Positions 1 to 64,000 of a stretch of DNA of 64,000 nt are shown here, piece after piece. Below the pieces are notes generated by a model that was not told the origin of the DNA, searched no databases, and worked only from the letters and a program-made list of their open reading frames with translations. This DNA is from Nitratireductor sp. XY-223. Lineage in GTDB: Bacteria; Pseudomonadota; Alphaproteobacteria; Rhizobiales; Rhizobiaceae. Position 1 is the first letter of the stretch. Each line of letters begins with the position of its first letter. Position numbers and translations under genes: made by a program. Where the stretch lies: contig NZ_SPNT01000009.1 of the NCBI RefSeq assembly GCF_004959855.1, forward strand, positions 54,739 to 118,738, in the 5' to 3' direction.

Positions 1-157
1 ATGTATTGCTGCATTGCACAAAAGTCAAGGGATGAACAGAATTCCTTTCGCGACTGCAAAAATTTCCGGTTTGCGGCCGAAACGCTGGAAAATTCGGGCG
101 CAGTCGAATATCGGTGCGTGACGCTGACATGCCGCAACCGGTCCCTGGAAACCCGAA

Positions 158-931
158 ATGCACCCTGATCTCGATTTCTTGCATCTGCTGGCGGATGCCG
201 CCGCGAAAGAGACGCTGCCGCGCTTCCGCGCCAATACGACGGTGAGCAACAAGCTGCAGGGCGGATTTGACCCCGTGACCGAGGCGGACCGGGCTGCCGA
301 GGCCGCGATCCGTGACCTCATCGGCGATAAGTTTCCCGATCACGGGATCATGGGCGAGGAGTATGGCAGCGAGGGGCTCGACCGGGACTACCTGTGGGTC
401 ATCGACCCGATCGACGGCACCCGGGCCTTCATTTCGGGCCTGCCCGTCTGGGGAACGCTGATCGGCCTTTACCACCATGGCAGGGCCGTGGCGGGTTTGA
501 TGGATCAGCCCTTCACCGGCGAACGCTTCGTCGCCGATGAAAGCGGAACCTTTTATCGCGGGCCGGACGGCGAGCGGCAGATCCGGGCGCGCGATTGCGG
601 CGGGCTCGCCGGGGCGACACTGTTCACCACGTCGCCGCATCTCTTTTCACCGGCGGAATTCGAGCGCTACCGGTCCGTCGAGGAGAGGGTCAACATGTTT
701 CGCTACGGCTGCGACTGCTACGCCTACACGCTGGTGGCCGGCGGTCACGCGGATCTGGTGATCGAAAACAATCTCCAACCTTACGATATCGGCGCACTCA
801 TCGCGATCCTGGAATCGGCCGGCGCGGTGGTCACCGACTGGAGCGGCGGGCGGCCGGAACAGGGCGGCAATATCATCGCCGCGGGCAGCAAGGCCGTCCA
901 CGAGGAGGCGCTGGCGCTGCTCGGCGGATAG
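158..931 (+). CDS. hisN: Inositol monophosphatase family protein, probable histidinol-phosphatase (HisN type)
   Basis: 257 aa ORF with IMPase motifs (WVIDPIDGT, DP..D metal site) and the alphaproteobacterial HisN-like N-terminus; ATG at 158. Confidence 0.65.
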   Translation: MHPDLDFLHLLADAAAKETLPRFRANTTVSNKLQGGFDPVTEADRAAEAAIRDLIGDKFPDHGIMGEEYGSEGLDRDYLWVIDPIDGTRAFISGLPVWGTLIGLYHHGRAVAGLMDQPFTGERFVADESGTFYRGPDGERQIRARDCGGLAGATLFTTSPHLFSPAEFERYRSVEERVNMFRYGCDCYAYTLVAGGHADLVIENNLQPYDIGALIAILESAGAVVTDWSGGRPEQGGNIIAAGSKAVHEEALALLGG

Positions 932-940
932 GACAAGTCG

Positions 941-1585
941 CTATTCGGTTTCGCCCGAGCGGTACTGCAGGGCAAAGCGCACCAGGCTGTTCGGCCCGGC
1001 GAGCCCCAGCTTCTGATTGATGCGCTGGCGGTGGGTCTGCACCGTGCGGTAACTGAGATTGAGCCTCTTGCCAATCTCCCTGCTGGTCAGCGACTGTCCA
1101 ACAAGGTCGAATACGCGGCGCTCCGCCGGGGTCAGGGAACCGACGTCCGGGCCGTCACCCCGCGCTTCGGACGTCGGATCGGGGACCGGCAGGCCCTTGC
1201 CGCCGACGGATGCGCTCAGGTAGAAGACGCCCTTCGGTGTGAGCAGCGCGTTGTGAATCTCGTCGGACGCATCTTCCTTGGCGACGAATGCGCGCGCCCC
1301 AAGTTCCCGGGCTTTCGTCGCGAAGGCGCGGGACGAGTGCATCGATATGATGACGGCGATGAGGGACGGCATGTTGTCCCGTGCCCATTCCAGGACCTGA
1401 TATCCGTCGACACCCGGCATCGCCAGGTCGAGCACGACGACGTCCGGCCGGGTGATCTCGAGGCTGGTGATGCAGGAATTGCCGTCGCTGGCCTCGGCCA
1501 CGACCTCGTGCCCGTCCTCCTCGACGATGCGGCGCAGGCCGGCGCGGAATATCGGGTGGTCATCGGCAATCACGACGCGCTTCAT
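941..1585 (-). CDS. Two-component response regulator, NarL/FixJ (LuxR HTH) family
   Basis: N-terminal REC domain (VIADDHP...VVLDLAMPGVDG) and C-terminal LuxR-type HTH (LTPAERRVFDLVGQSLTSREIGKRLNLSYRTVQTHR); overlaps the upstream kinase stop by a few nt, so an operon. Confidence 0.85.
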   Translation of the reverse strand: MKRVVIADDHPIFRAGLRRIVEEDGHEVVAEASDGNSCITSLEITRPDVVVLDLAMPGVDGYQVLEWARDNMPSLIAVIISMHSSRAFATKARELGARAFVAKEDASDEIHNALLTPKGVFYLSASVGGKGLPVPDPTSEARGDGPDVGSLTPAERRVFDLVGQSLTSREIGKRLNLSYRTVQTHRQRINQKLGLAGPNSLVRFALQYRSGETE

Positions 1586-1586
1586 C

Positions 1587-3500
1587 TCAGCCGGTCCCCG
1601 TTTGCGCCGGCAACCGCACCGGAAAGCTGAAACTGACCTGCGAGCCGGCAGCGTCGGTCCGCATCGTCCATTCGCCGTTCAGGGTCGAGATACGCTGATC
1701 GATAATCAGGTGCCCCAATGACGCCTGACCGTCCTCGGCCCCCGGGCCCTGGCCTGTGCCGTGGCCGTCGTCGCTGATTTCGGCGCAGAGGCGGCCGGCG
1801 CGACTGTAGAAATGCGCCTCGCACGTCCTCGCCCCGGAGTGTTTGGCGATGTTTGAAACCACCTCTTGCGTCACGCGGTAAAGATGCAGCTTCTGCAGGT
1901 CGTCCAGCACATCCTCGGAAACGTCGAGGTCGAGCTCGACCACAATGCCGGTGGTGTCCTCAAGAGTGTTGAACAACTCCTCGATGGCATTGCGCCAGCC
2001 GAGGTGGTCGACGATCGCCGGATGGAGATCGTGCGAGATACGGCGAATGTCGCCGACGACGCCCCTGGAATAGTCGGCCGCCTTCCTGATTTCGGCCTCC
2101 TGCGAGTTGGTCAGGTTTTCGTGGCGCAGGAAGCGGCTCAGCCGGGCGGTGATCGCAAGCAGTCCCTGACCGGCCGTGTCGTGCAGGTCGGCCGCAACGC
2201 GGCGGCGCTCGCCGTCGATCGTCTCGAGCATCTTCCGGTTGACGCCCTTTTGCAGGCGCTCGAGCGCTCCGGCCGAGCGCAGCGCGTCGTTCTCCGCCAG
2301 CCGGATGCGATAGGCGAGAACGAGGGACAGCAACAGCGCATCGAGAAAAATGATGATCTCGAGATAGTGGTCGGACGGTATCAGGTACTTGATCGGCGAG
2401 AGCTGCGAGTCGAGCAGCACCTGCGAGTTCTTGGGAAGCACGATCAGGATCGCCGCCGGGAGCGTGACCAGCAGCAGCGTCGGCAGCAGGACGCGGGCGG
2501 CGCGATGGCCCTGGTAGGCCAGAATGGCCGAGATGACCAGGAAGCCGAGCACACTGAAGCCGACGAAGGCGGTCAGGACGACACGCGCGACCCATGGCGG
2601 AAAAATCAGGAAGACACCACAGACCGGCAGGATCAGCAGCGTCGGGGCGAGGGTGAGGCGAACCAGAAGGGGCTGCCTGCCCTGCGGCCCCTTGAGGAAG
2701 GAATAAAGGACCAGGCCGATAAAGAAGACACCGCAGACCATGCCGAAGTCGAACAGCAAATTCGACACCTCCGGCCAGGCGCCCCACACATAGGCCGGGC
2801 CGACGCCGGTGTAGTAGAGATTGCCGATTAATAGCGCCAGGACGGAGGCTGAATAGAAGACGAAGACCGCCTTGCGGATCAAAATGCCGAGCGACAGGTT
2901 GAACAGGATGATGATGCTGCTGGCGCCGATGACAAAGGCATGTATGAGCATGGCGCCGCGTTCGCGCTGCTCGAACAGGTGACCGTCCAGCAGCCTCGGA
3001 TGGATGGCCAGGGACCGCTCCTGGGCGATGCGTACGAAGATGTCCTTGCCGAGATCGTGCCCGGTGATCATGAAGGCGCTGTGGGTGGCCAGCATGTCGC
3101 GCTCGGGCGCGGCTATCTGGTCGCCGGAGCGGCTGATACGCGTTACCTTGCCGCTTTCCGGATCGCGGGCGTAAAGCGTGAGATCGTCGGCGATCAGGCC
3201 GAAATCGAGGACACCGGGGCCGGGCAGGGGTTCGAGCCGGATCCAGTTGACCGGGCGGCCGAGCGTTGTTGAAAAGCCGGTGATCTGTTCCACGCCGAAC
3301 CGTTCGGCAAGCGCGCCGCAGCAAACATCGTCCAGGGTCGCCGATACCGGCGCATCCGGCAGCAATGTGAAGCGGACCGGACTTCCGACGGTGTTTTCTG
3401 CGGCGATGGCAAGTCCCTGCGCAACCAACAGAAACAACATGGCGAGAAGCCCGCTTCGCAAACAAGTACTCAGCCGATCCCGTAAATGAAACACGTGCAT
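1587..3500 (-). CDS. Sensor histidine kinase with 7TMR-DISM extracellular and 7-TM domains (HisKA_3/HATPase)
   Basis: 637 aa: signal peptide, periplasmic domain, seven hydrophobic helices, then H-box (AADLHDTAGQGL) and ATPase region; immediately upstream of the LuxR-type regulator. Confidence 0.8.
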   Translation of the reverse strand: MHVFHLRDRLSTCLRSGLLAMLFLLVAQGLAIAAENTVGSPVRFTLLPDAPVSATLDDVCCGALAERFGVEQITGFSTTLGRPVNWIRLEPLPGPGVLDFGLIADDLTLYARDPESGKVTRISRSGDQIAAPERDMLATHSAFMITGHDLGKDIFVRIAQERSLAIHPRLLDGHLFEQRERGAMLIHAFVIGASSIIILFNLSLGILIRKAVFVFYSASVLALLIGNLYYTGVGPAYVWGAWPEVSNLLFDFGMVCGVFFIGLVLYSFLKGPQGRQPLLVRLTLAPTLLILPVCGVFLIFPPWVARVVLTAFVGFSVLGFLVISAILAYQGHRAARVLLPTLLLVTLPAAILIVLPKNSQVLLDSQLSPIKYLIPSDHYLEIIIFLDALLLSLVLAYRIRLAENDALRSAGALERLQKGVNRKMLETIDGERRRVAADLHDTAGQGLLAITARLSRFLRHENLTNSQEAEIRKAADYSRGVVGDIRRISHDLHPAIVDHLGWRNAIEELFNTLEDTTGIVVELDLDVSEDVLDDLQKLHLYRVTQEVVSNIAKHSGARTCEAHFYSRAGRLCAEISDDGHGTGQGPGAEDGQASLGHLIIDQRISTLNGEWTMRTDAAGSQVSFSFPVRLPAQTGTG

Positions 3501-3555
3501 TCAATCACTATCATTCAGGTATTGTTACCCTAACACAGCCATTCCGCGACGGAAC

Positions 3556-3593
3556 TACGCATCGGTGCGTACAAAAATACGAACGGATGCGTA
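3556..3593. promoter_or_regulatory. Candidate response-regulator operator: perfect 7-2-7 inverted repeat TACGCAT-cg-GTGCGTA (3556-3571) plus degenerate second 7-2-7 site TACGAAC-gg-ATGCGTA (3578-3593)
   Basis: Read directly from sequence. The heptamer and 7-2-7 arrangement match NarL/FixJ-family operator architecture. Site centres are 22 bp apart. Lies in the divergent intergenic region between the kinase operon and the secreted-protein gene. Confidence 0.45.
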
Positions 3594-3743
3594 TGGCAAA
3601 GCGCGAACTGCCTGAAGATATTTCAAGACAGCACCAGGTTTGGCGGGCGGTTGAAACCGGAGGGGCCAGCCGTGATGCGCGGCCGTCAAATCCTTCCGGG
3701 CCGGCACGCCAGGCACGTTGTCGTCCAAAGGAGGCAGAGCATC

Positions 3744-4106
3744 ATGTGCATTTCAGTTGTCCGCAGAACCGCCGTCGTCGCCGCCTCGGCGATCCTGATC
3801 TCGACCGCTCTTGCGGGAACGGCCCATTCGGGAACCTGCACCATCCTGCAGAAACCCTACAGCACCGCCCAGTATGCGGCCGACAGTTGCTACAATTACG
3901 AGTTCGACTACGTCTATTCCAGCGGTCCGACCAGCGCCGCCGTTCCCTGGGGCTGGTCGAGCGTCAAACTGTGGCAGTCCAATTCCCCCTCCCAGTGCGC
4001 GGCCCTTTCCGCCGATTTCGGGCTGAAGCGCGCGCTCTACGAAGGCAGCCGGCACCTGTGCTGGCACCTTTATCTCAACGGGGCCTACAACCGCTCGAGC
4101 CAGTAA
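3744..4106 (+). CDS. Small secreted cysteine-containing protein (hypothetical), 120 aa
   Basis: Internal ATG at 3744 preceded by AAGGAGG at good spacing; N-terminal signal peptide (RRTAVVAASAILISTALAGTAHS); mature part has 4 Cys; no recognisable family. Confidence 0.6.
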   Translation: MCISVVRRTAVVAASAILISTALAGTAHSGTCTILQKPYSTAQYAADSCYNYEFDYVYSSGPTSAAVPWGWSSVKLWQSNSPSQCAALSADFGLKRALYEGSRHLCWHLYLNGAYNRSSQ

Positions 4107-4198
4107 CGCTTTCAACGATGCGCACCGTTGCGCACCGGACCTGCCGCCGGCGGCCATGCGCCCGTCCGCCGACAATCTGTTCCTGAGGGAGAATCGTC

Positions 4199-4531
4199 AT
4201 GGGATATAAATCGACATTTGCCGCGGTCTTGATGGCCCTGTCCGTTGCTTCATACAGCCCCGCCCTTTCCCAGGCCGGGACGGGCGAACCGATCAGGCTG
4301 GCCCAGGCCACTTACGTGTATTCGTGCGTCGAATATTCAAATCCGCGACAGTTCTTCCTGGTCTACGCGTCATCGCGGGGCGGCTTCCGAACATGCGAAC
4401 TGGTCGGCTTCAGCCTGGCGGAGGCGTATGGGCGGGTCTGCTACTACCTGTCCGCAGGTACGTCGGCGCCCTCGCAATGGCCGCAATATGGCGGCGTGTC
4501 CATGTTCGGCATCGCCATACCGTTGTGCTGA
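4199..4531 (+). CDS. Small secreted cysteine-containing protein (hypothetical), 110 aa
   Basis: SD GAGGGAG before the ATG; signal peptide (STFAAVLMALSVASYSPALSQA); 4 Cys in mature region including a C-terminal Cys; same strand and immediately downstream of the previous small gene. Confidence 0.55.
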   Translation: MGYKSTFAAVLMALSVASYSPALSQAGTGEPIRLAQATYVYSCVEYSNPRQFFLVYASSRGGFRTCELVGFSLAEAYGRVCYYLSAGTSAPSQWPQYGGVSMFGIAIPLC

Positions 4532-4687
4532 GCCGTTTGCCTCGGCCGGCGCGGGATCAAGCGGTCGCGCCTCTGTGATCCTTCCCGCCGGTCATCTTCC
4601 GCCCACGGACGAACGCCCCGCGCCGCCAGGCCCGGAGTGACCGTGGGCGGAGATCGTATCACGGTCGTGTCGGCAGCTTGTGCAGCC

Positions 4688-5650
4688 TCACAACTCGCCC
4701 GGCAGGAACGCCTTGATGCCGGCGAGCAGCTGTTCGCGGTAGATGTCGGCCTCCTGGAACATCTCGTGCCTGGCGTGATCGATGGTGATCAGTTCGCTGG
4801 CGCGGAAATGCGAGGCGATGTCCTCGATCGCCTCGATCGGCACGATGGAATCGGCGCCGGCGCCGAAGATCAGCGTCGGGATGCGGATCGACGCGAGGTG
4901 GGCGGGATCGTGCACGCGCTTGATAGTGCGGAAGGATTCGGCCAGCCAGCGGAAGGTCGGTCCGCCGAGTATGAACTGCGGGCACACGTCATAGATGGCG
5001 CGGTTGCGGTCGAACCGCGCGCGGTCAGAGGTCAGTTCGTTGTCGTGGAAGGCAAGGTTCGTGCGGGTCGATCCCGTCGGCGCCATGCGGCCGAAACCGA
5101 AACGGCTGGCGGCGCCGACGACGAACCGCATCGTTGCCAGCTCGAACCGGCTTCCATGCATGCCGACGAAGGGTGCGGAAACGACCATGCGTTCGACCCG
5201 GTTGGCCAGTCGCGGCGCTGTGGCGAGCGCGATCAGCCCGCCGGTCGAGTGGCCGAGGATGAAGAACGGCAGGCGCGCATCGGGCAGGACGATGTTTTCC
5301 AGAAAGAACTCCAGGTCGTCCTGGTAATCGGAGAAACGCCGCACATGGCCGGCGATCGAATCGTCGAGCAGCCGTTCCGACCCGCCCTGGCCGCGCCAGT
5401 CGAAGGTGGCGACCCAAAGCCCGGCCTCGGTCAGGTCGCGGGCCGTCTCGTAGTATTTCTCGATGGTCTCGTTGCGGCCCTGGAGCAGCACCACGGTGCC
5501 GGTGGCGCGGGTCACGGTCGAACGGAAGATCGCATAGCGCAGCGTTCTTTTATCGCGCGTCTCGAAATAGCCGGTAATGGCGTTTTCCGGTGCCGGGTTG
5601 CCGGGCGTGTCGTAAATCACGCTGGCGGGTTTGGGCGCAGTGGTGTCCAT
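4688..5650 (-). CDS. Alpha/beta hydrolase (lysophospholipase-like)
   Basis: 320 aa with GHSTGG nucleophile elbow, HGxxE-like region and overall lysophospholipase L2-like organisation. Confidence 0.75.
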   Translation of the reverse strand: MDTTAPKPASVIYDTPGNPAPENAITGYFETRDKRTLRYAIFRSTVTRATGTVVLLQGRNETIEKYYETARDLTEAGLWVATFDWRGQGGSERLLDDSIAGHVRRFSDYQDDLEFFLENIVLPDARLPFFILGHSTGGLIALATAPRLANRVERMVVSAPFVGMHGSRFELATMRFVVGAASRFGFGRMAPTGSTRTNLAFHDNELTSDRARFDRNRAIYDVCPQFILGGPTFRWLAESFRTIKRVHDPAHLASIRIPTLIFGAGADSIVPIEAIEDIASHFRASELITIDHARHEMFQEADIYREQLLAGIKAFLPGEL

Positions 5651-5731
5651 GCTTCTATAGAGCCTGCCGGGCCGCGCCGATCAAGGTTCAATCGCCTGAA
5701 AAACAGGGAGAAGCCGTGCCGCCCGGGAAAT

Positions 5732-5762
5732 CTTGAAACGGTGCCGTTCAGTTCCCACCTAT
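5732..5762 (+). promoter_or_regulatory. Sigma-32 (RpoH)-type heat-shock promoter: CTTGAA-N16-CCCACCTAT
   Basis: -35 CTTGAA at 5732-5737 and -10 CCCACCTAT at 5754-5762, about 100 nt upstream of the hsp20 start; fits the CTTGAA-N13-17-CCCCATnT consensus. Confidence 0.5.
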
Positions 5763-5864
5763 AGCGGGCAGGCGCCAGAACGGGCCTGCTGGCCGGATAC
5801 CCGCCGCTCGGTCGGGGGTTTTCCCGGTTACAACCAAATCTGTCGCTCAATGGAGGACAAGACC

Positions 5865-6338
5865 ATGCGTCATGTCGATTTTTCACCCCTTTATCGCTCC
5901 ACCGTCGGATTCGACCGCCTGTTCACGATGCTTGACAGCCTCGCACAGCCGGATCAGAGCCAGACCTACCCGCCCTACAACATCGAAAGAACCGGGGAAA
6001 ATTCCTACCGGATCACCATGGCCGTTGCCGGCTTCGGTGATGACGATCTTTCGGTCGAGGCACGCGAACACGTGCTGACCGTCAAGGGCGAGAAGGCCGA
6101 CGAAAACGGCAAGGATGAAAGCGAATTCCTTTACCGCGGAATCGCAAAGCGCACGTTCGAGCGCCGCTTCCAGCTTGCCGAATATGTTGAGGTCAAGGGT
6201 GCCAAGCTCGAAAACGGGCTTCTCCACGTCGATCTCGTCCGCGAAATCCCCGAGGCCATGAAGCCGCGCCGGATCGCCATCTCGGTCGACAATTCCGCTG
6301 AAGCAACCAAGCAGATCGAAGCCGAAACGGTCGCCTGA
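5865..6338 (+). CDS. ibpA: Small heat shock protein, Hsp20/IbpA family
   Basis: Starting at MRHVDFSPLYRSTVGFDRLF the product aligns essentially end-to-end with E. coli IbpA (PYNIE, AVAGF, GLLHVDL, EAMKPRRI); GGAGG sits before the ATG at 5865. Confidence 0.85.
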   Translation: MRHVDFSPLYRSTVGFDRLFTMLDSLAQPDQSQTYPPYNIERTGENSYRITMAVAGFGDDDLSVEAREHVLTVKGEKADENGKDESEFLYRGIAKRTFERRFQLAEYVEVKGAKLENGLLHVDLVREIPEAMKPRRIAISVDNSAEATKQIEAETVA

Positions 6339-6360
6339 CCGTCAGGCTGATCCACAGCAA

Positions 6361-6390
6361 AACGGCGCCTTTCGGGGCGCCGTTTTCACG
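6361..6390. terminator. Intrinsic terminator hairpin (AACGGCGCC-tttcg-GGGCGCCGTTTT), likely bidirectional between hsp20 (+) and DoxX (-)
   Basis: GC-rich perfect stem followed by a short T-run, placed between convergent genes. Confidence 0.5.
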
Positions 6391-6409
6391 TGTGCGCCAA
6401 GCGCAGGGC

Positions 6410-6979
6410 TCAGGCGTAAGCGACCCGGCCCGTCCACCAGCGGGAAAGGAGGGAATCCAAGGATACGGATCCCGGCCCCTTGACCACCACGTAAACGAGC
6501 GGAAAGACCCAGAACAGCCGCTGATCGATGATCTCGGACGGTTGACCGTTGAAAAGCGTGCCGAGATCGACCCCGTGGCCGGTGACGTCCACATAGGTCT
6601 GCACGAAGATGAAGGCGATCATGCCCGTTGCGCCGATGCGCGAGAACAGGCCGAGAATGACAAGGATCGGCAGGATGAACTCGCCATAGGTGCCGGCGAC
6701 GACCATGAGATGGGTGGTCAGCGGCAGACCGCTGGTCTCGTATCCGGCCGCCTCGAACGCCTTGCCGGCGATCTGGATATAGGCGCCGTCGGAAACCTCG
6801 AAAAACCCGATCAGGCCGTCGCCGACCTTTGTCTTGGCGGAGTTCAGGTAGTAGACGTAGAGCGTCGCGGCGAGGACGAAGCGCGAGAACAGTCCCAGAA
6901 ACCAGCCGTCCGTGGCGCGCTCGATCGCGCCGAATACGCCGTCGTGCAACCGGCGGACCAGATCTATCAGCGATGTCAT
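6410..6979 (-). CDS. DoxX family membrane protein (BufD-like)
   Basis: 189 aa polytopic membrane protein with DoxX-like helices; last gene of the DUF2282-DUF692-DUF2063-DoxX operon. Confidence 0.75.
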   Translation of the reverse strand: MTSLIDLVRRLHDGVFGAIERATDGWFLGLFSRFVLAATLYVYYLNSAKTKVGDGLIGFFEVSDGAYIQIAGKAFEAAGYETSGLPLTTHLMVVAGTYGEFILPILVILGLFSRIGATGMIAFIFVQTYVDVTGHGVDLGTLFNGQPSEIIDQRLFWVFPLVYVVVKGPGSVSLDSLLSRWWTGRVAYA

Positions 6980-6999
6980 TTCAAATTCCCACCTTTAAC

Positions 7000-7803
7000 T
7001 CAGTCACGGGTTGCAATAGCGGTGAAAGCGCCGGCCTCGAGCATTGCGCCAATGGCCGCCGCGAGATCGAAATCCTGGGTCACGGCGGTGGCGGCATCGG
7101 CCGCCTCGCCGAGTGTCCCGCCGTCGATGAGCGCCAGCAGGAATTCCGCGCCGCCCCCGGGCAGTGACCTTACCTCGACATCGAATTCCCGCCGGGTGAC
7201 CAGGCCGTCTTCGGCGTTGCCGGGATCGATTCCGGCCAGATCCGCGCCGGAGCGGTTGGCCGAGAAGATGGACACGGCGGCGAAACGCGACCGCAGGATT
7301 CGTGTCGCCGGGTGTGCAATAAAGCGCTGATCCGCCAGTTCCTCGGGAGCAATCGCCGCGAGCGCGGCTGAATCCAGCGGCGGCGCGTCGGCGGCGTGGA
7401 AAGCGTGCAGCCAGGCACGCTCCAGACGCGCCACGTCGGGCAGGTAGGCCAGCTCTCTCACCGGCTCGAAACGTTCCAGGAATTCAGCGAAATCCCCGCC
7501 GTATCGAAACAGCAGCGGCGATTGCGGCTGGCGTTCGCGCACGTAGCTGCGCGCCATGGCGCGAAAGAATTCGTCACCGACAAGCCGGTGAATGGCCGGG
7601 TAGATGTCGAAGAGCGCGCCGATCAGTCCGACCGTGACGTTGTTGCGATAGACATTATACCGCTTGTCCGCCTTCTTGCCGTTCGGACCGACAAGGCCCG
7701 CGGGCGTCGGCTGACCGGGATCCAGCAGGGCGCCCGAGAACCGGCCCAGCGTCACCGCCGATTCTGACTCTCCGGCATCGCCGATGTTATCCGGCCGCGG
7801 CAT
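7000..7803 (-). CDS. DUF2063 domain protein (BufC-like partner of the MNIO enzyme)
   Basis: Characteristic DUF2063 sequence (NVYRNNV, LRERFP..AYLPDVARLERAW). The start is uncertain: ATG at 7803 overlaps the DUF692 stop by ~16 nt, and the longer in-frame start at 7896 is the alternative. Confidence 0.7.
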   Translation of the reverse strand: MPRPDNIGDAGESESAVTLGRFSGALLDPGQPTPAGLVGPNGKKADKRYNVYRNNVTVGLIGALFDIYPAIHRLVGDEFFRAMARSYVRERQPQSPLLFRYGGDFAEFLERFEPVRELAYLPDVARLERAWLHAFHAADAPPLDSAALAAIAPEELADQRFIAHPATRILRSRFAAVSIFSANRSGADLAGIDPGNAEDGLVTRREFDVEVRSLPGGGAEFLLALIDGGTLGEAADAATAVTQDFDLAAAIGAMLEAGAFTAIATRD

Positions 7804-8710
7804 GGCGGCTCCCCAGCAGATAGTTCGCGGACCGTTTTTCCAGGATGCCTTCGGCGCGCAGCGCCTCGCGCCGCAGGACCGGCCATTCGGGAACATCGTT
7901 GTCCCATTCGATCAGTGTCGGAACCGGCCCCATCTGGCCGATGACGATGTCGTAGAGCTTCCACACCTCGTCATCGACGGGACGGTCGTGGGCGTCGATC
8001 AGCAGCGGATCGCCCTCGTCGTCGATATCGGTGGCATGGCCGGCAAGGTGTATCTCCTCGACCTTTTCCAGCGGGAACTGCGAGAGATAGGTCAGCGGCC
8101 TGTATTTCTGGTTGGTGGCGGAAACGAAGACATTGTTGATGTCGAGCAGCAGCCCGCAGCCCGTGCGCCGGGCGATCTCGGATATGAATTCGGTCTCGCT
8201 CATCGACGATTGCTCGAACTGCACGTAGGTCGACGGGTTTTCCAGGATGATCGTGCGGCCGAGCACATCCTGCACGCGCTCGATATGCGCGCACACGCGG
8301 TCGAGGGTTGCCCGGTCATAGGGGACCGGCAGCAGGTCGTTGTAGTAGCTCGTATCGTGGGTGGACCAGGCGAGATGCTCCGATACGAGGCCCGGTTCAT
8401 AGCGGTCGACAACGCGCTTGAGGCGCGCAATGTGTTCCTCGTCGAGGCCTTTTTCGCTGCCGATAGACAGGCCGACACCGTGAACGGAGAGCGGGAAATT
8501 CTGGCGAATCGCTGTCAGTGCCCTGTGCGGTGCGCCGCCGTCGCCCATATAGTTTTCGGCGTGCACTTCCAGAAAGCCGATGCGGTAGTCGTCCTGCAGA
8601 ATCTGGTCGATATGGGACGGCTTCAGACCGGCCCCGGCGCGTGCGGGAATGGTGCGGTCCGTGAAGTCCGCATTCGCGTTGCCGTCCCTCCAGGTGGGAA
8701 TGTCTGTCAT
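7787..8710 (-). CDS. DUF692 / MNIO (multinuclear non-heme iron oxidative) enzyme, BufB-like RiPP maturase
   Basis: 307 aa with DUF692/UPF0276 TIM-barrel features (GLKPSHIDQIL, FLEVHAENY, HGVGLSIGS, EHLAWS, LENPSTY); sits directly downstream of a Cys-rich precursor gene. Confidence 0.8.
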   Translation of the reverse strand: MTDIPTWRDGNANADFTDRTIPARAGAGLKPSHIDQILQDDYRIGFLEVHAENYMGDGGAPHRALTAIRQNFPLSVHGVGLSIGSEKGLDEEHIARLKRVVDRYEPGLVSEHLAWSTHDTSYYNDLLPVPYDRATLDRVCAHIERVQDVLGRTIILENPSTYVQFEQSSMSETEFISEIARRTGCGLLLDINNVFVSATNQKYRPLTYLSQFPLEKVEEIHLAGHATDIDDEGDPLLIDAHDRPVDDEVWKLYDIVIGQMGPVPTLIEWDNDVPEWPVLRREALRAEGILEKRSANYLLGSRHAAAG

Positions 8711-8791
8711 CGGATGTCCTGCGCCTTTACGCCCTTACGCATGAGACCGGCCGCCCGCAATTCCAGGCAGCCGGCCGGTATTCAGCCAGAA

Positions 8792-9094
8792 TCAGGCAGG
8801 AATGTCGCGATCGAGCGGCTCAAGCGATCCAACGCGTCCGCCCGGCAGTTCCATCGTTGCGCATGTGCCGTTTTCAACCAGCTTCCAGGCATTGCCCTGA
8901 TAGTCGACGGTCGATGTGCCGGCGCAGGTGGTTCCGGGACCGGCCGCGCAGTCGTTCTGACCGGCCAGCGAGACGCCGTAGCATTTTTCCTTGGCGGAAG
9001 CGGCGGTCGTCGATGCAACAAGGGTCGCGCCCGAAAGGGCCATGGCGACGGCACCGGCAACAGCGGAAGCGCCAACAAGTGTTTTCTTGGACAT
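8792..9094 (-). CDS. DUF2282 family precursor peptide (bufferin-like, BufA-type): Sec signal peptide plus Cys-rich core
   Basis: ATG at 9094 preceded by AAGGAGA; [34 protein letters not shown] signal; core [26 protein letters not shown]...GTCATMEL with 4 Cys and the CYGV / NDCA motifs typical of DUF2282. Confidence 0.75.
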
Positions 9095-9355
9095 GGGATT
9101 CTCCTTGGGAGTTCGGAATTTAGGTGGTGACACTTTTCGTTCCCCGGTTGTCGCCGGGACGAGCGGAGTTTCTGAAAATCGCGGATAAATTGGAAATCAA
9201 CAGCGTGTTATCTCCTGTCGTTGTCGCGTGACATTCCCGTTACGGAATGCGGCCTCAAACTCAACGCGGAGCGTTTTCAGTCAATTACGTGCGGAACAAC
9301 CGGGATCCGAACCGCTTTTTTCCCGGTCGGCAACCACGCGTTACAGGTTACTGTC

Positions 9356-10411
9356 TCAGGTCTCCTGCAGCAAGGCGGCGAAATCGCGGACATGTTCCGG
9401 CGTTGTCGCGAATCCGGTCACGAGCCGCGTGATGATTTCGTTATCGCCCACAAGTTCCGCGGCAAAGCGCGGCGTCTTCCACTCATAAAACTGCGCGCCC
9501 TTCTCGATCATCGCCGCAAAGCGGTCGCGGTCCAGGATGGCGAACACCTCGTTGGCCTGGCTCCGCCATGCGAGTCGGGTATTATCGGCAGCCTCGATGA
9601 CCGACTGGAGTTCGGCGGCCATGGCATTGGCATGGGCGGCCGTCTCGATCCACAGGTCGTCCTCGAAATAGGCCTCGAGCTGCGCCGAGATGAACCGGCT
9701 TTTGGAAAAAAGATGCGCCGAGCGCTTGCGCAGGAACGGAAGATCCGCGGCTTTTTGAGGATCAAAGACAACGAGAACCTCGGCGCACCAGCATCCGTTC
9801 TTGGTCGCGCCGAAGGACAGGATATCGACGCCGCGGCGCCAGGTCATTTCAGCGGGGCTCTGCCCCAGCGCCGTCATGGCGTTGGCGAAGCGGGCGCCGT
9901 CCATGTGCAGCGGCAGGCCGTGGCGCCGGCAGGTTTCCACGACCGCCTCGATCTCCGCGGCCTCGTAGACCGTGCCGATCTCCGTCGACTGCGAGATGCT
10001 GGCGGCCATCGGCTGGCCGGCGTGCACGAACTCCGGGGGAAAGCGGCGGATGGCGGCGTCGAGATCCTGCGGGTCGATCTTGCCCAGCTTCCCGTCGACC
10101 GGCTCGAGGCGGATGCCGCCTCCCAGGAATTGCGGCGCGCCGCCCTCGTCCTCGATCAGATGCGCCTCGCGGTGGCAGAAGGCGACGCCGCCCGGCCTGC
10201 CGAGCGCCGCCATGGCGAGGGAATTCGCCGCCGTACCGGTTCCGACAAAGAAGACCGCCACCTCGCGCTCGAATATGTCGTTGAACTTCGCCTCGACCTT
10301 GCGGTCCAGATCGCTGAGACCGTAGGCGGCGGCAAACCCGGAGGCGTGGCGGGTGAGCGCCTCGGCGATGCGCGGGTGGGCACCGGCCCAGTTGTCTGAG
10401 GAAAACTGCAT
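9356..10411 (-). CDS. ltaE: Low-specificity L-threonine aldolase (PLP beta-eliminating lyase family)
   Basis: Threonine aldolase-like N-terminus MQFSSDNWAGAHP and a PLP-lysine region (SFGATKNG). An earlier in-frame start at 10453 is possible. Confidence 0.7.
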   Translation of the reverse strand: MQFSSDNWAGAHPRIAEALTRHASGFAAAYGLSDLDRKVEAKFNDIFEREVAVFFVGTGTAANSLAMAALGRPGGVAFCHREAHLIEDEGGAPQFLGGGIRLEPVDGKLGKIDPQDLDAAIRRFPPEFVHAGQPMAASISQSTEIGTVYEAAEIEAVVETCRRHGLPLHMDGARFANAMTALGQSPAEMTWRRGVDILSFGATKNGCWCAEVLVVFDPQKAADLPFLRKRSAHLFSKSRFISAQLEAYFEDDLWIETAAHANAMAAELQSVIEAADNTRLAWRSQANEVFAILDRDRFAAMIEKGAQFYEWKTPRFAAELVGDNEIITRLVTGFATTPEHVRDFAALLQET

Positions 10412-10646
10412 GATGGTCCTTTGCCACTTGCCGTCGGTTGATTTTCGGCGCATTCATGCCATGGAACGCGCGGCATGCAAAGCCGCTGCTGTCGCGGTTT
10501 CGGACACATTGAATACGGATCCGTCACCGGCGTGAAATATTATGTCGCCGACAACCGGTGCGGGGCAATTTGCTGGCGCGGCGGCTGACAAAAATGACCC
10601 CGCCATCTTGCTCCCGATGCCTGTTTCTGGCATACAGGGTTAAAAA

Positions 10647-10667
10647 TAGGACAGTATAGCTGTCCTA
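10647..10667. promoter_or_regulatory. Palindrome TAGGACAG-tatag-CTGTCCTA upstream of gltB (candidate operator)
   Basis: Perfect 8-bp inverted repeat with an AT-rich 5-nt spacer, about 330 bp upstream of the gltB start. Confidence 0.3.
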
Positions 10668-10991
10668 ATTGGGTGTTCGGAGCGGGTTTTCAGCTCCGAT
10701 ATCCGCACCGGCCGCACCTGCGGCCGCAATGGGATAGGCGCCCGGTCCGGGCCTGCATGTCCCCAATATCGTGTGGGCCAACCGACGGAATTTCCTGACG
10801 AAATCCTGTCCGGCCAGCGCGAACGGCGTTCTGGAGCCGGACCGTTTTGGGCCGAAGAATGCCGAAAATCGGCTAATCGCTTGAATTTGCCGCGTGATAA
10901 AACTGTACCGGATTGGATATAACCGGCACGGATGATCAGGTCGCCCCAAGAAACCGCCGGGTTTCAGAAGGCCATGACAGGAGGAACACGG

Positions 10992-13900
10992 ATGACGGAA
11001 AAGACGCCATCACAGGCAGCCGCTGCGCAGAACGCAACGCCGGCTCTGACGGTGAAACGCGACCGTATGTCCGGCCTTCCGGAAAAGCAGGGGCTTTACG
11101 ATCCGCGCAACGAGCATGACGCCTGCGGCGTCGGCTTCGTTGCCCATATGCGCGGCGAGCGTTCCCACCAGATCATCGAGGATGGTCTGTTCATGCTGGA
11201 AAACCTCACCCATCGCGGCGCCGTGGGCGCCGATCCGCTGATGGGCGACGGCGCCGGCATGCTGGTTCAGATTCCGCACGACCTGTTTATCGAGGAAATG
11301 GCGCAGCAGGGCGTGTCACTGCCGGACCCCGGCCACTATGCCGTCGGCTATCTGTTCATGCCCCATGACACGGAGCTGCGCGCGCATATCGAGGAGATCA
11401 TCGAGGAGGTTGTGGCGGCCGAGGGCCAGGAACTGCTCGGCTACCGCGACGTTCCGGTCGACAATTCGTCGCTATCCAAAGCACCCGACATCGTCGCCAC
11501 CGAACCCTATCACCGGCAGGTGTTCATCGGCCGTGGCAGCGGCATCGAAAACGACGACGATTTCGAGCGCCGCATGTTCATCCTGCGCAAGGTGATTTCT
11601 AACCGCATCTTCGAGGAGACGGACGGTCGCGACAACGGCTTTTACATCGTCTCGCTGTCCAGCAGGACCATCGTCTACAAGGGCATGTTCCTGGCCTATC
11701 AGGTGGGCGCCTATTACAAGGACCTCAAGGACGAGCGGTTCCGCTCTGCCGTAGCGCTCGTCCACCAGCGCTTTTCCACCAATACGTTCCCGTCCTGGAA
11801 GCTGGCGCATCCCTACCGCATGGTCGCGCATAACGGCGAGATCAACACGCTGCGCGGCAACGTCAACTGGATGGCTGCGCGGCAGGCGTCGGTCTCATCG
11901 CCGCTCTTCGGCGACGATATCAACAAGCTGTGGCCCATTTCCTACGAGGGCCAGTCGGACACGGCCTGTTTCGACAATGCGCTCGAATTCTTGGTGCAGG
12001 GCGGCTATTCGCTGCCGCACGCGGTGATGATGCTGATCCCGGAGGCCTGGGCCGGCAACAAGCTGATGCACGATGACCGCAAGGCGTTCTACGAGTACCA
12101 CGCGGCGCTCATGGAGCCGTGGGACGGCCCCGCCGCGGTGGCCTTTACCGACGGACGGCAGATCGGCGCGACTCTCGACCGCAACGGTCTGCGCCCGGCC
12201 CGCTACATCGTGACCGACGATGACCGCATCATCATGGCCTCCGAGGCCGGCGTGCTGCCGGTCGCGGAAGAAAAGATCGTGCGCAAATGGCGCCTGCAGC
12301 CCGGCAAGATGCTGCTCATCGACATGGAAAAGGGCACGATCATCTCGGACGCCCAGATCAAGGTCGAGCTGGCGAATGCGCATCCCTATGGCGAGTGGCT
12401 CGACCGGACCCAGATCGTGCTCGAGGACATGCCCGTCTCCGGACACTCGACGAGCCGTTCGAGCGCGTCGCTGCTCGATCAGCAGCAGGCCTTCGGCTAC
12501 AGCCAGGAGGACCTGAAGATCCTGATGGCGCCGATGGCGACCACGGGCCAGGAGGCGCTGGGCTCGATGGGCACCGACACGCCGATTTCGGCGATGTCGG
12601 ACAAGTCGAAGCTGCTCTATACCTATTTCAAGCAGAATTTCGCGCAGGTCACCAATCCGCCGATCGACCCGATCCGTGAGGAATCGGTGATGAGCCTCGT
12701 CTCGTTCATCGGACCGAGGCCGAACATCTTCGACATCGAGGGGCTGGCCGAGCAGCGCCGATTGGAGGTGCGGCAACCGATTCTGACAAACGAGGACCTG
12801 GAGAAGATCCGCGCCATCGGCGACATTTCGGACAACCAGTTCCAGACCAAGACGCTTGATATCACCTACCGCGAGAACCGCGGCGCCGACCATCTGGAGG
12901 AAGTGCTGCGGCAGGTGTGCTCGCGCGCCGAGCGCGCCGTCATCGACGGCTACAACATCATTATCCTGTCCGACCGGCACATCTCGGCCGAGCGCATCGC
13001 CATTCCGGCGCTTCTGGCGACGGCGGCCGTGCATCATCACCTCATCCGCAAGGGCCTGCGCACGTCCGTCGGGCTGGTTGTCGAATCGGGCGAGCCGCGC
13101 GAAGTGCACCATTTTGCGGTGCTTGCCGGCTACGGCGCCGAGGCGATCAACCCCTATCTCGCCTTCGATACGCTTGCCGACATGCACAAGAACGGTGAGT
13201 TTCCGGCGGCGGTCGATCCCTATGAGGTGGTGCACCGCTATATCAAGGCGATCGACAAGGGCCTCCTCAAGGTGATGTCCAAGATGGGCATTTCCACCTA
13301 CCAGTCCTATTGCGGCGCGCAGATCTTCGATGCCGTCGGTCTGTCGACGGAATTCGTGAACAAGTACTTCTTCGGTACGGCGACGACCATCGAGGGCATT
13401 GGCCTCGATGAGATCGCCATCGAGACGCATGCGCGCCACGCCCGCGCTTTCGGAAGCGACCCCGTCCTGCGCACGGCGCTCGACGTGGGCGGCGAATATC
13501 TCTACCGCATGCGCGGCGAGAACCATGTGTGGTCGCCCGATACCGTCGCGCTGCTCCAGCATGCGGTGCGCGGCAACGCGCAGGACCAGTACCGCGAGTT
13601 CGCCCGGATGGTGAACGACCATGCCGAGGGTCTCAACACGATCCGCGGGCTGTTCAAGATCGTCGATGCGACCGAGGACGGGCGCGAGGCGGTGCCGCTC
13701 GACGAGGTCGAGCCGGCGGCGGAGATCGTGCGGCGGTTCTCGACCGGCGCCATGTCCTTCGGCTCGATCAGCCGCGAGGCGCACACGACCCTGGCGATCG
13801 CCATGAACCGCATCGGCGGCAAGTCCAACACGGGCGAGGGCGGCGAGGAGCCGGACCGCTACGCACCGCTGCTCGACGGTTCGATGAACCCGGAACGTTC

Positions 13901-15713
13901 GGCGATCAAGCAGGTCGCGTCCGGCCGGTTCGGCGTGACGACCGAATACCTGGTCAACTCAGACATGATCCAGATCAAGGTGGCGCAGGGTGCCAAGCCC
14001 GGCGAGGGCGGACAGTTGCCCGGTCACAAGGTCGACGCAACGATCGCCAAGACGCGCCACTCGACGCCCGGCGTCGGCCTGATATCGCCGCCGCCGCATC
14101 ACGATATCTATTCGATCGAGGACCTGGCGCAGCTGATCTACGACCTGAAGAACGTCAACAGCGAAGCCGGTATCTCCGTCAAGCTCGTCTCCGAGGTCGG
14201 TGTGGGCACCGTCGCGGCCGGCGTCGCCAAGGCGCGCGCGGACCACATCACGATCGCCGGCTATGACGGCGGCACGGGCGCTTCGCCCCTTACCTCGCTC
14301 AAACATGCCGGATCTCCCTGGGAAATGGGGCTTGCCGAAACCCACCAGACGCTGGTGCTCAACGGCCTGCGCTCGCGCGTTCCGCTGCAGGTCGACGGCG
14401 GCCTTCGCACCGGGCGCGACGTGATCATCGGTGCGCTGCTGGGCGCTGACGAGTTCGGTTTCTCGACCGCGCCGCTGATTGCGGCCGGCTGCCTGATGAT
14501 GCGCAAATGCCATCTCAACACATGCCCTGTCGGCATCGCCACGCAGGACCCGGTGCTTCGCCAGCGGTTCAAGGGCACACCCGAGCACGTGATCAACTAC
14601 TTCTTCTTCGTCGCCGAGGAGGTGCGCGAATATCTGGCGAAGATGGGCTTCCGAACGCTGAACGACATCATCGGCCAGTCCGATCTTCTGGAGAAGGACA
14701 CGATGATCGACCACTGGAAGGCCAAGGGGCTGGACTTCACGAATATCTTCCACAAGCCCGAAGCCGCCAAGGAGGACACCTACTGGACCCAGCGGCAGGA
14801 CCATCCGATCGAGGACATTCTCGACCGCAAGCTGATCGCCGAGGCCGCGCCGGCCCTGGAGGACAAGACACCGGTTTCGATCAAGACCGAGATCCGCAAT
14901 GTCGACCGGTCGACGGGCGCGATGCTGTCGGGCGAGGTCGCCAGGCGCCACGGCCACAAGGGACTGGCGGACGACACCATCGCGGTCAAGCTGTTTGGTA
15001 CGGCCGGACAGTCCTTCGGCGCGTTCCTGTCGCGCGGCATCACCTTCGATCTCGTCGGCGACGGCAACGACTATGTCGGCAAGGGCTTGTGCGGCGGCCG
15101 TATCATCGTCCGCCCGCCCTCGGAGAGTAAAATCGTGCCGGAGGAATCGATCATTGTCGGCAACACGGTTCTTTACGGTGCGGTCGAGGGCGAGTGCTAT
15201 TTCCGCGGCGTTGCCGGCGAGCGGTTCGCCGTGCGCAATTCCGGCGCGATCGCCGTCGTCGAGGGCGTCGGCGATCACGGCTGCGAATACATGACCGGCG
15301 GCATCGTTGTCGTCATCGGCGAGACCGGTCGCAATTTCGCCGCCGGCATGTCCGGAGGCGTCGCCTACGTGCTCGACGAGGCCGGCGATTTCGCGCGGCG
15401 CTGCAATATGGCCATGGTCGAACTGGAACCGGTTCCTGAAGAGGACGATATCCTCGAGGAACTGCATCATCACGGCGGTGACCTCGACCACAAGGGCCGG
15501 GTCGACGTTTCCGAAGACATGACCCGCCACGATGAGGAGCGGCTCTTTCAGTTGATCTCCAACCACGTGCATTACACGGGTTCGGAGCGCGGCCGCGATA
15601 TCCTTGAGAAATGGGCAGAGTTCCGCCCGAAGTTCCGCAAGGTCATGCCGGTCGAATACCGCCGTGCGCTCGAGGAAATGGAACGTATGCGCATGGGCGT
15701 CGCGGCCGAGTAG
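10992..15713 (+). CDS. gltB: Glutamate synthase (NADPH) large subunit
   Basis: ~1573 aa with the N-terminal amidotransferase Cys (DACGVGF), FMN-binding and GXGXG domains; start chosen at the ATG preceded by CAGGAGG (10992). The ORF is open from 10932. Confidence 0.92.
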
Positions 15714-15874
15714 CCAATTGAAATCGACGTTGGGCATGTGCAAGGCGCAATGCCCGGAAACGAGAGGGAGACGACGGACCGTAGCCGCGCCACGGCAGCC
15801 AGATGCGGGTTTGAGACCCGGGTTGCGCCAGGCCAGGGCCGGTCCGCCGGACGGTGAGAGGAACAGGAGCGGAA

Positions 15875-17329
15875 ATGGGTAAGGTTACGGGATTTCTGGA
15901 GATCGACCGGCAGGTCGCCAAATACCAGCCCGCGTCCGACCGGGTGCGGCATTTCAAGGAATTCACCATCCCGATGTCCGATTCGGAGGTCGTCAAACAG
16001 GCTGCCCGCTGCATGGATTGCGGCATCCCGTTTTGTCACGGCCCGACCGGCTGCCCGATCCACAACCAGATCCCCGACTGGAACGACCTGGTCTTCAATG
16101 ACAATTGGGAAGAGGCGATCCGCAACCTCCACTCGACCAACAATTTCCCGGAGTTCACGGGCCGGATCTGCCCGGCGCCCTGCGAGGAGGCGTGCACGCT
16201 CAACCTCGAGGACATTCCCGTCGCCATCAAGACGGTCGAGCAGGCCCTCGCCGACAAGGCCTACGAAATGGGCTACGTCGTCCCGCAGCCGCCCGATCAG
16301 AAGACCGGCAAATCAGTCGGCGTCATCGGGTCGGGACCGGCCGGCATGGCGGCGGCCCAGCAGTTGGCCCGCGTCGGGCACGACGTCCATGTTTATGAGC
16401 GCGAGAGCAGCGCCGGCGGGCTGATGCGCTATGGCATACCGGACTTCAAGATGGAAAAGCATTTCATCGACCGGCGCGTCGAGCAGATGGAGGGCGAGGG
16501 CGTGACCTTCCACTACGACGTGCATGTCGGCGTCGACAAGACGGTGGACGAACTGCGCGAAGCCCACGATGCAGTCATCTATTGCGGCGGTTCCGAAAAG
16601 CCGCGCGACGCCGGTATTCCGGGCGTCGAACTTGTCGGCGTGCATGACGCGATGCCCTATCTCGTGCAGCAGAACAAGCGTGTCGCCGGCGAGGCCGTCG
16701 ATTCCGTCGGCTGGCCGTCGGAGCCGATTCTCGCGGGCGGCAAGCATGTGGTCGTCGTCGGCGGCGGCGATACCGCCTCCGACTGCATCGGCACGGCCTT
16801 CCGCCAGGGCGCCGTGAAGGTCACGCAGCTCGATATCCGGCCGCAGCCGCCGGCGCGCGAGGACAAGATGGCGGTCTGGCCCTACTGGGCGACGAAGATG
16901 CGCACCTCCTCGTCGCAAGCCGAGGGCGCGGTGCGGGAGTTCCAGGTGGGCACCCTCGAATTCGTCGGCGAGAATGGCGTCCTGGCGGGTGTCAAATGCT
17001 GCCAGGTCGACGAGAAGCGGCAGCCGATCGCCGGAACCGAGTTCATCATCAAGGCGGATCTCGCCTTTATCGCCATCGGATTTCGCGGGCCGTTCGAGAA
17101 CGGCGTGCTCAAGGACCTGGGTGACCGGCTCGAAATCGATGTCGACCGGCGCAACTCGACCAATGTGCGTGCCAATGAAGAGGACTACAGGACCTCGGTC
17201 GACGGCCTGTGGGCCGCGGGCGACGTGCGCCGCGGCCAATCGCTGGTGGTCTGGGCGATCCGCGAGGGCCGGCAGGCCGCGCGGGATGTCGACCTGGAAC
17301 TGATGGGATCAACCACGCTGCCGAGTTAG
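15875..17329 (+). CDS. gltD: Glutamate synthase small subunit (NADPH-dependent)
   Basis: 4Fe-4S Cys cluster region and two dinucleotide-binding motifs ([27 protein letters not shown]); directly downstream of gltB; AGGAGCGG precedes the ATG. Confidence 0.9.
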
Positions 17330-17352
17330 GTGACGAGGGCCAGACGCGGGTG

Positions 17353-18561
17353 TTAACCCTGCGGCGCCTTGTCGGATGTGCCCTCCAGCAGCGTCTTGTC
17401 CTGCTTGCGCGGCCAGACGAAATAATCGGCCCGGCCGGGGGGCGGTGCACTCACCTTGCCGTCGAAAACCAGGTCGTCGCGCGGCGTGCGGGTCAGCGAC
17501 GTGCGCGGTTCGGTGGCGCCGAGAAGCCGATCGGAACCGTCGAGGCCCGGATCAACCATGCTGATGGGGCTGGTGCGGACGATCGCCGATCCCGTGTCGG
17601 GATGCAGGACGAGGAGCTCCGGCAGGTTTTCGTCGGTCAGTTTCGCCACGCCCTCATTGGCATCGTCACCGAGCAGGCGGCGGACGGATTTCTCGACATA
17701 AAACGCCAGCTTGCGGCGGCCGGCCTTGGTCATGCGGATCCCGTCGGATGTCCGCAGCCGGACCTGCTGGCCGATTATGTCGGAGCCGGTGTAGACGAAC
17801 TTGCCGTCGGCATCGACGAAACCGTCCCAGATGTCGATATAGGTGCCGTTGATGTCTTCGACGACGGTCTTGTAGATGTTGTTGAAGGCAAGGATGCCGG
17901 TCGACAGCGACGTGGACTTGTAGGGCGGGGCGCCGACCCAGATCAGCGGGATGTTGCGCGCGCGCACGGCGCGGGCCATCAGGTCGACACGTTCGGTGTA
18001 CTCAGTGACCCATTCTTCGGAGCGGACCGGGATGCGCTTGCGGCCCTTCCGTATCTGCTGACGGTCGTTCGAGCCGATCATCACGATGACGACCGACGGC
18101 TGGATGTCATCCAGAAAGCCGGGCAGTTTCTTGTTCCAGTTATAGTAGTCGTCGCGCACCAGGCCGGACGAGCCGTTGGTCTTGCGCACCACGGCGACAC
18201 CGGGCGCCTGCCGGAAGGCCGTCTGCAGGCCTTCCGCCAGCGACTTGGCCATGAAATCGCCGACCACCAGGACTTTGCGCGCGTTCTCCAGCTTCTTGAC
18301 CGTCGTGACGGTTGTCGTGGATTTCTTGCGTTTCTTCGGCGAACGGCGGCTGTGGGACTTCTTGCGCTTGATGGTCGCGCGCGGCCGCTGCCGGTTGGTT
18401 TTTTCCGGCCGTATCTTGCGCGGACCGAACAGCCGGTCGATCACCGAACGGCGCTCATATTGCTGGGCATAGGCCGGCGCAGCGGACACCATCACCGAAA
18501 TCGCCATCGCGAAAGCGGCCAAAAGCGGCAGCACCATCAGGCGCCGCACATGCCGGTTCAT
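17353..18561 (-). CDS. SGNH/GDSL hydrolase family protein (DUF459-like) with Lys/Arg-rich linker
   Basis: Signal/TM N-terminus, basic low-complexity stretch, then an SGNH fold (LVVGDFMA...GSND...). ATG at 18573 is the alternative start. Confidence 0.6.
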   Translation of the reverse strand: MNRHVRRLMVLPLLAAFAMAISVMVSAAPAYAQQYERRSVIDRLFGPRKIRPEKTNRQRPRATIKRKKSHSRRSPKKRKKSTTTVTTVKKLENARKVLVVGDFMAKSLAEGLQTAFRQAPGVAVVRKTNGSSGLVRDDYYNWNKKLPGFLDDIQPSVVIVMIGSNDRQQIRKGRKRIPVRSEEWVTEYTERVDLMARAVRARNIPLIWVGAPPYKSTSLSTGILAFNNIYKTVVEDINGTYIDIWDGFVDADGKFVYTGSDIIGQQVRLRTSDGIRMTKAGRRKLAFYVEKSVRRLLGDDANEGVAKLTDENLPELLVLHPDTGSAIVRTSPISMVDPGLDGSDRLLGATEPRTSLTRTPRDDLVFDGKVSAPPPGRADYFVWPRKQDKTLLEGTSDKAPQG

Positions 18562-18585
18562 CCATGTGACCAAGCTGGTCTCCTG

Positions 18586-19836
18586 TCAACGCCTCAGCGT
18601 ATTCAGCAATTTTTGCGATGGAACACCGTCCGGCGTCAAGCCGGAACGTGACTGAAAGGCCTTGACGGCATTTTTCGATTCGTCGCCGAATCTGCCGTCG
18701 ATCTCGCCGCGGTAATAGCCCAGGGCCCGCAAATGCACCTGAATCTCGCGCCGCTCATCCATCGACAGGACACCCTTCGGCTTCGGCCAATTCTGCTGCA
18801 GGCCGCCATAACCGGCGATCCTGTCGGCCAGAAGGCCGACGGTCAGCGCGTAGGTGTCGGAATTGTTGTAGCGCTTGATCATGAAGAAATTGCGCAGCAT
18901 CAGGAATGCCGGACCGTTCGTGCCGGCCGGCATCTTGAGCACGGCCTTTTCGCCGGGACGCGGGAAGCTCTTTCCGTTGGGCCGCTTGAAGCCGAGCTTG
19001 GACCATTGCGCCAGCGTCTTCGACTTTCCCTTGTATTTGGAAGCGCCGCGCGGCGCCCTGACCTCGTAACCCCAGGTTTTTCCTTGCCTCCAGCCGTTCT
19101 TGCGCAAAAGGTTCGCGGCCGTCGCCAGCGCGTCGGGAACGGAGTTCCAGATGTCCTTGCGGCCGTCGCCGTCATGGTCGACGGCATAGGCCAGGTAGCT
19201 CGTCGGAATGAACTGCGTATGGCCCATGGCACCCGCCCAGGAGCCGGTCAGCTGGTTGGTCGTGATATTCCCGGATTGCAGGATCTTCAGCGCCGCGATC
19301 AGCTGCTGGCGGGCGAATTTGGCGCGCCGGCGGTCGGCATAGGCAAGGGTCGCCAGCGCCCGTGGCACGTAATGCAGCCGGTCGGGATAGTTGAAGACGT
19401 TGCCGTAACTCGATTCGACCGACCAGATGGCGAGGATGACCGAACGGTGCACGCCGTAACGCTTTTCAATCTGCGACAGCACGCGCGCGTACCGTTTGGC
19501 CATCTCCTGGCCGGTCTGGATCGTGGTGAAATGCACCCGCCTGTCGACGTAACTCCAGGTGTCGATCTTGAATTCCGGCTGGTAACGCGCCTTTCGAAGC
19601 ACCTCCGGATCCGGCTCGCGCACGCCCTTGAAGGCCTTCCTGTAGGTCGATTTCTTGATGCCGGACTTGGCCGCAACGGGATAGAAATCGTTGATCCACT
19701 TGCGGAAGCCGGCATCCGCCGCGGCCTGCGGCATGTGCACCAGGAGCGCGGCCGCAACGACGGTCGCCGCGATCAGGGCGGTCAGGCCGGACTTCGCGGT
19801 GCGCCTGAAAAGGGAATTTGAGGTCATCTCGAACAT
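18586..19836 (-). CDS. Lytic murein transglycosylase (MltB family) with C-terminal peptidoglycan-binding domain
   Basis: 416 aa; signal peptide; LT domain motifs (SVESSYG, GAMGHTQF); C-terminal PG_binding_1-like repeat (HLRALGYYRGEIDGRFG). Confidence 0.8.
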   Translation of the reverse strand: MFEMTSNSLFRRTAKSGLTALIAATVVAAALLVHMPQAAADAGFRKWINDFYPVAAKSGIKKSTYRKAFKGVREPDPEVLRKARYQPEFKIDTWSYVDRRVHFTTIQTGQEMAKRYARVLSQIEKRYGVHRSVILAIWSVESSYGNVFNYPDRLHYVPRALATLAYADRRRAKFARQQLIAALKILQSGNITTNQLTGSWAGAMGHTQFIPTSYLAYAVDHDGDGRKDIWNSVPDALATAANLLRKNGWRQGKTWGYEVRAPRGASKYKGKSKTLAQWSKLGFKRPNGKSFPRPGEKAVLKMPAGTNGPAFLMLRNFFMIKRYNNSDTYALTVGLLADRIAGYGGLQQNWPKPKGVLSMDERREIQVHLRALGYYRGEIDGRFGDESKNAVKAFQSRSGLTPDGVPSQKLLNTLRR

Positions 19837-20040
19837 TCGGTGACAACTTTAGCTGGGCGCCGAGGCATAAAAAAGACCACCTCGGGACGGTTTTCAACAC
19901 TGTCCGGCCAATATAGCGTTGACGCATCAATAATCTCTTAACCATAAGAAGGCGCGCGCACGACAATGCGCGTGCATGCGGCCGGAGCGGCTGGTATTGG
20001 CGTTGGGGCGGCTTCAAGGCGAGAGGAAAGGCACAAATCA

Positions 20041-20928
20041 ATGGCGCAGCAGGGCAAGGTCAGAAAAGCGGTCTTTCCGGTGGCGGGCCTCGGGACGCGG
20101 TTCCTCCCGGCGACCAAGGCGATCCCCAAGGAAATGCTGACCGTCGTCGACAAGCCGGTGATCCAGTATGTCGTCGACGAGGCGCGCGCCGCCGGCATCG
20201 AGCACTTCATCTTCGTCACGGGCCGCAACAAGGCGGTCATAGAGGATCATTTCGACATCCAGGTGGAGCTCTACGATACCCTGCGCGACCGCGGCAAAAC
20301 CGACGAGCTCAGCAACCTGCAGACATTGCAGCCCAAACCCGGCCAGACCAGCTTTACCCGCCAGCAGGAGCCCCTCGGTCTCGGCCATGCCGTGTGGTGC
20401 GCGCGCGAGCTCGTGGGCGACGAGCCATTCGCGCTGCTTCTGCCGGACATGGTCATGCAGGACGCGCGCGGCTGCCTTGCCGGCATGGTCGAACTCTACG
20501 GCAAGGTCGGCGGCAACGTTATCTCGGTGGAAGAGGTTCCCGAGGAGGAAACACACCGCTACGGCATCGTCGGCGTCGGCGAGGACATCGGCGACGACGG
20601 GTTCCGGATCGATGCGATGGTCGAAAAGCCTACACCGGGAACCGCGCCGTCGAATTACTTCATCAACGGACGCTACATCCTGCAGCCAGAAATCTTCAAC
20701 ATTCTCGCGACTCAGGAAAAGGGCGCCGGCAACGAAATCCAGATCACCGACGCGATGCTGAAACTGGCCGAGGATCAGCCGTTCTCGGCGTACCGCTTCC
20801 GCGGCAATACCTTCGATTGCGGATCGAAGGAAGGCTTCATCAAGGCCAACGTGTCGTTCGCCCTGACCCGTGAGGACATCCGGGAGAAGGTGGAGGACGA
20901 CCTGCGGCGCATGCTCGAGGCACTGTAG
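20041..20928 (+). CDS. galU: UTP--glucose-1-phosphate uridylyltransferase
   Basis: N-terminus [25 protein letters not shown] is the GalU signature; GAGAGGAAAGG precedes the ATG at 20041. Confidence 0.9.
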
Positions 20929-21091
20929 GGCACGGCCCCTTGGAGGCCGATCCCTTTCGCAAATAAATCCCGTATGACGAACGCAGGACGGTAACCGCCG
21001 GCTTGCGGCAGCGTGCGGCTGTCGGCCTCCCAGTCAAAAACTGCTGGAAACGGCCTTGCCGCTGGTGGTGATCGCACGCCACCGAGCTGCT

Positions 21092-21135
21092 TTGCATAAA
21101 GTTTGTATAATTACTTGCATAAAGTTTGTATAATT
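21092..21135. repeat. Perfect 21-bp tandem direct repeat TTGCATAAAGTTTGTATAATT x2 (AT-rich island)
   Basis: Read directly: 21092-21112 and 21115-21135 are identical and separated by AC; about 20% GC inside a 63% GC genome; ~190 bp upstream of the next gene. Confidence 0.8.
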
Positions 21136-21323
21136 TATAGGATGGCTGCCGAACACAAAGAATAATGGGAGGACCAAATGCAATCCGATCTCGAGAAACA
21201 GCAGGCTTCGTCCGCTGCCAGTCACGCACCAACAACGGTGTAAGCACATTGCGAATTGCGTCGGGGACATTGAGCCCAGCGAACGCAAATCGGGAGCAAA
21301 TCAAGATCAGGAAGCCGATACCA

Positions 21324-22331
21324 ATGTCTCAAACCAACCGCGAATGGGTCATCACCGAATATTCCGGAATATCCGGGCTGCAATTGAGGGAATACACCCC
21401 GAAAGACGCCGGTCCGGGCGAGGTCCGACTGAAAGTCGAAGCGTTTGCCCTCAACTGGGGCGACATGGACCTCATGCAGGGCCGCTACTCCTTCAACTTC
21501 AGCGAACTGCCGGCGCGCATCGGCTGTGAGGCGGTGGGCATCGTCGACCAGATCGGGGAAGGGGTGACGGATATTGAAATGGGCGCGCGCTACTGCACGC
21601 TCCCCTATTTCTACGACATGAAGGGCGTCAGCGGCGACACGGTGTTGATCGATGCACGGTACCTGACGAAAGCGCCGGACGGCATGAGCGCGGTCGAGGC
21701 CGGTTCGATCTGGATGCAGTTCATGACCGCATATTATCCGATTGCCGAACTCGCAAAGGCCGCGCCCGGCGTCAATATCCTGGTCACCGCGGCGACCAGC
21801 ACGGCCGGCAGCTCGGCGCTTCAGATCGGCAAGATCAGCGGTGCGAACATGATCGGGACTTCCAGGTTCGAATACAACTGCGATTACCTGATGCAAGCCG
21901 GAGCCAGCCACGTTTATTTCGGCGAGGGCGAAGGTCTGCCGGAAGCGTTAAGGGAGTTCACCGGTGGCGTGGGCCTGCACGCTGTCTTTGATTCCATCGG
22001 TGCCGGAATGATCTCGAAATACAGCAAGGCCCTTGCAAAAGATGCGCAGATATTCACCTACGGCACGCTTGATGAAAAACTGCCTGAACTGCCGATGATG
22101 GATCTCTATCAGGCGAACGCAACCTTCAAGCCCTATTCACTGTTCAACTATATCGAGGACGCGGACTGGAAGGAGAAGGGGCTCGGTTTTGTCTACAGCG
22201 CCCTCGAATCAGGTCGGATCCGGCCCAGCATCGACCGGGTTTTCCAGATGGAAGAATACGCGGAGGCGTGGAAATATCTGCGTGCGCCGCGCAAGAGCCA
22301 CGGCAAGGTCATGATCGAGGTTGGTGACTAG
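21324..22331 (+). CDS. Zinc-type alcohol dehydrogenase / NADPH:quinone oxidoreductase family protein (MDR superfamily)
   Basis: MDR-fold N-terminus (GEVRLKVEAFALNWGD) and nucleotide-binding region (VLVTAATSTAGSSALQ). The ORF is open from 21165, but the upstream part is low-complexity. Confidence 0.7.
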   Translation: MSQTNREWVITEYSGISGLQLREYTPKDAGPGEVRLKVEAFALNWGDMDLMQGRYSFNFSELPARIGCEAVGIVDQIGEGVTDIEMGARYCTLPYFYDMKGVSGDTVLIDARYLTKAPDGMSAVEAGSIWMQFMTAYYPIAELAKAAPGVNILVTAATSTAGSSALQIGKISGANMIGTSRFEYNCDYLMQAGASHVYFGEGEGLPEALREFTGGVGLHAVFDSIGAGMISKYSKALAKDAQIFTYGTLDEKLPELPMMDLYQANATFKPYSLFNYIEDADWKEKGLGFVYSALESGRIRPSIDRVFQMEEYAEAWKYLRAPRKSHGKVMIEVGD

Positions 22332-22474
22332 GCGCGACCGGCCATGCGCCGAATGTTGATCCCCGCCCGATCCGACCCGCCTTGCCAGGCCAAAAATTGC
22401 CATTGCCTGTTGCGGCGCGGCGCGAAGCGTTTCATGTTTAGCGGGCGAATGGATCACAATAGCGGGGCGGTCGC

Positions 22475-23266
22475 GTGCCTGGGCTGGACAAGGACCCTGG
22501 CTCTGCCAGGGGTCATCTTCAAAAGGGATATATCAGGCGGCGGGCCTTTTTGCTCGGTTCCGCATCCTTCGCCGCGCTGTCGCTGAAGCCGCAGGCCCAT
22601 GGCGCCACCGTTTCGGGGGCGCTGCCGTGGAAGGCGTTCAGCGCCGACCCGCCCGAACCGGTTCCGGAGGGGCAGCGCCTGTTCTTCACCGAAGCCGAGG
22701 CCGAACTGCTTTCGGCGATCGCCGACCGCATCGTTCCCGCCGACGAGCTGAGCGTCAGCGCCAGCGAAGCCGGCTGCGTCACCTTTATCGATGCGCAGCT
22801 GATGGGGTCCTACGGCAGCGCCTCGCGGCTCTACATGAACGGACCGTTCGAAAAGGGGCTTGCGACCCAGGGCTACCAGGGTTCGCAAACGCCGGCCGAG
22901 CGCTACCGTGCGGGCCTGGCGGCGATCGCCGCCCATGTCGAGGCGCAAACGCCCGGCAAGGCGTTCGCGGCGTGGTCGGCGGACGAGCAGGATGCGCTCC
23001 TCAAGGAACTGGAGGCGGACAAGGTAACGCTTCCGGACGGCGTGGACGGGCAGGCATTCTTCGAACTCATGCTGAAGAACGTGATGGAGGGTTTTTTTGC
23101 CGATCCCGTCTATGGCGGCAACAGGGACATGGCGGGCTGGAAGATGGTCGGCTTTCCCGGCGCGCGCTACGACTACCGACCCTTCGTGGGACAGCACAAC
23201 CAGCCCTATCCGTTCGACCCGATGTCCATAATGGGCAATGCGGACTGGGTGCGGAAGGGCGGCTGA
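22475..23266 (+). CDS. Gluconate 2-dehydrogenase subunit 3 family protein (Tat-secreted small subunit)
   Basis: Twin-arginine signal (RRRAFLLGSASFAAL); family-typical sequence; its stop overlaps the start of the GMC flavoprotein gene. Confidence 0.75.
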   Translation: MPGLDKDPGSARGHLQKGYIRRRAFLLGSASFAALSLKPQAHGATVSGALPWKAFSADPPEPVPEGQRLFFTEAEAELLSAIADRIVPADELSVSASEAGCVTFIDAQLMGSYGSASRLYMNGPFEKGLATQGYQGSQTPAERYRAGLAAIAAHVEAQTPGKAFAAWSADEQDALLKELEADKVTLPDGVDGQAFFELMLKNVMEGFFADPVYGGNRDMAGWKMVGFPGARYDYRPFVGQHNQPYPFDPMSIMGNADWVRKGG

Positions 23267-23268
23267 TC

Positions 23269-25035
23269 ATGACGAACATACTGCCTCGCAAGGATGTGGT
23301 GATCGTCGGGCTTGGCTGGACGGGGTCGATCCTGGCGCATGAACTGGCGCAGGAAGGCCTCGACGTCGTCGCCATCGAGCGCGGGCCATGGCGGGACACG
23401 GCGACCTCGTTCAACATCGGTGTCATGCCCGATGAATTGCGCTTTGCCGTGCGGCGCGACCTGTTCCTGCAGCCGCGCACCGAAGCAATCACCATGCGCA
23501 ACAATGTCGACCAGGTGGCGTTGCCGATGCGCGACTACGGCTCGTTTCTGCCGGGAAACGGCGTGGGCGGGGCCGGAGTGCACTGGAACGGCCAGACCTG
23601 GCGGTTCTGGGACAGCGATTTCAGAACCCGCAGCCACCTGGTCGAGCGCTACGGCGCGCAGGCGATCGAGGGCCTTACCGTGCAGGACTGGGGCGTGACG
23701 GGGGCGGAGCTCGAAGAGTATTACGACCGCTTCGAATATCTGTGCGGCATCTCGGGAAAGGCCGGCAACATCAACGGCACCATCCAGCCCGGCGGCAATC
23801 CGTTCGAAGACCCGCGCAGCCGGGACTACCCACTGCCGCCGATGCAGATGACCTACGGGCCGAGCCTGTTTGCCGAGATCACCAGCGGGATGGGGCTCCA
23901 TCCCTTCCCGTGCCCGTCGGCGAACCTGTCGCAGAACTATGTCAATCCGCTGGGCGTTGCCATGTCGCAATGCAGCTATTGCGGCTTTTGCGAGCGTTTC
24001 GGCTGTGCCAACTACGCGAAAGCCTCGCCGCAGACGACGGTCCTGCCGGCGCTGATGCGCTTTTCGAACTTTGAGGCGCGCACCCTGTGCGAGGTGCTCG
24101 AGGTCAACCTCGCGCCGGGCGGCGAGACGGCACGCGGTGTCACCTACGTGGACAGCAGCAACGAAGAATATTTCCAGCCGGCCGATCTGGTGCTGCTGTG
24201 CGCCTACGGCCTGTTCAACGTACGGCTGATGATGCTCTCGGGGATCGGCGAGATCTACGACCCGCAGACCCAGACCGGAACCGTAGGCCGCAACTACTGT
24301 TACCAGACCAATGCCAGCGCCAAGCTGTTCTTCGACGACAAGACCTTCAATCCGTTCATTGCGGCCGGTGCGCTCGGCCAGACATGCGACGACTACAACG
24401 GCGACGCGTTCGATCACTCCGGGCTGGGTTTCGTCGGCGGCTCGGGCATCAATTGCCTACCCACCAATGGCCGTCCGATCGAAACGCGTTACCTGCCGCA
24501 CCACACGCCCAGATGGGGCTCGGAGTGGAAGAAGGCGACGGCGAAGTACTATTCCAATACGCTGCACTTCACCTCGCAGGGATCGAGCTACGCCGCACGC
24601 GGCAACTATCTCGACCTCGACCCGACCTACAAGGACCGTCACGGCAGGCCGCTCCTGCGCATGACTTTCGACTTTACCGACAACGACGTTCGCATGTCTG
24701 ACTGGGTTTCCGACCGGATGGAAGACATCGCCAAGGCGTCCGGCGCGCCGAAATACAGCATATCGCGCGTGGCGAAAGGCTGGAACTCGGCCGTCTACCA
24801 AAGCACGCACAATGTCGGCGGGGCGATCATGGGCGCCGATCCGGCAACCAGCGCGGTCAATCCTTGGCTGCAGAGCTGGGATGTGCCCAACGTCTTCGTG
24901 ATCGGTGCATCGGCGTTTCCGCAGAATACTGGAAAGAACCCCACCGGAACGGTCGGTGCGCTGGCGTTTCGAACGGCCCGCGCCATCCGCGAGCAGTATC
25001 TGCGCAACCCCGGTGCGGCGCTGGTGCCGCGATGA
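23269..25035 (+). CDS. GMC family oxidoreductase, FAD flavoprotein (gluconate 2-dehydrogenase large subunit-like)
   Basis: N-terminal Rossmann motif DVVIVGLGWTGS and GMC C-terminal region; its start overlaps the upstream gene's stop and its stop overlaps the cytochrome gene's start (ATGA). Confidence 0.8.
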   Translation: MTNILPRKDVVIVGLGWTGSILAHELAQEGLDVVAIERGPWRDTATSFNIGVMPDELRFAVRRDLFLQPRTEAITMRNNVDQVALPMRDYGSFLPGNGVGGAGVHWNGQTWRFWDSDFRTRSHLVERYGAQAIEGLTVQDWGVTGAELEEYYDRFEYLCGISGKAGNINGTIQPGGNPFEDPRSRDYPLPPMQMTYGPSLFAEITSGMGLHPFPCPSANLSQNYVNPLGVAMSQCSYCGFCERFGCANYAKASPQTTVLPALMRFSNFEARTLCEVLEVNLAPGGETARGVTYVDSSNEEYFQPADLVLLCAYGLFNVRLMMLSGIGEIYDPQTQTGTVGRNYCYQTNASAKLFFDDKTFNPFIAAGALGQTCDDYNGDAFDHSGLGFVGGSGINCLPTNGRPIETRYLPHHTPRWGSEWKKATAKYYSNTLHFTSQGSSYAARGNYLDLDPTYKDRHGRPLLRMTFDFTDNDVRMSDWVSDRMEDIAKASGAPKYSISRVAKGWNSAVYQSTHNVGGAIMGADPATSAVNPWLQSWDVPNVFVIGASAFPQNTGKNPTGTVGALAFRTARAIREQYLRNPGAALVPR

Positions 25036-26270
25036 GGCACGGCGGCCTGCTCCGTTTCGCCGGCTGGGCCGTCATCGGTCTCTTCCTCGCTGTGAGCGCA
25101 CCCGCCCGCGCCGACGGCCTTGTCCAGGCGGACGTCCTTTACAACGGGTACTACCAGTCGGTCCTCGGCGATTGCAGCGGCTGCCACACGAAAGCGGGCG
25201 GCGCGTTGCTGGCCGGGGGCGATCCCATCGAAACGCCCTTCGGCACCATCGTGCCGCCGAACATCACCCCCGATGTCGAGACCGGGATCGGCCGGTGGAG
25301 CCTGGAGGATTTCCGCGGCGCGATGCACAGGGGCATCGGCCGGGGCGGCAAGCGGCTCTATCCCGCGATGCCCTATCCCTATTATGCGCTGATGCCGCAA
25401 AGGGATGTGGACGCCCTGTGGACCTGGCTGCAGACGGTGCCGCCGGTCTCGAACGCGGTCGAGGCCAATCTGCTGCCGTTTCCCTTCAACGAGCGCGAAG
25501 CCATGGCGGGCTGGAACGAGATCAACTTCCGGCCCGGGCCGTTCCAGCGGGATCCGGATCGGTCCGACCAGTGGAATCGCGGCGCCTATCTGGTGCGCGG
25601 GCCCGGCCACTGCGCGGCCTGCCACAGCCCCAAGAACGTCACCGGAGGCGACGTCGCCGACAGGTACCTGCAGGGCGCGCTGCTGCAGGGCTGGTTCGCG
25701 CCCGAGATCACCGGCGATGCCTGGCGCGGCCTTGGCGGCTGGAGCGAGGAGGAGATCGTCGCCTACCTGGCGACCGGCACGTCAGGCAGGGCGGTGGCCT
25801 CGGGCCCGATGCGGGAGGTGATCGAGGCCTCGACCTCGAAAATGAAGAACGACGACCTGCGCGCGATCGCCACTTATCTCAAGAGCCTTGCCGGAAGCGA
25901 CGGCGCCAGGCCGACGCCGGTGGCGGCGGACAATCCGCGCATGGTTGCGGGCGGCGCGGTCTACCGCGATAACTGCGCGGCCTGTCACGGCACCGACGGC
26001 GACGGGGCGCGCAATCTCATTCCGGCGCTTGCGGGCAGCGCCGCCGTGCAGCAGGAAATGACCGACACGCTGGCCCGGGTGGTGATCGAGGGCGTACAGG
26101 GCGCATCGTCCGACAAGGCACCGACCGCGCCGGCAATGCCGGCGCTCGGATGGCGGCTCAGCGACGCCGAGGTCGCCGACGTTCTGACCTATATACGCAA
26201 CAGTTGGGGAAATGCGGCAGCGGAAGTCGAGGCCAGGTCCGTTGAGGACGTGCGCGCGAAACTGAAGTGA
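25032..26270 (+). CDS. Triheme cytochrome c subunit of the membrane dehydrogenase complex
   Basis: Signal peptide and three CXXCH motifs (CSGCH, CAACH, CAACH); translationally coupled to the flavoprotein gene. Confidence 0.8.
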   Translation: MRHGGLLRFAGWAVIGLFLAVSAPARADGLVQADVLYNGYYQSVLGDCSGCHTKAGGALLAGGDPIETPFGTIVPPNITPDVETGIGRWSLEDFRGAMHRGIGRGGKRLYPAMPYPYYALMPQRDVDALWTWLQTVPPVSNAVEANLLPFPFNEREAMAGWNEINFRPGPFQRDPDRSDQWNRGAYLVRGPGHCAACHSPKNVTGGDVADRYLQGALLQGWFAPEITGDAWRGLGGWSEEEIVAYLATGTSGRAVASGPMREVIEASTSKMKNDDLRAIATYLKSLAGSDGARPTPVAADNPRMVAGGAVYRDNCAACHGTDGDGARNLIPALAGSAAVQQEMTDTLARVVIEGVQGASSDKAPTAPAMPALGWRLSDAEVADVLTYIRNSWGNAAAEVEARSVEDVRAKLK

Positions 26271-26291
26271 CCCCGGCCGGCCGCGTTCCTG

Positions 26292-27776
26292 CTATCGCTG
26301 CATCTTGACGCCGACACCGACGAACAGATCGTCTTCCTCGGTGCCGCCATCGTTGAACCTGCGCTCATATGTGACGCCGCCGTCAACGGCGAAGTAGCGG
26401 TTGAGCCACCAGGTCAAGCCGGCGCCGGCGCCGACCACCGTCTGGTTCGGTGTCGGGCCCACATAGTCGCGCCAGCCGACAACGCCGCTGACGCTCGCCT
26501 GAACATCGGTGCGCATGCGGTGGGTGATCTCGCCGGTCGCCGCATAGTAGACCGAGCCGGATTCATTGGCCGTCGTCGAATCTTCGAGGGACGTGGAAAG
26601 ACCCATCAGGACATTGGTACCGCGGCGCGGCGACCAGGTCGCGAATCCGTCGATGGTGAACGCCTTGATCGGCTCGAGCCGGCTGTCGTCGATGTCGCGC
26701 TGCGCATAGCCGACCGAAACCTCGCCGGTGAGCTTCTCGCCGAAATCGGTCGCGACACCGGCGCGCAGTCCGTAGGTGCTCGATGAGCGGGCGAATCCCG
26801 AGGAATCGAGCGTGTCATCATAGATGATCTGGCCGAAATCGCCCTCGACAAAGGGGCGGTAGGCCGATCCGGTTTCCAGTCCGGCGCGCAGGGTGACGGT
26901 GTAGTTGTTCTCGTTTCGGTCGGACAGCGAAAGGAGGGTGCCGTTCGACAACTCGGCGCTTCCAAAGGTCGTGCGGCCGCCGTCGACCGTTGCCGTGCCG
27001 CGCCACGAGCCGAACAGATGCGTGAGCGAGGCCGAGGCGTCGAATGTATGGACCTCGGCCTGGGCTATGGCGTTGTTGATGGCGTTGGCGTCGGTCTGGT
27101 TCTCGCGGCCGAACTGGTAGTCGAAACTGAGATCGGCCGTCGTCGTCGAGGAGATGTCGAGCCTGAGATCCGCATTGACCGAGGTCTGCGGGTCTTCCGC
27201 TCCGTCGCCGCTGATCGTCTTGTCGATGACCTGTTCGGCGCCGATGACCAGCTGGTGCCGCGACCAGTCCGACTCGATGTCCGTGTCGAGCACGGTCCGG
27301 CTGTAGGTCCTGGAAGTGGTCTCGGTTCCGTCGTTATCGTGCTCGTAGGCGATCTGCTGCGTCACCGACGGGCGCATCACGAATGTGCCGACGCGAATGC
27401 CGACCGGTTCGAAGGGATCCGGATCGTCGCGCCTGTTCTCCTGGACGGCGACGGGCTGTGAGCGCGGGTTCGTTGTGTCGGCGCTCTGTACGGGCTCGAT
27501 GGGCTCGAGGATGAGGGGCGGCTCGGCCACCGGCTCATCCTCGACCGGGTCCTCGCCGATGCGTTCCGCCGCGCGCAGAAGCCGGCGCCGCTCGGCGGCG
27601 CTGAGCCCGCCGTCATCGGTGATGCCGCGCAATAGAAGGTCTTCGTTGCTGAGCGCCTGCGCGCGGGTCTCGCCGGGGGCGGAAAGGCATGCGACGGCCG
27701 CAAGAATCAGCAACCCCGCCCGCGGCGGGGATGCGGCAAACCCAGTACTTTCGAAAACGCGCTTGCTCGACGCCAT
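26292..27776 (-). CDS. Putative outer-membrane beta-barrel protein
   Basis: Signal peptide (LLILAAVACLSAPGETRAQA), acidic linker, then long alternating beta-strand-like sequence rich in Gly, Thr and Tyr; no enzymatic motifs; the start is uncertain. Confidence 0.45.
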   Translation of the reverse strand: MASSKRVFESTGFAASPPRAGLLILAAVACLSAPGETRAQALSNEDLLLRGITDDGGLSAAERRRLLRAAERIGEDPVEDEPVAEPPLILEPIEPVQSADTTNPRSQPVAVQENRRDDPDPFEPVGIRVGTFVMRPSVTQQIAYEHDNDGTETTSRTYSRTVLDTDIESDWSRHQLVIGAEQVIDKTISGDGAEDPQTSVNADLRLDISSTTTADLSFDYQFGRENQTDANAINNAIAQAEVHTFDASASLTHLFGSWRGTATVDGGRTTFGSAELSNGTLLSLSDRNENNYTVTLRAGLETGSAYRPFVEGDFGQIIYDDTLDSSGFARSSSTYGLRAGVATDFGEKLTGEVSVGYAQRDIDDSRLEPIKAFTIDGFATWSPRRGTNVLMGLSTSLEDSTTANESGSVYYAATGEITHRMRTDVQASVSGVVGWRDYVGPTPNQTVVGAGAGLTWWLNRYFAVDGGVTYERRFNDGGTEEDDLFVGVGVKMQR

Positions 27777-27877
27777 GGACGGGTGGCCTGAACCGGTTTG
27801 AAATCTTGTCAAACCGTAAAGCGTCGTGGTTAAGGCTTCCTTTACAGCGCAGCCGGCAGACGGGCCCGAAACCCTTT

Positions 27878-28333
27878 CTATTCGGCCTCGACGCGCAATT
27901 CCCGGCCGGCGCTCTCAACGACCCGCACACGGGCGCCGACGGGCAGGTCCGGGCCGCTCACCACCCAGGTGGTGTCGTCGATGCGAATGCGGCCGCGGCC
28001 TTCGCTGATCGGCTCGGACAGGGTCGCGGTGCGGCCGACCAGGCTGGCGCCGCGTTTGTTGAGCAGCGGCTCGTCCGACTTGCCGCTGCGGGCCATGATG
28101 CGGCGTCCGACAATCGCCGCGGCAACGGCCAGAACCGCGAAGACGAGGATCTGCACCTGCCAGACCCAGAAGGGATCGGACCAGAAGAACAGCGACAGGA
28201 CGCCGACGATGATGGCGGCGATGCCGATCCAGATCAGGAACACGCCCGGCATCAGGATCTCGGCGGCCAGGAGGACCAGGCCGAGGACCCACCAGCTCCA
28301 GGGGCCGAGTTCGACGACGATACGCTCGATCAT
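27878..28333 (-). CDS. NfeD family membrane protein
   Basis: Two N-terminal TM helices plus a C-terminal OB-fold-like NfeD domain; start overlaps the upstream SPFH gene's stop, as in a classic SPFH-NfeD operon. Confidence 0.75.
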
Positions 28334-29325
28334 GTCTCGTCATCCCGCAAGCCGGCCGACGGCACCGAGCCCCGGCGCGGCGTGCCGCCTGCAGCCGGTT
28401 GTCCGCCTTCGCCGAAGACTTCCTTGGCGATGGCGCCGATGCCGCCGAGCGAGCCGATCAGCGACGAGGCCTCCATCGGCATCAGCACGATTTTCTGGTT
28501 CCTGGCGGTGCCGATCGACTGGATCGCCTCGGTGTATTTCTGGGCGACGAAGTAGTTGATCGCCTGCACGTCGCCGACAGCGATCGCTTCCGACACGACC
28601 TTGGTTGCCATCGCCTCGGCCTGGGCCAGCCTTTCGCGGGCCTCGGCCTCCCGGAAGGCGGCCTCGCGCGTGCCCTCGGCCTCGAGGATGGCCGCCTGCT
28701 TGGACCCTTCCGCGCGCAGGATCTGGGCGTTTCGCGAGCCTTCCGCCTCCAGCACCTCGGCGCGCTTGTCGCGCTCGGCCTTCATCTGCCGGGCCATCGC
28801 GTCGACAAGGTCGTTCGGCGGATTGATGTCCTTGATCTCGACGCGGGTGATCTTGATGCCCCAGGGGCTGGCCGCCTCGTCGACGACGCGCAGCAGCCGG
28901 TCGTTGATAGCGTCACGGTTGGACAGGAGCTCGTCGAGGTCCATCGATCCCATCACCGAACGGATGTTCGTCATGGTCAGGTTCAAGAGGGCGGTTTCCA
29001 GGTTGTTGACCTGGTAGGCCGCCTGCGGCGCGTTGAGGACCTGGTAGAAGGCAACGGCGTCGGCGGCGACGGAGGCGTTGTCCTTGGTGATGACCTCCTG
29101 GGTCGGAACGTCCAGAACCTGCTCCATCATGTTCATGCGGGCGCCGATGCGGTCGACAAACGGAATGATGAGGTTGAGACCGGGTTCGAGTGTCTTCGTA
29201 TAGCGGCCGAACCGCTCGACCGTGTAGTTGAATCCCTGAGCGACCGTCTTGATCCCGGCAAACAGGATCAGGACGACAAGAACAACAAATACAAGAACCG
29301 CAATGTCGAAACCGCTGAAAGGCAT
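28330..29325 (-). CDS. SPFH/band 7 (stomatin-like) protein
   Basis: N-terminal TM helix followed by an SPFH domain and an Ala/Glu-rich coiled coil. Confidence 0.8.
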
Positions 29326-29471
29326 GAATTGTCTCCCGCTATCGGGCCGGTTGGTAAGCAGCCGAATCAGTCGGCATGCTTGCGACCCCCTCAGTTAAGA
29401 TGGGTGTAAGCCGGAAAAGTTGCAAACATGTCCCGGTTTTGCGTGTGGAAGGCGGCCAAGCGCCAGCGCAC

Positions 29472-30530
29472 TCAGAGCCAGCCCTGCAGCTCGCGACGCA
29501 CGACCGTTTCGATCACCGCCATGCCGGCGGGGCTGTCGTTGAGGCAGGGGATGTGGGTGAAATGCTCACCGCCGTTCTCGTGGAAGATCTCGCCGGCCTC
29601 GCCGGCTATTTCTTCAAGCGTTTCGAGGCAGTCGGATACAAATCCCGGATTGATGACGGCAATGCGCCTGACCCCGTCCTTCGCCAGTTTACCGACGGTT
29701 TCGTCCGTATAGGGCTGCAGCCATTCCTCGGGTCCAAAGCGGGACTGGAAGGTGGTCATCAGCTTGCTGTCGTCCCAGCCGAGCCGCTCGCGCACCAGGC
29801 GCGACGTCTTCATGCAGTGGCAATGATAGGGATCGCCGTTCTTGAAATAGGATTGTGGTATGCCGTGGAAGGACGCGAGGACGACCTCCGGTTCCCAGTC
29901 GAGCGTCGAAAGGTGTCCGGTGATCGAAGCGGCAATCGCCTCGATATAGGCCGGATCGTCGTGATAGGGCGGCACGGTGCGCAGCGCCGGCTGCCAGCGC
30001 ATCGCCATCAGCGTCTCGAACGCCTTGTCGTTGACCGTCGCCGTGGTGCTCGCGGCGTATTGCGGGTAGAGCGGAAACAAGAGGATGCGTTCGCACCCGG
30101 CGTCTTTCAGGGCGTTCAGCCGGTCGGGAATCGACGGTTGCCCGTAACGCATCGCCCAGTCGACCATGATGTCCGGATGTGCCCTGAACGCCTCGGCAAG
30201 CCTGTCGGATTGGTCGCGCGTGTAGGTGCGCAGGTAACTCTCGTCCAGTTCCTTGTTCCAGATGCTCTCATAGGCCTTGCCGACCTTGCCGGGGCGGGTG
30301 TTGAGGACGATGCCGAAGAGGATCGGGTACCACAGCGCGCGCGGCCACTCGATGACCCGCTTGTCGGTCAGGAACTCGCGCAGGTAACGGCGCATCGACG
30401 TGTAGTCGGTACCGTCGGGCGTTCCGAGATTGACGAGCAGCACACCGACCTTGCCGAAGGCGACATCCGGATGGCCGGAGGGCAGCGGCGAGGCCACGGA
30501 TTTCAGATCGGTGCTGTCGGCGTGCTTCAT
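29472..30530 (-). CDS. hemH: Ferrochelatase
   Basis: Ferrochelatase motifs throughout (LLVNLGTP, YPQYAASTT, FSFHGIP-like region). Confidence 0.85.
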   Translation of the reverse strand: MKHADSTDLKSVASPLPSGHPDVAFGKVGVLLVNLGTPDGTDYTSMRRYLREFLTDKRVIEWPRALWYPILFGIVLNTRPGKVGKAYESIWNKELDESYLRTYTRDQSDRLAEAFRAHPDIMVDWAMRYGQPSIPDRLNALKDAGCERILLFPLYPQYAASTTATVNDKAFETLMAMRWQPALRTVPPYHDDPAYIEAIAASITGHLSTLDWEPEVVLASFHGIPQSYFKNGDPYHCHCMKTSRLVRERLGWDDSKLMTTFQSRFGPEEWLQPYTDETVGKLAKDGVRRIAVINPGFVSDCLETLEEIAGEAGEIFHENGGEHFTHIPCLNDSPAGMAVIETVVRRELQGWL

Positions 30531-30844
30531 TGTTCTTTCCGCTTCATGTCCGTTCGGAACATATGCGGCAGCGGGGTTTTTTCAAGCGGAGCCGTGCAAT
30601 TGGCGAATGTATCTCAACAGGGTTGGCCCGTTATGCCTGTTGCGTAACTGCAACAGTCGCCTTTGTAACCCAATCGGGCTGATGAAAGTTCCATGGAGGC
30701 TGTTGCCATGGGATGCGGCTCGCAGTAGAAGCCGCGTCCCGGTTACAAACCGATGCGAGTGCAGCGGATGGAGTTCCGGATGCTCCTCCGGCGCGGGTCG
30801 CCCTGCGTTCCCCGTGTACACGCACCGTAGCGGCGATCGGGGAC

Positions 30845-30917
30845 GCGCACATAGCTCAGAGGATAGAGCGCCGGTCCGCGACACCGGAGGCCGCGGGTTC
30901 GACTCCCGCTATGCGAC
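30845..30917 (+). tRNA. tRNA-like gene, apparent anticodon GCG (Arg?); possibly a pseudo-tRNA
   Basis: Canonical D-arm (GCTC-AGAGGATA-GAGC), anticodon arm (CCGGT/ACCGG) and T-arm (GCGGG-TTCGACT-CCCGC) read from the sequence. By hand folding the acceptor stem pairs at only 5 of 7 positions, position 33 is C rather than the near-universal U, and the GCG anticodon is unusual. These may be real anomalies or folding errors. Confidence 0.4.
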
Positions 30918-30988
30918 ACATGTAGCTCAACTGGTAGAGCACCAGACCTGTAATCTGGAGGTTGAGGGTTCGAGTCCCTCCTCACTTA
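30916..30988 (+). tRNA. tRNA-like gene, apparent anticodon TGT (Thr?); possibly a pseudo-tRNA
   Basis: D-arm (GCTC-AACTGGTA-GAGC), anticodon arm (CCAGA/TCTGG) and T-arm (GAGGG-TTCGAGT-CCCTC) are canonical. The flanking 7-mers do not form an acceptor stem (2 of 7 pairs) and position 33 is C. The 5' end overlaps the previous tRNA-like gene. Confidence 0.35.
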
Positions 30989-31417
30989 AGGTGTGAGAGC
31001 CTTAGACAATAAGGGTTTTGGAGCCGGCCTGGGCGGTCGGTCGAGGCAAGCGCGGCGGCACGCCGCCGCGCCGGCCGGAACCGGCAGCGCCCCTTGTGGA
31101 CGGCCTGCAACGGATGAAGGCAAAGGCGGGCCCGGGCCCGGTGGCATGCGGCGGCATGCTGCCTCGCTCCGGCTCCCCGATGCCCGCTCTCCGTCGCACG
31201 CCGCCGGCCAGGGTTGGCCGGCTCCGGAACTCATGGGCCAAGCGGCGCCTGGAGCGTATCGAGGCCGAGGAAATTTCTATCGGACGAATCCGCGTCCCCC
31301 CGCCACCACCCCGGGGGGAGCAGGCCGGCTCGTCTGTCTGAAGTCAGGGTGGAGTGGCCCGAAGCGGCGAAACAGAAAAGGACGTAACAGCGCATGACGT
31401 AGCGATGTTGACGACGA

Positions 31418-32572
31418 ATGGAGAATCTCATGTGGAAGACAATAGACAAGGCGTTCGGCTTCGAGCGTGTACTGATCAGGGAAAACGAGCGTGCCGTTGC
31501 GCTCTACAAGGGTCGTTTCATGGGAATTCTAACCCCGGGCGAGCACTGGCTGCGCAATCAGCGCGACATGCTGCAGGTCGAGATCCACGATCTCAACAGC
31601 CCGGAATTCGTATCGTCCTTCGACCGGGCGCTGTTCCGTGAAGTGCCCGATGAGGCAGCACGGCACCTGACCGAAGTGCGCACAAGCCGCGGCGAGGTCG
31701 CGATCGTGTACAGGGACGGCCGTCTGTTCGGCATACTGAAGCCGGAAGCTAGGACCGTGTTCTGGACCGCTGCCGGACCCTGGAACGTCGAGCGGATCGA
31801 TATTTCGGAATCGCTGGAAGTTCCGGCAGACCTGGCAAATCGCCTTATGCGTGCTTCGAAGACCGAGCGTGTAACGCAGTTCGAAGTCTTTGAAGGACAG
31901 ACCGGGCTGCTCTACGTCAACGGTGAATTCGCCCGCGCGCTTGGTCCCGGATCGCACATGTTCTGGGATGCCGGCCGCAAGGTTACAGTCAAGCTGGTCG
32001 ACATGCGCAGGCAGTCCCTCGACGTGAACGGACAGGAAGTCCTGACCAAGGATCGTATGACGATCCGTATCAACGTTGCCGCCGAATACCGGGTCGTTGA
32101 CCCGGTTAAGGCGGCCTCGGAGGTCAAGGACTTTTCCGAAACGCTCTACAGGGCGCTGCAGTACGCCTTTCGTAAGACACTGGGCGTCAAGACGCTCGAC
32201 CAGATCCTTGAGAACAAGGTCACGGTCGACGCCGAAGTGGCTGCGAAAGTCCGGTCTGAAATGGCCGAGATCGGCATCGAGGTCGGGGAAATTGCCCTCA
32301 AGGACGTCATCCTGCCGGGTGACATGAGGGAAATCCTCAACCAGGTCGTTGCCGCGCAGAAGGAAGCGGAAGCCAATGTGATCCGCAGGCGTGAGGAAAC
32401 GAACGCCACGCGTTCTCTGCTCAACACCGCCAAGGTCATGGCCGAGAACCCGGTCATGCTGAGGCTGAAGGAGCTGGAGGCTCTGGAGCAGATTGCCGGC
32501 AAGGTCGAGCGCCTGACGGTTCACAACGGGACCGGCGGCCTGATGAACGACCTCGTCAAGCTGCGCGATTGA
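31418..32572 (+). CDS. SPFH/band 7 domain protein (slipin-like), no obvious N-terminal TM helix
   Basis: 384 aa with a central SPFH domain and an Ala/Glu-rich coiled coil; alternative ATG at 31430. Confidence 0.7.
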   Translation: MENLMWKTIDKAFGFERVLIRENERAVALYKGRFMGILTPGEHWLRNQRDMLQVEIHDLNSPEFVSSFDRALFREVPDEAARHLTEVRTSRGEVAIVYRDGRLFGILKPEARTVFWTAAGPWNVERIDISESLEVPADLANRLMRASKTERVTQFEVFEGQTGLLYVNGEFARALGPGSHMFWDAGRKVTVKLVDMRRQSLDVNGQEVLTKDRMTIRINVAAEYRVVDPVKAASEVKDFSETLYRALQYAFRKTLGVKTLDQILENKVTVDAEVAAKVRSEMAEIGIEVGEIALKDVILPGDMREILNQVVAAQKEAEANVIRRREETNATRSLLNTAKVMAENPVMLRLKELEALEQIAGKVERLTVHNGTGGLMNDLVKLRD

Positions 32573-32582
32573 AGCAAGACGG

Positions 32583-32612
32583 AACGCCGCCCGGACGGGC
32601 GGCGTTTCTTTT
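32583..32612. terminator. Bidirectional intrinsic terminator (ACGCCGCCCG-gac-GGGCGGCGT followed by TTCTTTTG)
   Basis: Perfect GC-rich hairpin with a downstream T-run, between the convergent SPFH (+) and 5'-nucleotidase (-) genes. Confidence 0.7.
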
Positions 32613-32613
32613 G

Positions 32614-34473
32614 TCAGTTCTGTTTGGCCGGGATGTTGAGCTGCTGGCCGACGTCGAGCTTGTGCGGGTCCTGATCCGGATTGGCCTCGGCAATGTCGCC
32701 CCATTTGAAGGGGTCGCCGAGATATTTCTCGGCCAGTTTCCAGAGATTGTCGCCTTCCTCGACCACATGCTTGCCGGTTTCGCTCGCGGTGGTCTGCACG
32801 GCCTTGATCTCTTGCGTAACCGTGTCGTCGGCCTTTGCTTCGCTGCCGCTTTCCTTCGCCATGTCCTCCTTCGGCGTCACCTCGGTGATGCGGTCGCCGA
32901 CATAGGGCTGGTAGGGCGATTTCTGCGTCAGATAAGCGGACACCACCTCTTCGAGGCCGGGGCCGTAATCATAGGCGTCCTTGCCGTTCGTTGCGAAGAC
33001 CTTGTAGCCGTCACCGCCGGCGCGCATGAAGTTATTGGACACGACGCCATAGGTGGCGTTGAGGTCGATCGGCTTGTACTGGCCGTTGTCCTCGACCATG
33101 ACGTTCGAGGTGCGGCTGCCGGGCGGCAGCGACAGGTCGAAACTGTATTTGAGGCCGGCCACCTGCGGAAAGCGTCCGGCGCCCTCTTCCACCTGGCTGA
33201 CACCGTTTTCGAGCGCGGCGACGACATCCGAGCCGATCAGCTTGAAGGTCGACAGCGTGTTCTGGAACGGCAGGACGGTCAGTACCTCGCCGGTGGTGAT
33301 GTAGCCGGCGTCGATCGATGCGCGCAGACCGCCGCCGTTCTGGATGGCAATCGAGATGCCCTGGCCGGAGACGCGGTCGAGCATGGCGTCGGTCACCAGG
33401 TTGCCCATCTCGCATTCGCGCGCGCGGCAGCTCGCCCGGTTGCCGTCGATCGGTGCGGCGGCGGTGCCGATGACCTGTTTCAGTTCCTCCTCGATCGGTT
33501 TCGCGAGCTCGGCAATGCGGGCGACCATCGCCTCGTCCGGCTTGATGCTGGCATCGAGCAGGATCGGATCGCCCGTGGCGCTCTTGATGTTGCCGTCGTC
33601 GCCGAAGACGATTTTCACCTCGCCGAGATATTTCGAATAGGCATAGGCCGACACCACCGCCACCTGTTTGCCGGACGGGCCGGTCAGCATCATCGGGTAG
33701 GGGCCGTGCGCCTTGTCGCTGGCGTTCGACAGGAGCGTGTTGGAGTGGCCGCCGACGACGAGGTCGATGCCGTCGACCTGCGTCGCGATCTTCTTGTCCT
33801 CCTCGATGCCGACATGGGTGAGCGCGATCACCTTGGTGGCGCCGGCTGCGCGGACCGCCTTGACCGCGTCATTGAGGTAAAGCACCGGGTCCATGAAGAG
33901 CACCGCTTCGCTGGGTGACGACAGTTCGACCGTGTCGGCGGTGACGGCGCCGACAATGCCGACCTTCTCGTCGCCGAAATCCTTGATGACGTATTCCACC
34001 ATCTTGCCGGCCAGCGGGCTGTTGGCGCCGATCAGCGCGTTGCCGTAGATGGTCGGGAAGTTGGTGTTGTCGAGGAATGTCGCCAGCACGGCGTCGCCGT
34101 CGTCGAACTCGTGGTTTCCGATCACATTGGCGTCGAGGCCGAGAAGATCGAGGAACTCTGCCTCGGCCTTGCCCTTGTAGACCGTATAGAACACGGAACC
34201 CTGGAAGTTGTCGCCGGCCGACAGAACCAGGACATTGTCGAGCGCCTTGCGGCGCTCGTCGATCGCCGTCTTCAGCCGGGCGACGCCGCCGAAGCACTTG
34301 CCCTCGGTCTCGTCGTCGGCCGAGCAGCTCGAATCGTATTTGTTGATCGGCTGGATCCGGCTGTGAAGATCATTGAAGTGCAGCACGTTCAGCTCGAAAT
34401 CGGCCAGCGCCACGGCGGTCGAGGCGGCCAGCGCGGCGAGGGCGATCGTCAATCGTTGTAGGAATTTAGACAT
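32614..34473 (-). CDS. Bifunctional 5'-nucleotidase/UDP-sugar hydrolase family protein with C-terminal LysM domain
   Basis: Signal peptide; calcineurin-like metallophosphatase motifs (NDLHSR, GNHEFD) and a 5'-nucleotidase C-terminal domain; LysM-like tail (HVVEEGDNLWKLAEKYLGD); AAGGAG precedes the ATG at 34473. Confidence 0.8.
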   Translation of the reverse strand: MSKFLQRLTIALAALAASTAVALADFELNVLHFNDLHSRIQPINKYDSSCSADDETEGKCFGGVARLKTAIDERRKALDNVLVLSAGDNFQGSVFYTVYKGKAEAEFLDLLGLDANVIGNHEFDDGDAVLATFLDNTNFPTIYGNALIGANSPLAGKMVEYVIKDFGDEKVGIVGAVTADTVELSSPSEAVLFMDPVLYLNDAVKAVRAAGATKVIALTHVGIEEDKKIATQVDGIDLVVGGHSNTLLSNASDKAHGPYPMMLTGPSGKQVAVVSAYAYSKYLGEVKIVFGDDGNIKSATGDPILLDASIKPDEAMVARIAELAKPIEEELKQVIGTAAAPIDGNRASCRARECEMGNLVTDAMLDRVSGQGISIAIQNGGGLRASIDAGYITTGEVLTVLPFQNTLSTFKLIGSDVVAALENGVSQVEEGAGRFPQVAGLKYSFDLSLPPGSRTSNVMVEDNGQYKPIDLNATYGVVSNNFMRAGGDGYKVFATNGKDAYDYGPGLEEVVSAYLTQKSPYQPYVGDRITEVTPKEDMAKESGSEAKADDTVTQEIKAVQTTASETGKHVVEEGDNLWKLAEKYLGDPFKWGDIAEANPDQDPHKLDVGQQLNIPAKQN

Positions 34474-34641
34474 ATTGAGCTCCTTGACTGATGCGGCAGG
34501 CGCCCGCCCGCTGGGCAGGCGGCTCATCGTTGCGTTGCTCTCAGATATTGCGAAGGCATCGGTGCCGCATGGCTGCGACGGTCCGCGCCGATGGCCCATC
34601 GTTCCACCAATCGGATCGCGCTGCAACCCGTTTTTTGCGGA

Positions 34642-35895
34642 TTACGCGTCGTAGTTGCGCTCGTCCGAAATCACCTTGCCGTCATTGGGCAGGCTGCCGA
34701 TCTCCGCAATCACCACCTCGCCCTTCAGCTTGGTGATGTCGGCCAGGGTGGCGGCGAGGGCACGCGGGTCGGGCGCGGCGCCGGCGGCGGGTTCGACATG
34801 CAGGATCATGGCGTCCTGGTCGCCGTCGCGGGCAACGATGAGACGCGCCCGGGCGACGTCGTCGTGGCGCCGCACCAGGGCGGCGATCTGCTTCGGATCG
34901 ACAAACATGCCCTTGACCTTGGTACGCTGGTCGGCGCGACCCATCCAGCCCTTGATGCGGATGCCGGTGCGCCCGCAGGGCGAACGGCCTTCGAGCACAG
35001 CCGTCATGTCGCCGGTTCCGAAACGGATCAGCGGATAGGCCGGATTGAGCGATGTGACGACAATCTCGCCAACCTCGCCTTCATCGACCGGATCGCCCGT
35101 TCCGGGGCGGACGATCTCGACGATCATGTTCTCATTGAGGATCATGCCGGGATGCGGGTTTCCGTCCTCGTCGGCGCTCTCATAGGCGATGATGCCGACA
35201 TCGGCGGTCGCGTAGGACTGCATCACCTGGACGCCGCGCTCGCGGTACTCCTCGCGCAATGACGGGAACAAAGCTCCGCCTGAAACCATGGCCCGCTTGA
35301 TCGACGAGATATCGCAGCCAGCTTCCTTGGCCTTGTCGAGCAGGACCTTGAGATAGTCGGGCGTTCCCGTATAGGCGGTCGGCCTCAGCGCCGATGCGGC
35401 CTCGATCTGGGCCTCGGTGTTGCCGACACCGGCCGGAAAGACCAGGCAGCCGAGCGCCCGTGCACCCTCATCGAGCACGAAAGCGCCGGGGGTCATATGG
35501 TAGGAAAACGTGTTGTGGATGATGTCGCCGGAGCGGATGCCGGCGGCGAACAGGCCGCGCGCCGACTGCCACGGATCGGCACCGAATCCCTGCGGCTCCC
35601 AGACCGGACCCGGCGACATGAAGACATGATTGCCGATCAGGGCATCAGGATCGGCGAGACCGCCGAAGGGCGGATTGGCGGCCTGCAATTCCATCAGTTC
35701 GGGTTTGCGCAGAACCGGCAGCGTGGCCAGTGCCGCGCGGTTGGTGATGGTTTTCGGGTCGATATCCCCGAGCCATGCGCGCAGCCCCTCGGCCTTGCTC
35801 ATAGCCTCGGAGAGGAACTCCGGCAAAGCCTCGAACAGTTGCTCTTCCCGCTGCTGCGGATCGCGTGTTTCCAGATTGTCAAAATAAGCGGTCAC
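34642..35895 (-). CDS. Phenylacetate-CoA ligase family protein (PaaK-like adenylate-forming enzyme)
   Basis: 417 aa with PaaK/F390-synthetase-like organisation (SSGTTG-equivalent region, TSLNPAYPLIRFGTGD). Confidence 0.7.
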   Translation of the reverse strand: MTAYFDNLETRDPQQREEQLFEALPEFLSEAMSKAEGLRAWLGDIDPKTITNRAALATLPVLRKPELMELQAANPPFGGLADPDALIGNHVFMSPGPVWEPQGFGADPWQSARGLFAAGIRSGDIIHNTFSYHMTPGAFVLDEGARALGCLVFPAGVGNTEAQIEAASALRPTAYTGTPDYLKVLLDKAKEAGCDISSIKRAMVSGGALFPSLREEYRERGVQVMQSYATADVGIIAYESADEDGNPHPGMILNENMIVEIVRPGTGDPVDEGEVGEIVVTSLNPAYPLIRFGTGDMTAVLEGRSPCGRTGIRIKGWMGRADQRTKVKGMFVDPKQIAALVRRHDDVARARLIVARDGDQDAMILHVEPAAGAAPDPRALAATLADITKLKGEVVIAEIGSLPNDGKVISDERNYDA

Positions 35896-35990
35896 GACAC
35901 ACTCTTTCCTACGTTACATCAAACAGCCGAAGCTGCGGCAGGCCCCGCCGGACCCTGCCACGGCACCGGATATCGAACCGGATCCGATGA

Positions 35991-36353
35991 TTATCCCAAC
36001 CGGCGTGTCAACGAGAACTGGTCGCCGCTGCTCGACGTGCAGTTCAGCCGCGTCGGCGATACCAACGAGCAATTGACCCGGGCATTCGTGTTGCGCACCA
36101 GCGATCGGATATCGACCTGCACCAGCCGGGCGTTGATATAGGTGTATTTGCCTGTGGCCAGCAGCGTGTTCGTGTCGGTTGTTCTCGTCTCAAACCGTCC
36201 CGCGGAGAAGCTCGACTGGATGCCGTTGGGGTCCAGCCAGAATCCTTCGATCGAATTCGGATCGCCTCCGTATCCGGGCCCGTAACCCGACTGGCAGGCC
36301 GCCAGTCCTGCCGCCATGGCCGCTATTGCCGCGAGCCTGATCCATTGCCGCAT
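35991..36353 (-). CDS. Lipoprotein (hypothetical)
   Basis: ATG at 36353 preceded by GGAGG; lipobox LAAC after the signal peptide; 120 aa. Confidence 0.55.
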   Translation of the reverse strand: MRQWIRLAAIAAMAAGLAACQSGYGPGYGGDPNSIEGFWLDPNGIQSSFSAGRFETRTTDTNTLLATGKYTYINARLVQVDIRSLVRNTNARVNCSLVSPTRLNCTSSSGDQFSLTRRLG

Positions 36354-36502
36354 ATTCGCCTCCGCGTTGCTGGTTTGGACCGGTGGCGGGAACGCCGGTT
36401 CGGACATATCCCCTCGTGTCCGATCCAAGTCGGTAACACTGATACCACCGGCCAGCCTATTCCTGCAACATGAAGGAATTGGGACGAAATTCCCGACGGG
36501 TG

Positions 36503-37948
36503 TTAATGCACGAGCACGTTGCGGAACTGCCACGGATCGGATTCGTCGAGATCCTCCGGAAACAGACCGGGACGGTCGGTCAGCGGCGTCCAGTCCGTAT
36601 AATGGCCCTCGACAGGGCCGAGATAGGGCAGCTGGACCTCGAGGCAGCGGCGGAAATCCATCTCGTCGGTCTCGACGATGCCGGCATTCGGGTTCTCCAG
36701 GGCCCAGACCATGCCGGCGAGCACCGCCGACGTGACCTGCAGGCCGGTGGCGTTCTGATAGGGTGCCAGCTCCCGGGTCTCCTCGACCGACAGGCGCGAA
36801 CCGTACCAGTAGGCGTTCTTGCTGTGGCCGTAGAGCAGAACGCCGAGCTCGTCGATCCCGTCCAACAGCTCGTGCTCGTCCAGCACGTGCAGTTCCGGCT
36901 GCTGCTTGCCGCCGTTGCCGAACATCTCGTGCAGCGACAGCACGGCGTCATTGGCCGGATGATAGGCATAATGGCAGGTCGGCCGGAACGCGACGTTGCC
37001 GTCGGCGTCCCTCAGCGTGAAGAAATCGGCGATGGAAACGGACTCGTTGTGGGTGACCAGGAAGCCGTATTGCGGACCCGGTGTCGGGCACCATGTGCGC
37101 ACGCGCGTGTTGGCGCCGGGCTGATCCAGATAGATCGCCGACTGGCAGCCTTGCGGGTGGCCGTGGGCGTTGCCGGGCTTCCATTTCTCGTGGGTGCCCC
37201 AACCGAGTTCAGACGGCTGCAGGCCTTCGGAGATGAAGCCTTCGGCCGACCAGGTGTTCCAGAAGACGTCGAGCGGCTTCGGCTTTTTGGCGCGCTGCGT
37301 GTCGCGTTCGGCGATGTGCACGCCCTTGACGCCGACCTTGTGCATCAGCGCGGCCCAGCCCTGGCGGTCTTCCTGGGCGGGAACCTCGAAATCCATCCCC
37401 ATGTCGGAGGCGAGGTTGACGAGCGCCTGCTTGACGAACCAGGACACCATGCCCGGATTGGCGCCGCAGCAGGACACCGCCGTGGTGCCACCGGGATTGG
37501 CCAGTTTTTCCCGGCGCACCGTCTCGCGCAGCGCGTAATTGGTGCGCGCGGCGTTATCGAGCGTGTCGTCGAAGTAGAATCCCAGCCACGGCTCGACCAC
37601 GGTGTCGATATAGGGAACGCCTATCTCGCGGCAGAACTTCATCAGATCGAGCGACGAGGTGTCGACCGACAGGTTGACGCAAAAGCCCTGGCCCTCGCCC
37701 TCTGTCAACAACCGGCCGAGTAGATCGCGATAATTGCCCGGTGTCAGGGCCTCCTGCACGAAACGAACCCCGTGCTCGCGCAGCAGAGCCGCGTCGTCGT
37801 CGCGCGGATCGACCACCACCATGCGGCTCCTGTCATAGTCGAAATGGCGCTCGATCAGCGGCAGCGTCCCGCGCCCGATGGAGCCGAAGCCGATCATGAC
37901 GATCGGGCCGTCGATTTTGCCGTATACGGGATAGTCGGCATCCGCCAT
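36503..37948 (-). CDS. hss: Homospermidine synthase
   Basis: 481 aa with end-to-end resemblance to bacterial homospermidine synthases (VMIGFGSIGRGTLPLI NAD-binding N-terminus and characteristic length). Confidence 0.8.
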   Translation of the reverse strand: MADADYPVYGKIDGPIVMIGFGSIGRGTLPLIERHFDYDRSRMVVVDPRDDDAALLREHGVRFVQEALTPGNYRDLLGRLLTEGEGQGFCVNLSVDTSSLDLMKFCREIGVPYIDTVVEPWLGFYFDDTLDNAARTNYALRETVRREKLANPGGTTAVSCCGANPGMVSWFVKQALVNLASDMGMDFEVPAQEDRQGWAALMHKVGVKGVHIAERDTQRAKKPKPLDVFWNTWSAEGFISEGLQPSELGWGTHEKWKPGNAHGHPQGCQSAIYLDQPGANTRVRTWCPTPGPQYGFLVTHNESVSIADFFTLRDADGNVAFRPTCHYAYHPANDAVLSLHEMFGNGGKQQPELHVLDEHELLDGIDELGVLLYGHSKNAYWYGSRLSVEETRELAPYQNATGLQVTSAVLAGMVWALENPNAGIVETDEMDFRRCLEVQLPYLGPVEGHYTDWTPLTDRPGLFPEDLDESDPWQFRNVLVH

Positions 37949-38058
37949 TTTTGCTTCCTTTCGAGAATATTGTTGCTGCGCCCGGAATTTGCCGACGCTC
38001 TAAGCACAAACGTGCCGGCGATGGAAGCGGCAAAACCGCGGGGCACACTATTTGGTGT

Positions 38059-38757
38059 TCACGGCAACGCTGCCGGAATCAGGCCGCGAAGCGAATTGCC
38101 GACAAAGATTTGGGCGGCAGAGCGAAGATCGGCCGGTGTCAGGACCGCTTCACATGCCTTGCCCGTGTCCAGAAGTTCCTGGCGAAGGACACCGCGCAGC
38201 AATCCGCAGGAGAGGTCGGGTGTCCTCAGCGCTTCGGTATCCGGCATCTGCAGGAACAGGCTGGTGATTGTGCCCTCGCACAGCTCGCCCCTTTCGTTGC
38301 ACAGAAGCACTTCGTCGATTTCGCCGGCCGGAAATTCCTGCCTGGCGCGCAGATAGGTGTTGCGGCACGTGGTCTTGTGGCGCAAGAGTCCGTCGGTCGA
38401 CTGCAGGCGGGTTTCGGCAACGGCAATCCTCCAGGGCGTGCAGGGATCGGCCGGCGGGCAAGGGCGGGTCTCGATGCCGAGGCCGCCGTCCGGCGCCAGT
38501 TCGAGGCGAATCCGCTGGTCCTGTCCCCGGGGCCGCAAATCGTCGACCGCTGCCGCTACCTTGTGCCGGTCATAGGGAACCCCCAAGGCAGCGGCCGACC
38601 GTTCGAGGCGGTCAAGATGCAGCGGCAGCCGGTCGATCGTGCCATCCTCGCGCAGGCGCATGGTCTCGATCAGCCCCGGTGCACCCAGCCCCGTCACGTT
38701 GTCATCCCCACCGGCAGGGCCGCCTCGCTCAATGCATAGCGCGCCTTGACCAGGCAC
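38059..38757 (-). CDS. pabC: Aminodeoxychorismate lyase-like class IV aminotransferase fold protein
   Basis: Class IV fold motifs (LLRHKTT, GELCEGTITSLF, GNSLRG); directly downstream of pabB. Start uncertain: the longest ORF overlaps pabB by ~64 nt, and an internal Met at ~38661 is the alternative. Confidence 0.6.
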   Translation of the reverse strand: MPGQGALCIERGGPAGGDDNVTGLGAPGLIETMRLREDGTIDRLPLHLDRLERSAAALGVPYDRHKVAAAVDDLRPRGQDQRIRLELAPDGGLGIETRPCPPADPCTPWRIAVAETRLQSTDGLLRHKTTCRNTYLRARQEFPAGEIDEVLLCNERGELCEGTITSLFLQMPDTEALRTPDLSCGLLRGVLRQELLDTGKACEAVLTPADLRSAAQIFVGNSLRGLIPAALP

Positions 38758-39866
38758 TCCTCATATTCGGAGCGGGCGTCGGAATCGAAGATGATGCCGC
38801 CGCCGACATTGAACACCGCCTCGCCGTCCGGGTGGAGGCTGATCGTGCGGATCGCCACGTTGAATTCCATCGGGCCGCCGGGCGCGATCCAGCCGATCGA
38901 GCCGCAATAGGCACCGCGGTCGGTGTCCTCGAGCGCGTGGATGATTTCCATGGCGCGGATCTTCGGCGCGCCGGTGATCGATCCGCAGGGAAAGATGGCG
39001 CGGAATATGTCCGCGACCTTTGTGTCCGGGTGCAGCTTGCCGCGCACCCGGCTGACCATCTGGTGAACCGTTGCGAAGCTCTCGACATGGTAGAGCTGGG
39101 GCACCTCGACGCTGCCGGCGGCGCAGACCCTGGAAAGGTCGTTGCGCAGAAGATCGACGATCATGAGGTTCTCGCTGCGGCATTTCGGATCGCTTTCGAG
39201 CTGCCGCCTGAAGCGCCGGTCTTCCTCGCGTGTGCGGCCGCGCGGGGCGGTGCCCTTCATCGGCTTGCTCTCGATCCAGCCGTCCCTGCCGACGCGGAAG
39301 AAGAGCTCCGGCGAGCGGGAGACGATTTCCGGCCCTTCCAGCCGGACCAGGGCGCCGTGGGCGACCGCCTGCCGGGCGCGTAGCGTATTGAATAGTGGCA
39401 CCGATCCGGATTCGTAGCGTGCCGTGATCTCGAATGTCAGGTTGGCCTGGAAACAGTCGCCGGCATGCAAATGGGCGCGCAGGCGGTCGAAACGGGCCCG
39501 GTAGCGGTCGAAATTCCAACGGGGCCGCGCGCGCGACAGAACGGTTGCATTGTCGCCGCGTTCGAGCAGTTCGCGCGCCGTCTGCGGAGGGTGGGGCGCC
39601 GGAAAGACGCCGAAACAAAGGAGCGGGCAGGAGCGCTGGCCCATCCGTGGGGCAAGCCGCTCCCTTAGCGCCGGGTCAAGCGCGAAGCCGGCCTCATAGG
39701 AGATGAAGCCGGCCGACCAGAGACCCCTTTGCCGGGCATCCTGCAACTCGGCCAGCGCCGGTTCCACCTCATCCATGGTCCAGGCCGTAACCATGTACAG
39801 CGCATCCGAGAAAAACAGGTTCTCCCCGGTGAAATCGTTCCGGAACAGGATGAAATGGTCGTGCAT
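38694..39866 (-). CDS. pabB: Aminodeoxychorismate synthase component I
   Basis: Chorismate-binding enzyme motifs (SPELFFRV, KPMKGTAPRG, AGSITGAPKIRAMEII). Confidence 0.8.
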   Translation of the reverse strand: MHDHFILFRNDFTGENLFFSDALYMVTAWTMDEVEPALAELQDARQRGLWSAGFISYEAGFALDPALRERLAPRMGQRSCPLLCFGVFPAPHPPQTARELLERGDNATVLSRARPRWNFDRYRARFDRLRAHLHAGDCFQANLTFEITARYESGSVPLFNTLRARQAVAHGALVRLEGPEIVSRSPELFFRVGRDGWIESKPMKGTAPRGRTREEDRRFRRQLESDPKCRSENLMIVDLLRNDLSRVCAAGSVEVPQLYHVESFATVHQMVSRVRGKLHPDTKVADIFRAIFPCGSITGAPKIRAMEIIHALEDTDRGAYCGSIGWIAPGGPMEFNVAIRTISLHPDGEAVFNVGGGIIFDSDARSEYEECLVKARYALSEAALPVGMTT

Positions 39867-40024
39867 CGCTCTAGAGGACTTTTCCCTGCGGCGCCGCGGA
39901 CTGTCGATGGCGCTTCACGCAACCGCTGCCCGGGCAAGCTGTATAGCGCAACCGGGCGCAAGGCAATGTCCCGCCTGACACGCCGCATGCCGCAATCGGG
40001 TCAGTGCAGGCGCTTCGTCCTGCT

Positions 40025-41896
40025 CTAGGCGTCCAGCGCCTCCAGTTCGTCGATCAGCCCCTCGATCATCGACAGGCCTCTGCTCCAGAAGGAGGGATCA
40101 CCGGCGTCGAGGCCAAACGGTGCCAGAAGTTCCGAGTGATGCTTGGTGCCGCCGGCGCGCAGCATGTCAAAATAACGCTCCTGGAAGCCATCCTCCGCGT
40201 TCTGATAGACGGCATAGAGCGAGTTCACCAGGCAGTCGCCGAAGGCATAGGCGTAGACGTAGAACGGCGAATGGATGAAGTGGGGAATATAGGCCCAGAA
40301 AGTCTCATAGCCCTCTGAAATGCGGATCGCGGGTCCGAGGCTCTCGCTCTGCACGGAAATCCACAACTCGCCGATCTGCTCCGACGTCAGCTCGCCTTCG
40401 CGCCGCGCCGTGTGGACCTTGCGCTCGAACTGGTAGAAGGCGATCTGGCGCACGACCGTGTTGATCATGTCCTCGACCTTCTGGGCGAGCATCGCCTTGC
40501 GCTCGCGGGGATCGTCAATCCCGTCGAGCAGCGTCCTGAAGGTCAGCATCTCGCCGAACACGGAGGCGGTCTCGGCAAGCGTCAGCGGGGTCGGCGCCAT
40601 CAATGCGCCCTGTTCGCCGGCGAGCACCTGGTGGACGCCATGCCCAAGCTCGTGAGCCAGCGTCATCACATCGCGGGGCTTGCCCAGATAGTTGAGCAGG
40701 ACATAGGGATGGGCCGACGGCACGGTCGGGTGGGAGAATGCTCCGGGGGTCTTGCCGGCCCGCACCGGCGCGTCGATCCAGTTGCGGTTGAAGAAGCGGC
40801 TCGCGATATCGGCCATGCGCGGGTCGAAATCGCCATAGGCGCTCAATACCGTCTCGCGGGCGGCGTCCCAGCTGATCAGGGTCTGCGGTGTTTCGGGAAG
40901 CGGCGCGTTGCGGTCCCAATAGTCCATGACATCCATATCCAGCCATCTGGCCTTCATGGCGTAGTAGCGGTGCGACAGGCGCGGATAGGCCTGCGATACG
41001 GCGTCGGACAGCGCGTCGACCACTTCGCGTTCAACCCGGTTGGCAAGGTGGCGGCTGTCGGCGATGTCCTTGAAGCCACGCCAGCGGTCGGAGATCTCCT
41101 TGTCCTTGGCCAGCGTGTTGGTGATCAGCGTGAAGGTGCGGATGTTTTCCTCGAACGTCTTTGAAAGCGCTGCCGCCGCATTGCGCCTTTCCCCGCGCTC
41201 GGGCGACTGCAGTTTGTTGAGCGTCGGCTCAAGCGTCAGCACCTCGCCGTCGACGTCAAACCGCAGAGCCGCCATCGTTTCATCGAAAAGCCGGTTCCAG
41301 GCGCCGTGCCCGGTGACGGATTTTTCCAGGAAGAGCTGCTCGATGCGGTCTTCGAGCTGAAACGGCTTGTCCTTTCGCAGGTCGACGAGCCATGGCCGAT
41401 AGTGGGCGGCGTCCAGGTCCTTTTCGACGGCTTTGTCGACGATGCCGTCGTCGATGCGATTGATCTCCAGCGGAAAAAACAATAGCCGGCTGCCGACATC
41501 GGTGATCTTCGACTGGATGTCGCCGTAGAACTTGGCGCGCGCCGGGTCGGTGGTGTCGGAAAAATAGGTCAGACCGGCGTAGGAGACGATGCGGCCCATC
41601 AGCTCCTCAAGCGCCTCAAATTGACGCAGCGCCGCACCAAGCCCCTCTTCGCCGTCGGTGCGGGCTGCGGCTTCCAGGCCGCCCTTCCAGCGTTTTTCGA
41701 AGGCGATGCTGTCGTCGGATGCCTTTTGCAGGTCGGCCTCGAGCTGCGGTGCGTCCATAGCCGGATAAAGATCCGACAGGTCCCATTCCGGCAACCGACC
41801 GAGCGCATCGTTGGCCGCGGCAGGTTCCGCTGCCGCCAGGCACGGTTCAGCAGAAATGGACGAAAACGGCGGTTTCTGGGGCATTCGGGGCCTCAC
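40025..41896 (-). CDS. pepF: Oligoendopeptidase F family (M3B) metallopeptidase
   Basis: HELGH zinc-binding motif and M3B-typical length and organisation; alternative start at 41884. Confidence 0.8.
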   Translation of the reverse strand: MRPRMPQKPPFSSISAEPCLAAAEPAAANDALGRLPEWDLSDLYPAMDAPQLEADLQKASDDSIAFEKRWKGGLEAAARTDGEEGLGAALRQFEALEELMGRIVSYAGLTYFSDTTDPARAKFYGDIQSKITDVGSRLLFFPLEINRIDDGIVDKAVEKDLDAAHYRPWLVDLRKDKPFQLEDRIEQLFLEKSVTGHGAWNRLFDETMAALRFDVDGEVLTLEPTLNKLQSPERGERRNAAAALSKTFEENIRTFTLITNTLAKDKEISDRWRGFKDIADSRHLANRVEREVVDALSDAVSQAYPRLSHRYYAMKARWLDMDVMDYWDRNAPLPETPQTLISWDAARETVLSAYGDFDPRMADIASRFFNRNWIDAPVRAGKTPGAFSHPTVPSAHPYVLLNYLGKPRDVMTLAHELGHGVHQVLAGEQGALMAPTPLTLAETASVFGEMLTFRTLLDGIDDPRERKAMLAQKVEDMINTVVRQIAFYQFERKVHTARREGELTSEQIGELWISVQSESLGPAIRISEGYETFWAYIPHFIHSPFYVYAYAFGDCLVNSLYAVYQNAEDGFQERYFDMLRAGGTKHHSELLAPFGLDAGDPSFWSRGLSMIEGLIDELEALDA

Positions 41897-42223
41897 GGGT
41901 CTTGCCTCGGTCCCTCAAGCGGGCCCGAGTTTCAGTTCTCCAGGCGGGTGCCCCTGGGGGCGGCAGGTGAGCGGATGGGCGAAATGCGTTCACGATCAAT
42001 CATACTCTGACACGATTCGAGATTAAGAAAACTGGTTAAATTCACACCTTGTTAGAACTTTGTTCACTATAAATGTCATTTGAAACGGAGTGTGAGTACT
42101 TTGCCTTGCTCTTACCGCAATTGTCGTACAGGCCTGCCCTGACGGCGAATTGTGCCTGGTTTCGTCGGAAAACCAATATGATACGGTTGACCGGGACGAA
42201 GTTAGGCAGAATTATCGAGGGAC

Positions 42224-44167
42224 TTGGTGGGGACGTTTGAGATTTTTGGGAACTTGCTGAGACGGTCTCAAAAAATTGCCGAAGCGGTCGATGGACGCAG
42301 CCGGGTGATAACGGCTGCGCTCGTGGCGTTCGCGTTCGTGCTCATCGCCGCGCCGGCGCAGGCTGAAACCCGCTCGCTGAAACTCTATTTCGTCCACACC
42401 AAGGAACGGGCGACGATCACCTTCAAGAAGAACGGGCGCTACGTCCCCGGCGGCCTGAAGAAACTCAACCGGTTCCTGCGCGACTGGCGGCAAAAGGAAT
42501 CCACCAAGATGGATCCGCGGCTGTTCGACCTGTTGTGGGAGGTCTATCGGGCCAGCGGCTCGAAGCAGCATATCCACGTCGTCTCCGCCTACCGTTCGCC
42601 GAAAACCAACGCAATGCTGCGCAAACGTTCGCGCAACGTCGCCAAGAACAGCCGCCACATTCAAGGCAAGGCCATCGATTTCTACATCCCCGACGTTTCG
42701 ATCAAGAAAGTGCGCCGTATCGGCATGCAGTTCCAGGTCGGCGGCGTGGGGTATTATCCGAAGTCCGGTTCGCCCTTCGTGCATCTTGACGTGGGTAGCG
42801 TCCGCTCGTGGCCGCGCATGAACCGCAAGGAGCTGAGCCGCATCTTCCCGAACGGCGGAACCCTGCACCTTCCCAAGGACGGCAAGCCGCTCCCGGGCTA
42901 CAACCAGGCGCTTGCCGATTACAAGAGCCGGGTCAGCGCGACCAGCATCCAGGTTGCCGGCAAGCGGAAAAAACCCGCACCTTCCACCAATGATGATGGT
43001 GGCGGCAACCTGCTGGCCGGTTTGCTCGGCAGGGGCAGGCAAAAGGAAAACGAGGCCGCGCCGCAGACGGTGCTCGCCTCGGCACCAACCTCGGAGGCCG
43101 AGCTGCCCGGAGTCGAGGCGGATGGGGTCGAGACGGAAGAAGATTCCCTCGAGCCGGATCTTTCCATCGTTCCGACACCGCGGCTGCGGCCGACGCCGCC
43201 CTCCGACGAGGGCGTGCAGATCGCGCTCGCATCGGCACGCGAGGAGCTGAGTCCGGAGTCCGTTACAGCGGCATTCAGACCGCGCCTGCCGCAGGAAGCG
43301 ACTTCCGAAAACGGAGCCGTGCCGCTCAATGTTCCGGGACAGGCTGGCGAAAGGCCGGTGCTGGTCGCACTGGCGCCTCCGCGGCCGTCGAAAGACATAC
43401 CGGGCGTGAAGACCGGACGGAACACCGCCGTTCATGTGGCGTCACTCGCATCGCGGCCCGCGAGTGGCGATGCGCTCGGATCGATGCTTGCCGACCCGGT
43501 CATGACCGGAACCGCCTCCGCTCAGCTCAAGCGTGAGAATCTCGGTGTCGGACAAAACACCCCGCTGACGCAGGACAGCCGTGTGCCGCAGCTTGCCTAT
43601 GTGCCGCGTCCGGGGCAGCGCCCTGAATACGGCTCTCCGGAAGCCCAGGCGATCGCGGTTGTTTTCGACAACAACACGACCGGCCGGCCTTCCAACGAGA
43701 CGACAGCGGGAATTCCGGTTCCCCGGCCGTCGCCGTTCGGATCCTCGCGCGGCCAGGAGATGGTTGCCCTGCCGCCGGTACAAGTGGCGCTGGCGCCACC
43801 CTCCGGCGGGCTCCAGAACACGCCGGGCCGCGTGGATGTCTTCGCACCGCTGCCTGAAGCGTCACGTGCCAAGCGGCGCCGTCCCAATGCACGCGACGCG
43901 GCTGAAGACCGCAGGCGCTCGGTTCGCGCCGCTCCGGTTCTTGCCACGAACATGATTTCCGGCAATGCCTTCTCGTCGCATCGCGTGGCAACGATGGATA
44001 CGCCGGTTCGAGCACCGGAATTCGTTTCCAGCTACATGCGCTCCGCACCGGAGACCGTGCATGTCGACGGCTTTTCCACGCAGAACCGGGTGGCAAGCGC
44101 GGAAACATTCACCGGCCGTGCCGTCAATTTCCTGACGGTCGCCCGATTTGACGTCCGCAACCAGTAG
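42224..44167 (+). CDS. DUF882 (peptidase M15-like, YcbK/MepK-type) protein with long Pro/Ala-rich C-terminal extension
   Basis: N-terminal signal/TM segment; DUF882 core (VVSAYRSPKTN, HIQGKAIDFYIPD, HLDVG); ~400 aa low-complexity Pro-rich tail. Confidence 0.7.
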   Translation: MVGTFEIFGNLLRRSQKIAEAVDGRSRVITAALVAFAFVLIAAPAQAETRSLKLYFVHTKERATITFKKNGRYVPGGLKKLNRFLRDWRQKESTKMDPRLFDLLWEVYRASGSKQHIHVVSAYRSPKTNAMLRKRSRNVAKNSRHIQGKAIDFYIPDVSIKKVRRIGMQFQVGGVGYYPKSGSPFVHLDVGSVRSWPRMNRKELSRIFPNGGTLHLPKDGKPLPGYNQALADYKSRVSATSIQVAGKRKKPAPSTNDDGGGNLLAGLLGRGRQKENEAAPQTVLASAPTSEAELPGVEADGVETEEDSLEPDLSIVPTPRLRPTPPSDEGVQIALASAREELSPESVTAAFRPRLPQEATSENGAVPLNVPGQAGERPVLVALAPPRPSKDIPGVKTGRNTAVHVASLASRPASGDALGSMLADPVMTGTASAQLKRENLGVGQNTPLTQDSRVPQLAYVPRPGQRPEYGSPEAQAIAVVFDNNTTGRPSNETTAGIPVPRPSPFGSSRGQEMVALPPVQVALAPPSGGLQNTPGRVDVFAPLPEASRAKRRRPNARDAAEDRRRSVRAAPVLATNMISGNAFSSHRVATMDTPVRAPEFVSSYMRSAPETVHVDGFSTQNRVASAETFTGRAVNFLTVARFDVRNQ

Positions 44168-44194
44168 CTCGCGTCACTGCGAAAGAGCCGGAGT

Positions 44195-44457
44195 CTAAGC
44201 GTCCGGCGGCGCCTCGGCCATGCCCAGTGCATGCAGATAGGTGTCAAGAACGGCTTCCTGTTCCATCCGCTCGTTCTGATCCTGTTTGCGGATCGAGATG
44301 ACCTTGCGCAGGATCTTGGTATCGAACCCCATGGACTTCGCCTCGCCATAGACTTCCTTGATGTCGTCGGCGACGGTTTTCTTTTCCTCTTCCAGCCTTT
44401 CGATCCGCTCGACAAAAGCGCGCAACTGATCTCTGGCTACTCCATGGGCTTCGGACA
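44195..44457 (-). CDS. gapR: DUF2312 nucleoid-associated protein (GapR-like)
   Basis: 87 aa from [27 protein letters not shown]..., closely resembling Caulobacter GapR/DUF2312; the longer ORF upstream has only a TTG start. Coordinates +-1. Confidence 0.7.
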
Positions 44458-44571
44458 TGGGCGACTCCTGAACTGAATTCAACGAGGCGGACAGGTGCCC
44501 GCTGTTCGGCCCGTCGTCAAGTGGTTCGGCGAAATTGTTTTGCGGTGTGTGTGGACAGCGACAGGAACGCC

Positions 44572-44877
44572 CTAGTGGTCGGGGTGTGAACGGGCAAAGG
44601 CCGCCTTCTGCTCCTCGCTCGCCTCGGTCTGGAAGCGATCCTTCCAATCGTCATAGGGCATGCCGTAGACGATTTCCCGGGCTTCGGATTTGGACAGGTC
44701 GACACCGGCCTCGTTTGCGGCCTGCTGATACCAGTTGGACAGGCAGTTGCGGCAGAAGCCGCCGAGATTCATCAGATCGATATTCTGGACGTCCGTGCGC
44801 TGGCGCAGATGCTCGACCAGGGTGCGGAAGGCCGCAGCTTCGAATTCGGTGCGCTGTTGCTGGGTCAGTTGCGTCAT
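44572..44877 (-). CDS. DUF1244 family protein
   Basis: 101 aa with the conserved Cys-containing motif ([12 protein letters not shown]) of DUF1244. Confidence 0.65.
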
Positions 44878-45059
44878 CTCTTGCTCCGATGGTCGCCGTT
44901 TACAAAGCTCTCACATAGCGCTGATAGGCAGAATTATCCATCCGGTCCGGATCGTCGGGAGACGATTAATTTAGGCTATGCGACGTTTTTTTGACATATT
45001 GAATGACGATGCGGCACGGAACATAATGCCGTACTTCAAGCAGGGAATTTGGGCAAGCA

Positions 45060-45509
45060 ATGGATGGTCAAGGCAATTCTTGCTGGCGGGGCGTCTTGGG
45101 CGGGTTGGTGTTTCTGGGCTGCCTCTGGTCGGCACCGGAAGCGCGCGCGGATTTTCGCGTGTGCAACGGAACGCAGAACCTGGTGGGCGTCGCCATCGGC
45201 TACCGCAGCGACGAGGGATGGATATCCGAGGGATGGTGGCAGATCTCGGCGACCTCGTGCGCAACGCTGATCGAGGGGCCGCTGGCATCGCGGTTCTACT
45301 ACCTCTACGCAGAGGACGCGGCGCGGGGCGGCCGGTGGGGCGGAAGCGTCGATATGTGTGTGGCGGAAGACGAATTTAAGATCGTGGATGTGAAAAATTG
45401 CTTCACACGCGGTTTTTTACGCATGGGCTTCAAAGAATATGATACCGGTCAACAATCGAGTTGGATGGTACAGCTTTCCGATACGTCGGAGAACGGGGAA
45501 GAGAATTAA
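45060..45509 (+). CDS. DUF1036 domain protein (secreted or membrane)
   Basis: Signal peptide; conserved Cys/Trp-rich DUF1036 core (RVCNGTQNLVGVAIGY...GWW); its stop overlaps the pyk start. Confidence 0.65.
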   Translation: MDGQGNSCWRGVLGGLVFLGCLWSAPEARADFRVCNGTQNLVGVAIGYRSDEGWISEGWWQISATSCATLIEGPLASRFYYLYAEDAARGGRWGGSVDMCVAEDEFKIVDVKNCFTRGFLRMGFKEYDTGQQSSWMVQLSDTSENGEEN

Positions 45510-46948
45510 TGAAGCGTTTGCGCAAAGTGAAAATACTTGCGACCTTGGGTCCGGCCTCCTCTGAGGAGGACATGATCCAGAAACTGCATGAAGCTGGCGC
45601 AGACCTATTCCGGATCAACATGAGCCACTCCAGCCACGACCTGATGCGAACGCTTATCGAGCGCATCCGCACGGTCGAGAAGCGCTGCGGCCGGCCGATC
45701 GGCATCCTGGCCGATCTTCAGGGCCCGAAGCTGCGTGTCGGCAAGTTCGCCGATGGGGCGGTGGAACTGCTGCCCGGCCAGACGTTCACATTGGACAAGG
45801 ACGAAAGTCCCGGCACTGCCATGCGGGTCCATCTGCCGCATCCCGAGATCTTCGCGGCGGTCGAGCCGGGCCACCGCCTGCTGATCGACGACGGCCGCCT
45901 GCAGCTCAAGGCCGAGACCAGTGACGGCGACACCATCGTCTGCAAGGTCGTATCGGGAACGAAAATCTCCGACCGCAAGGGTGTCAGCCTTCCCGATACG
46001 ACACTCGGTGTCGGGGCACTGACCGACAAGGATCGCCGCGACCTGGATGCGGTTCTGGCGACTGACGACGTCGACTGGGTTGCGCTGTCCTTCATCCAGC
46101 GGCCCGAAGACCTTGCGGATGTGCGAAAGGTGGCGCGCTCGCGCGTCGGGCTCATGGCCAAGATCGAGAAACCCCAGGCGATCGAGCGCATCGACGAGAT
46201 CATCGAATTGTCTGACGCTTTGATGGTCGCCCGCGGCGACCTCGGCGTCGAGATGCCGATCGAATCCGTTCCGGGATTGCAGAAACAGCTGATCCGCGCG
46301 TGCCGCAGGGCCGGCAAGCCGGTCGTGGTCGCAACGCAGATGCTGGAATCGATGATTTCGGCCCCGGTGCCGACCAGGGCGGAAGTCTCGGACGTGGCGA
46401 CCGCCGTTTTCGAGGGCGCGGACGCGGTCATGCTGTCGGCGGAGTCGGCGGCCGGCGAGTATCCGATCGAAGCGGTCACAACGATGGCGGCCATTGCCCG
46501 CAAGGTCGAACGCGATCCCAATTATACCGGTATCATCCACGCGCAGCGCTCGGAGCCCGAGGCCACCGGCGCGGACGCGATTTCGCTTGCCGCTCGGCAG
46601 ATCGCCGAAACGCTGAAGCTCTCGGCCATCGTCTGCTACACCTCTTCCGGCACCACCGGCATGCGCGCCTCGCGCGAGCGTCCGCAGGTGCCGATCATCG
46701 CGCTCTCGCCGGTCATCGAGACGGCGCGACGCCTGGCGGTTGTCTGGGGGCTGCACTGCGTGGTTACCGAGGACGCGCGCGATCTCGACGATATGGTGGA
46801 CCGCGCCTGCCGCATCACCTTCAGGGAAGAGTTCGGCAAACCGGGCGACCGGATCATCATCTCAGCCGGCGTGCCGCTCGGAACGCCGGGCGCCACCAAC
46901 ATGCTGCGGATAGCCTATATCGGGTCCGACGGCATGACCGGTATCTGA
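45509..46948 (+). CDS. pyk: Pyruvate kinase
   Basis: N-terminus MKRLRKVKILATLGPASS plus PK motifs (MVARGDLGVE, VATQMLESM). Confidence 0.9.
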   Translation: MKRLRKVKILATLGPASSEEDMIQKLHEAGADLFRINMSHSSHDLMRTLIERIRTVEKRCGRPIGILADLQGPKLRVGKFADGAVELLPGQTFTLDKDESPGTAMRVHLPHPEIFAAVEPGHRLLIDDGRLQLKAETSDGDTIVCKVVSGTKISDRKGVSLPDTTLGVGALTDKDRRDLDAVLATDDVDWVALSFIQRPEDLADVRKVARSRVGLMAKIEKPQAIERIDEIIELSDALMVARGDLGVEMPIESVPGLQKQLIRACRRAGKPVVVATQMLESMISAPVPTRAEVSDVATAVFEGADAVMLSAESAAGEYPIEAVTTMAAIARKVERDPNYTGIIHAQRSEPEATGADAISLAARQIAETLKLSAIVCYTSSGTTGMRASRERPQVPIIALSPVIETARRLAVVWGLHCVVTEDARDLDDMVDRACRITFREEFGKPGDRIIISAGVPLGTPGATNMLRIAYIGSDGMTGI

Positions 46949-48006
46949 TCGGCGGCAGAGGAACGCCGGCGGCTGGCCGGCGGCGGGTTGGACATTTCCG
47001 TATCGGATGCGAGCAATTGCTCGAGGCGGCGCGCCATGGCGGCCAGATCGGTCTCCAGGCCGCCGAGTTTCTCCATCGCGGCGATGCACAGGTCGGTGGC
47101 CACGTAGTCCGGTTTGTGACCGACACCCCTTATGCGGACCAGTTCCGATCCGGCGATCGCCCCCGAGAGGGCGGAGGAGTGGATTTCCGGCGAGACGACG
47201 AAGTCGCTGTCTCCGGTGACGATGATCGTCGGCTTGTCGATTTCCGCGTAGCGCGGCGAAACCGAGACAATGTGGTCGTAGAGGTTTGCGACGTCATGCG
47301 CGTTGTGGCGGAATGTCCACGGCCGCAGGACCAACGCCGTCGCCGAACGCGCCAGGTAGTCGGGCGGGTAGCGATTGGGACTGAAGACGCAGCGGGCGGC
47401 CCGTTCAATGCGCAGGAGCCCGGCCGGCATGGCCAGGAGCCAGGTGGCAAGGCGGCCGACGACAGGCGCCGTCGCCACATGGTAGTGCCAGTCGATGCCG
47501 CCCGGCCACGGATGTGAGACCGTTGCAAGGAACAGGAGGCCGGACACCTTGTGCGGCCGTTCCAGCGCCAGGTTCGCGGCGATGATGCCGCCGAAGGAAT
47601 GTCCCACGATCAGGGCCTTCGAAATGCCCTTCCGGTCCATCAGATCGGCAACCGCGCGCGCCTGACCGTCGGGAAAGGCGTTTTGCGGACCACCCCTTTC
47701 CGACCAGCCGTGGCCGGGACGGTCGACGAACAGCAGTTCGGCGCGGCCCTCGAGACCGTCGCGGAAGGCGGAGACCTGGTCGCGCAGATTGCCGCTGGCG
47801 CCGTGCAGGAAAACGATAGCCGGAAGATCGGCCGTGCCTTCGGCCGGCACATGCACGACATGGAGGCGGTAGCCGCCCACATCGACGAATTCACCGATTG
47901 GCGGATAGAGCCTTTCGATGCGCCGGCTTTGCAGCCAGGAAAAGGCAACCAGACAGACGATGGCTGCCGCGAGGGTTATCAGGATGAAAACTGTCACGGC
48001 GGCCAA
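46915..48006 (-). CDS. Alpha/beta hydrolase fold protein (membrane-anchored)
   Basis: N-terminal TM helix, HGASGN and GHSFGG nucleophile-elbow motifs. Confidence 0.7.
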   Translation of the reverse strand: MAAVTVFILITLAAAIVCLVAFSWLQSRRIERLYPPIGEFVDVGGYRLHVVHVPAEGTADLPAIVFLHGASGNLRDQVSAFRDGLEGRAELLFVDRPGHGWSERGGPQNAFPDGQARAVADLMDRKGISKALIVGHSFGGIIAANLALERPHKVSGLLFLATVSHPWPGGIDWHYHVATAPVVGRLATWLLAMPAGLLRIERAARCVFSPNRYPPDYLARSATALVLRPWTFRHNAHDVANLYDHIVSVSPRYAEIDKPTIIVTGDSDFVVSPEIHSSALSGAIAGSELVRIRGVGHKPDYVATDLCIAAMEKLGGLETDLAAMARRLEQLLASDTEMSNPPPASRRRSSAADQIPVMPSDPI

Positions 48007-48032
48007 CCCGGAGCCCTGTTACACAACGAATA

Positions 48033-48647
48033 CTAGATCTCGTCGCCGGCCAGTTCTTCGGACAACTCGCCGACCCGTTCCTGAGCCTCGCGCATTGCCG
48101 GGTAAACTTCAAGTACCTTGAGATAGGTGCCGAGGGCGGCCTCGTCGCTGCCCGCCGCCGACAGGATGGAAGCCATTCCCATCAGCGCGCCGAAATGGCG
48201 CGGCTCGAGCTGCAGGACGATGTTGATATCGGCCATCGACTTGGCATGGTTGTCCATCATGTAGTGCAGGGTCGCCCGGCGGTTCCAGCCCTCCGCGTAG
48301 CCGGGCATGAGCACCGTGACCTGATCGAGAAGATCAAGGGCCGTGAAATAGCGTTTGTCGCGAATGGCCTCGTTGGCCCATTCCATCAGCTGGTTGGCGG
48401 TGGCGCTGTCGGAAGTCCGCCACTCCGCCCATATGCGGTCGGCAATGCGCCGCGCGGATGCCGGTTCCGGTTCGCGTTTGAGCTCGATGAAATAGGCGTC
48501 AAGTCGCTCGGATTTCGACTTGATGACCGCCGGCTTCGCCTCTTCGGCGTCGGCCGTGGTGTCCTGGGCGAGAGCCGGTCCCGCAATGGCGAACATTGCG
48601 GCGGCCAGAAAGCCTGTCAGTGCGTAGGTAAAACGAAATCGGCGCAT
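48033..48647 (-). CDS. Tetratricopeptide repeat protein (secreted)
   Basis: Signal peptide plus TPR-like helical repeats. Confidence 0.6.
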   Translation of the reverse strand: MRRFRFTYALTGFLAAAMFAIAGPALAQDTTADAEEAKPAVIKSKSERLDAYFIELKREPEPASARRIADRIWAEWRTSDSATANQLMEWANEAIRDKRYFTALDLLDQVTVLMPGYAEGWNRRATLHYMMDNHAKSMADINIVLQLEPRHFGALMGMASILSAAGSDEAALGTYLKVLEVYPAMREAQERVGELSEELAGDEI

Positions 48648-48726
48648 GCCATAAAGATATGACGCACGCGCCGATGGTCAAAGGCAAATTTTGGTGAGCT
48701 GTTGAAACAACGGCCCCGAGGACCGG

Positions 48727-48852
48727 TCAGCCCTGCCGTGCCTTGAAACGGGGATTCTGCTTGTTGATGACGTAGACACGGCCCTTGCGGCGCACCAGGC
48801 GGTTCTCGCGGTGGCGTGTCTTAAGCGCTTTGAGCGAATTCTTGATCTTCAT
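48727..48852 (-). CDS. rpmJ: 50S ribosomal protein L36 (non-zinc-binding alphaproteobacterial type)
   Basis: Not in the ORF track (41 aa). Reverse-strand translation gives [41 protein letters not shown], which is L36 type B. Confidence 0.8.
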
Positions 48853-48997
48853 TGTTCCGGACCCTTGGCCAGCGCCCGTCTGGCTGGACAAACCTTCGAG
48901 CTGTTAAATAACCAAGAGCGCGCCTTTCGACGCGCTCGATTGCTTGCGCATGCGTTTACCCGCAACGCGAAATCCTGTCAACCGGCGGACATCGTGT

Positions 48998-50059
48998 TTA
49001 CCGCCGCATCAGGCGGGTGACGTGTCCCATCTTGCGGCCCGGCCGGGTCTCCGCCTTGCCGTAGACATGGACCACCGTGTCGGGCTGTTCCAGATAGGCG
49101 CCGATGCGATCAATTTCGTCGCCGATCAGGTTGTCCATCTCGCAGTCGCTGTGCCGGTCGCAGGCGGCCAGCGGTAGGCCGCATATCGCCCTGATGTGCT
49201 GTTCGAACTGCGAAACCGCACACGCGGCCTCGGTCCAGTGCCCTGAATTGTGGACACGCGGCGCGAACTCGTTGGCCAGGACACCGCCATCCTCGAGCAC
49301 GAAGAACTCGATACCGACGACACCGACGTAGTCGAGCCGTTCAAGCACCGACGCCGCGGCGTCCCGTGCCGAATCGTGCGTCGATTGCGTAATTCCCGCG
49401 GGAACGGTGGAACGGCGCAGGATCCCATCCTCATGTTGATTGCGGCTGGGATCGTAGCTGACGATGGTCCCGTCCGGCGACCTTGCGGCGATCACGGAGA
49501 TCTCTGCAACGAACGGCACCAGGCCCTCAAGGATCAGCGGCACGGTGCCGAGATCATCGTAGGCACCCGCGGTCACGGTGCCGGGTCCGTCGAACACACG
49601 CTGGCCCTTGCCGTCATAGCCAAGGCGCCGGGTCTTCAAAACACCGCGCCCGTCGAGCTTTGCAAGCGCTTCATCGATCTCCTGCTGGCTGTCAACGGCG
49701 ATGAATTCGGCGGTCCGGATGCCGCATTCCCGCAGGAACGTCTTTTCGGTCAACCGGTCCTGCGAAATCTCGAGTGCTGCGGGCGGCGGAAAAACCGGTT
49801 TCCTTTGTGCCAGTTTCTCGGCCGATGCCACCGGCACGTTCTCGAACTCGTATGTGATCACGTCGCTGAGGACCGCAAGCGTGTCGAGCGCGTCGCTGTC
49901 GTCATATTCGGCGGTTATCTGGCTGCCCGCGACCTGTGCCGCCGGGCATTTTTCCTGCGGCTCGAGAATGATGGTGTGCAGACCGAGACGGGCAGCGGCC
50001 ATGGCGAGCATGCGCCCCAGCTGCCCGCCGCCGACGATCCCGACGGTGCGATGGGACAT
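48998..50059 (-). CDS. purK: N5-carboxyaminoimidazole ribonucleotide synthase
   Basis: ATP-grasp enzyme with N-terminus TVGIVGGGQLGRMLA; start overlaps the purE stop. Confidence 0.85.
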   Translation of the reverse strand: MSHRTVGIVGGGQLGRMLAMAAARLGLHTIILEPQEKCPAAQVAGSQITAEYDDSDALDTLAVLSDVITYEFENVPVASAEKLAQRKPVFPPPAALEISQDRLTEKTFLRECGIRTAEFIAVDSQQEIDEALAKLDGRGVLKTRRLGYDGKGQRVFDGPGTVTAGAYDDLGTVPLILEGLVPFVAEISVIAARSPDGTIVSYDPSRNQHEDGILRRSTVPAGITQSTHDSARDAAASVLERLDYVGVVGIEFFVLEDGGVLANEFAPRVHNSGHWTEAACAVSQFEQHIRAICGLPLAACDRHSDCEMDNLIGDEIDRIGAYLEQPDTVVHVYGKAETRPGRKMGHVTRLMRR

Positions 50060-50061
50060 GT

Positions 50062-50556
50062 TCAGGCCTCGTCCTTTGGCTCGAATGCAACAGCCTGCGA
50101 ACGGCCCGATCGCCATTCGTCCAGCCGATCCGCGACCCCGGCGTCCGAAAGGGCGAGAACAGCCGCCGCCAAAAGCGCCGCATTGACGGCTCCCGATTCA
50201 CCGATCGCCAGCGTTCCGACCGGAATTCCGGCCGGCATCTGAACGATCGAAAGCAGGCTGTCCTGTCCCGAAAGCGCTTTCGAACGCACCGGAACGCCGA
50301 AAACGGGCAGGGGCGTCAGGGACGCCGTCATCCCCGGCAGATGCGCCGCGCCGCCGGCCCCGGCGATGATCGTCTTGTAGCCCTTGTCACGCGCGCCCTT
50401 TGCGAATTCGACCATGCGGTCCGGGGTACGGTGCGCCGAAATGATCAACGCGTCGTAGGCAATGTCCAGTTCGGAAAGCGTGTCGGCGGCGTGTTTCATC
50501 GTCGGCCAGTCGGACTGGCTGCCCATGATGATGGCGACCGGCGGAGGTGTGGTCAT
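50062..50556 (-). CDS. purE: N5-carboxyaminoimidazole ribonucleotide mutase
   Basis: PurE signature ([21 protein letters not shown]). Confidence 0.9.
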
Positions 50557-50571
50557 GGCCGAATTCCCCCT

Positions 50572-50775
50572 TCAGGCAATGATATCGGGGATGATCTGGT
50601 CCTCGACCTTGGCGATTTTGTCCTTGATCGCAAGTTTCTTCTTTTTCATGCGCTGTATCTGAAGGGCGTCGCAGCCAACCTTTATCATTGCGTTGATCGC
50701 GGCGTCGTAATCTTCGTGCTCCTGGCGCAAGCGTGCGGCCTTTAGGCGCAGTTCAGCCTGTTCCTGATCCGACAT
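50572..50775 (-). CDS. DUF465 (YdcH-like) small coiled-coil protein
   Basis: 67 aa with the DUF465 pattern (HEDYDAAINAM...LQIQRMKKKKLAIKDKI). Confidence 0.65.
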   Translation of the reverse strand: MSDQEQAELRLKAARLRQEHEDYDAAINAMIKVGCDALQIQRMKKKKLAIKDKIAKVEDQIIPDIIA

Positions 50776-50900
50776 GCCATCTCCTCGTTGTCAGCATGAA
50801 TCTCCGGCACCCAAGGCCGGGCCTCACAAGGGACCTGAGGCATGCTCTACCACTTTGTGGAGGGTCGCAAAACAGGAAACATCACAAAGTTATCCACCAA

Positions 50901-50930
50901 CTTGAAAAATATCTTCGACAAGCCCCATAT
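50901..50930 (+). promoter_or_regulatory. Sigma-32 (RpoH) consensus promoter CTTGAA-N16-CCCCATAT upstream of the second DUF465 gene
   Basis: -35 at 50901-50906 and -10 CCCCATAT at 50923-50930, about 70 nt upstream of the ATG at 50999. Confidence 0.55.
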
Positions 50931-50998
50931 TTTAGTGGCACAATCTTTAGCCGCCGCCCCCGTTGGCGGCGCTACAGGCAAAGAAAAGGAGTTGTTTG

Positions 50999-51196
50999 AT
51001 GGCAATCCAAGCTCGTCTTGAAACGCTGGAAAAAAAACACGGCGCTCTGGAAGAGGAACTCCATTCAGCCCTTAGTCACCCCTCATCCGACGACACGATA
51101 ATCAGCGAAATCAAGCGGCGCAAACTACGTGTGAAGGACGAAATCGAACGATTGCGTGTGGAAATGTCAAATGCCAGCAACATGGAGCTCAACTGA
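50999..51196 (+). CDS. DUF465 (YdcH-like) small coiled-coil protein
   Basis: 65 aa from MAIQARLETLEKKHGALEEELH...; SD AAAGGAG precedes the ATG; divergent from the other DUF465 gene. Confidence 0.65.
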   Translation: MAIQARLETLEKKHGALEEELHSALSHPSSDDTIISEIKRRKLRVKDEIERLRVEMSNASNMELN

Positions 51197-51317
51197 GCCA
51201 GCCGGCTGACGCGCCCAAGCAATTGCGCAAACGGGACACGCACTAATGGAAAAGGAGCTGCCGCGGCGGATTAACCGCGTACCGGGCAGCTCCAAATCCC
51301 CACCAAACAAAAGGCAA

Positions 51318-52970
51318 TCACTCAGAATTCCTGGCCTGCTCACGCAGCACGAATTTCTGGATTTTTCCGGTCGATGTTTTCGGCAGGTCCTGGAAAACGA
51401 CGTGGCGCGGGCATTTGAAGCGCGCCAGAAGCGTGCGGCAGTGCTCGATCATCTCGTCTTCACCGGCCGTGTGGCCCGGTTTCAACTCGATGAAGGCGCA
51501 GGGCGTCTCGCCCCATTTGTCATCCGGTCTCGCCACCACCGCGGCGGCCTGCACAGCCGGGTGCTTGTAGAGCGCATCCTCCACCTCGATCGACGAGATG
51601 TTCTCTCCGCCGGAAATGATGATGTCCTTTGAGCGGTCCTTCAGCTGGATGTAACCGTCGGGGTGCATGACACCGAGATCGCCGGAATGGAACCAGCCGC
51701 CGGCGAAGGCCTCGGCGCTCGCCTTCTCGTTCTTCAGATAACCCTTCATGACGATGTTGCCCTGGAACATGACCTCACCGATCGTCTCGCCGTCGGCGGG
51801 CACAGGCTCCATCGTTTCGGGATTGCGGACGGAAAGCCCTTCAAGAGCCGTGTAGCGCACGCCCTGACGCGCCTTCATCGCGACCCGGCTCTGCGGGTCG
51901 AGGTCGTCCCAGGCGCTGTGCCATTCATTGACGACGGCGGGGCCGTAGGTTTCCGTCAGGCCGTAAAGATGGACCACCTCGAATCCGGCCTCCGCCATCT
52001 GCGCCAGGACCGATTCCGGCGGCGGCGCAGCGGCCGTGTTGAAGGACACCGCCTGGTCGAAACCGCGTTTTTCGTCGTCCGGCGCATTCAGCAGCGTCGC
52101 CATGACGATCGGCGCGCCGCACAGGTGCGTGACGCCGTGATCCGCTATGGCGTCATACATGGCGCCGGCCCGTACCCACCGCAGGCACACATGGGTGCCG
52201 GCAACGACCCCGAGCGTCCACGGAAAACACCAGCCGTTGCAGTGAAACATCGGCAGGGTCCAAAGATACACCGGGTGCCTCCCCATTCCCGATGCAATGA
52301 CGTTGGCGTATCCCATGAGCGCCGCGCCGCGGTGGTGATAGACGACGCCCTTCGGATTGCCGGTCGTGCCGGATGTGTAATTGAGCGAAATCGAATCCCA
52401 TTCATCGTCCGGTCGGTGCCAGTCGAATTCCGGATCGCCCGCCGTCAGGAATGCTTCATAGTCTTCGGTGCCGATGGGATCGCCCTTCGGGAACGGCGTG
52501 TCGGTGCCGAAATTCGGGTCGTCGTAGTCGATCACGAGGGGCGATACGTTGGCGATTTCCAGCGCCTGTTTCGTGACCGCGGAAAACTCGCGGTCGACGA
52601 TGAGGATCTTGCTGTCGGCGTGGTCGAGCTGGAAGGCGATGATGGCGGCATCCAGGCGCGTGTTGAGCGAATGCAGGACGGCTCCGGTCATCGGCACACC
52701 GTGATGCGCCTCGAGCATCGCCGGCGTGTTCGACAGCATGACCGAAACCGTGTCCCCCTTGCCGATTCCGCGACCGGCGAGGCTGGACGCGAGCTGCCGG
52801 GCGCGGGCATAGAAGGTGCGGTAATCCATCCTGAGCGCACCGTGAATGATGGCGGTGTGGTCGGGATATACGCTGGCGGCGCGCGCCAGGTGCGACAGCG
52901 GCGTCAGCGGCTGAAAATTGGCAGGATTGCGGTCGAGGCCGGATTCGAACGGGTTCGCTGTCATTTTCAT
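51318..52970 (-). CDS. Acyl-CoA synthetase (AMP-dependent synthetase/ligase family)
   Basis: AMP-binding motif (YTSGTTGNPKGV) and a C-terminal domain with the conserved Lys. Confidence 0.85.
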   Translation of the reverse strand: MKMTANPFESGLDRNPANFQPLTPLSHLARAASVYPDHTAIIHGALRMDYRTFYARARQLASSLAGRGIGKGDTVSVMLSNTPAMLEAHHGVPMTGAVLHSLNTRLDAAIIAFQLDHADSKILIVDREFSAVTKQALEIANVSPLVIDYDDPNFGTDTPFPKGDPIGTEDYEAFLTAGDPEFDWHRPDDEWDSISLNYTSGTTGNPKGVVYHHRGAALMGYANVIASGMGRHPVYLWTLPMFHCNGWCFPWTLGVVAGTHVCLRWVRAGAMYDAIADHGVTHLCGAPIVMATLLNAPDDEKRGFDQAVSFNTAAAPPPESVLAQMAEAGFEVVHLYGLTETYGPAVVNEWHSAWDDLDPQSRVAMKARQGVRYTALEGLSVRNPETMEPVPADGETIGEVMFQGNIVMKGYLKNEKASAEAFAGGWFHSGDLGVMHPDGYIQLKDRSKDIIISGGENISSIEVEDALYKHPAVQAAAVVARPDDKWGETPCAFIELKPGHTAGEDEMIEHCRTLLARFKCPRHVVFQDLPKTSTGKIQKFVLREQARNSE

Positions 52971-52985
52971 CTCCCGAATGGATTC

Positions 52986-53759
52986 TCAGCCCATTAACGC
53001 ATTTATGCCGTCGGCAACAAGCTTGATCGAGGTCGCCATGATCATCAGATACATCAGCGGATAGAATATCTCCGGGTGCATGCGCTTGATCACCCAGGCC
53101 CCGGAAAGCGTGGCAAGCGGCGCCAGCGGCAACAGCAGCGCCGATGTCTTCAGATTGCTGGCATCGAACTGGCCGAGGGCGAAATAGGGCACGAGCTTGA
53201 TGGCGTTGACGACGGCAAAATAGCGCGTGCTGGTGCCGGTATAGGTCTTCGGATCGAGCCGGAGCGGCAGCGTGTAGACCTGGAAGGGCGGCCCGCCCGC
53301 ATGGGTGACGAAACTGGTAAACCCGGAAATCGTCGCCCAGAACGTGCCCTTCACGCGGTTTTGCGGCTGCGGCGGCGATTGGTTTCCCTTGTGGGTCCGG
53401 TACCGGTCATAGGCGTAACGGCAAACGAAGAGGATCGCGATGATGCCGACCATCAGCCGGATCAGGCCCGCGGACACGAAGGAAGCGGTCAACCAGCCGA
53501 CGGCAATGCCGATCACGGCGCCCGGAAGCATGACCTTGAGCGTGGCCGGGTCCCAGTGCTTGCGCCAGACCCAGAGGCTGAACATGTCCATGACGATCAT
53601 GATCGGCAGCATGATCGCGGCCGCCTGGACCGGCGGTATGACCAACGCCATGATCGGAACGCCCATCAGCGCGAAGGCGCCGCCCAGTCCGCCTTTCGAC
53701 AGGCCGACGAGGATAACGGCGGGCACCGCGGCCGCATAGAACAGGAAATCGGTTGGCAT
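52986..53759 (-). CDS. Sulfite exporter TauE/SafE family membrane protein
   Basis: 257 aa polytopic membrane protein with the internal-repeat architecture of TauE/SafE. Confidence 0.7.
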   Translation of the reverse strand: MPTDFLFYAAAVPAVILVGLSKGGLGGAFALMGVPIMALVIPPVQAAAIMLPIMIVMDMFSLWVWRKHWDPATLKVMLPGAVIGIAVGWLTASFVSAGLIRLMVGIIAILFVCRYAYDRYRTHKGNQSPPQPQNRVKGTFWATISGFTSFVTHAGGPPFQVYTLPLRLDPKTYTGTSTRYFAVVNAIKLVPYFALGQFDASNLKTSALLLPLAPLATLSGAWVIKRMHPEIFYPLMYLMIMATSIKLVADGINALMG

Positions 53760-53865
53760 GTGAGGCAGTTGATCCTATGTGGCGTGTGGTCTATCGGGAC
53801 TTGGTGAAAAAAGCGAGTGGCCGGATGACAAAAACTGCCGGTTTCGCCAAGCAATGCGGGATAGC

Positions 53866-54519
53866 ATGACAGACATTGAAAACAGGTGCCGAATTGTTCT
53901 CGTCACGCCGGACCTGCCGGAGCCGGAAGACGCCCGGCGCGCGGTGGACGATGCGTTGCGCGGCGGCGACGTGGCGTCGGTCATCGTGCCGCAATACGAT
54001 GCCGACGAGCGCACATTCCAGAAATGCGCCGAGGCGCTGGTGCCCGTCATACAGGATGCCGGCGCAGCGGCCCTGATCGCCGGCGACCCGAGGGTCGCCG
54101 CCCGCACCAAGGCTGACGGACTGCATGTCGAGGGGGGACGCGATGCCATGGCGGAGGCCATCGAGCGGTACGCGCCGGGCATGATCGTCGGCGGCGGACG
54201 GGCGAAGGACCGCCATTCGGCGCTGGAGCTGGGCGAGCTGAGACCGGACTACCTGTTCCTCGGCAAGCTCGAAGGGGATATCAAGGCCGAGCCGCACCCG
54301 AAGAACCTTGATCTAGGGCAATGGTGGGCATCGATGGTTGAAATCCCATGTATTGTCATGGGCGGCCAGTCGATCGGTTCGGTGGTTGCCGTCGCCGAAA
54401 ACGGCGTGGAGTTCGTGGCGCTGCGCCACGCGGTGTTCGCCAACCCCGGCAACGCGGCCATGGCCGTAGCCGAAGCCAACGCGCTGCTCGACGAAAAAGC
54501 GCCACGGTTTGAGGATTAG
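53866..54519 (+). CDS. Thiamine phosphate synthase (ThiE/TenI) family protein
   Basis: TMP-TENI fold features; starts at MTDIENRCRIVLVTP. The ORF is open from 53779. Confidence 0.55.
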   Translation: MTDIENRCRIVLVTPDLPEPEDARRAVDDALRGGDVASVIVPQYDADERTFQKCAEALVPVIQDAGAAALIAGDPRVAARTKADGLHVEGGRDAMAEAIERYAPGMIVGGGRAKDRHSALELGELRPDYLFLGKLEGDIKAEPHPKNLDLGQWWASMVEIPCIVMGGQSIGSVVAVAENGVEFVALRHAVFANPGNAAMAVAEANALLDEKAPRFED

Positions 54520-54527
54520 AAGAGCGC

Positions 54528-55520
54528 ATGAACAAACGCATATCGATTATGGCGACCGCCGCTGCGCTGGCACTGCTGCCGGCCACGGCAATGGCCGCCG
54601 CGGAGGACCCGGCGGCCGCGGCAGCCGATGAGCTGCAGACGGAATCGCCTGCCGATCCCGGCGCGTCCCTGCAGCCGGAAGAGCCGGGAAGTCAGGGCGA
54701 TGCCGCCTACGGCGCATTCCAGCGCGGCCGTTACCTGACAGCATTCGAGCTGGCGCTGCCGCTCGCCAAGCTCGGCGATCCGGCGGCGCAGACCCTGGTG
54801 GCGGAGATCTATGCGCGGGGTCTCGGCGTTGCGCGGGACATGAAGGAAGCGGCCTTCTGGTACGGTGCCGCGGCCGACGGCGGCGACATCGCCGCGCAGC
54901 TCAAATTCGCCCTGATGCTGCTTGAAGGGCGCCACGTGGAGGGCGACCGCGACCGGGCGCGCGAACTGATGAAGCTGGCGGCCGACGCCGGCAATTCATC
55001 GGCCCAGTTCAACTACGGCCAGTTGCTGATCACCGACCAGCCGGGCAAGGAGGGCATCGAAAAGGCGCTGCCCTACATGACCAGCGCGGCCGAGAGCGGC
55101 ATTGCCGACGCCCAGTTCGCCCTGGCGCAGATCTATGCCTATGGCACCGGCCTCGAGGCGGATCCGCGCACCGCGCGCATGTGGATGATCCGTGCGGCCC
55201 GATCGGGTTTCGATACGGCGCAGCTTGACCTGGCCGTGTGGCTGATCGACGGCATCGGCGGCGCCGTGGACTACGAAGCCGGATTCGGGTGGATGCGCCG
55301 TGCCGCCAACACCGGCAACGTGATGGCACAGAACCGGCTCTCGCATCTCTACATCCACGCCATCGGCACACGTCCGGACCCGATCGAGGCTGCGAAATGG
55401 TACATTCTCTCGCGCCGTGCCGGTCTCGAGGACCGTGGCCTCGAAGACTTTTTTCAAGGTCTGACGTCGGAAGAGCAGAAGGCCGGTATCGAGGCTGCCA
55501 ACAACTTCAGATCCCGCTGA
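54528..55520 (+). CDS. Sel1/tetratricopeptide-like repeat protein (secreted)
   Basis: Signal peptide and repeated A.WY..AA..G...AQ Sel1-like units. Confidence 0.7.
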   Translation: MNKRISIMATAAALALLPATAMAAAEDPAAAAADELQTESPADPGASLQPEEPGSQGDAAYGAFQRGRYLTAFELALPLAKLGDPAAQTLVAEIYARGLGVARDMKEAAFWYGAAADGGDIAAQLKFALMLLEGRHVEGDRDRARELMKLAADAGNSSAQFNYGQLLITDQPGKEGIEKALPYMTSAAESGIADAQFALAQIYAYGTGLEADPRTARMWMIRAARSGFDTAQLDLAVWLIDGIGGAVDYEAGFGWMRRAANTGNVMAQNRLSHLYIHAIGTRPDPIEAAKWYILSRRAGLEDRGLEDFFQGLTSEEQKAGIEAANNFRSR

Positions 55521-55631
55521 TCCGGCGCGCCAGGACGCGCCGGACAATGCCGATCGGGCGTGCGGACTTGCATGTGCGGCGCAATTGTGTTCTTGAGGCG
55601 CCGAATTGTCAGAATTACCGGAATGGCTTCC

Positions 55632-56195
55632 ATGAAAATCAACGGAAACGAAATTCGCCCGGGCAACGTGATCGAGCACAATGGCGGCTTGTGGGTGGCG
55701 GTGAAGACCAACGCCGTCAAACCCGGCAAGGGCGGTGCGTTCAACCAGGTCGAGCTCAAGAATGTGATCGACGGAACCAAGCTCAACGAACGGTTCCGCG
55801 CTTCCGAGACGGTTGAAAGGGTGCGCCTGGAGCAGAAGGACTTCCAGTATCTCTACGAGCAGGGCGACATGCTCGTCTTCATGGACAATGAAAGCTACGA
55901 GCAACTGGAACTGCCGCAGGAATTCGTCGGCGACCGTGCCAAATTCCTGCAGGACGGCATGACCGTCACCGTCGAGCTTTACGAGGAAAAGCCGATCGGC
56001 ATCTCGCTGCCCGACCAGGTGACGCTGACCATCACGGAGGCCGATCCGGTGGTCAAGGGGCAGACGGCTGCCTCGTCCTACAAGCCGGCAATGATGGAAA
56101 ATGGCGTGCGCGTCATGGTGCCGCCGTTTATCGAGGCCGGGGAACGCATTCTCGTCGATACCAACGAGATAACCTATATCCGCCGGGCCGACTGA
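55632..56195 (+). CDS. efp: Elongation factor P
   Basis: EF-P motifs ([22 protein letters not shown]); alternative start 9 nt upstream. Confidence 0.9.
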
Positions 56196-56229
56196 CCGTA
56201 TCGGAAACACCCGCAGCAAGGCACACAAC

Positions 56230-57021
56230 ATGGCCCGCTCAGCGCTTCTCAATGTCATGGTCCAGGCCGCTATGAAGGCCGGACGCTCGCTTGCCCGCGA
56301 TTTCGGGGAGGTGCAGAACCTCCAGGTGTCGCTCAAAGGCCCGAGCGACTATGTCAGCCAGGCCGACCACAAGGCCGAGGAGATCATTCTGGGGGAACTG
56401 GCTCGGGCCAGACCGACCTACAGCGTGCTGGCCGAGGAGGGCGGCGAGAAGAAGGGCACCGACGGCATGCATCGCTGGATTGTCGATCCGCTCGACGGAA
56501 CGACGAATTTCCTGCACGGCATACCGGTGTTCGCCGTTTCCATTGCCCTTGAACGCCAGGGCGAGATCGTCGCGGGCGTTATCTACAATCCGGCGATGGA
56601 CGAGCTTTTCACCGCCGAACGCGGCAATGGCGCATTCCTCAACGACCGCCGCATGCGGGTCGCCGGCCGGCGCGCCCTGTCGGACTGCGTGATCGGGACC
56701 GGCGTTCCGCACCTGGGACGCGGCGCGCACGGGAAATACCTGGTCGAGCTGCGAAACGTCATGGGCGAGGTGGCAGGTGTCAGGCGCATGGGGGCGGCGG
56801 CGCTCGATCTCGCTTATGTGGCAGCCGGACGGCTCGACGGTTTCTGGGAGGACGAGCTGTCGCCCTGGGACCTCGCCGCGGGCATCGTGATGATCCGCGA
56901 GGCCGGCGGCTTCGTTTCCGACCGGGATGGCGGCAGCAAAATGTTCGAGAAGCGCAACGTCATCGCCGGAAACGAGCGCATCCACAAAGACCTGTCAGCG
57001 GTGCTGAAGCGTCCGGCTTAA
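56230..57021 (+). CDS. suhB: Inositol monophosphatase family protein (SuhB-like)
   Basis: IMPase motifs (WIVDPLDGTTNF, AAGRLDGFWE). Confidence 0.85.
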   Translation: MARSALLNVMVQAAMKAGRSLARDFGEVQNLQVSLKGPSDYVSQADHKAEEIILGELARARPTYSVLAEEGGEKKGTDGMHRWIVDPLDGTTNFLHGIPVFAVSIALERQGEIVAGVIYNPAMDELFTAERGNGAFLNDRRMRVAGRRALSDCVIGTGVPHLGRGAHGKYLVELRNVMGEVAGVRRMGAAALDLAYVAAGRLDGFWEDELSPWDLAAGIVMIREAGGFVSDRDGGSKMFEKRNVIAGNERIHKDLSAVLKRPA

Positions 57022-57247
57022 TAGCGTCCAATTTCTTTTCTAAGTGCTAATCTTGTCTTCCGGTCTTTCCATTCGGGCTTGTTTTTGATTAGTTTCATAA
57101 CGCCTTAATGGAGGCGGGACAAAAAAGGGATTCGGAGCAAATCGCCGGACGATCCGTGGTGACTTGCCTGGACAGGGAAGCGGATCAGGCCGCCGGGGAT
57201 CCATATGGCGGCGGGGCGCAGCGGATATAGGGTAGGGTACGCAGCCT

Positions 57248-58312
57248 ATGGCAAAGCTAAGACTCTCGGGGTGGGGCTTGTCGGAACAGGATTTGGGTGT
57301 CGAGCCGCACCGGCTGTCGAGTCCGCTGGTGTTCTTCTGGAGCCAGGTCATTTTCCTGATCATGACCGGCTTTCTCGCCGCCATCCTCTACCGGCAGATA
57401 TCGGCGGCGTTCTTCGCCAATCCGGGCCTCAACGGGCTGATCCTGTTCGTTCTGGCCATCGGCGTGCTGCTTGCGGTCAACCAGGTTCTCAGGCTGCGCC
57501 CGGAAGTCAGCTGGGTCAATTCATTCCGCCAGGGCAGCGACCGGATGCGCGGTTCGCGCAGCCCGACACTGCTGGCGCCGATGCGCGTTTTGCTCAGCCG
57601 CAAGCAGTCGATGTCGCTGTCGACGACGGCGCTGCGGTCAATCCTCGATTCCATCGCCACCAGGCTCGATGAATCGCGCGACACGTCGCGCTACATGATC
57701 GGTCTCCTCGTCTTTCTCGGTCTCTTGGGAACCTTCTGGGGACTGCTCCAGACCATCGGCTCGATCAACACGGTGATCCAGTCGCTCGATCCGGGTTCGG
57801 GAAACACCAACGACATCCTCCAGGAGCTCAAGGACGGGCTCGAGGCGCCGCTCGCCGGCATGGGAACGGCGTTTTCCTCGTCGCTTTTCGGTCTGGCCGG
57901 GTCGCTGGTCCTGGGCTTTCTCGACCTGCAGGCGGGACGGGCGCAGAACCGCTTCTACACGGAACTGGAGAACTGGCTGTCGACCGTCACCGATCCGGAC
58001 TTCGACATCGCCGCACCGGAAATCGCCACCGGCGCCGAATCGTCCGAGGACATCCGACGCCTCTCGGAAACCGTGCAGACGATGGCGCAGGCTGGCGGCG
58101 GCATCAACCAGCGCTCGACGGCCGCGATGGCCAATCTCGCGGAAGGCATCCAGGGCCTTGTCAAGAACATGCGCAACGAGCAGCAGATGCTGCGCGACTG
58201 GATCGAGGCGCAGCAGTCGGAGTCCCGGGCGATGCGCCAGACGCTCGATTCGCTGGGTTCCGAAATCAGCAAGATGGATACCAACAACGGCAAGAAAGCC
58301 AAGGGAAACTAA
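57248..58312 (+). CDS. MotA/TolQ/ExbB proton-channel family protein with ~130 aa cytoplasmic C-terminal tail
   Basis: Four TM helices; conserved LGLLGTFWGLLQT motif between TM3 and TM4; coiled-coil tail. Confidence 0.7.
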   Translation: MAKLRLSGWGLSEQDLGVEPHRLSSPLVFFWSQVIFLIMTGFLAAILYRQISAAFFANPGLNGLILFVLAIGVLLAVNQVLRLRPEVSWVNSFRQGSDRMRGSRSPTLLAPMRVLLSRKQSMSLSTTALRSILDSIATRLDESRDTSRYMIGLLVFLGLLGTFWGLLQTIGSINTVIQSLDPGSGNTNDILQELKDGLEAPLAGMGTAFSSSLFGLAGSLVLGFLDLQAGRAQNRFYTELENWLSTVTDPDFDIAAPEIATGAESSEDIRRLSETVQTMAQAGGGINQRSTAAMANLAEGIQGLVKNMRNEQQMLRDWIEAQQSESRAMRQTLDSLGSEISKMDTNNGKKAKGN

Positions 58313-58315
58313 GCG

Positions 58316-59347
58316 GTGGCACTGGCGCGTAACCGTCGCGGAGACCGTGGGGTCGATTTCTGGCCGGGCTTCGTCGATGCATTGTCGACGCTGCTGCTTG
58401 CCATCATGTTCCTGCTGTCCGTCTTCGTCATCGCGCAGTTCCTCTTGAGCCGCGAGATCAGCGGCCGCGACGAGGTGCTGAACCGCCTCAACTCGCAGAT
58501 CAACGAGTTGACCCAGTTGCTGGCGCTCGAACAGTCCGGCAAACAGGATCTCGAGGACGCGCTCGCCAACCTGCAGGCAACGCTCGCCGAGGCCGAGGGC
58601 GAACGCTCGCGGTTGCAGGACCTGCTGGCGCGGGGCGCCGGCGCGTCTAGCGCCGCCGAGGCGGAAATCGGAACGCTCTCGCAATCGCTCGACGAAGAGC
58701 GGCAGATCAGCCAGCGGGCGCTGTCCCAGGTGGAGCTGCTGAACCAGCAGATCGCGGCGCTGCGGCGGCAGATCGGGGCGCTCGAGGCGGCGCTCGAGGT
58801 CTCCGAGCAGAAAGACCGCGAATCGCAGACGAAGATCGCCGATCTCGGCCGGCGGCTGAACGTGGCGCTGGCCCAGCGTGTGCAGGAACTCAACCGCTAC
58901 CGCTCCGATTTCTTCGGGCGCCTGCGTGAAATCCTGTCGGACCGGGAAAACATCCGCATCGTCGGAGACCGCTTCGTATTCCAGTCGGAGGTCCTGTTCC
59001 CGTCCGGCAGCGACCAGCTCAATGTCGAGGGCCAGCAGGAAATGACCAAGCTCGCCGACGCGCTCCAGGACCTCGGCCGCGAAATACCGACGGATATCAA
59101 CTGGGTGCTGCGGGTCGACGGCCACACGGACAATGTGCCGCTGTCCGGCACCGGGCGGTTCGCCGACAACTGGGAACTGTCGTCGGCGCGCGCGACGTCC
59201 GTCGTCAAATACCTGATCAATGAAGGCGTTCCGGCCAACCGCCTCGTCGCGGCCGGCTTCGGCGAATTCCAGCCGATCGAGGTGGGCAACTCGCCGCAGG
59301 CGCGTGCCACCAACCGCCGCATCGAGCTGAAACTCACCGAACGCTAG
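58316..59347 (+). CDS. MotB-like / OmpA-family peptidoglycan-binding protein with long coiled-coil linker
   Basis: MotB-like N-terminal plug/TM (FWPGFVDALSTLLLAIMFLL), ~150 aa coiled coil, C-terminal OmpA domain (NRRIEL); starts 4 nt after the MotA-like gene. Confidence 0.75.
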   Translation: MALARNRRGDRGVDFWPGFVDALSTLLLAIMFLLSVFVIAQFLLSREISGRDEVLNRLNSQINELTQLLALEQSGKQDLEDALANLQATLAEAEGERSRLQDLLARGAGASSAAEAEIGTLSQSLDEERQISQRALSQVELLNQQIAALRRQIGALEAALEVSEQKDRESQTKIADLGRRLNVALAQRVQELNRYRSDFFGRLREILSDRENIRIVGDRFVFQSEVLFPSGSDQLNVEGQQEMTKLADALQDLGREIPTDINWVLRVDGHTDNVPLSGTGRFADNWELSSARATSVVKYLINEGVPANRLVAAGFGEFQPIEVGNSPQARATNRRIELKLTER

Positions 59348-59370
59348 GCAATCGGCGCGGCGACTGGGGT

Positions 59371-61050
59371 TTGTCCGGCGCGTGCGCAGGGGAGGAACTA
59401 TGTCGCCGCGATGTCATTGTGGTGGGGGCCGGCCTTGCCGGGCTCGTCGCCGCGGCGGAACTTTCCGATGCGGGCAAATCGGTCATCATTGTCGATCAGG
59501 AGAACGAGAACAATATCGGCGGCCAGGCGTTCTGGTCGTTCGGCGGATTGCTGTTCGTCGATTCCCCGGAGCAGCGGCGGCTCGGCATCCGCGACAGCCG
59601 AGATCTCGCCTGGCAGGACTGGCTCGGATCGGCGGCGTTCGATCGCGACGAAGACCACTGGCCGCGAAAGTGGGCCGAGGCCTATGTCGATTTCGCGTCG
59701 GGCGAAAAGCGCTCGTGGCTGCACCAGCAGGGGGTGCGCTGGTTCCCGATCGTCGGCTGGGCCGAGCGCGGCGGGGCGCTGGCGGACGGCCACGGCAACT
59801 CGGTTCCGCGTTTCCACATCACATGGGGCACCGGCCCCGGCCTGATCGTGCCGTTCGAGCGCCGGGTCCGCGAGGGCGTTGCCCGGGGCACCGTGCGGCT
59901 GTGTTTCCGCCACCAGGTCGACGAGATCGTGACCGCCGACGGCCGGGTCACCGGCGTGCGCGGTACAGTGCTGGAGGAGACGGATGCCGCCCGCGCCGTC
60001 CAGTCGTCACGCAACGCGGTCGGCGAATTCTCTTTCTCCGCCGGCGCCGTCGTCGTCAGTTCCGGCGGCATCGGCGGCAATCACGATCTGGTGCGCAAAA
60101 ACTGGCCGCGCGACCGGCTCGGTGAGCCGCCGAAGGAGATGATCTCGGGCGTGCCGCACCACGTCGACGGGCGCATGCTGGGGATTTCGGAAAAGGCAGG
60201 CGCGTCGATCATCAATTCGGACCGCATGTGGCACTACACCGAGGGTGTCCGCAACTGGGATCCGATCTGGCCCAAACACGGCATTCGCGTCCTGCCGGGA
60301 CCGTCATCGTTCTGGTGCGACGCGGAGGGCAACCGCATGCCGGTCCCCTGCCTTCCGGGTTTCGACACGTTGTCGACGCTCGCCCACATCATGCGCAGCG
60401 GCCATGATTACAGCTGGTTCGTGCTGACCCAGTCGATCATCGAGAAGGAATTCGCGCTTTCGGGATCCGAGCAGAACCCGGACCTGACCGAAAAGAGCAT
60501 CCGCAAGGTGCTGCAGCGGGTGGGCAAGGGCGCACCGCCGCCGGTCGAGGCCTTCAAGGAAAAGGGCGAGGATTTCGTCGTCCGCGACACGCTCGAGGCG
60601 CTGGTCGAAGGCATGAACGCGCTGACCGGCACGCAACGCATCGACCACGATCACCTGCGGACGCAGATCGAGGCGCGCGACCGCGAGATCGAGAACAAGT
60701 ACACCAAGGACCTGCAGGTCACGGCGATCCGCGGCGCGCGCAATTTCATCGGCGACCGGCTGATCCGGACAGCCAAACCGCACCGGATCCTCGATGAGAA
60801 GCACGGCCCGCTGATCGCCGTGCGGCTCAACATCCTGACCCGCAAGACACTGGGCGGCATCCACACGGACCTGTCCGCGCGGGTGCTGGACGCCTCCGGG
60901 AATGTGATCGAGGGGCTTTATGCGGCGGGCGAGGCGGCCGGTTTCGGCGGCGGCGGCATGCACGGCTACAACGCGCTCGAGGGTACTTTCCTCGGCGGAT
61001 GCATCTTCTCCGGCCGCACGGCGGGCCGGGCGGCGCGGGATGCCGTCTAG
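59371..61050 (+). CDS. FAD-binding dehydrogenase (fumarate reductase/succinate dehydrogenase flavoprotein-like family)
   Basis: Rossmann motif DVIVVGAGLAGL and a C-terminal FAD-binding region (GLYAAGEAAGFGGGGMHG). The only in-frame start before the Rossmann motif is TTG at 59371. Confidence 0.7.
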   Translation: MSGACAGEELCRRDVIVVGAGLAGLVAAAELSDAGKSVIIVDQENENNIGGQAFWSFGGLLFVDSPEQRRLGIRDSRDLAWQDWLGSAAFDRDEDHWPRKWAEAYVDFASGEKRSWLHQQGVRWFPIVGWAERGGALADGHGNSVPRFHITWGTGPGLIVPFERRVREGVARGTVRLCFRHQVDEIVTADGRVTGVRGTVLEETDAARAVQSSRNAVGEFSFSAGAVVVSSGGIGGNHDLVRKNWPRDRLGEPPKEMISGVPHHVDGRMLGISEKAGASIINSDRMWHYTEGVRNWDPIWPKHGIRVLPGPSSFWCDAEGNRMPVPCLPGFDTLSTLAHIMRSGHDYSWFVLTQSIIEKEFALSGSEQNPDLTEKSIRKVLQRVGKGAPPPVEAFKEKGEDFVVRDTLEALVEGMNALTGTQRIDHDHLRTQIEARDREIENKYTKDLQVTAIRGARNFIGDRLIRTAKPHRILDEKHGPLIAVRLNILTRKTLGGIHTDLSARVLDASGNVIEGLYAAGEAAGFGGGGMHGYNALEGTFLGGCIFSGRTAGRAARDAV

Positions 61051-61098
61051 CGCATCAGCGCAGCACTGATCATGTCGGCCCGTGAGCCTTGCCCGGTT

Positions 61099-62907
61099 CT
61101 ACTGCGCGGCTTCGGTTTCGTGCGGCTCGTCATCGTGGAACTGCAGGCGGGCGAGGCGGGCATAAAGACCGCCCTTGCGCACCAGGCTTGCGTGGTTCCC
61201 TTCCTCGGCGATGCGCCCGTGGTCCATGACGAGGATCCGGTCGGCCTTCTTCACGGTTGCCAGCCGGTGGGCGATGACCAGCGTCGTGCGACCGCGCATA
61301 AGGCCGTTCAGCGCCTTCTGGACCAGCGTCTCGCTTTCGGCGTCGAGCGCCGATGTCGCCTCGTCGAGAAGCAGGACCGGCGCGTCCTTCAGGACCGCAC
61401 GGGCAATGGCGATGCGCTGGCGCTGGCCGCCGGATAGGGTGATGCCCCGCTCGCCGACCCGCGTGTCGTAGCCCTCTTCCATGCGGCTGATGAACGGATC
61501 CGCAAGGGCGGCCCTCGCCGCCTCGACGACCTCGGCTTCCGTGGCATCAGGGCGGCCGAAGGCGATGTTCTCGCGAATCGATGTCGCGAAGATCGCGACG
61601 TCCTGCGGTACGCTGGCCAACCGGTGGCGCACCGCCGAAGGATCGGCCTCGCGCACATCGATACCGTCGAGGCTGATCGCGCCTTTCTCGGGATCGTAAA
61701 ACCGGCTGATCAGCGAAAACAGCGTGCTCTTGCCGGCCCCGGACGGGCCGACGATGGCGACGGTTTCGCCGGGTTTCACTTCGAACGAAAGCCCGTTCAG
61801 GATCGGCTCGTCAGGCCTCGCCGGATAGGAGAACACCACGTCCTCGAACGCTACCGATCCAATGGGCGGCTCGGGCAGGGGCTTCGGATGCGGCGGCGGC
61901 GCGATGACCGGGACCTCGTCTATGAGCTCGGTAAGCCGCTCCGCGGCGCCCGCTGCCTGGGAAATCTCGCCCCAGACTTCGGAGAGTGTGCCGAGGCTCG
62001 ACGCCGCAAGGATCGAATAGAGCAGGAACTGGCCGAGCGTGCCGGCCGACATGTTGCCGACGAGGACCTTGTGCGCTCCGAACCACAGGATGCCGACAAT
62101 GCTGCCGAAGATCATCATGATGGCAAAGCCGGTCAGGAAGGCGCGTGCCCGCACAGCGGCGCGGGCCGCGGAAAAGGCGGTTTCGACGGCGTCGGAGTAG
62201 CGCCGGTTGGCCGTCGGCTCGCCGTTGAAGGCCTGCAGGGTGCGTGACGCCGAGATTGCCTCGCTGGCATAGGCCGTTGCGTCCGCCAGCGTGTCCTGGG
62301 CCTCGCGCGAACGGCCGCGCACGGAGCGTCCGAAACCGACCAGCGGGAAAACGATGACGGGAATAGCAAGCAGCACCAGGCCCGACAGTTCCGGGCTGGT
62401 GACGATCATCATGATCACCGCGCCGAGGCACAGAATCGTGTTGCGCAGCGCCATCGAGGCGGTCGCGCCGACGGCGGACTTGATCTGTGTGGTGTCGGCG
62501 CTGAGCCGCGAGACGATTTCGCCGGACTGATTGGTGTCGAAGAATGACGGGGACAGCGAAGTGACGTGGCTGAAGACATCGCGGCGCAAGTCCGAGACCA
62601 CGCGCTCGCCGATGGTGATGACGAAGTAGTATCGCATGGCGCTCGCCAGTGCGAGGAGGGCGGCGATCACCAGCAGCATGGTGAAATAATTGTTGATGAA
62701 GCCGGCATCCGCACCGAAGAAACCGTTGTCGATCATGCGGCGTACGGCGAGCGGCAGGACCAGCGTCGCGGCGGCGGCAAGCAGCAGCGCGACGATCGCG
62801 CCCGCAACAAGTCCGCGGTAGCTCAGGACATAGGGAAACAGCCGCGTGAGGGGCCTCAGCGTGCGCATCCGGCCGTCTGTGCCTCGGCTCTTATCTGCCA
62901 ATTTCAT
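61099..62907 (-). CDS. ABC transporter, fused permease/ATP-binding protein (MsbA-like exporter)
   Basis: Six-TM domain plus NBD with Walker A (GPSGAGKST), signature (LSGGQRQR) and Walker B (LLLDEATSALD). Confidence 0.9.
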   Translation of the reverse strand: MKLADKSRGTDGRMRTLRPLTRLFPYVLSYRGLVAGAIVALLLAAAATLVLPLAVRRMIDNGFFGADAGFINNYFTMLLVIAALLALASAMRYYFVITIGERVVSDLRRDVFSHVTSLSPSFFDTNQSGEIVSRLSADTTQIKSAVGATASMALRNTILCLGAVIMMIVTSPELSGLVLLAIPVIVFPLVGFGRSVRGRSREAQDTLADATAYASEAISASRTLQAFNGEPTANRRYSDAVETAFSAARAAVRARAFLTGFAIMMIFGSIVGILWFGAHKVLVGNMSAGTLGQFLLYSILAASSLGTLSEVWGEISQAAGAAERLTELIDEVPVIAPPPHPKPLPEPPIGSVAFEDVVFSYPARPDEPILNGLSFEVKPGETVAIVGPSGAGKSTLFSLISRFYDPEKGAISLDGIDVREADPSAVRHRLASVPQDVAIFATSIRENIAFGRPDATEAEVVEAARAALADPFISRMEEGYDTRVGERGITLSGGQRQRIAIARAVLKDAPVLLLDEATSALDAESETLVQKALNGLMRGRTTLVIAHRLATVKKADRILVMDHGRIAEEGNHASLVRKGGLYARLARLQFHDDEPHETEAAQ

Positions 62908-63089
62908 TTCCCATCATATAGGGGCCGCAAAAAACAGCCGCGCCCCTTGTCACTTTCCTGCCCTTCATGTATAGGCTCGCCATCGAATTGGGAAGCCGTG
63001 ACCTTTCGGGTGTGCGGCTTTGTTTGTGATATGGGCTGGTTTGCCGCAGGTGTTTCGCGCGCCGAGCCCAACCGACGCAGGACATTGCA

Positions 63090-63311
63090 ATGAAGGCTGA
63101 CATCCATCCCGACTATCACATGATCAAAGTGGTCATGACCGATGGCACCGAATATGAAACCCGTTCCACCTGGGGTTCGGAAGGCGACACCATGACGCTG
63201 GAAATCGACCCGAAGGCCCATCCGGCCTGGACCGGCGGACACCAGCACCTGGTCGACCGCGGCGGACGGGTATCGAAGTTCAAGAAGCGCTTCGAGGGCC
63301 TTGGCCTCTAG
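63090..63311 (+). CDS. rpmE: 50S ribosomal protein L31
   Basis: 73 aa, [10 protein letters not shown]..., L31 signature. Confidence 0.9.
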
Positions 63312-63350
63312 CAGCGCGGCGGCAGCCGGATTCCGGCAGCCCGAATAGCA

Positions 63351-63381
63351 AAACCCCGCTCCTTGGAGCGGGGTTTTTTCT
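63351..63381. terminator. Intrinsic terminator (AAAACCCCGCTCC-ttgg-AGCGGGGTTTTTTC), bidirectional
   Basis: Perfect hairpin flanked by an A-run and a T-run, between rpmE (+) and the DUF1465 gene (-). Confidence 0.85.
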
Positions 63382-63412
63382 TACCGGCTTCTATTTTCGT
63401 CCCGTTCTTCTG

Positions 63413-63937
63413 TCAGTTGCCCCCGAAAGCGGTCTGCAGCAGAGAAATCTGCGCCTTGACCGAATTCTCGTTGTCCGGATTGGCCGGCGGCTTGCTGCCG
63501 CTCTTGCGGTGGTAGATTTCCTTGTCCAGGAGAGCGACGCGCGCCTGCAGGCGCAGCGAACGTTCCACGAGGTCGCGGAAGGCCTCCGGCAGGTCGTCCC
63601 AGCCGGGCGCCGTCTTGTCACAGGCAAAGCCGTCGAGGCGGACCTTGGTTTTTTCGGCAACCACCTGTTCGTGGGTCATTTCGCCGTTGTTCACGGCGCG
63701 CTGCAAGAGCAGCCACGAGGCCATCTGCATGAGGCGTGTCGTCAGGCGCATGGATTCGGCCGCGTAGAGCACCGATGCCATGCGCGGGAGGGCCTTGGCC
63801 GCCACACGTCCAGTGCCGTCCAAATAGCCGGCGGTCTCTTCAACCAGCCCCATTCCTTCGGAATAGAGCGCCTTGAAGGATGCGGAGGAGGTAATGCGTT
63901 CCGCAATCTGGATCGTGTTCTTTTGCGTATCTGCCAT
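63413..63937 (-). CDS. DUF1465 family protein
   Basis: DUF1465-like sequence (MASWLLLQRAV, TRLMQMASW); start taken at MADTQKNT. The ORF is open from 63952. Confidence 0.6.
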   Translation of the reverse strand: MADTQKNTIQIAERITSSASFKALYSEGMGLVEETAGYLDGTGRVAAKALPRMASVLYAAESMRLTTRLMQMASWLLLQRAVNNGEMTHEQVVAEKTKVRLDGFACDKTAPGWDDLPEAFRDLVERSLRLQARVALLDKEIYHRKSGSKPPANPDNENSVKAQISLLQTAFGGN

Positions 63938-64000
63938 GCCCCGTAGCCTCAAATTTGCCTAATAATACACTTGCGAATAATGCCATCAAGTCGTGCCGCT

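Follow-up and report, generated by a model that had tools for sequence, protein, structure and literature searches.

The locus studied here lies in a 64,000-nucleotide stretch of DNA from Nitratireductor sp. XY-223 (the window) and contains a response regulator gene (941-1585, minus strand, 214 amino acids), a sensor histidine kinase gene (1587-3500, minus strand, 637 amino acids) and, in the opposite orientation, two small genes, small1 (3744-4106, plus strand) and small2 (4199-4531, plus strand). The gene set and coordinates given in an initial annotation were found to be right when re-checked in the window sequence. Since the regulator start is 1 nt from the kinase stop, these two genes are probably translationally coupled. 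The locus is flanked by genes for an alpha/beta hydrolase (Hydrolase_4), Hsp20 and an inositol monophosphatase. A horizontal-transfer island was rejected, as the GC content of the small genes (0.62) is that of their surroundings. The locus is a divergent two-component operon with two small exported-protein genes, an uncharacterised representative of an ordinary type of bacterial circuit.

The kinase comprises a signal or first transmembrane segment, a periplasmic domain of ~150 amino acids, a 7TMR-DISM 7TM block (residues 184-398), a HisKA_3 domain (residues 431-495) and a putative HATPase_c domain. It had been annotated as having both the extracellular and the 7-TM domains of the 7TMR-DISM type. 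The membrane part of this description is firmly based, with a match to PF07695 (7TMR-DISM_7TM) of 68 bits (cut-off 29) covering profile positions 2-205 of 205, but no match to PF07696 (DISMED2) at E<=0.01 could be found in the protein itself by Pfam profile search. DISMED2 was matched in 26 of the 31 full-length kinase homologues, aligned over the same N-terminal region, and the reading of the periplasmic domain as a divergent DISMED2 is supported by homology only. HisKA_3 (PF07730) scored 39.4 bits (cut-off 24), and H440 was invariant in the 31-member alignment. The match to HATPase_c (PF02518) was weak (22.4 bits; gathering score 26.4); this domain was matched by 27 of the 31 homologues, and N550 and G596 were also invariant. 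It should be noted that the true start of the kinase may be GTG 3494 instead of the annotated ATG, as L002, an 84%-identical relative that has lost the ATG, retains this GTG. A metagenome scan with the kinase profile yielded one further full-length relative only.

The regulator matched both the receiver profile PF00072 (86.7 bits; cut-off 30.2) and the GerE/LuxR-type HTH profile PF00196 (42.8 bits; cut-off 23.5), and D8, D9, D53 and K103 could be read straight off its translation. By these receiver and HTH features it is a member of the NarL/FixJ (LuxR-HTH) family. Its top PDB sequence matches were NarL, EvgA and RcsB, with EvgA as the closest solved structure (E = 5e-22). Identity as a NarL orthologue (85.8 bits vs a cut-off of 250) or as NarP (69.6 bits vs 343) could be ruled out, and the NCBIfam scores of the kinase for NarX and NarQ were far under cut-off. 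Among NCBIfam models, the best matches were MctR for the regulator (119.8 bits; equivalog cut-off 300) and MctS for the transmitter half of the kinase (120.6 bits; equivalog cut-off 700), that is, the MctS/MctR and CrbS/CrbR (ErdR) systems. MctS and CrbS have a solute-symporter-like sensor. Since the MctS profile matches residues 417-628 only, the sensor half of the kinase is unrelated to MctS, and the present locus also differs from MctS/MctR in having no transporter target gene. The 7TMR-DISM membrane block and, judged by homology, the putative periplasmic DISMED2 are shared with RetS and LadS of Pseudomonas aeruginosa; however, these are hybrid kinases with HisKA instead of HisKA_3, and they act via GacS and Rsm RNAs, not by way of a LuxR-type regulator of their own whose operator lies alongside. 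The combination of a HisKA_3 kinase with a REC and LuxR-HTH regulator is that of NarX/NarL of E. coli, whereas NarX carries a four-helix nitrate sensor in place of the putative DISMED2 and the 7TM module, and no link to nitrate genes was seen at our locus. EvgA, too, recognises an inverted repeat centred on 2 bp, but EvgS is a hybrid with a periplasmic-binding-protein-type sensor, and the half-site sequences are unrelated.

The two divergent genes had been described as encoding small signal-peptide proteins with four mature Cys each and no recognisable family, and this description proved correct. Small1 is a 120-amino acid precursor (mature part ~91 amino acids; Cys 32, 49, 85 and 106) preceded by the Shine-Dalgarno sequence AAAGGAGG, and small2 is a 110-amino acid precursor (mature part ~84 amino acids; Cys 43, 66, 81 and 110, the last residue). 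Both have Sec-type N-termini, with likely cleavage between AHS and GTC in small1 and between SQA and GTG in small2, exactly four Cys in the mature part, and no match in Pfam, NCBIfam or PDB sequences. An alternative start of small1 at GTG 3672 would give a protein of 144 amino acids with a long basic n-region, and the way in which codons differ between the window and L002 over 3672-3743 is consistent with the small1 frame. The dN/dS values of the mature parts (0.03 for small1 and 0.08 for small2) show that these are real proteins under strong purifying selection. A HMMER search of 1.84 billion representatives with small1 found only its own cluster plus one repeat protein (P0051), which was rejected as spurious (a 1795-amino acid translated tandem repeat in which 30 weak stretches were summed). 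For small2, a remote homologue (L037_117; BLASTP, 2e-9) is encoded in the divergent operon of the kinase relative L037, with the Cys pattern and the WPQ...FGI.I..C end kept. Therefore, the term orphan, which had been applied to both proteins, strictly holds for small1 alone. Apart from this pair, no homology could be observed between small1 and small2 or to the small proteins of other loci. AlphaFold models were poor (pLDDT 40 for small2; 59.6 for small1 in one of five models) and Foldseek against PDB gave no match below E = 2. Without a usable structure or a fold match, any role for these proteins is a guess by analogy.

The intergenic region contains two 16-bp palindromes, 22 bp apart from start to start. 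Site 1 (3556-3571; TACGCATCGGTGCGTA), the kinase-proximal one, reads TACGCAT-CG-GTGCGTA, and site 2 (3578-3593; TACGAACGGATGCGTA), on the side of the small genes, reads TACGAAC-GG-ATGCGTA and agrees with 11 of the 12 consensus positions. Thus, the positions proposed by the initial annotation for site 1 and for a second site 22 bp away hold exactly. Its description of site 1 as a perfect 7-2-7 repeat (two inverted heptamers with a 2-bp gap) does not: the second heptamer, read as its reverse complement, is TACGCAC and pairs with the first at the outer six positions only, which makes the site a perfect 6-4-6 repeat, or else a 7-2-7 repeat with one T/G mismatch at the seventh positions (6/7 pairing, compared with 5/7 for site 2). 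The corresponding site of L002 (TACGCATCGATGCGTA) is a perfect 7-2-7, as is a site in L012. With at most one mismatch, TACGCA-N4-TGCGTA occurs twice in 64 kb against 0.07 expected, and none of 100 shuffles contained two such matches. Allowing two mismatches added two more sites in the window; one of them (4119-4134; TGCGCACCGTTGCGCA), between small1 and small2, was attributed to chance since it is not conserved in L001 or L002. The consensus heptamer of NarL is TACYYMT, to which the half-site TACGCAT is a 6/7 match. Inverted heptamers with a 2-bp gap are also the arrangement that NarL prefers (PMC4549865). Different from the NarL operators, the two sites here are held at a fixed 22-bp phasing inside a putative bidirectional promoter.

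We further examined the distribution of this tandem arrangement (16-6-16) in related loci. It could be identified upstream of kinase-regulator pairs in L002, L004, L005, L007, L008, L011, L012, L036, L037 and L038, whose kinases are, with the exception of the close relative L002, only 28-44% identical; L039 has one perfect site and a weaker partner. Overall, the tandem accompanies such pairs in ~8 lineages. When sites scoring at least 9/12 were counted in the window plus the loci (392 kb), 12 pairs were found at a spacing of 22, none at the other spacings from 16 to 38 and one at 39, so that the 22-bp spacing is invariant in 12 loci. The tandem was absent from the loci of orphan kinases without an adjacent regulator (L003, L034 and L035) and from those of the more distant kinase relatives L009, L010, L013, L023 and L042; L014 has a single site only. 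In the sublineage L006/L040/L041 it lies at another promoter, between exported-protein genes and not upstream of the kinase, which suggests that it also serves non-kinase targets. Regulator orthologues encoded in related loci share 39-65% identity, and the recognition helix RT[VI][QH][TS]HR is conserved among them. The earlier proposal that the repeat is the regulator's operator, controlling the secreted genes and/or its own operon, is therefore backed by comparative genomics as far as sequence can do so: the tandem tracks kinase-regulator pairs, is missing from three regulator-less kinase loci and, as described below, stands at a fixed distance from -10 elements on both sides. Literature searches for the TACGCA motif, or for 7TMR-DISM combined with NarL, yielded nothing but primer sequences or systems of another kind.

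It could be argued that the palindromes are the sites of a different transcription factor, are chance repeats or form an RNA or terminator hairpin, considering that their assignment to the regulator is based on sequence and that the half-site is one position off the NarL consensus. We regard this as very improbable. Chance is excluded by the shuffles and the spacing control, and the co-occurrence with kinase-regulator pairs, together with the absence at regulator-less kinase loci, points to the cognate regulator; a LuxR-HTH dimer is expected to cover a 16-bp palindrome of this kind. A hairpin would not be transcribed, because the element is upstream of both predicted transcription starts.

A sigma-70 consensus scan of the intergenic region gave nothing useful, and both promoters were recognised through cross-locus conservation only. 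On the kinase side, 11 of 12 loci have a TAnnnT hexamer 22-23 nt past the proximal site, which takes the extended form TGnTAnnnT in 9 of these 11. In the window it corresponds to a predicted extended -10 (3527-3535, minus strand; TGtTAGGGT) with a predicted transcription start near 3520 and no good -35. On the other side, a mirror xAxxxT hexamer is present 23 nt past the distal site in L002, L004, L037 and L012, that is, in loci with closely apposed divergent small genes, and here it is represented by a predicted -10 for small1-small2 (3617-3622, plus strand; GATATT), 23 nt after site 2, with a predicted start near 3629. This small-gene -10 is weak, and where the divergent gene is far off (L011, L036 and L039) it is harder to make out. 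Comparison of the window with L002 revealed a footprint in which exactly the operator and both -10 elements are kept, whereas the flanking intergenic DNA has decayed: the operator block is identical at 47 of 50 positions, the kinase -10 block at 18 of 19 (adjoining DNA, 14/26 and 3/9) and the small-gene -10 block (3615-3624) at 10 of 10 (preceding spacer, 9/16), against a background dS of 0.6-0.9 at synonymous sites of the small genes. Because the -10 elements mirror each other, the centre of each site would fall near -43 of one promoter, the position seen at NarL-activated promoters; site 1, for example, is at about -43.5 from the predicted kinase start and -65.5 from that of the small genes.

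Downstream of the small-gene -10, a leader block (3625-3671, plus strand) is also conserved (44/47 identical to L002), with the Shine-Dalgarno sequence GGAGG (3659-3663) before the in-frame GTG 3672. An RNA element was rejected for this block, with no Rfam match at E<=1 and a fold not better than that of shuffled sequence (z = -1.5). A sigma-54 or ECF promoter (TTGGCGGGCGGTTGAAA) was likewise rejected, since the GG-to-GC spacing and the -12 element misfit by eye and, for sigma-54, the regulator is not an NtrC-type activator. The leader block could provide additional or alternative control of the small genes.

On the basis of these data, we propose that the 38-bp element 3556-3593 is probably the regulator's operator and activates both divergent promoters of an autoregulated system with exported cargo, a proposal that draws on sequence conservation. 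The element would be the core of a compact bidirectional promoter, in which two regulator dimers bind the two palindromes on the same helix face, as 22 bp is about two turns. Site 1 would act from ~43 bp upstream of the kinase-regulator transcript start and site 2 from ~43 bp upstream of the small1-small2 start. The DISMED2/7TM kinase would sense a periplasmic or envelope cue and phosphorylate D53 of the regulator, which would then activate both promoters from a class-II-like position, and the expected outcome is positive autoregulation and induction of two disulfide-bonded exported proteins.

Activation and repression are indistinguishable from sequence. Promoters with an extended -10 can do without a -35 contact supplied by an activator, and thus the conserved TGn motif would also suit a promoter that is constitutive but shut off. 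It is conceivable, albeit unlikely, that the cognate regulator, with or without phosphorylation, occludes both promoters and that the signal lifts repression, as NarL represses frdA via a high-affinity 7-2-7 site (PMC4549865). However, the sites near -43 and -65 are clear of the -10 and transcription start, where NarL-type repression usually acts (-4/+6 at frdA; PMC4549865), and a symmetric ~-43 site for each promoter matches the activating 7-2-7 sites at napF (-40 to -49) and yeaR (-38 to -47) (PMC4549865).

Another arrangement, which we also consider rather doubtful, is that the operator serves autoregulation of the kinase and regulator only, with small1 and small2 on an independent promoter and adjacent by accident of insertion. 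The element is kept with the two-component system whatever its neighbour, the neighbours being non-homologous between lineages; the small-gene -10 is weak, and the leader block might reflect other control. On the other hand, GATATT is fully conserved after a decayed spacer, at the same 23-nt offset as the hexamers in L004, L037 and L012; no locus has lost the second site, although one promoter could be served by a single dimer site; and in L006, L040 and L041 the tandem stands away from the kinase, at a promoter between exported-protein genes. Judged from these comparisons, what is conserved is autoregulation, with the small genes as lineage-specific cargo of the likely bidirectional operator.

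In relatives, the divergent slot is mostly occupied by other exported proteins, including small Cys-rich proteins (L004 and L037), Gly-tailed lipoproteins (L011, L012, L038 and L010), an RTX-like protein and PDZ-Sel1 proteins, and by sequence small1 and small2 are lineage-restricted. By analogy, they are most likely a periplasmic effector or feedback partner of an envelope response, like CpxP. In E. coli, cpxP and cpxRA are divergent with shared CpxR boxes. The likeness lies in an autoregulated envelope two-component operon divergent from a gene for a small periplasmic protein, with regulator sites in the shared intergenic region that serve (here, by prediction) both directions. In contrast, CpxR is an OmpR-family regulator on direct repeats, the sensor CpxA is not of the 7TM type, no similarity to CpxP/Spy is seen in small1 or small2, and feedback inhibition of the kinase would be transferred by analogy only.

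If confirmed, TACGCA-N4-TGCGTA, doubled at 22 bp and located at ~-43 from predicted divergent promoters, would provide an uncharacterised two-component family of Hyphomicrobiales, in which DISMED2/7TM kinases with HisKA_3 are paired with LuxR-type regulators, with its first operator motif and promoter geometry, and would make regulon prediction possible in these genomes. The value is incremental, since autoregulation combined with a divergent periplasmic target is textbook circuit logic. A recurrent pattern is that exported proteins which are small and rapidly replaced occupy a regulated divergent slot; such proteins are candidates for the inputs or feedback partners of DISMED2 sensors. There is a slight chance that these fast-turning-over proteins, among them small1, small2 and the Cys-rich proteins and Gly-tailed lipoproteins of the relatives, are the kinase's own periplasmic ligands or co-sensors, with DISMED2 monitoring the amount of a protein induced by its own system, or the folding/redox state of that protein. 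Alphaproteobacteria would then have an autoregulatory or autoinducing loop based on proteins, with swappable cargo retuning the response of a conserved sensor and operator.

The bacteriocin-like or signalling-peptide function suggested initially found no specific support. Peptide quorum-sensing loci have a similar layout, with an autoregulated two-component system beside regulator-controlled secreted products, and small1 and small2 are small, secreted, Cys-containing and lineage-restricted proteins with a strongly conserved mature part. However, genes for immunity, a maturation protease or a dedicated exporter are not adjacent (Hydrolase_4, Hsp20 and inositol monophosphatase being found instead), the two proteins, having mature parts of 84-91 amino acids and ordinary Sec signals, are large compared with signalling peptides, and the lipoproteins, RTX-like and PDZ-Sel1 proteins in the relatives' slot misfit one ligand family. 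It thus appears quite unlikely that they are toxins or diffusible signals sensed by the DISMED2 kinase in an autoinducing loop, and we prefer the CpxP-like role. Bufferins (PMC11626156), or MNIO-modified RiPP precursors, were also weighed because a bufferin operon lies 2 kb away, and were rejected since small1 and small2, having no Pfam match, lack DUF2282 and BUF_EGKCG. A true DUF2282 precursor is encoded at 8792-9133, with its own MbnB, DUF2063 and DoxX genes.

The gene calls and domain matches bore out the layout described in the initial annotation, a two-component system divergent from two small secreted-protein genes. On the minus strand, the sensor kinase (1587-3500, 637 aa) matched 7TMR-DISM_7TM, HisKA_3 and, weakly, HATPase_c, and the response regulator (941-1585, 214 aa) contained REC and GerE/LuxR HTH domains. 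Only 1 nt separates the stop of the kinase gene from the start of the regulator gene, so the two are one operon. In the kinase, the N-terminal periplasmic domain had no Pfam match of its own; 7TMR-DISMED2 was matched by 26 of the 31 full-length kinase homologues aligned over the same region, which identifies this domain, by homology, as a divergent DISMED2. The nearest NCBIfam models for transmitter and regulator were MctS/MctR, UhpB, NarL and EvgA, with both proteins far below all of these equivalog cut-offs, and the closest solved structures to the regulator were EvgA and NarL. The small1 sequence was 100% identical to a protein recorded for Nitratireductor sp. XY-223, which identifies the strain of the window. 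The plus strand carries the small genes, at a distance of 244 bp from the ATG of the kinase: small1 (3744-4106, 120 aa, Shine-Dalgarno sequence AAAGGAGG) and small2 (4199-4531, 110 aa) each encode a Sec-type signal peptide and a mature part with exactly four Cys.

Only two relatives of each small protein were found in a collection of 5.8 billion proteins, one in a near-identical contig with the same synteny (L001) and one in a 1.9-kb contig (L002) whose small proteins are 84-85% identical to those of the window. A full HMMER search of small1 against 1.84 billion cluster representatives returned its own cluster alone, besides a spurious match to a 1795-aa translated repeat. The earlier description of both proteins as orphans of no recognisable family stands in that neither matched Pfam, NCBIfam or PDB sequences, but not for small2, for which a single remote homologue (BLASTP 2e-9) was identified in the relative locus L037. 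It keeps the four Cys, including the C-terminal one, and a WPQ...FGI motif, and is the third gene of an operon divergent from a kinase 41% identical to that of the window. Comparison with L002 showed very strong purifying selection on the mature parts (dN/dS 0.03 and dS 0.93 for small1; 0.08 and 0.63 for small2) and drift in the signal peptides, which is the pattern expected of functional proteins that are exported. The AlphaFold prediction and structure search that had been proposed gave models of low confidence (pLDDT 40 and 60) and, with these, no Foldseek match in the PDB.

Two palindromes are present in the intergenic region. Site 1 (3556-3571, TACGCATCGGTGCGTA), nearer the kinase, had been called a perfect 7-2-7 repeat; this is wrong for the window genome since the innermost pair is T/G, and the repeat is perfect only as 6-4-6. 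The second site was confirmed at 3578-3593 (TACGAACGGATGCGTA), exactly 22 bp from the first. At no more than one mismatch, these two were the sole matches to TACGCA-N4-TGCGTA in 64 kb (0.07 expected), and none of 100 shuffles reached two. Another perfect 6-4-6 palindrome, TGCGCACCGTTGCGCA between small1 and small2 (4119-4134), fits the operator pattern with two mismatches; it was rejected as a third site and is probably due to chance, as neither L001 nor L002 conserves it.

We then examined loci fetched from genomes and metagenomes with a profile of ~30 kinase homologues. The same arrangement of two 16-bp sites separated by a 6-bp linker was found just upstream of the kinase gene in ten of them (distal, then proximal site relative to the kinase): L004 (TACGCACGCTTGCGTA, TAGGTAACGATGCGTA), L037 (TACGCATGCTTGCGTA, TGAGTAACAGTGCGTA), L038 (TACGCATAAGTACGTG, TGCGTATAAATGCGTA), L036 (TACGTATATGTACTTA, TACGTACATGTACGTA), L012 (TCCGCCACATTGCGTA, TACGCAAGGTTGCGTA, the second being a perfect 7-2-7), L011 (TCCGCAACCTTGCGCA, TAAGCAAGGATGCGTA), L007 (TCCGGAGACCTTCGTA, TACGCTCTACTGCGGA), L008 (TCCGCAGACTTTCGTA, TACGCTCTACTGCCGA), L005 (TCGGCACAAGTGCGCA, TAAGCACTTGTACTTA, with variant half-sites) and L039 (TAGGCACAAGTTCATT, TACGCATGTGTGCGTA, one site perfect and its partner weak). 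In these tandem-bearing loci the kinases are only 28-44% and the regulators 41-65% identical to those of the window (leaving out the L036 regulator, truncated at a contig end and not aligned), and the recognition helix is conserved among the regulators. When pairs with at least 9/12 matches in each site were counted over 392 kb, 12 occurred at spacing 22, none at any other spacing from 16 to 38, and one at 39. The tandem was absent from L003, L034 and L035, the three closest kinase relatives (~52% identical), which are orphans without an adjacent regulator. This absence is the best available argument for the adjacent regulator being the user of the site.

The three orphan kinases adjoin LysR and Sbt_1 genes, with P-II also in L034 and L035. 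Instead of the tandem, L003 (4870-4950) and L034 (upstream of position 4001) have a common upstream block, GGCGCAAyTGCGTTGCCATGCGCAGTGTTTGGGTATGAAATC, of which a more diverged version is present in L035 (also upstream of position 4001). In another sublineage (L006, L040 and L041), the kinase also has no adjacent regulator and is followed instead by a PDZ-Sel1-PG_binding protein gene. Here a tandem-like element (L006:4730-4767; 8730-8767 in both L040 and L041) is located not upstream of the kinase but a few kb away, between two exported-protein genes and adjoining the one for a secreted 349-367-aa protein, and so the element marks non-kinase targets as well.

With the loci anchored on the tandem, 11 of 12 had a TAnnnT hexamer 22-23 nt beyond the kinase-proximal site, and in nine of these 11 it has a TG extension. 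In the window this alignment predicts an extended -10 element, TGtTAGGGT, at 3527-3535 (minus strand), which would put the proximal site at about -43 and the distal site at about -65. On the opposite side of the tandem, loci with a nearby divergent small gene have a hexamer whose second base is A and whose sixth is T, 23 nt beyond the distal site: GATATT (shared by the window, at 3617-3622, and L002), AATTAT (L004), AACTAT (L037) and TATCTT (L012). The site at about -43 of one promoter would therefore be the one at about -65 of the other. The footprint between the window and L002 agrees with such a bidirectional layout: against a synonymous divergence of the small genes of dS 0.6-0.9, the kinase -10 block (18/19 identical), operator block (47/50) and small-gene -10 block (10/10) are conserved, and the intervening stretches are 14/26, 3/9 and 9/16 identical. 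NarL, which binds 7-2-7 sites as a dimer, activates napF from such a site at -40 to -49 and yeaR from -38 to -47 (PMC4549865), the same position as that predicted for the -43 site.

On the basis of these results, a periplasmic or envelope cue would act on the DISMED2/7TM kinase, which would phosphorylate the regulator at D53; two regulator dimers would then bind at the phased sites to activate both promoters, resulting in positive autoregulation and induction of small1 and small2. In this scheme we infer regulator binding and the sign of regulation, as well as where transcription starts, what the signal is and what role the small proteins have. The earlier proposal that the regulator's operator autoregulates the system and/or controls the small genes is supported, within the limits of sequence evidence, by the conserved tandem and its geometry. 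In cpxP/cpxRA, an envelope two-component operon is likewise divergent from the gene for a small periplasmic protein and shares its regulator sites with it, a layout that parallels the one described here. The circuit is an uncharacterised example of a well-known type.

An earlier start of small1 is possible at GTG 3672, where a GGAGG Shine-Dalgarno sequence (3659-3663) precedes the codon. Between the window and L002, region 3672-3743 contains five synonymous and four non-synonymous codon differences in the small1 frame, along with a 3-nt indel that keeps this frame; in either of the other frames, synonymous differences number 0 or 1 and non-synonymous ones 8 or 9. The resulting 144-aa precursor would have a long basic n-region with a conserved RR, and its conserved QRRQSI motif might point to Tat export. 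The 47-nt leader block just before it (3625-3671) is identical to L002 at 44 positions despite near-saturated synonymous sites nearby; it had no Rfam match and its fold was not significant.

Across relatives, the divergent slot holds non-homologous, mostly exported proteins. L004 and L037 have Cys-rich small proteins; L010, L011, L012 and L038 have small lipoproteins that end in poly-Gly; L005 has an RTX-like protein, and L007 and L008 have PDZ-Sel1 proteins. The exceptions are L036, where a DoxX membrane protein takes the slot, and L039, which lacks a clear divergent gene. Small1 and small2 are therefore best regarded as envelope cargo specific to their lineage, and are possibly feedback partners. 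On the sequence evidence, what is conserved is autoregulation, with the small genes as variable cargo, which refines the initial annotation. The suggested bacteriocin or signalling-peptide (pheromone) role found no specific support, as the genes adjoining small1 and small2 include none for immunity, processing or export.

A complete bufferin-type RiPP operon, of a family described previously (PMC11626156), lies ~1.9 kb beyond small2 (6410-9133, minus strand), comprising a DUF2282 precursor (8792-9133), an MbnB/TglH/ChrH MNIO enzyme (7787-8710), DUF2063 (7000-7896) and DoxX (6410-6979). An operator-like site is lacking in this operon, and neither small1 nor small2 is a DUF2282 protein. A Cys-rich secreted protein of ~200 aa (CMYLGQPDHPICTDTPEVCTCDDG...) is 86% identical between L004 (3760-4356) and L037 (3223-3888); as these loci have it in common and the other divergent small genes differ, it shows that cargo genes turn over rapidly. 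The poly-Gly lipoproteins (L011:3538-3843, L012:626-1063 and 1200-1643, L038:3396-3803, L010:3866-4198 and L006:4858-5292), which were assigned to no family and among which homology is detectable only for L011 and L012_145, recur beside relatives of the two-component system. Often they occupy the divergent slot, and they have a lipobox Cys followed by a Lys/Arg/Glu-rich stretch and tails such as GGGGEGGGGGGGD.

Follow-up and report, generated by a model that had tools for sequence, protein, structure and literature searches.

A probable Buf1-type bufferin operon in Nitratireductor sp. XY-223 with a conserved RNA hairpin between its precursor and maturase genes

The chromosome of Nitratireductor sp. 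XY-223 carries what is, with a probability of about 0.85, an operon of the canonical Buf1 bufferin ("captophorin") type, bufABCD, the product of which is most likely a small secreted copper-binding peptide. Four co-directional genes occupy the minus strand at positions 6410-9094 of the window (the whole 64-kb stretch of DNA analyzed; Table 1), and the gene content, gene order and protein families that define Buf1-type clusters (PMC11626156, PMC12452194) are all matched. Observed in the locus are four family memberships, the anatomy of an operon with a terminator at its end, conserved cysteines in the precursor and seven aligned ligand positions in the MNIO enzyme. Bufferins were characterized between 2024 and 2026, and the cluster is a known, catalogued system, in which a conserved RNA hairpin between bufA and bufB is the only mildly new point.

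Table 1. Features of the bufferin locus, in window coordinates
Feature	Positions	Strand	Details
Bidirectional intrinsic terminator, AAAACGGCGCC-ccgaaa-GGCGCCGTTTT	6359-6386	.	Between bufD and convergent hsp20
bufD, divergent DoxX-family membrane protein	6410-6979	-	189 aa; profile-profile comparison
bufC, DUF2063 (HvfC/BufC) partner	7000-7803	-	267 aa; PF09836
bufB, MNIO (DUF692) maturase	7787-8710	-	307 aa; NF050167, PF05114
Stem-loop between bufA and bufB	8745-8779	-	Fold and covariation; begins 15 nt past bufA stop
bufA, BufA1/DUF2282 precursor	8792-9094	-	100 aa; PF10048
Shine-Dalgarno AAGGAG of bufA	9101-9106	-	Read directly from sequence
Short GC stem-loop, presumed 5' leader (CCCGG-cgacaa-CCGGG core)	9137-9162	-	-12.2 kcal/mol
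Conserved element TAACACGCTGTTGATTTCCA (TAAC-N6-TTGATTTCCA)	9191-9210	-	Candidate -35 box or operator

The genes are tightly packed, as the initial annotation had described: bufB and bufC share 17 nt, the bufC ATG lying within the end of bufB, and bufD begins 20 nt past bufC. All four proteins, the bufC start included, are exact matches to RefSeq entries of Nitratireductor sp. XY-223 (BufA is 100% identical to WP_136660845.1, and BufC matches WP_136660843.1). The closest relatives have an identical four-gene order, with B, C and D overlapping or tightly spaced. The intrinsic terminator beyond bufD marks where the operon ends; it folds as an 11-bp stem with an A-tract on one flank and a T-tract on the other, and the surrounding 65-nt region has a folding energy of -30.6 kcal/mol (z = -2.67). 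An Rfam scan of positions 6200-9500 (E ≤ 1) returned three sub-threshold sRNA matches only, one of which, STnc320, falls on this terminator. The bufferin-type reading given initially stands, as BufB scores above the NCBIfam bufferin maturase cutoff and the gene content is that of Buf1. The accompanying claim that the genes are still labeled hypothetical, and the system unrecognized, does not, because the exact proteins already carry bufferin names in UniRef (BufA: BufA1 family bufferin-type metallophore; BufB: MNIO family bufferin maturase); BufC and the fourth protein are named HvfC/BufC N-terminal domain-containing protein and DoxX family protein, respectively.

BufA matches DUF2282 (PF10048) over residues 35-86 with 87.1 bits (cutoff 22.4, E = 7.7e-25). 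Residues 1-34 form a Sec-type signal peptide ending in ASA before a Lys, a call made from sequence features (hydropathy profile and AXA cleavage motif) rather than by a dedicated predictor. Lys residues at positions 3 and 4 are followed by a hydrophobic Ala/Val/Leu stretch (5-27) and by ASA at -3 to -1, directly preceding the Pfam domain and leaving a core of 66 residues. The family match and these leader features bear out the proposed Sec-signal-peptide DUF2282 precursor, and its four cysteine motifs (KEKCYGV, NDCA, TCAGT, and GTCAT) are all present. The cysteines, C38, C49, C57 and C78 in precursor numbering, are invariant in 49 homologues and are also conserved across related loci; the sequence context of the copper-coordinating cysteines is likewise invariant. 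The AGGAG core of the bufA Shine-Dalgarno sequence is invariant in 20 aligned loci. Sequence searches found no solved structures for BufA or BufC.

BufB exceeds the curated cutoff of the NCBIfam MNIO_BufB equivalog (NF050167; 387.3 bits, cutoff 310) and that of Pfam MbnB_TglH_ChrH (PF05114; 356.5 bits, cutoff 25, E = 1e-106), in agreement with its earlier designation as a DUF692 (MNIO) enzyme. Seven residues (H112, E157, D190, N193, H221, D239, and H241) align with iron ligands of MbnB (H90, E133, D163, N166, H192, D208, and H210, respectively; ligand list from PMC8888699), while the first and last ligands, H77 and E268, are placed by motif only. The predicted DUF2063 partner is found adjoining bufB, BufC scoring 85.4 bits against PF09836 (cutoff 27.2). 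The profile searches suggested initially thus give matches above cutoff for DUF2282, DUF692 and DUF2063. For the fourth component the family assignment holds, but the Pfam DoxX score of BufD itself is narrowly below cutoff (22.4 bits, cutoff 23.6). Four of five scanned BufD orthologues score 26-30 bits and the fifth 23.1; comparison of BufD with the canonical DoxX genes 3' of bufC in other loci gives a profile-profile probability of 98.7% (E = 1.5e-16), and the RefSeq label is DoxX family protein. The profile comparison shows BufD to be a divergent DoxX, and the DoxX component of these operons has a divergent long form that can drop just below the Pfam threshold.

The closest characterized system is Buf1 of Caulobacter vibrioides (bufA1B1C1D1, CCNA_03363-03366; PMC11626156), which shares the four families and their order, a precursor of approximately 100 residues with a Sec leader, four cysteines and a core of 66-68 residues, and a BufB in the same curated equivalog family. 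The Nitratireductor operon differs in having neither an adjacent sigF-nrsF nor a conserved ECF16 promoter, in its longer, divergent DoxX (189 residues, with insertions), and in the conserved stem-loop between bufA and bufB; the bufferin literature searched makes no mention of a stem-loop or terminator between precursor and maturase genes. The oxazolin/fontiphorin systems (HvfABC, FonABC; PMC13097082) are similar in combining an MNIO enzyme, a DUF2063-type partner and often DoxX with Sec-exported, Cys-rich precursors that become 5-thiooxazole copper binders. However, their precursors contain EGKCG repeats, of which BufA has none, and scores against the HvfB and HvfC models fall short of the cutoffs (239.1 bits against 360, and 38.8 against 142). 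Methanobactin biosynthesis (MbnABC) likewise uses an MNIO enzyme, with shared iron-ligand positions, to oxidize cysteines of a ribosomal peptide to a copper chelator. In contrast to the operon described here, it employs an MbnC partner, a short leader-core precursor without a Sec signal, and oxazolone-thioamide chemistry, and its product scavenges copper where bufferin buffers it. BufB reaches only 56.9 bits against the MbnB model (cutoff 325), and its partner is a DUF2063 protein, not MbnC.

The GC-rich hairpin noted initially between bufA and bufB withstands closer analysis. Its arms, ACCGGCCG at 8779-8772 and CGGCCGGT at 8753-8746, lie within 1 nt of the coordinates first assigned. The minimum-energy fold (8776-8745) pairs 13 bp around a 6-nt loop at an energy of -28.3 kcal/mol (z = -5.2), and none of 200 shuffles folds as well. 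Alignment of 10 close relatives yields an 11-bp consensus stem in which 92.7% of cells are paired, although the spacer around it has diverged (mean column identity 52%). Compensatory changes are seen at five pairs, which none of 500 shuffles matches, and sliding the pairing partner by 1-3 columns lowers pairing to 19-49%. A hairpin of -15 kcal/mol or stronger is present in 42 of the 43 related loci whose spacer measures 50 nt or more, and in 18-26 loci it beats 95% of shuffles (approximately 2-3.5 expected). Two hairpin parsers were used, of which the stricter misses stems with larger internal loops, whereas the permissive also makes shuffles fold better and gives weaker per-locus p-values; both sets of figures are reported.

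The hairpin is real and evolutionarily maintained. Because 35 of the 78 related loci, with spacers shorter than 50 nt, are without it, it is dispensable for the bufferin system. These loci are also what would be expected were the hairpin a neutral GC-rich palindrome, or the remnant of an inserted element, without regulatory role in a non-essential spacer. In line with such an origin, the wider 101-nt region gives a weak signal (z = -1.75), 10% of composition-matched shuffles are as stable by the permissive measure (p = 0.10), and hairpins at this position are unrelated in sequence between clades, as is expected of insertions. It is judged unlikely, however, given a stem that stays paired within a diverging spacer, pairs that have changed on both sides, and the near-universal occurrence of hairpins in long-spacer loci. 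No second exact copy of the hairpin arm occurs in the 64-kb window, and a dispersed repeat was rejected on these grounds; a listing of inverted repeats, which leaves G-U pairs uncounted, was uninformative.

Upstream of bufA, the conserved element TAACACGCTGTTGATTTCCA occurs once in the window, and in 20 of the 78 related loci its TTGATTTCCA core (9191-9200 here) precedes the bufA ATG by 82-111 nt. From this conservation it may be a -35 box or an operator; there is no convincing -10 box downstream of the conserved TTGATT, and a sigma-70 promoter scan of positions 6200-9500 returned nothing. In 19 of the 20 loci with the element, a stem begins 38-44 nt past TTGATT, with arms that vary in sequence (CCCCC/GGGGG, GGGTC/GACCC, and CCGGAC/GTCCGG). 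These leader hairpins are described locus by locus, as the MAFFT alignment left them out of register.

An ECF16 sigmaF promoter (GTAACC-N16-CGAA) upstream of bufA was considered and rejected. Two near-matches carry CGAC in place of CGAA; neither is conserved, the count over the window is at chance level (three against 1.27 expected, with 15 of 100 shuffles reaching three), and none of the 24 closest loci has the motif upstream of bufA. Some related buf1 loci do have an ECF16 promoter, the place of which is taken here by the other conserved element. The operon is flanked by genes for a lyase, Hsp20, a hydrolase, and a NarL-type two-component system; neither these nor ten smaller open reading frames scanned elsewhere in the window, which encode housekeeping and DUF proteins only, include sigF-nrsF, an ECF sigma factor or an anti-sigma factor. 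In Sinorhizobium meliloti, SMb20530-SMb20527 of the RpoE7 (ECF16) regulon (PMC6180224) similarly encode a small membrane or secreted protein, DUF692 and DUF2063 proteins and a fourth conserved hypothetical protein. Transcription of that operon diverges from rpoE7-ecfR7 and is driven by a TGTAAC-N17-CGAA promoter; the Nitratireductor operon has neither feature. The operon of this clade does not seem to be controlled from an ECF16 sigmaF promoter as in the model and, since both an adjacent sigF-nrsF and a conserved ECF16 promoter are lacking, copper responsiveness here is an extrapolation. It is tempting to speculate, though the odds are rather against it, that buf1 of Nitratireductor and Hoeflea has been rewired from ECF16 to another regulator acting at TAAC-N6-TTGATTTCCA, with two selected RNA structures, the leader stem-loop at its fixed distance and the stem-loop after bufA, setting mRNA stability and the precursor:enzyme ratio. 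Both stem-loops may be RNA structures not previously described for bufferins.

The same observations (no ECF16 motif upstream of bufA in the closest relatives, no adjacent sigma or anti-sigma gene, a different conserved upstream element) would also fit a bufferin made under a different regulator in response to a stress other than copper, whether another metal, oxidative or sulfur stress. Published work raises roles in other-metal and stress responses (PMC12452194), and H2O2, Cd and chromate each failed to induce the orthologous S. meliloti promoter, copper being outside the listed conditions (PMC6180224). Against this, every characterized member of the enzyme and precursor group binds copper (PMC11626156; PMC13097082), and the invariance of the copper-coordinating cysteines and their context makes a non-copper function quite improbable.

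That the precursor:enzyme transcript ratio is raised by the stem-loop after bufA is put at slightly less than an even chance. Either partial termination or protection of the bufA segment at its 3' end could have this effect, and the ribosome-binding site of bufA, which is strong and invariant, would further increase the excess of precursor. Microcin C provides a precedent (PMC6495379), in which a terminator hairpin lies between mccA and mccB, directly 3' of a short precursor gene and 5' of the enzyme genes, and gives excess precursor transcript. However, the mcc hairpin has been shown experimentally to be a terminator coupled to ribosome binding, whereas the hairpin described here has no U-tract, being followed by TCTCATGCG, and is known from sequence. 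In Hoeflea poritis, the closest relative, the same hairpin leads into six consecutive T residues, and four other loci have T-rich tails. These tails, together with the existence of stand-alone bufferin precursor genes (PMC12452194), could be taken to mean that the hairpin is a full terminator, leaving bufA monocistronic and bufBCD expressed from a promoter within the spacer. Such an arrangement is highly unlikely, given that the operon-end terminator does possess the tract that the hairpin lacks, that only 34 nt separate the hairpin from the bufB ATG with no promoter-like site found there by the scan, and that B, C and D, which overlap or are closely spaced, belong to a conserved four-gene order.

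The chemistry, export, copper binding and copper induction proposed for this organism are extrapolated from the C. vibrioides system. In Buf1, two thiooxazoles and one disulfide are formed with a total change of -10 Da, only the two central cysteines becoming thiooxazoles. The product binds Cu(I) and Cu(II), and BufB and BufC are required while DoxX, frequent in such clusters, is dispensable (PMC11626156); the 5-thiooxazole has been confirmed across this group of enzymes (PMC13097082). By homology, BufA would be made with its Sec signal peptide and, before export, the iron enzyme BufB together with BufC would oxidize the central C49 and C57 to 5-thiooxazoles. The peptide would then be exported and cleaved after the ASA ending at residue 34, and the outer C38 and C78 would pair as a disulfide. 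The resulting 66-residue periplasmic product would bind excess copper through its thiooxazoles, with the DoxX-like BufD as a probable accessory. The loss of 4 Da per modified Cys predicted initially for thiooxazole formation matches the published chemistry, although in the model it applies to the two central cysteines, the outer two forming a disulfide. The unmodified core (residues 35-100) has a calculated monoisotopic mass of 6742.15 Da, so that the mature form, 10.08 Da lighter, should have approximately 6732.07 Da. A methanobactin-like oxazolone-thioamide would have equal mass, was the first assignment for oxazolin (PMC11252979), and might be suggested by the weaker similarity of BufB to HvfB (239 bits) and MbnB (57 bits), but it can be set aside as extremely unlikely, as BufB passes the bufferin equivalog cutoff only and is under those of HvfB (360) and MbnB (325), the Buf1 NMR data support thiooxazoles (PMC11626156), and for oxazolin itself a later revision of the structure gives 5-thiooxazole (PMC13097082).

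For annotation, the analysis confirms a bufferin copper-buffering operon, already so named publicly, in a marine Phyllobacteriaceae genome, and indicates that buf1 regulation varies between clades. A stable stem-loop immediately 3' of the precursor gene is retained in many buf1 operons of Alphaproteobacteria, and its stem covaries among close relatives. The hairpin suggests post-transcriptional overproduction of a peptide that is consumed stoichiometrically, relative to enzymes that act catalytically, and this may be useful in the design of heterologous expression constructs.

The four genes of the operon are co-directional on the minus strand in both ORF calls and sequence, and are surrounded by housekeeping genes. 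Three of the Pfam families proposed for them in the initial annotation were recovered above cutoff (BufA, DUF2282, 87.1 bits vs. 22.4; BufB, MbnB_TglH_ChrH/MNIO, 356.5 bits vs. 25; BufC, DUF2063, 85.4 bits vs. 27.2), while DoxX was narrowly missed by the fourth protein (22.4 bits vs. 23.6). BufB also scores 387.3 against the curated NCBIfam equivalog "MNIO family bufferin maturase", whose cutoff is 310, and does not reach the cutoffs for HvfB, ApyH, MbnB, or ChrH. These matches confirm the earlier naming of a bufferin system, for which coordinates, motifs, and hairpin position were right to within 1 nt. The accompanying view that the genes are still labelled hypothetical is outdated. The proteins are exact, consecutive RefSeq entries (WP_136660842 to WP_136660845, Nitratireductor sp. 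XY-223, Phyllobacteriaceae), named in UniRef as BufA1 family periplasmic bufferin-type metallophore, MNIO family bufferin maturase, HvfC/BufC N-terminal domain-containing protein, and DoxX family protein. Given these exact matches and existing names, the cluster is already recognised by current annotation; it is a textbook member, of low novelty, of a family characterised in 2024–2026 and named in public databases.

Features of the buf operon and its surroundings (window coordinates)
Feature	Position	Strand	Remarks
gltB			on other side of operon
beta-eliminating lyase gene			upstream of operon; neighbour also kept in relatives
TAAC-N6-TTGATTTCCA conserved element	9191–9210	−	~100 nt upstream of bufA
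short GC stem-loop	9137–9162	−	after upstream element
bufA	8792–9094	−	100 aa
bufA–bufB hairpin	8745–8779	−	
bufB	7787–8710	−	307 aa
bufC	7000–7803	−	267 aa; ATG 17 nt within bufB
bufD (fourth gene)	6410–6979	−	189 aa; start 20 nt 3′ of bufC
canonical bidirectional intrinsic terminator	6359–6386		operon end; common to bufD and hsp20
hsp20	5865–6338		convergent with bufD; downstream of operon
alpha/beta hydrolase gene			farther out, beyond hsp20
7TMR-DISM histidine kinase and NarL-type regulator genes			farther out, beyond hsp20

A weak Rfam STnc320 match (6359–6389) is merely the operon-end terminator. The 448-aa antisense ORF across bufA and bufB (7784–9130, +) and further long antisense ORFs in the region were rejected as genes, being the usual artefact of ~63% GC DNA. 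In the interval that separates the two-component system from the hydrolase gene are two small plus-strand ORFs (3651–4106, 151 aa; 4199–4531, 110 aa). Both are GC-rich at the third codon position and match no Pfam family; the N-terminus of the 110-aa ORF is signal-peptide-like.

The BufA N-terminus comprises MSKK, an Ala/Val/Leu-rich hydrophobic stretch, and ASA/KEKC, with the Pfam domain beginning directly after the predicted ASA/K cleavage site. The 66-residue core carries Cys at positions 4, 15, 23, and 44 (precursor 38, 49, 57, and 78), all four invariant in 49 homologues, as is their context, KC.G...NDCAAG.GT.C.GTS. In Caulobacter vibrioides Buf1, 5-thiooxazoles form from the central two Cys and a disulfide joins the outer two (−10 Da in total); BufB and BufC are both required and together suffice for modification, DoxX is dispensable, and the product has very high affinity for both Cu(II) and Cu(I) (PMC11626156). 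In later work, 5-thiooxazoles were confirmed throughout this group of enzymes, and the structure of oxazolin was revised (PMC13097082). Solved MNIO structures, including TglH-like and MbnB entries, align with BufB (3BWW, E = 5e-38), placing His112, Glu157, Asp190, Asn193, His221, Asp239, and His241 opposite MbnB His90, Glu133, Asp163, Asn166, His192, Asp208, and His210, which are iron ligands (PMC8888699).

Orthologues of the fourth protein in related loci score 26–30 bits (four of five) or 23.1 bits (one) against DoxX, and shorter genes 3′ of bufC in other loci score 55–67 bits. Profile–profile comparison joins the long and short groups (probability 98.7%, E = 1.5e-16), and by these alignments the fourth gene is a longer, divergent DoxX with loop insertions. 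This long form is confined to loci with a C-terminal tail on BufA (residues 87–100, starting with Arg; 8795–8836, −) outside the DUF2282 domain. The tail is invariant or near-invariant in the 49 homologues and found in about half of 78 related alphaproteobacterial loci; it could be a recognition element, or merely shared ancestry within a clade. A decayed second buf1 copy, flanked by IS transposases, lies on a Hoeflea MAG contig (locus L089, 5001–6674). Its bufA (84% identical) and DoxX gene (76%) are intact, with only fragments of bufB (residues 22–72) and bufC (residues 148–264) between them; the listing for its BufA (protein P0024) also includes Nitratireductor sp. XY-223.

The sigmaF site of C. 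crescentus is GTAACC-N16-CGAA (PMC3511200), and the orthologous Sinorhizobium meliloti operon has TGTAAC-N17-CGAA under RpoE7 (PMC6180224). The window holds two near-matches, both ending CGAC; the motif was not found in the 24 closest loci, and eight less closely related loci carry it. No ECF sigma factor or NrsF gene was seen among the flanking genes and smaller window ORFs scanned. TTGATTTCCA lies 82–111 nt 5′ of the bufA ATG in 20 of the 78 loci, preceded by TAAC or TCAC in 18 and followed in 19, at a fixed 38–44 nt, by a short GC stem whose sequence varies by locus. Neither element nor stem has an Rfam match, and no −10 box could be assigned after TTGATTTCCA; the arrangement looks like a promoter or operator, then a leader stem-loop.

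In isolation, the bufA–bufB hairpin folds at −28.3 kcal/mol, equalled by none of 200 shuffles in a post hoc test; the wider region around it does not stand out (z = −1.75). Comparative support is stronger than this single-sequence support. Across ten loci (the window plus nine close relatives, with BufA 83–100% identical), mean column identity in the spacer falls to 52%, and despite this divergence RNAalifold recovered a single 11-bp stem. Stem cells are 92.7% paired, dropping to 19–49% when the partner is slid by 1–3 columns, and five pairs changed on both sides, a level reached in 0 of 500 shuffles.

Spacer length is bimodal across the 78 loci. In 35 the spacer is shorter than 50 nt and a hairpin is absent; in the other 43 it measures 50–201 nt, and 42 of these carry a hairpin with a folding energy of −15 kcal/mol or lower, whose start lies at a median distance of 15 nt past the bufA stop. 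Hairpin sequences are unrelated from clade to clade, and folding is better than 95% of dinucleotide shuffles in 18 (permissive) to 26 (strict) loci, where ~2–3.5 are expected. A T-rich tail follows in five loci only; the window hairpin is directly followed by TCTCATGCG. From these comparative data, the hairpin is probably selected in many lineages, yet dispensable, and in this locus it does not qualify as a canonical intrinsic terminator. The attenuator originally proposed, setting precursor-to-enzyme stoichiometry, may be its role, and has a precedent in the microcin C hairpin (PMC6495379). It fits the strong, invariant bufA ribosome-binding site (AGGAG) beside the weaker AGGA of bufB, and the fact that each copper ion uses up one peptide, whereas the enzymes turn over. 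The bufferin papers searched make no mention of a hairpin between bufA and bufB. The residual interest of the locus lies in this conserved intercistronic stem-loop and in the clade-specific upstream element.
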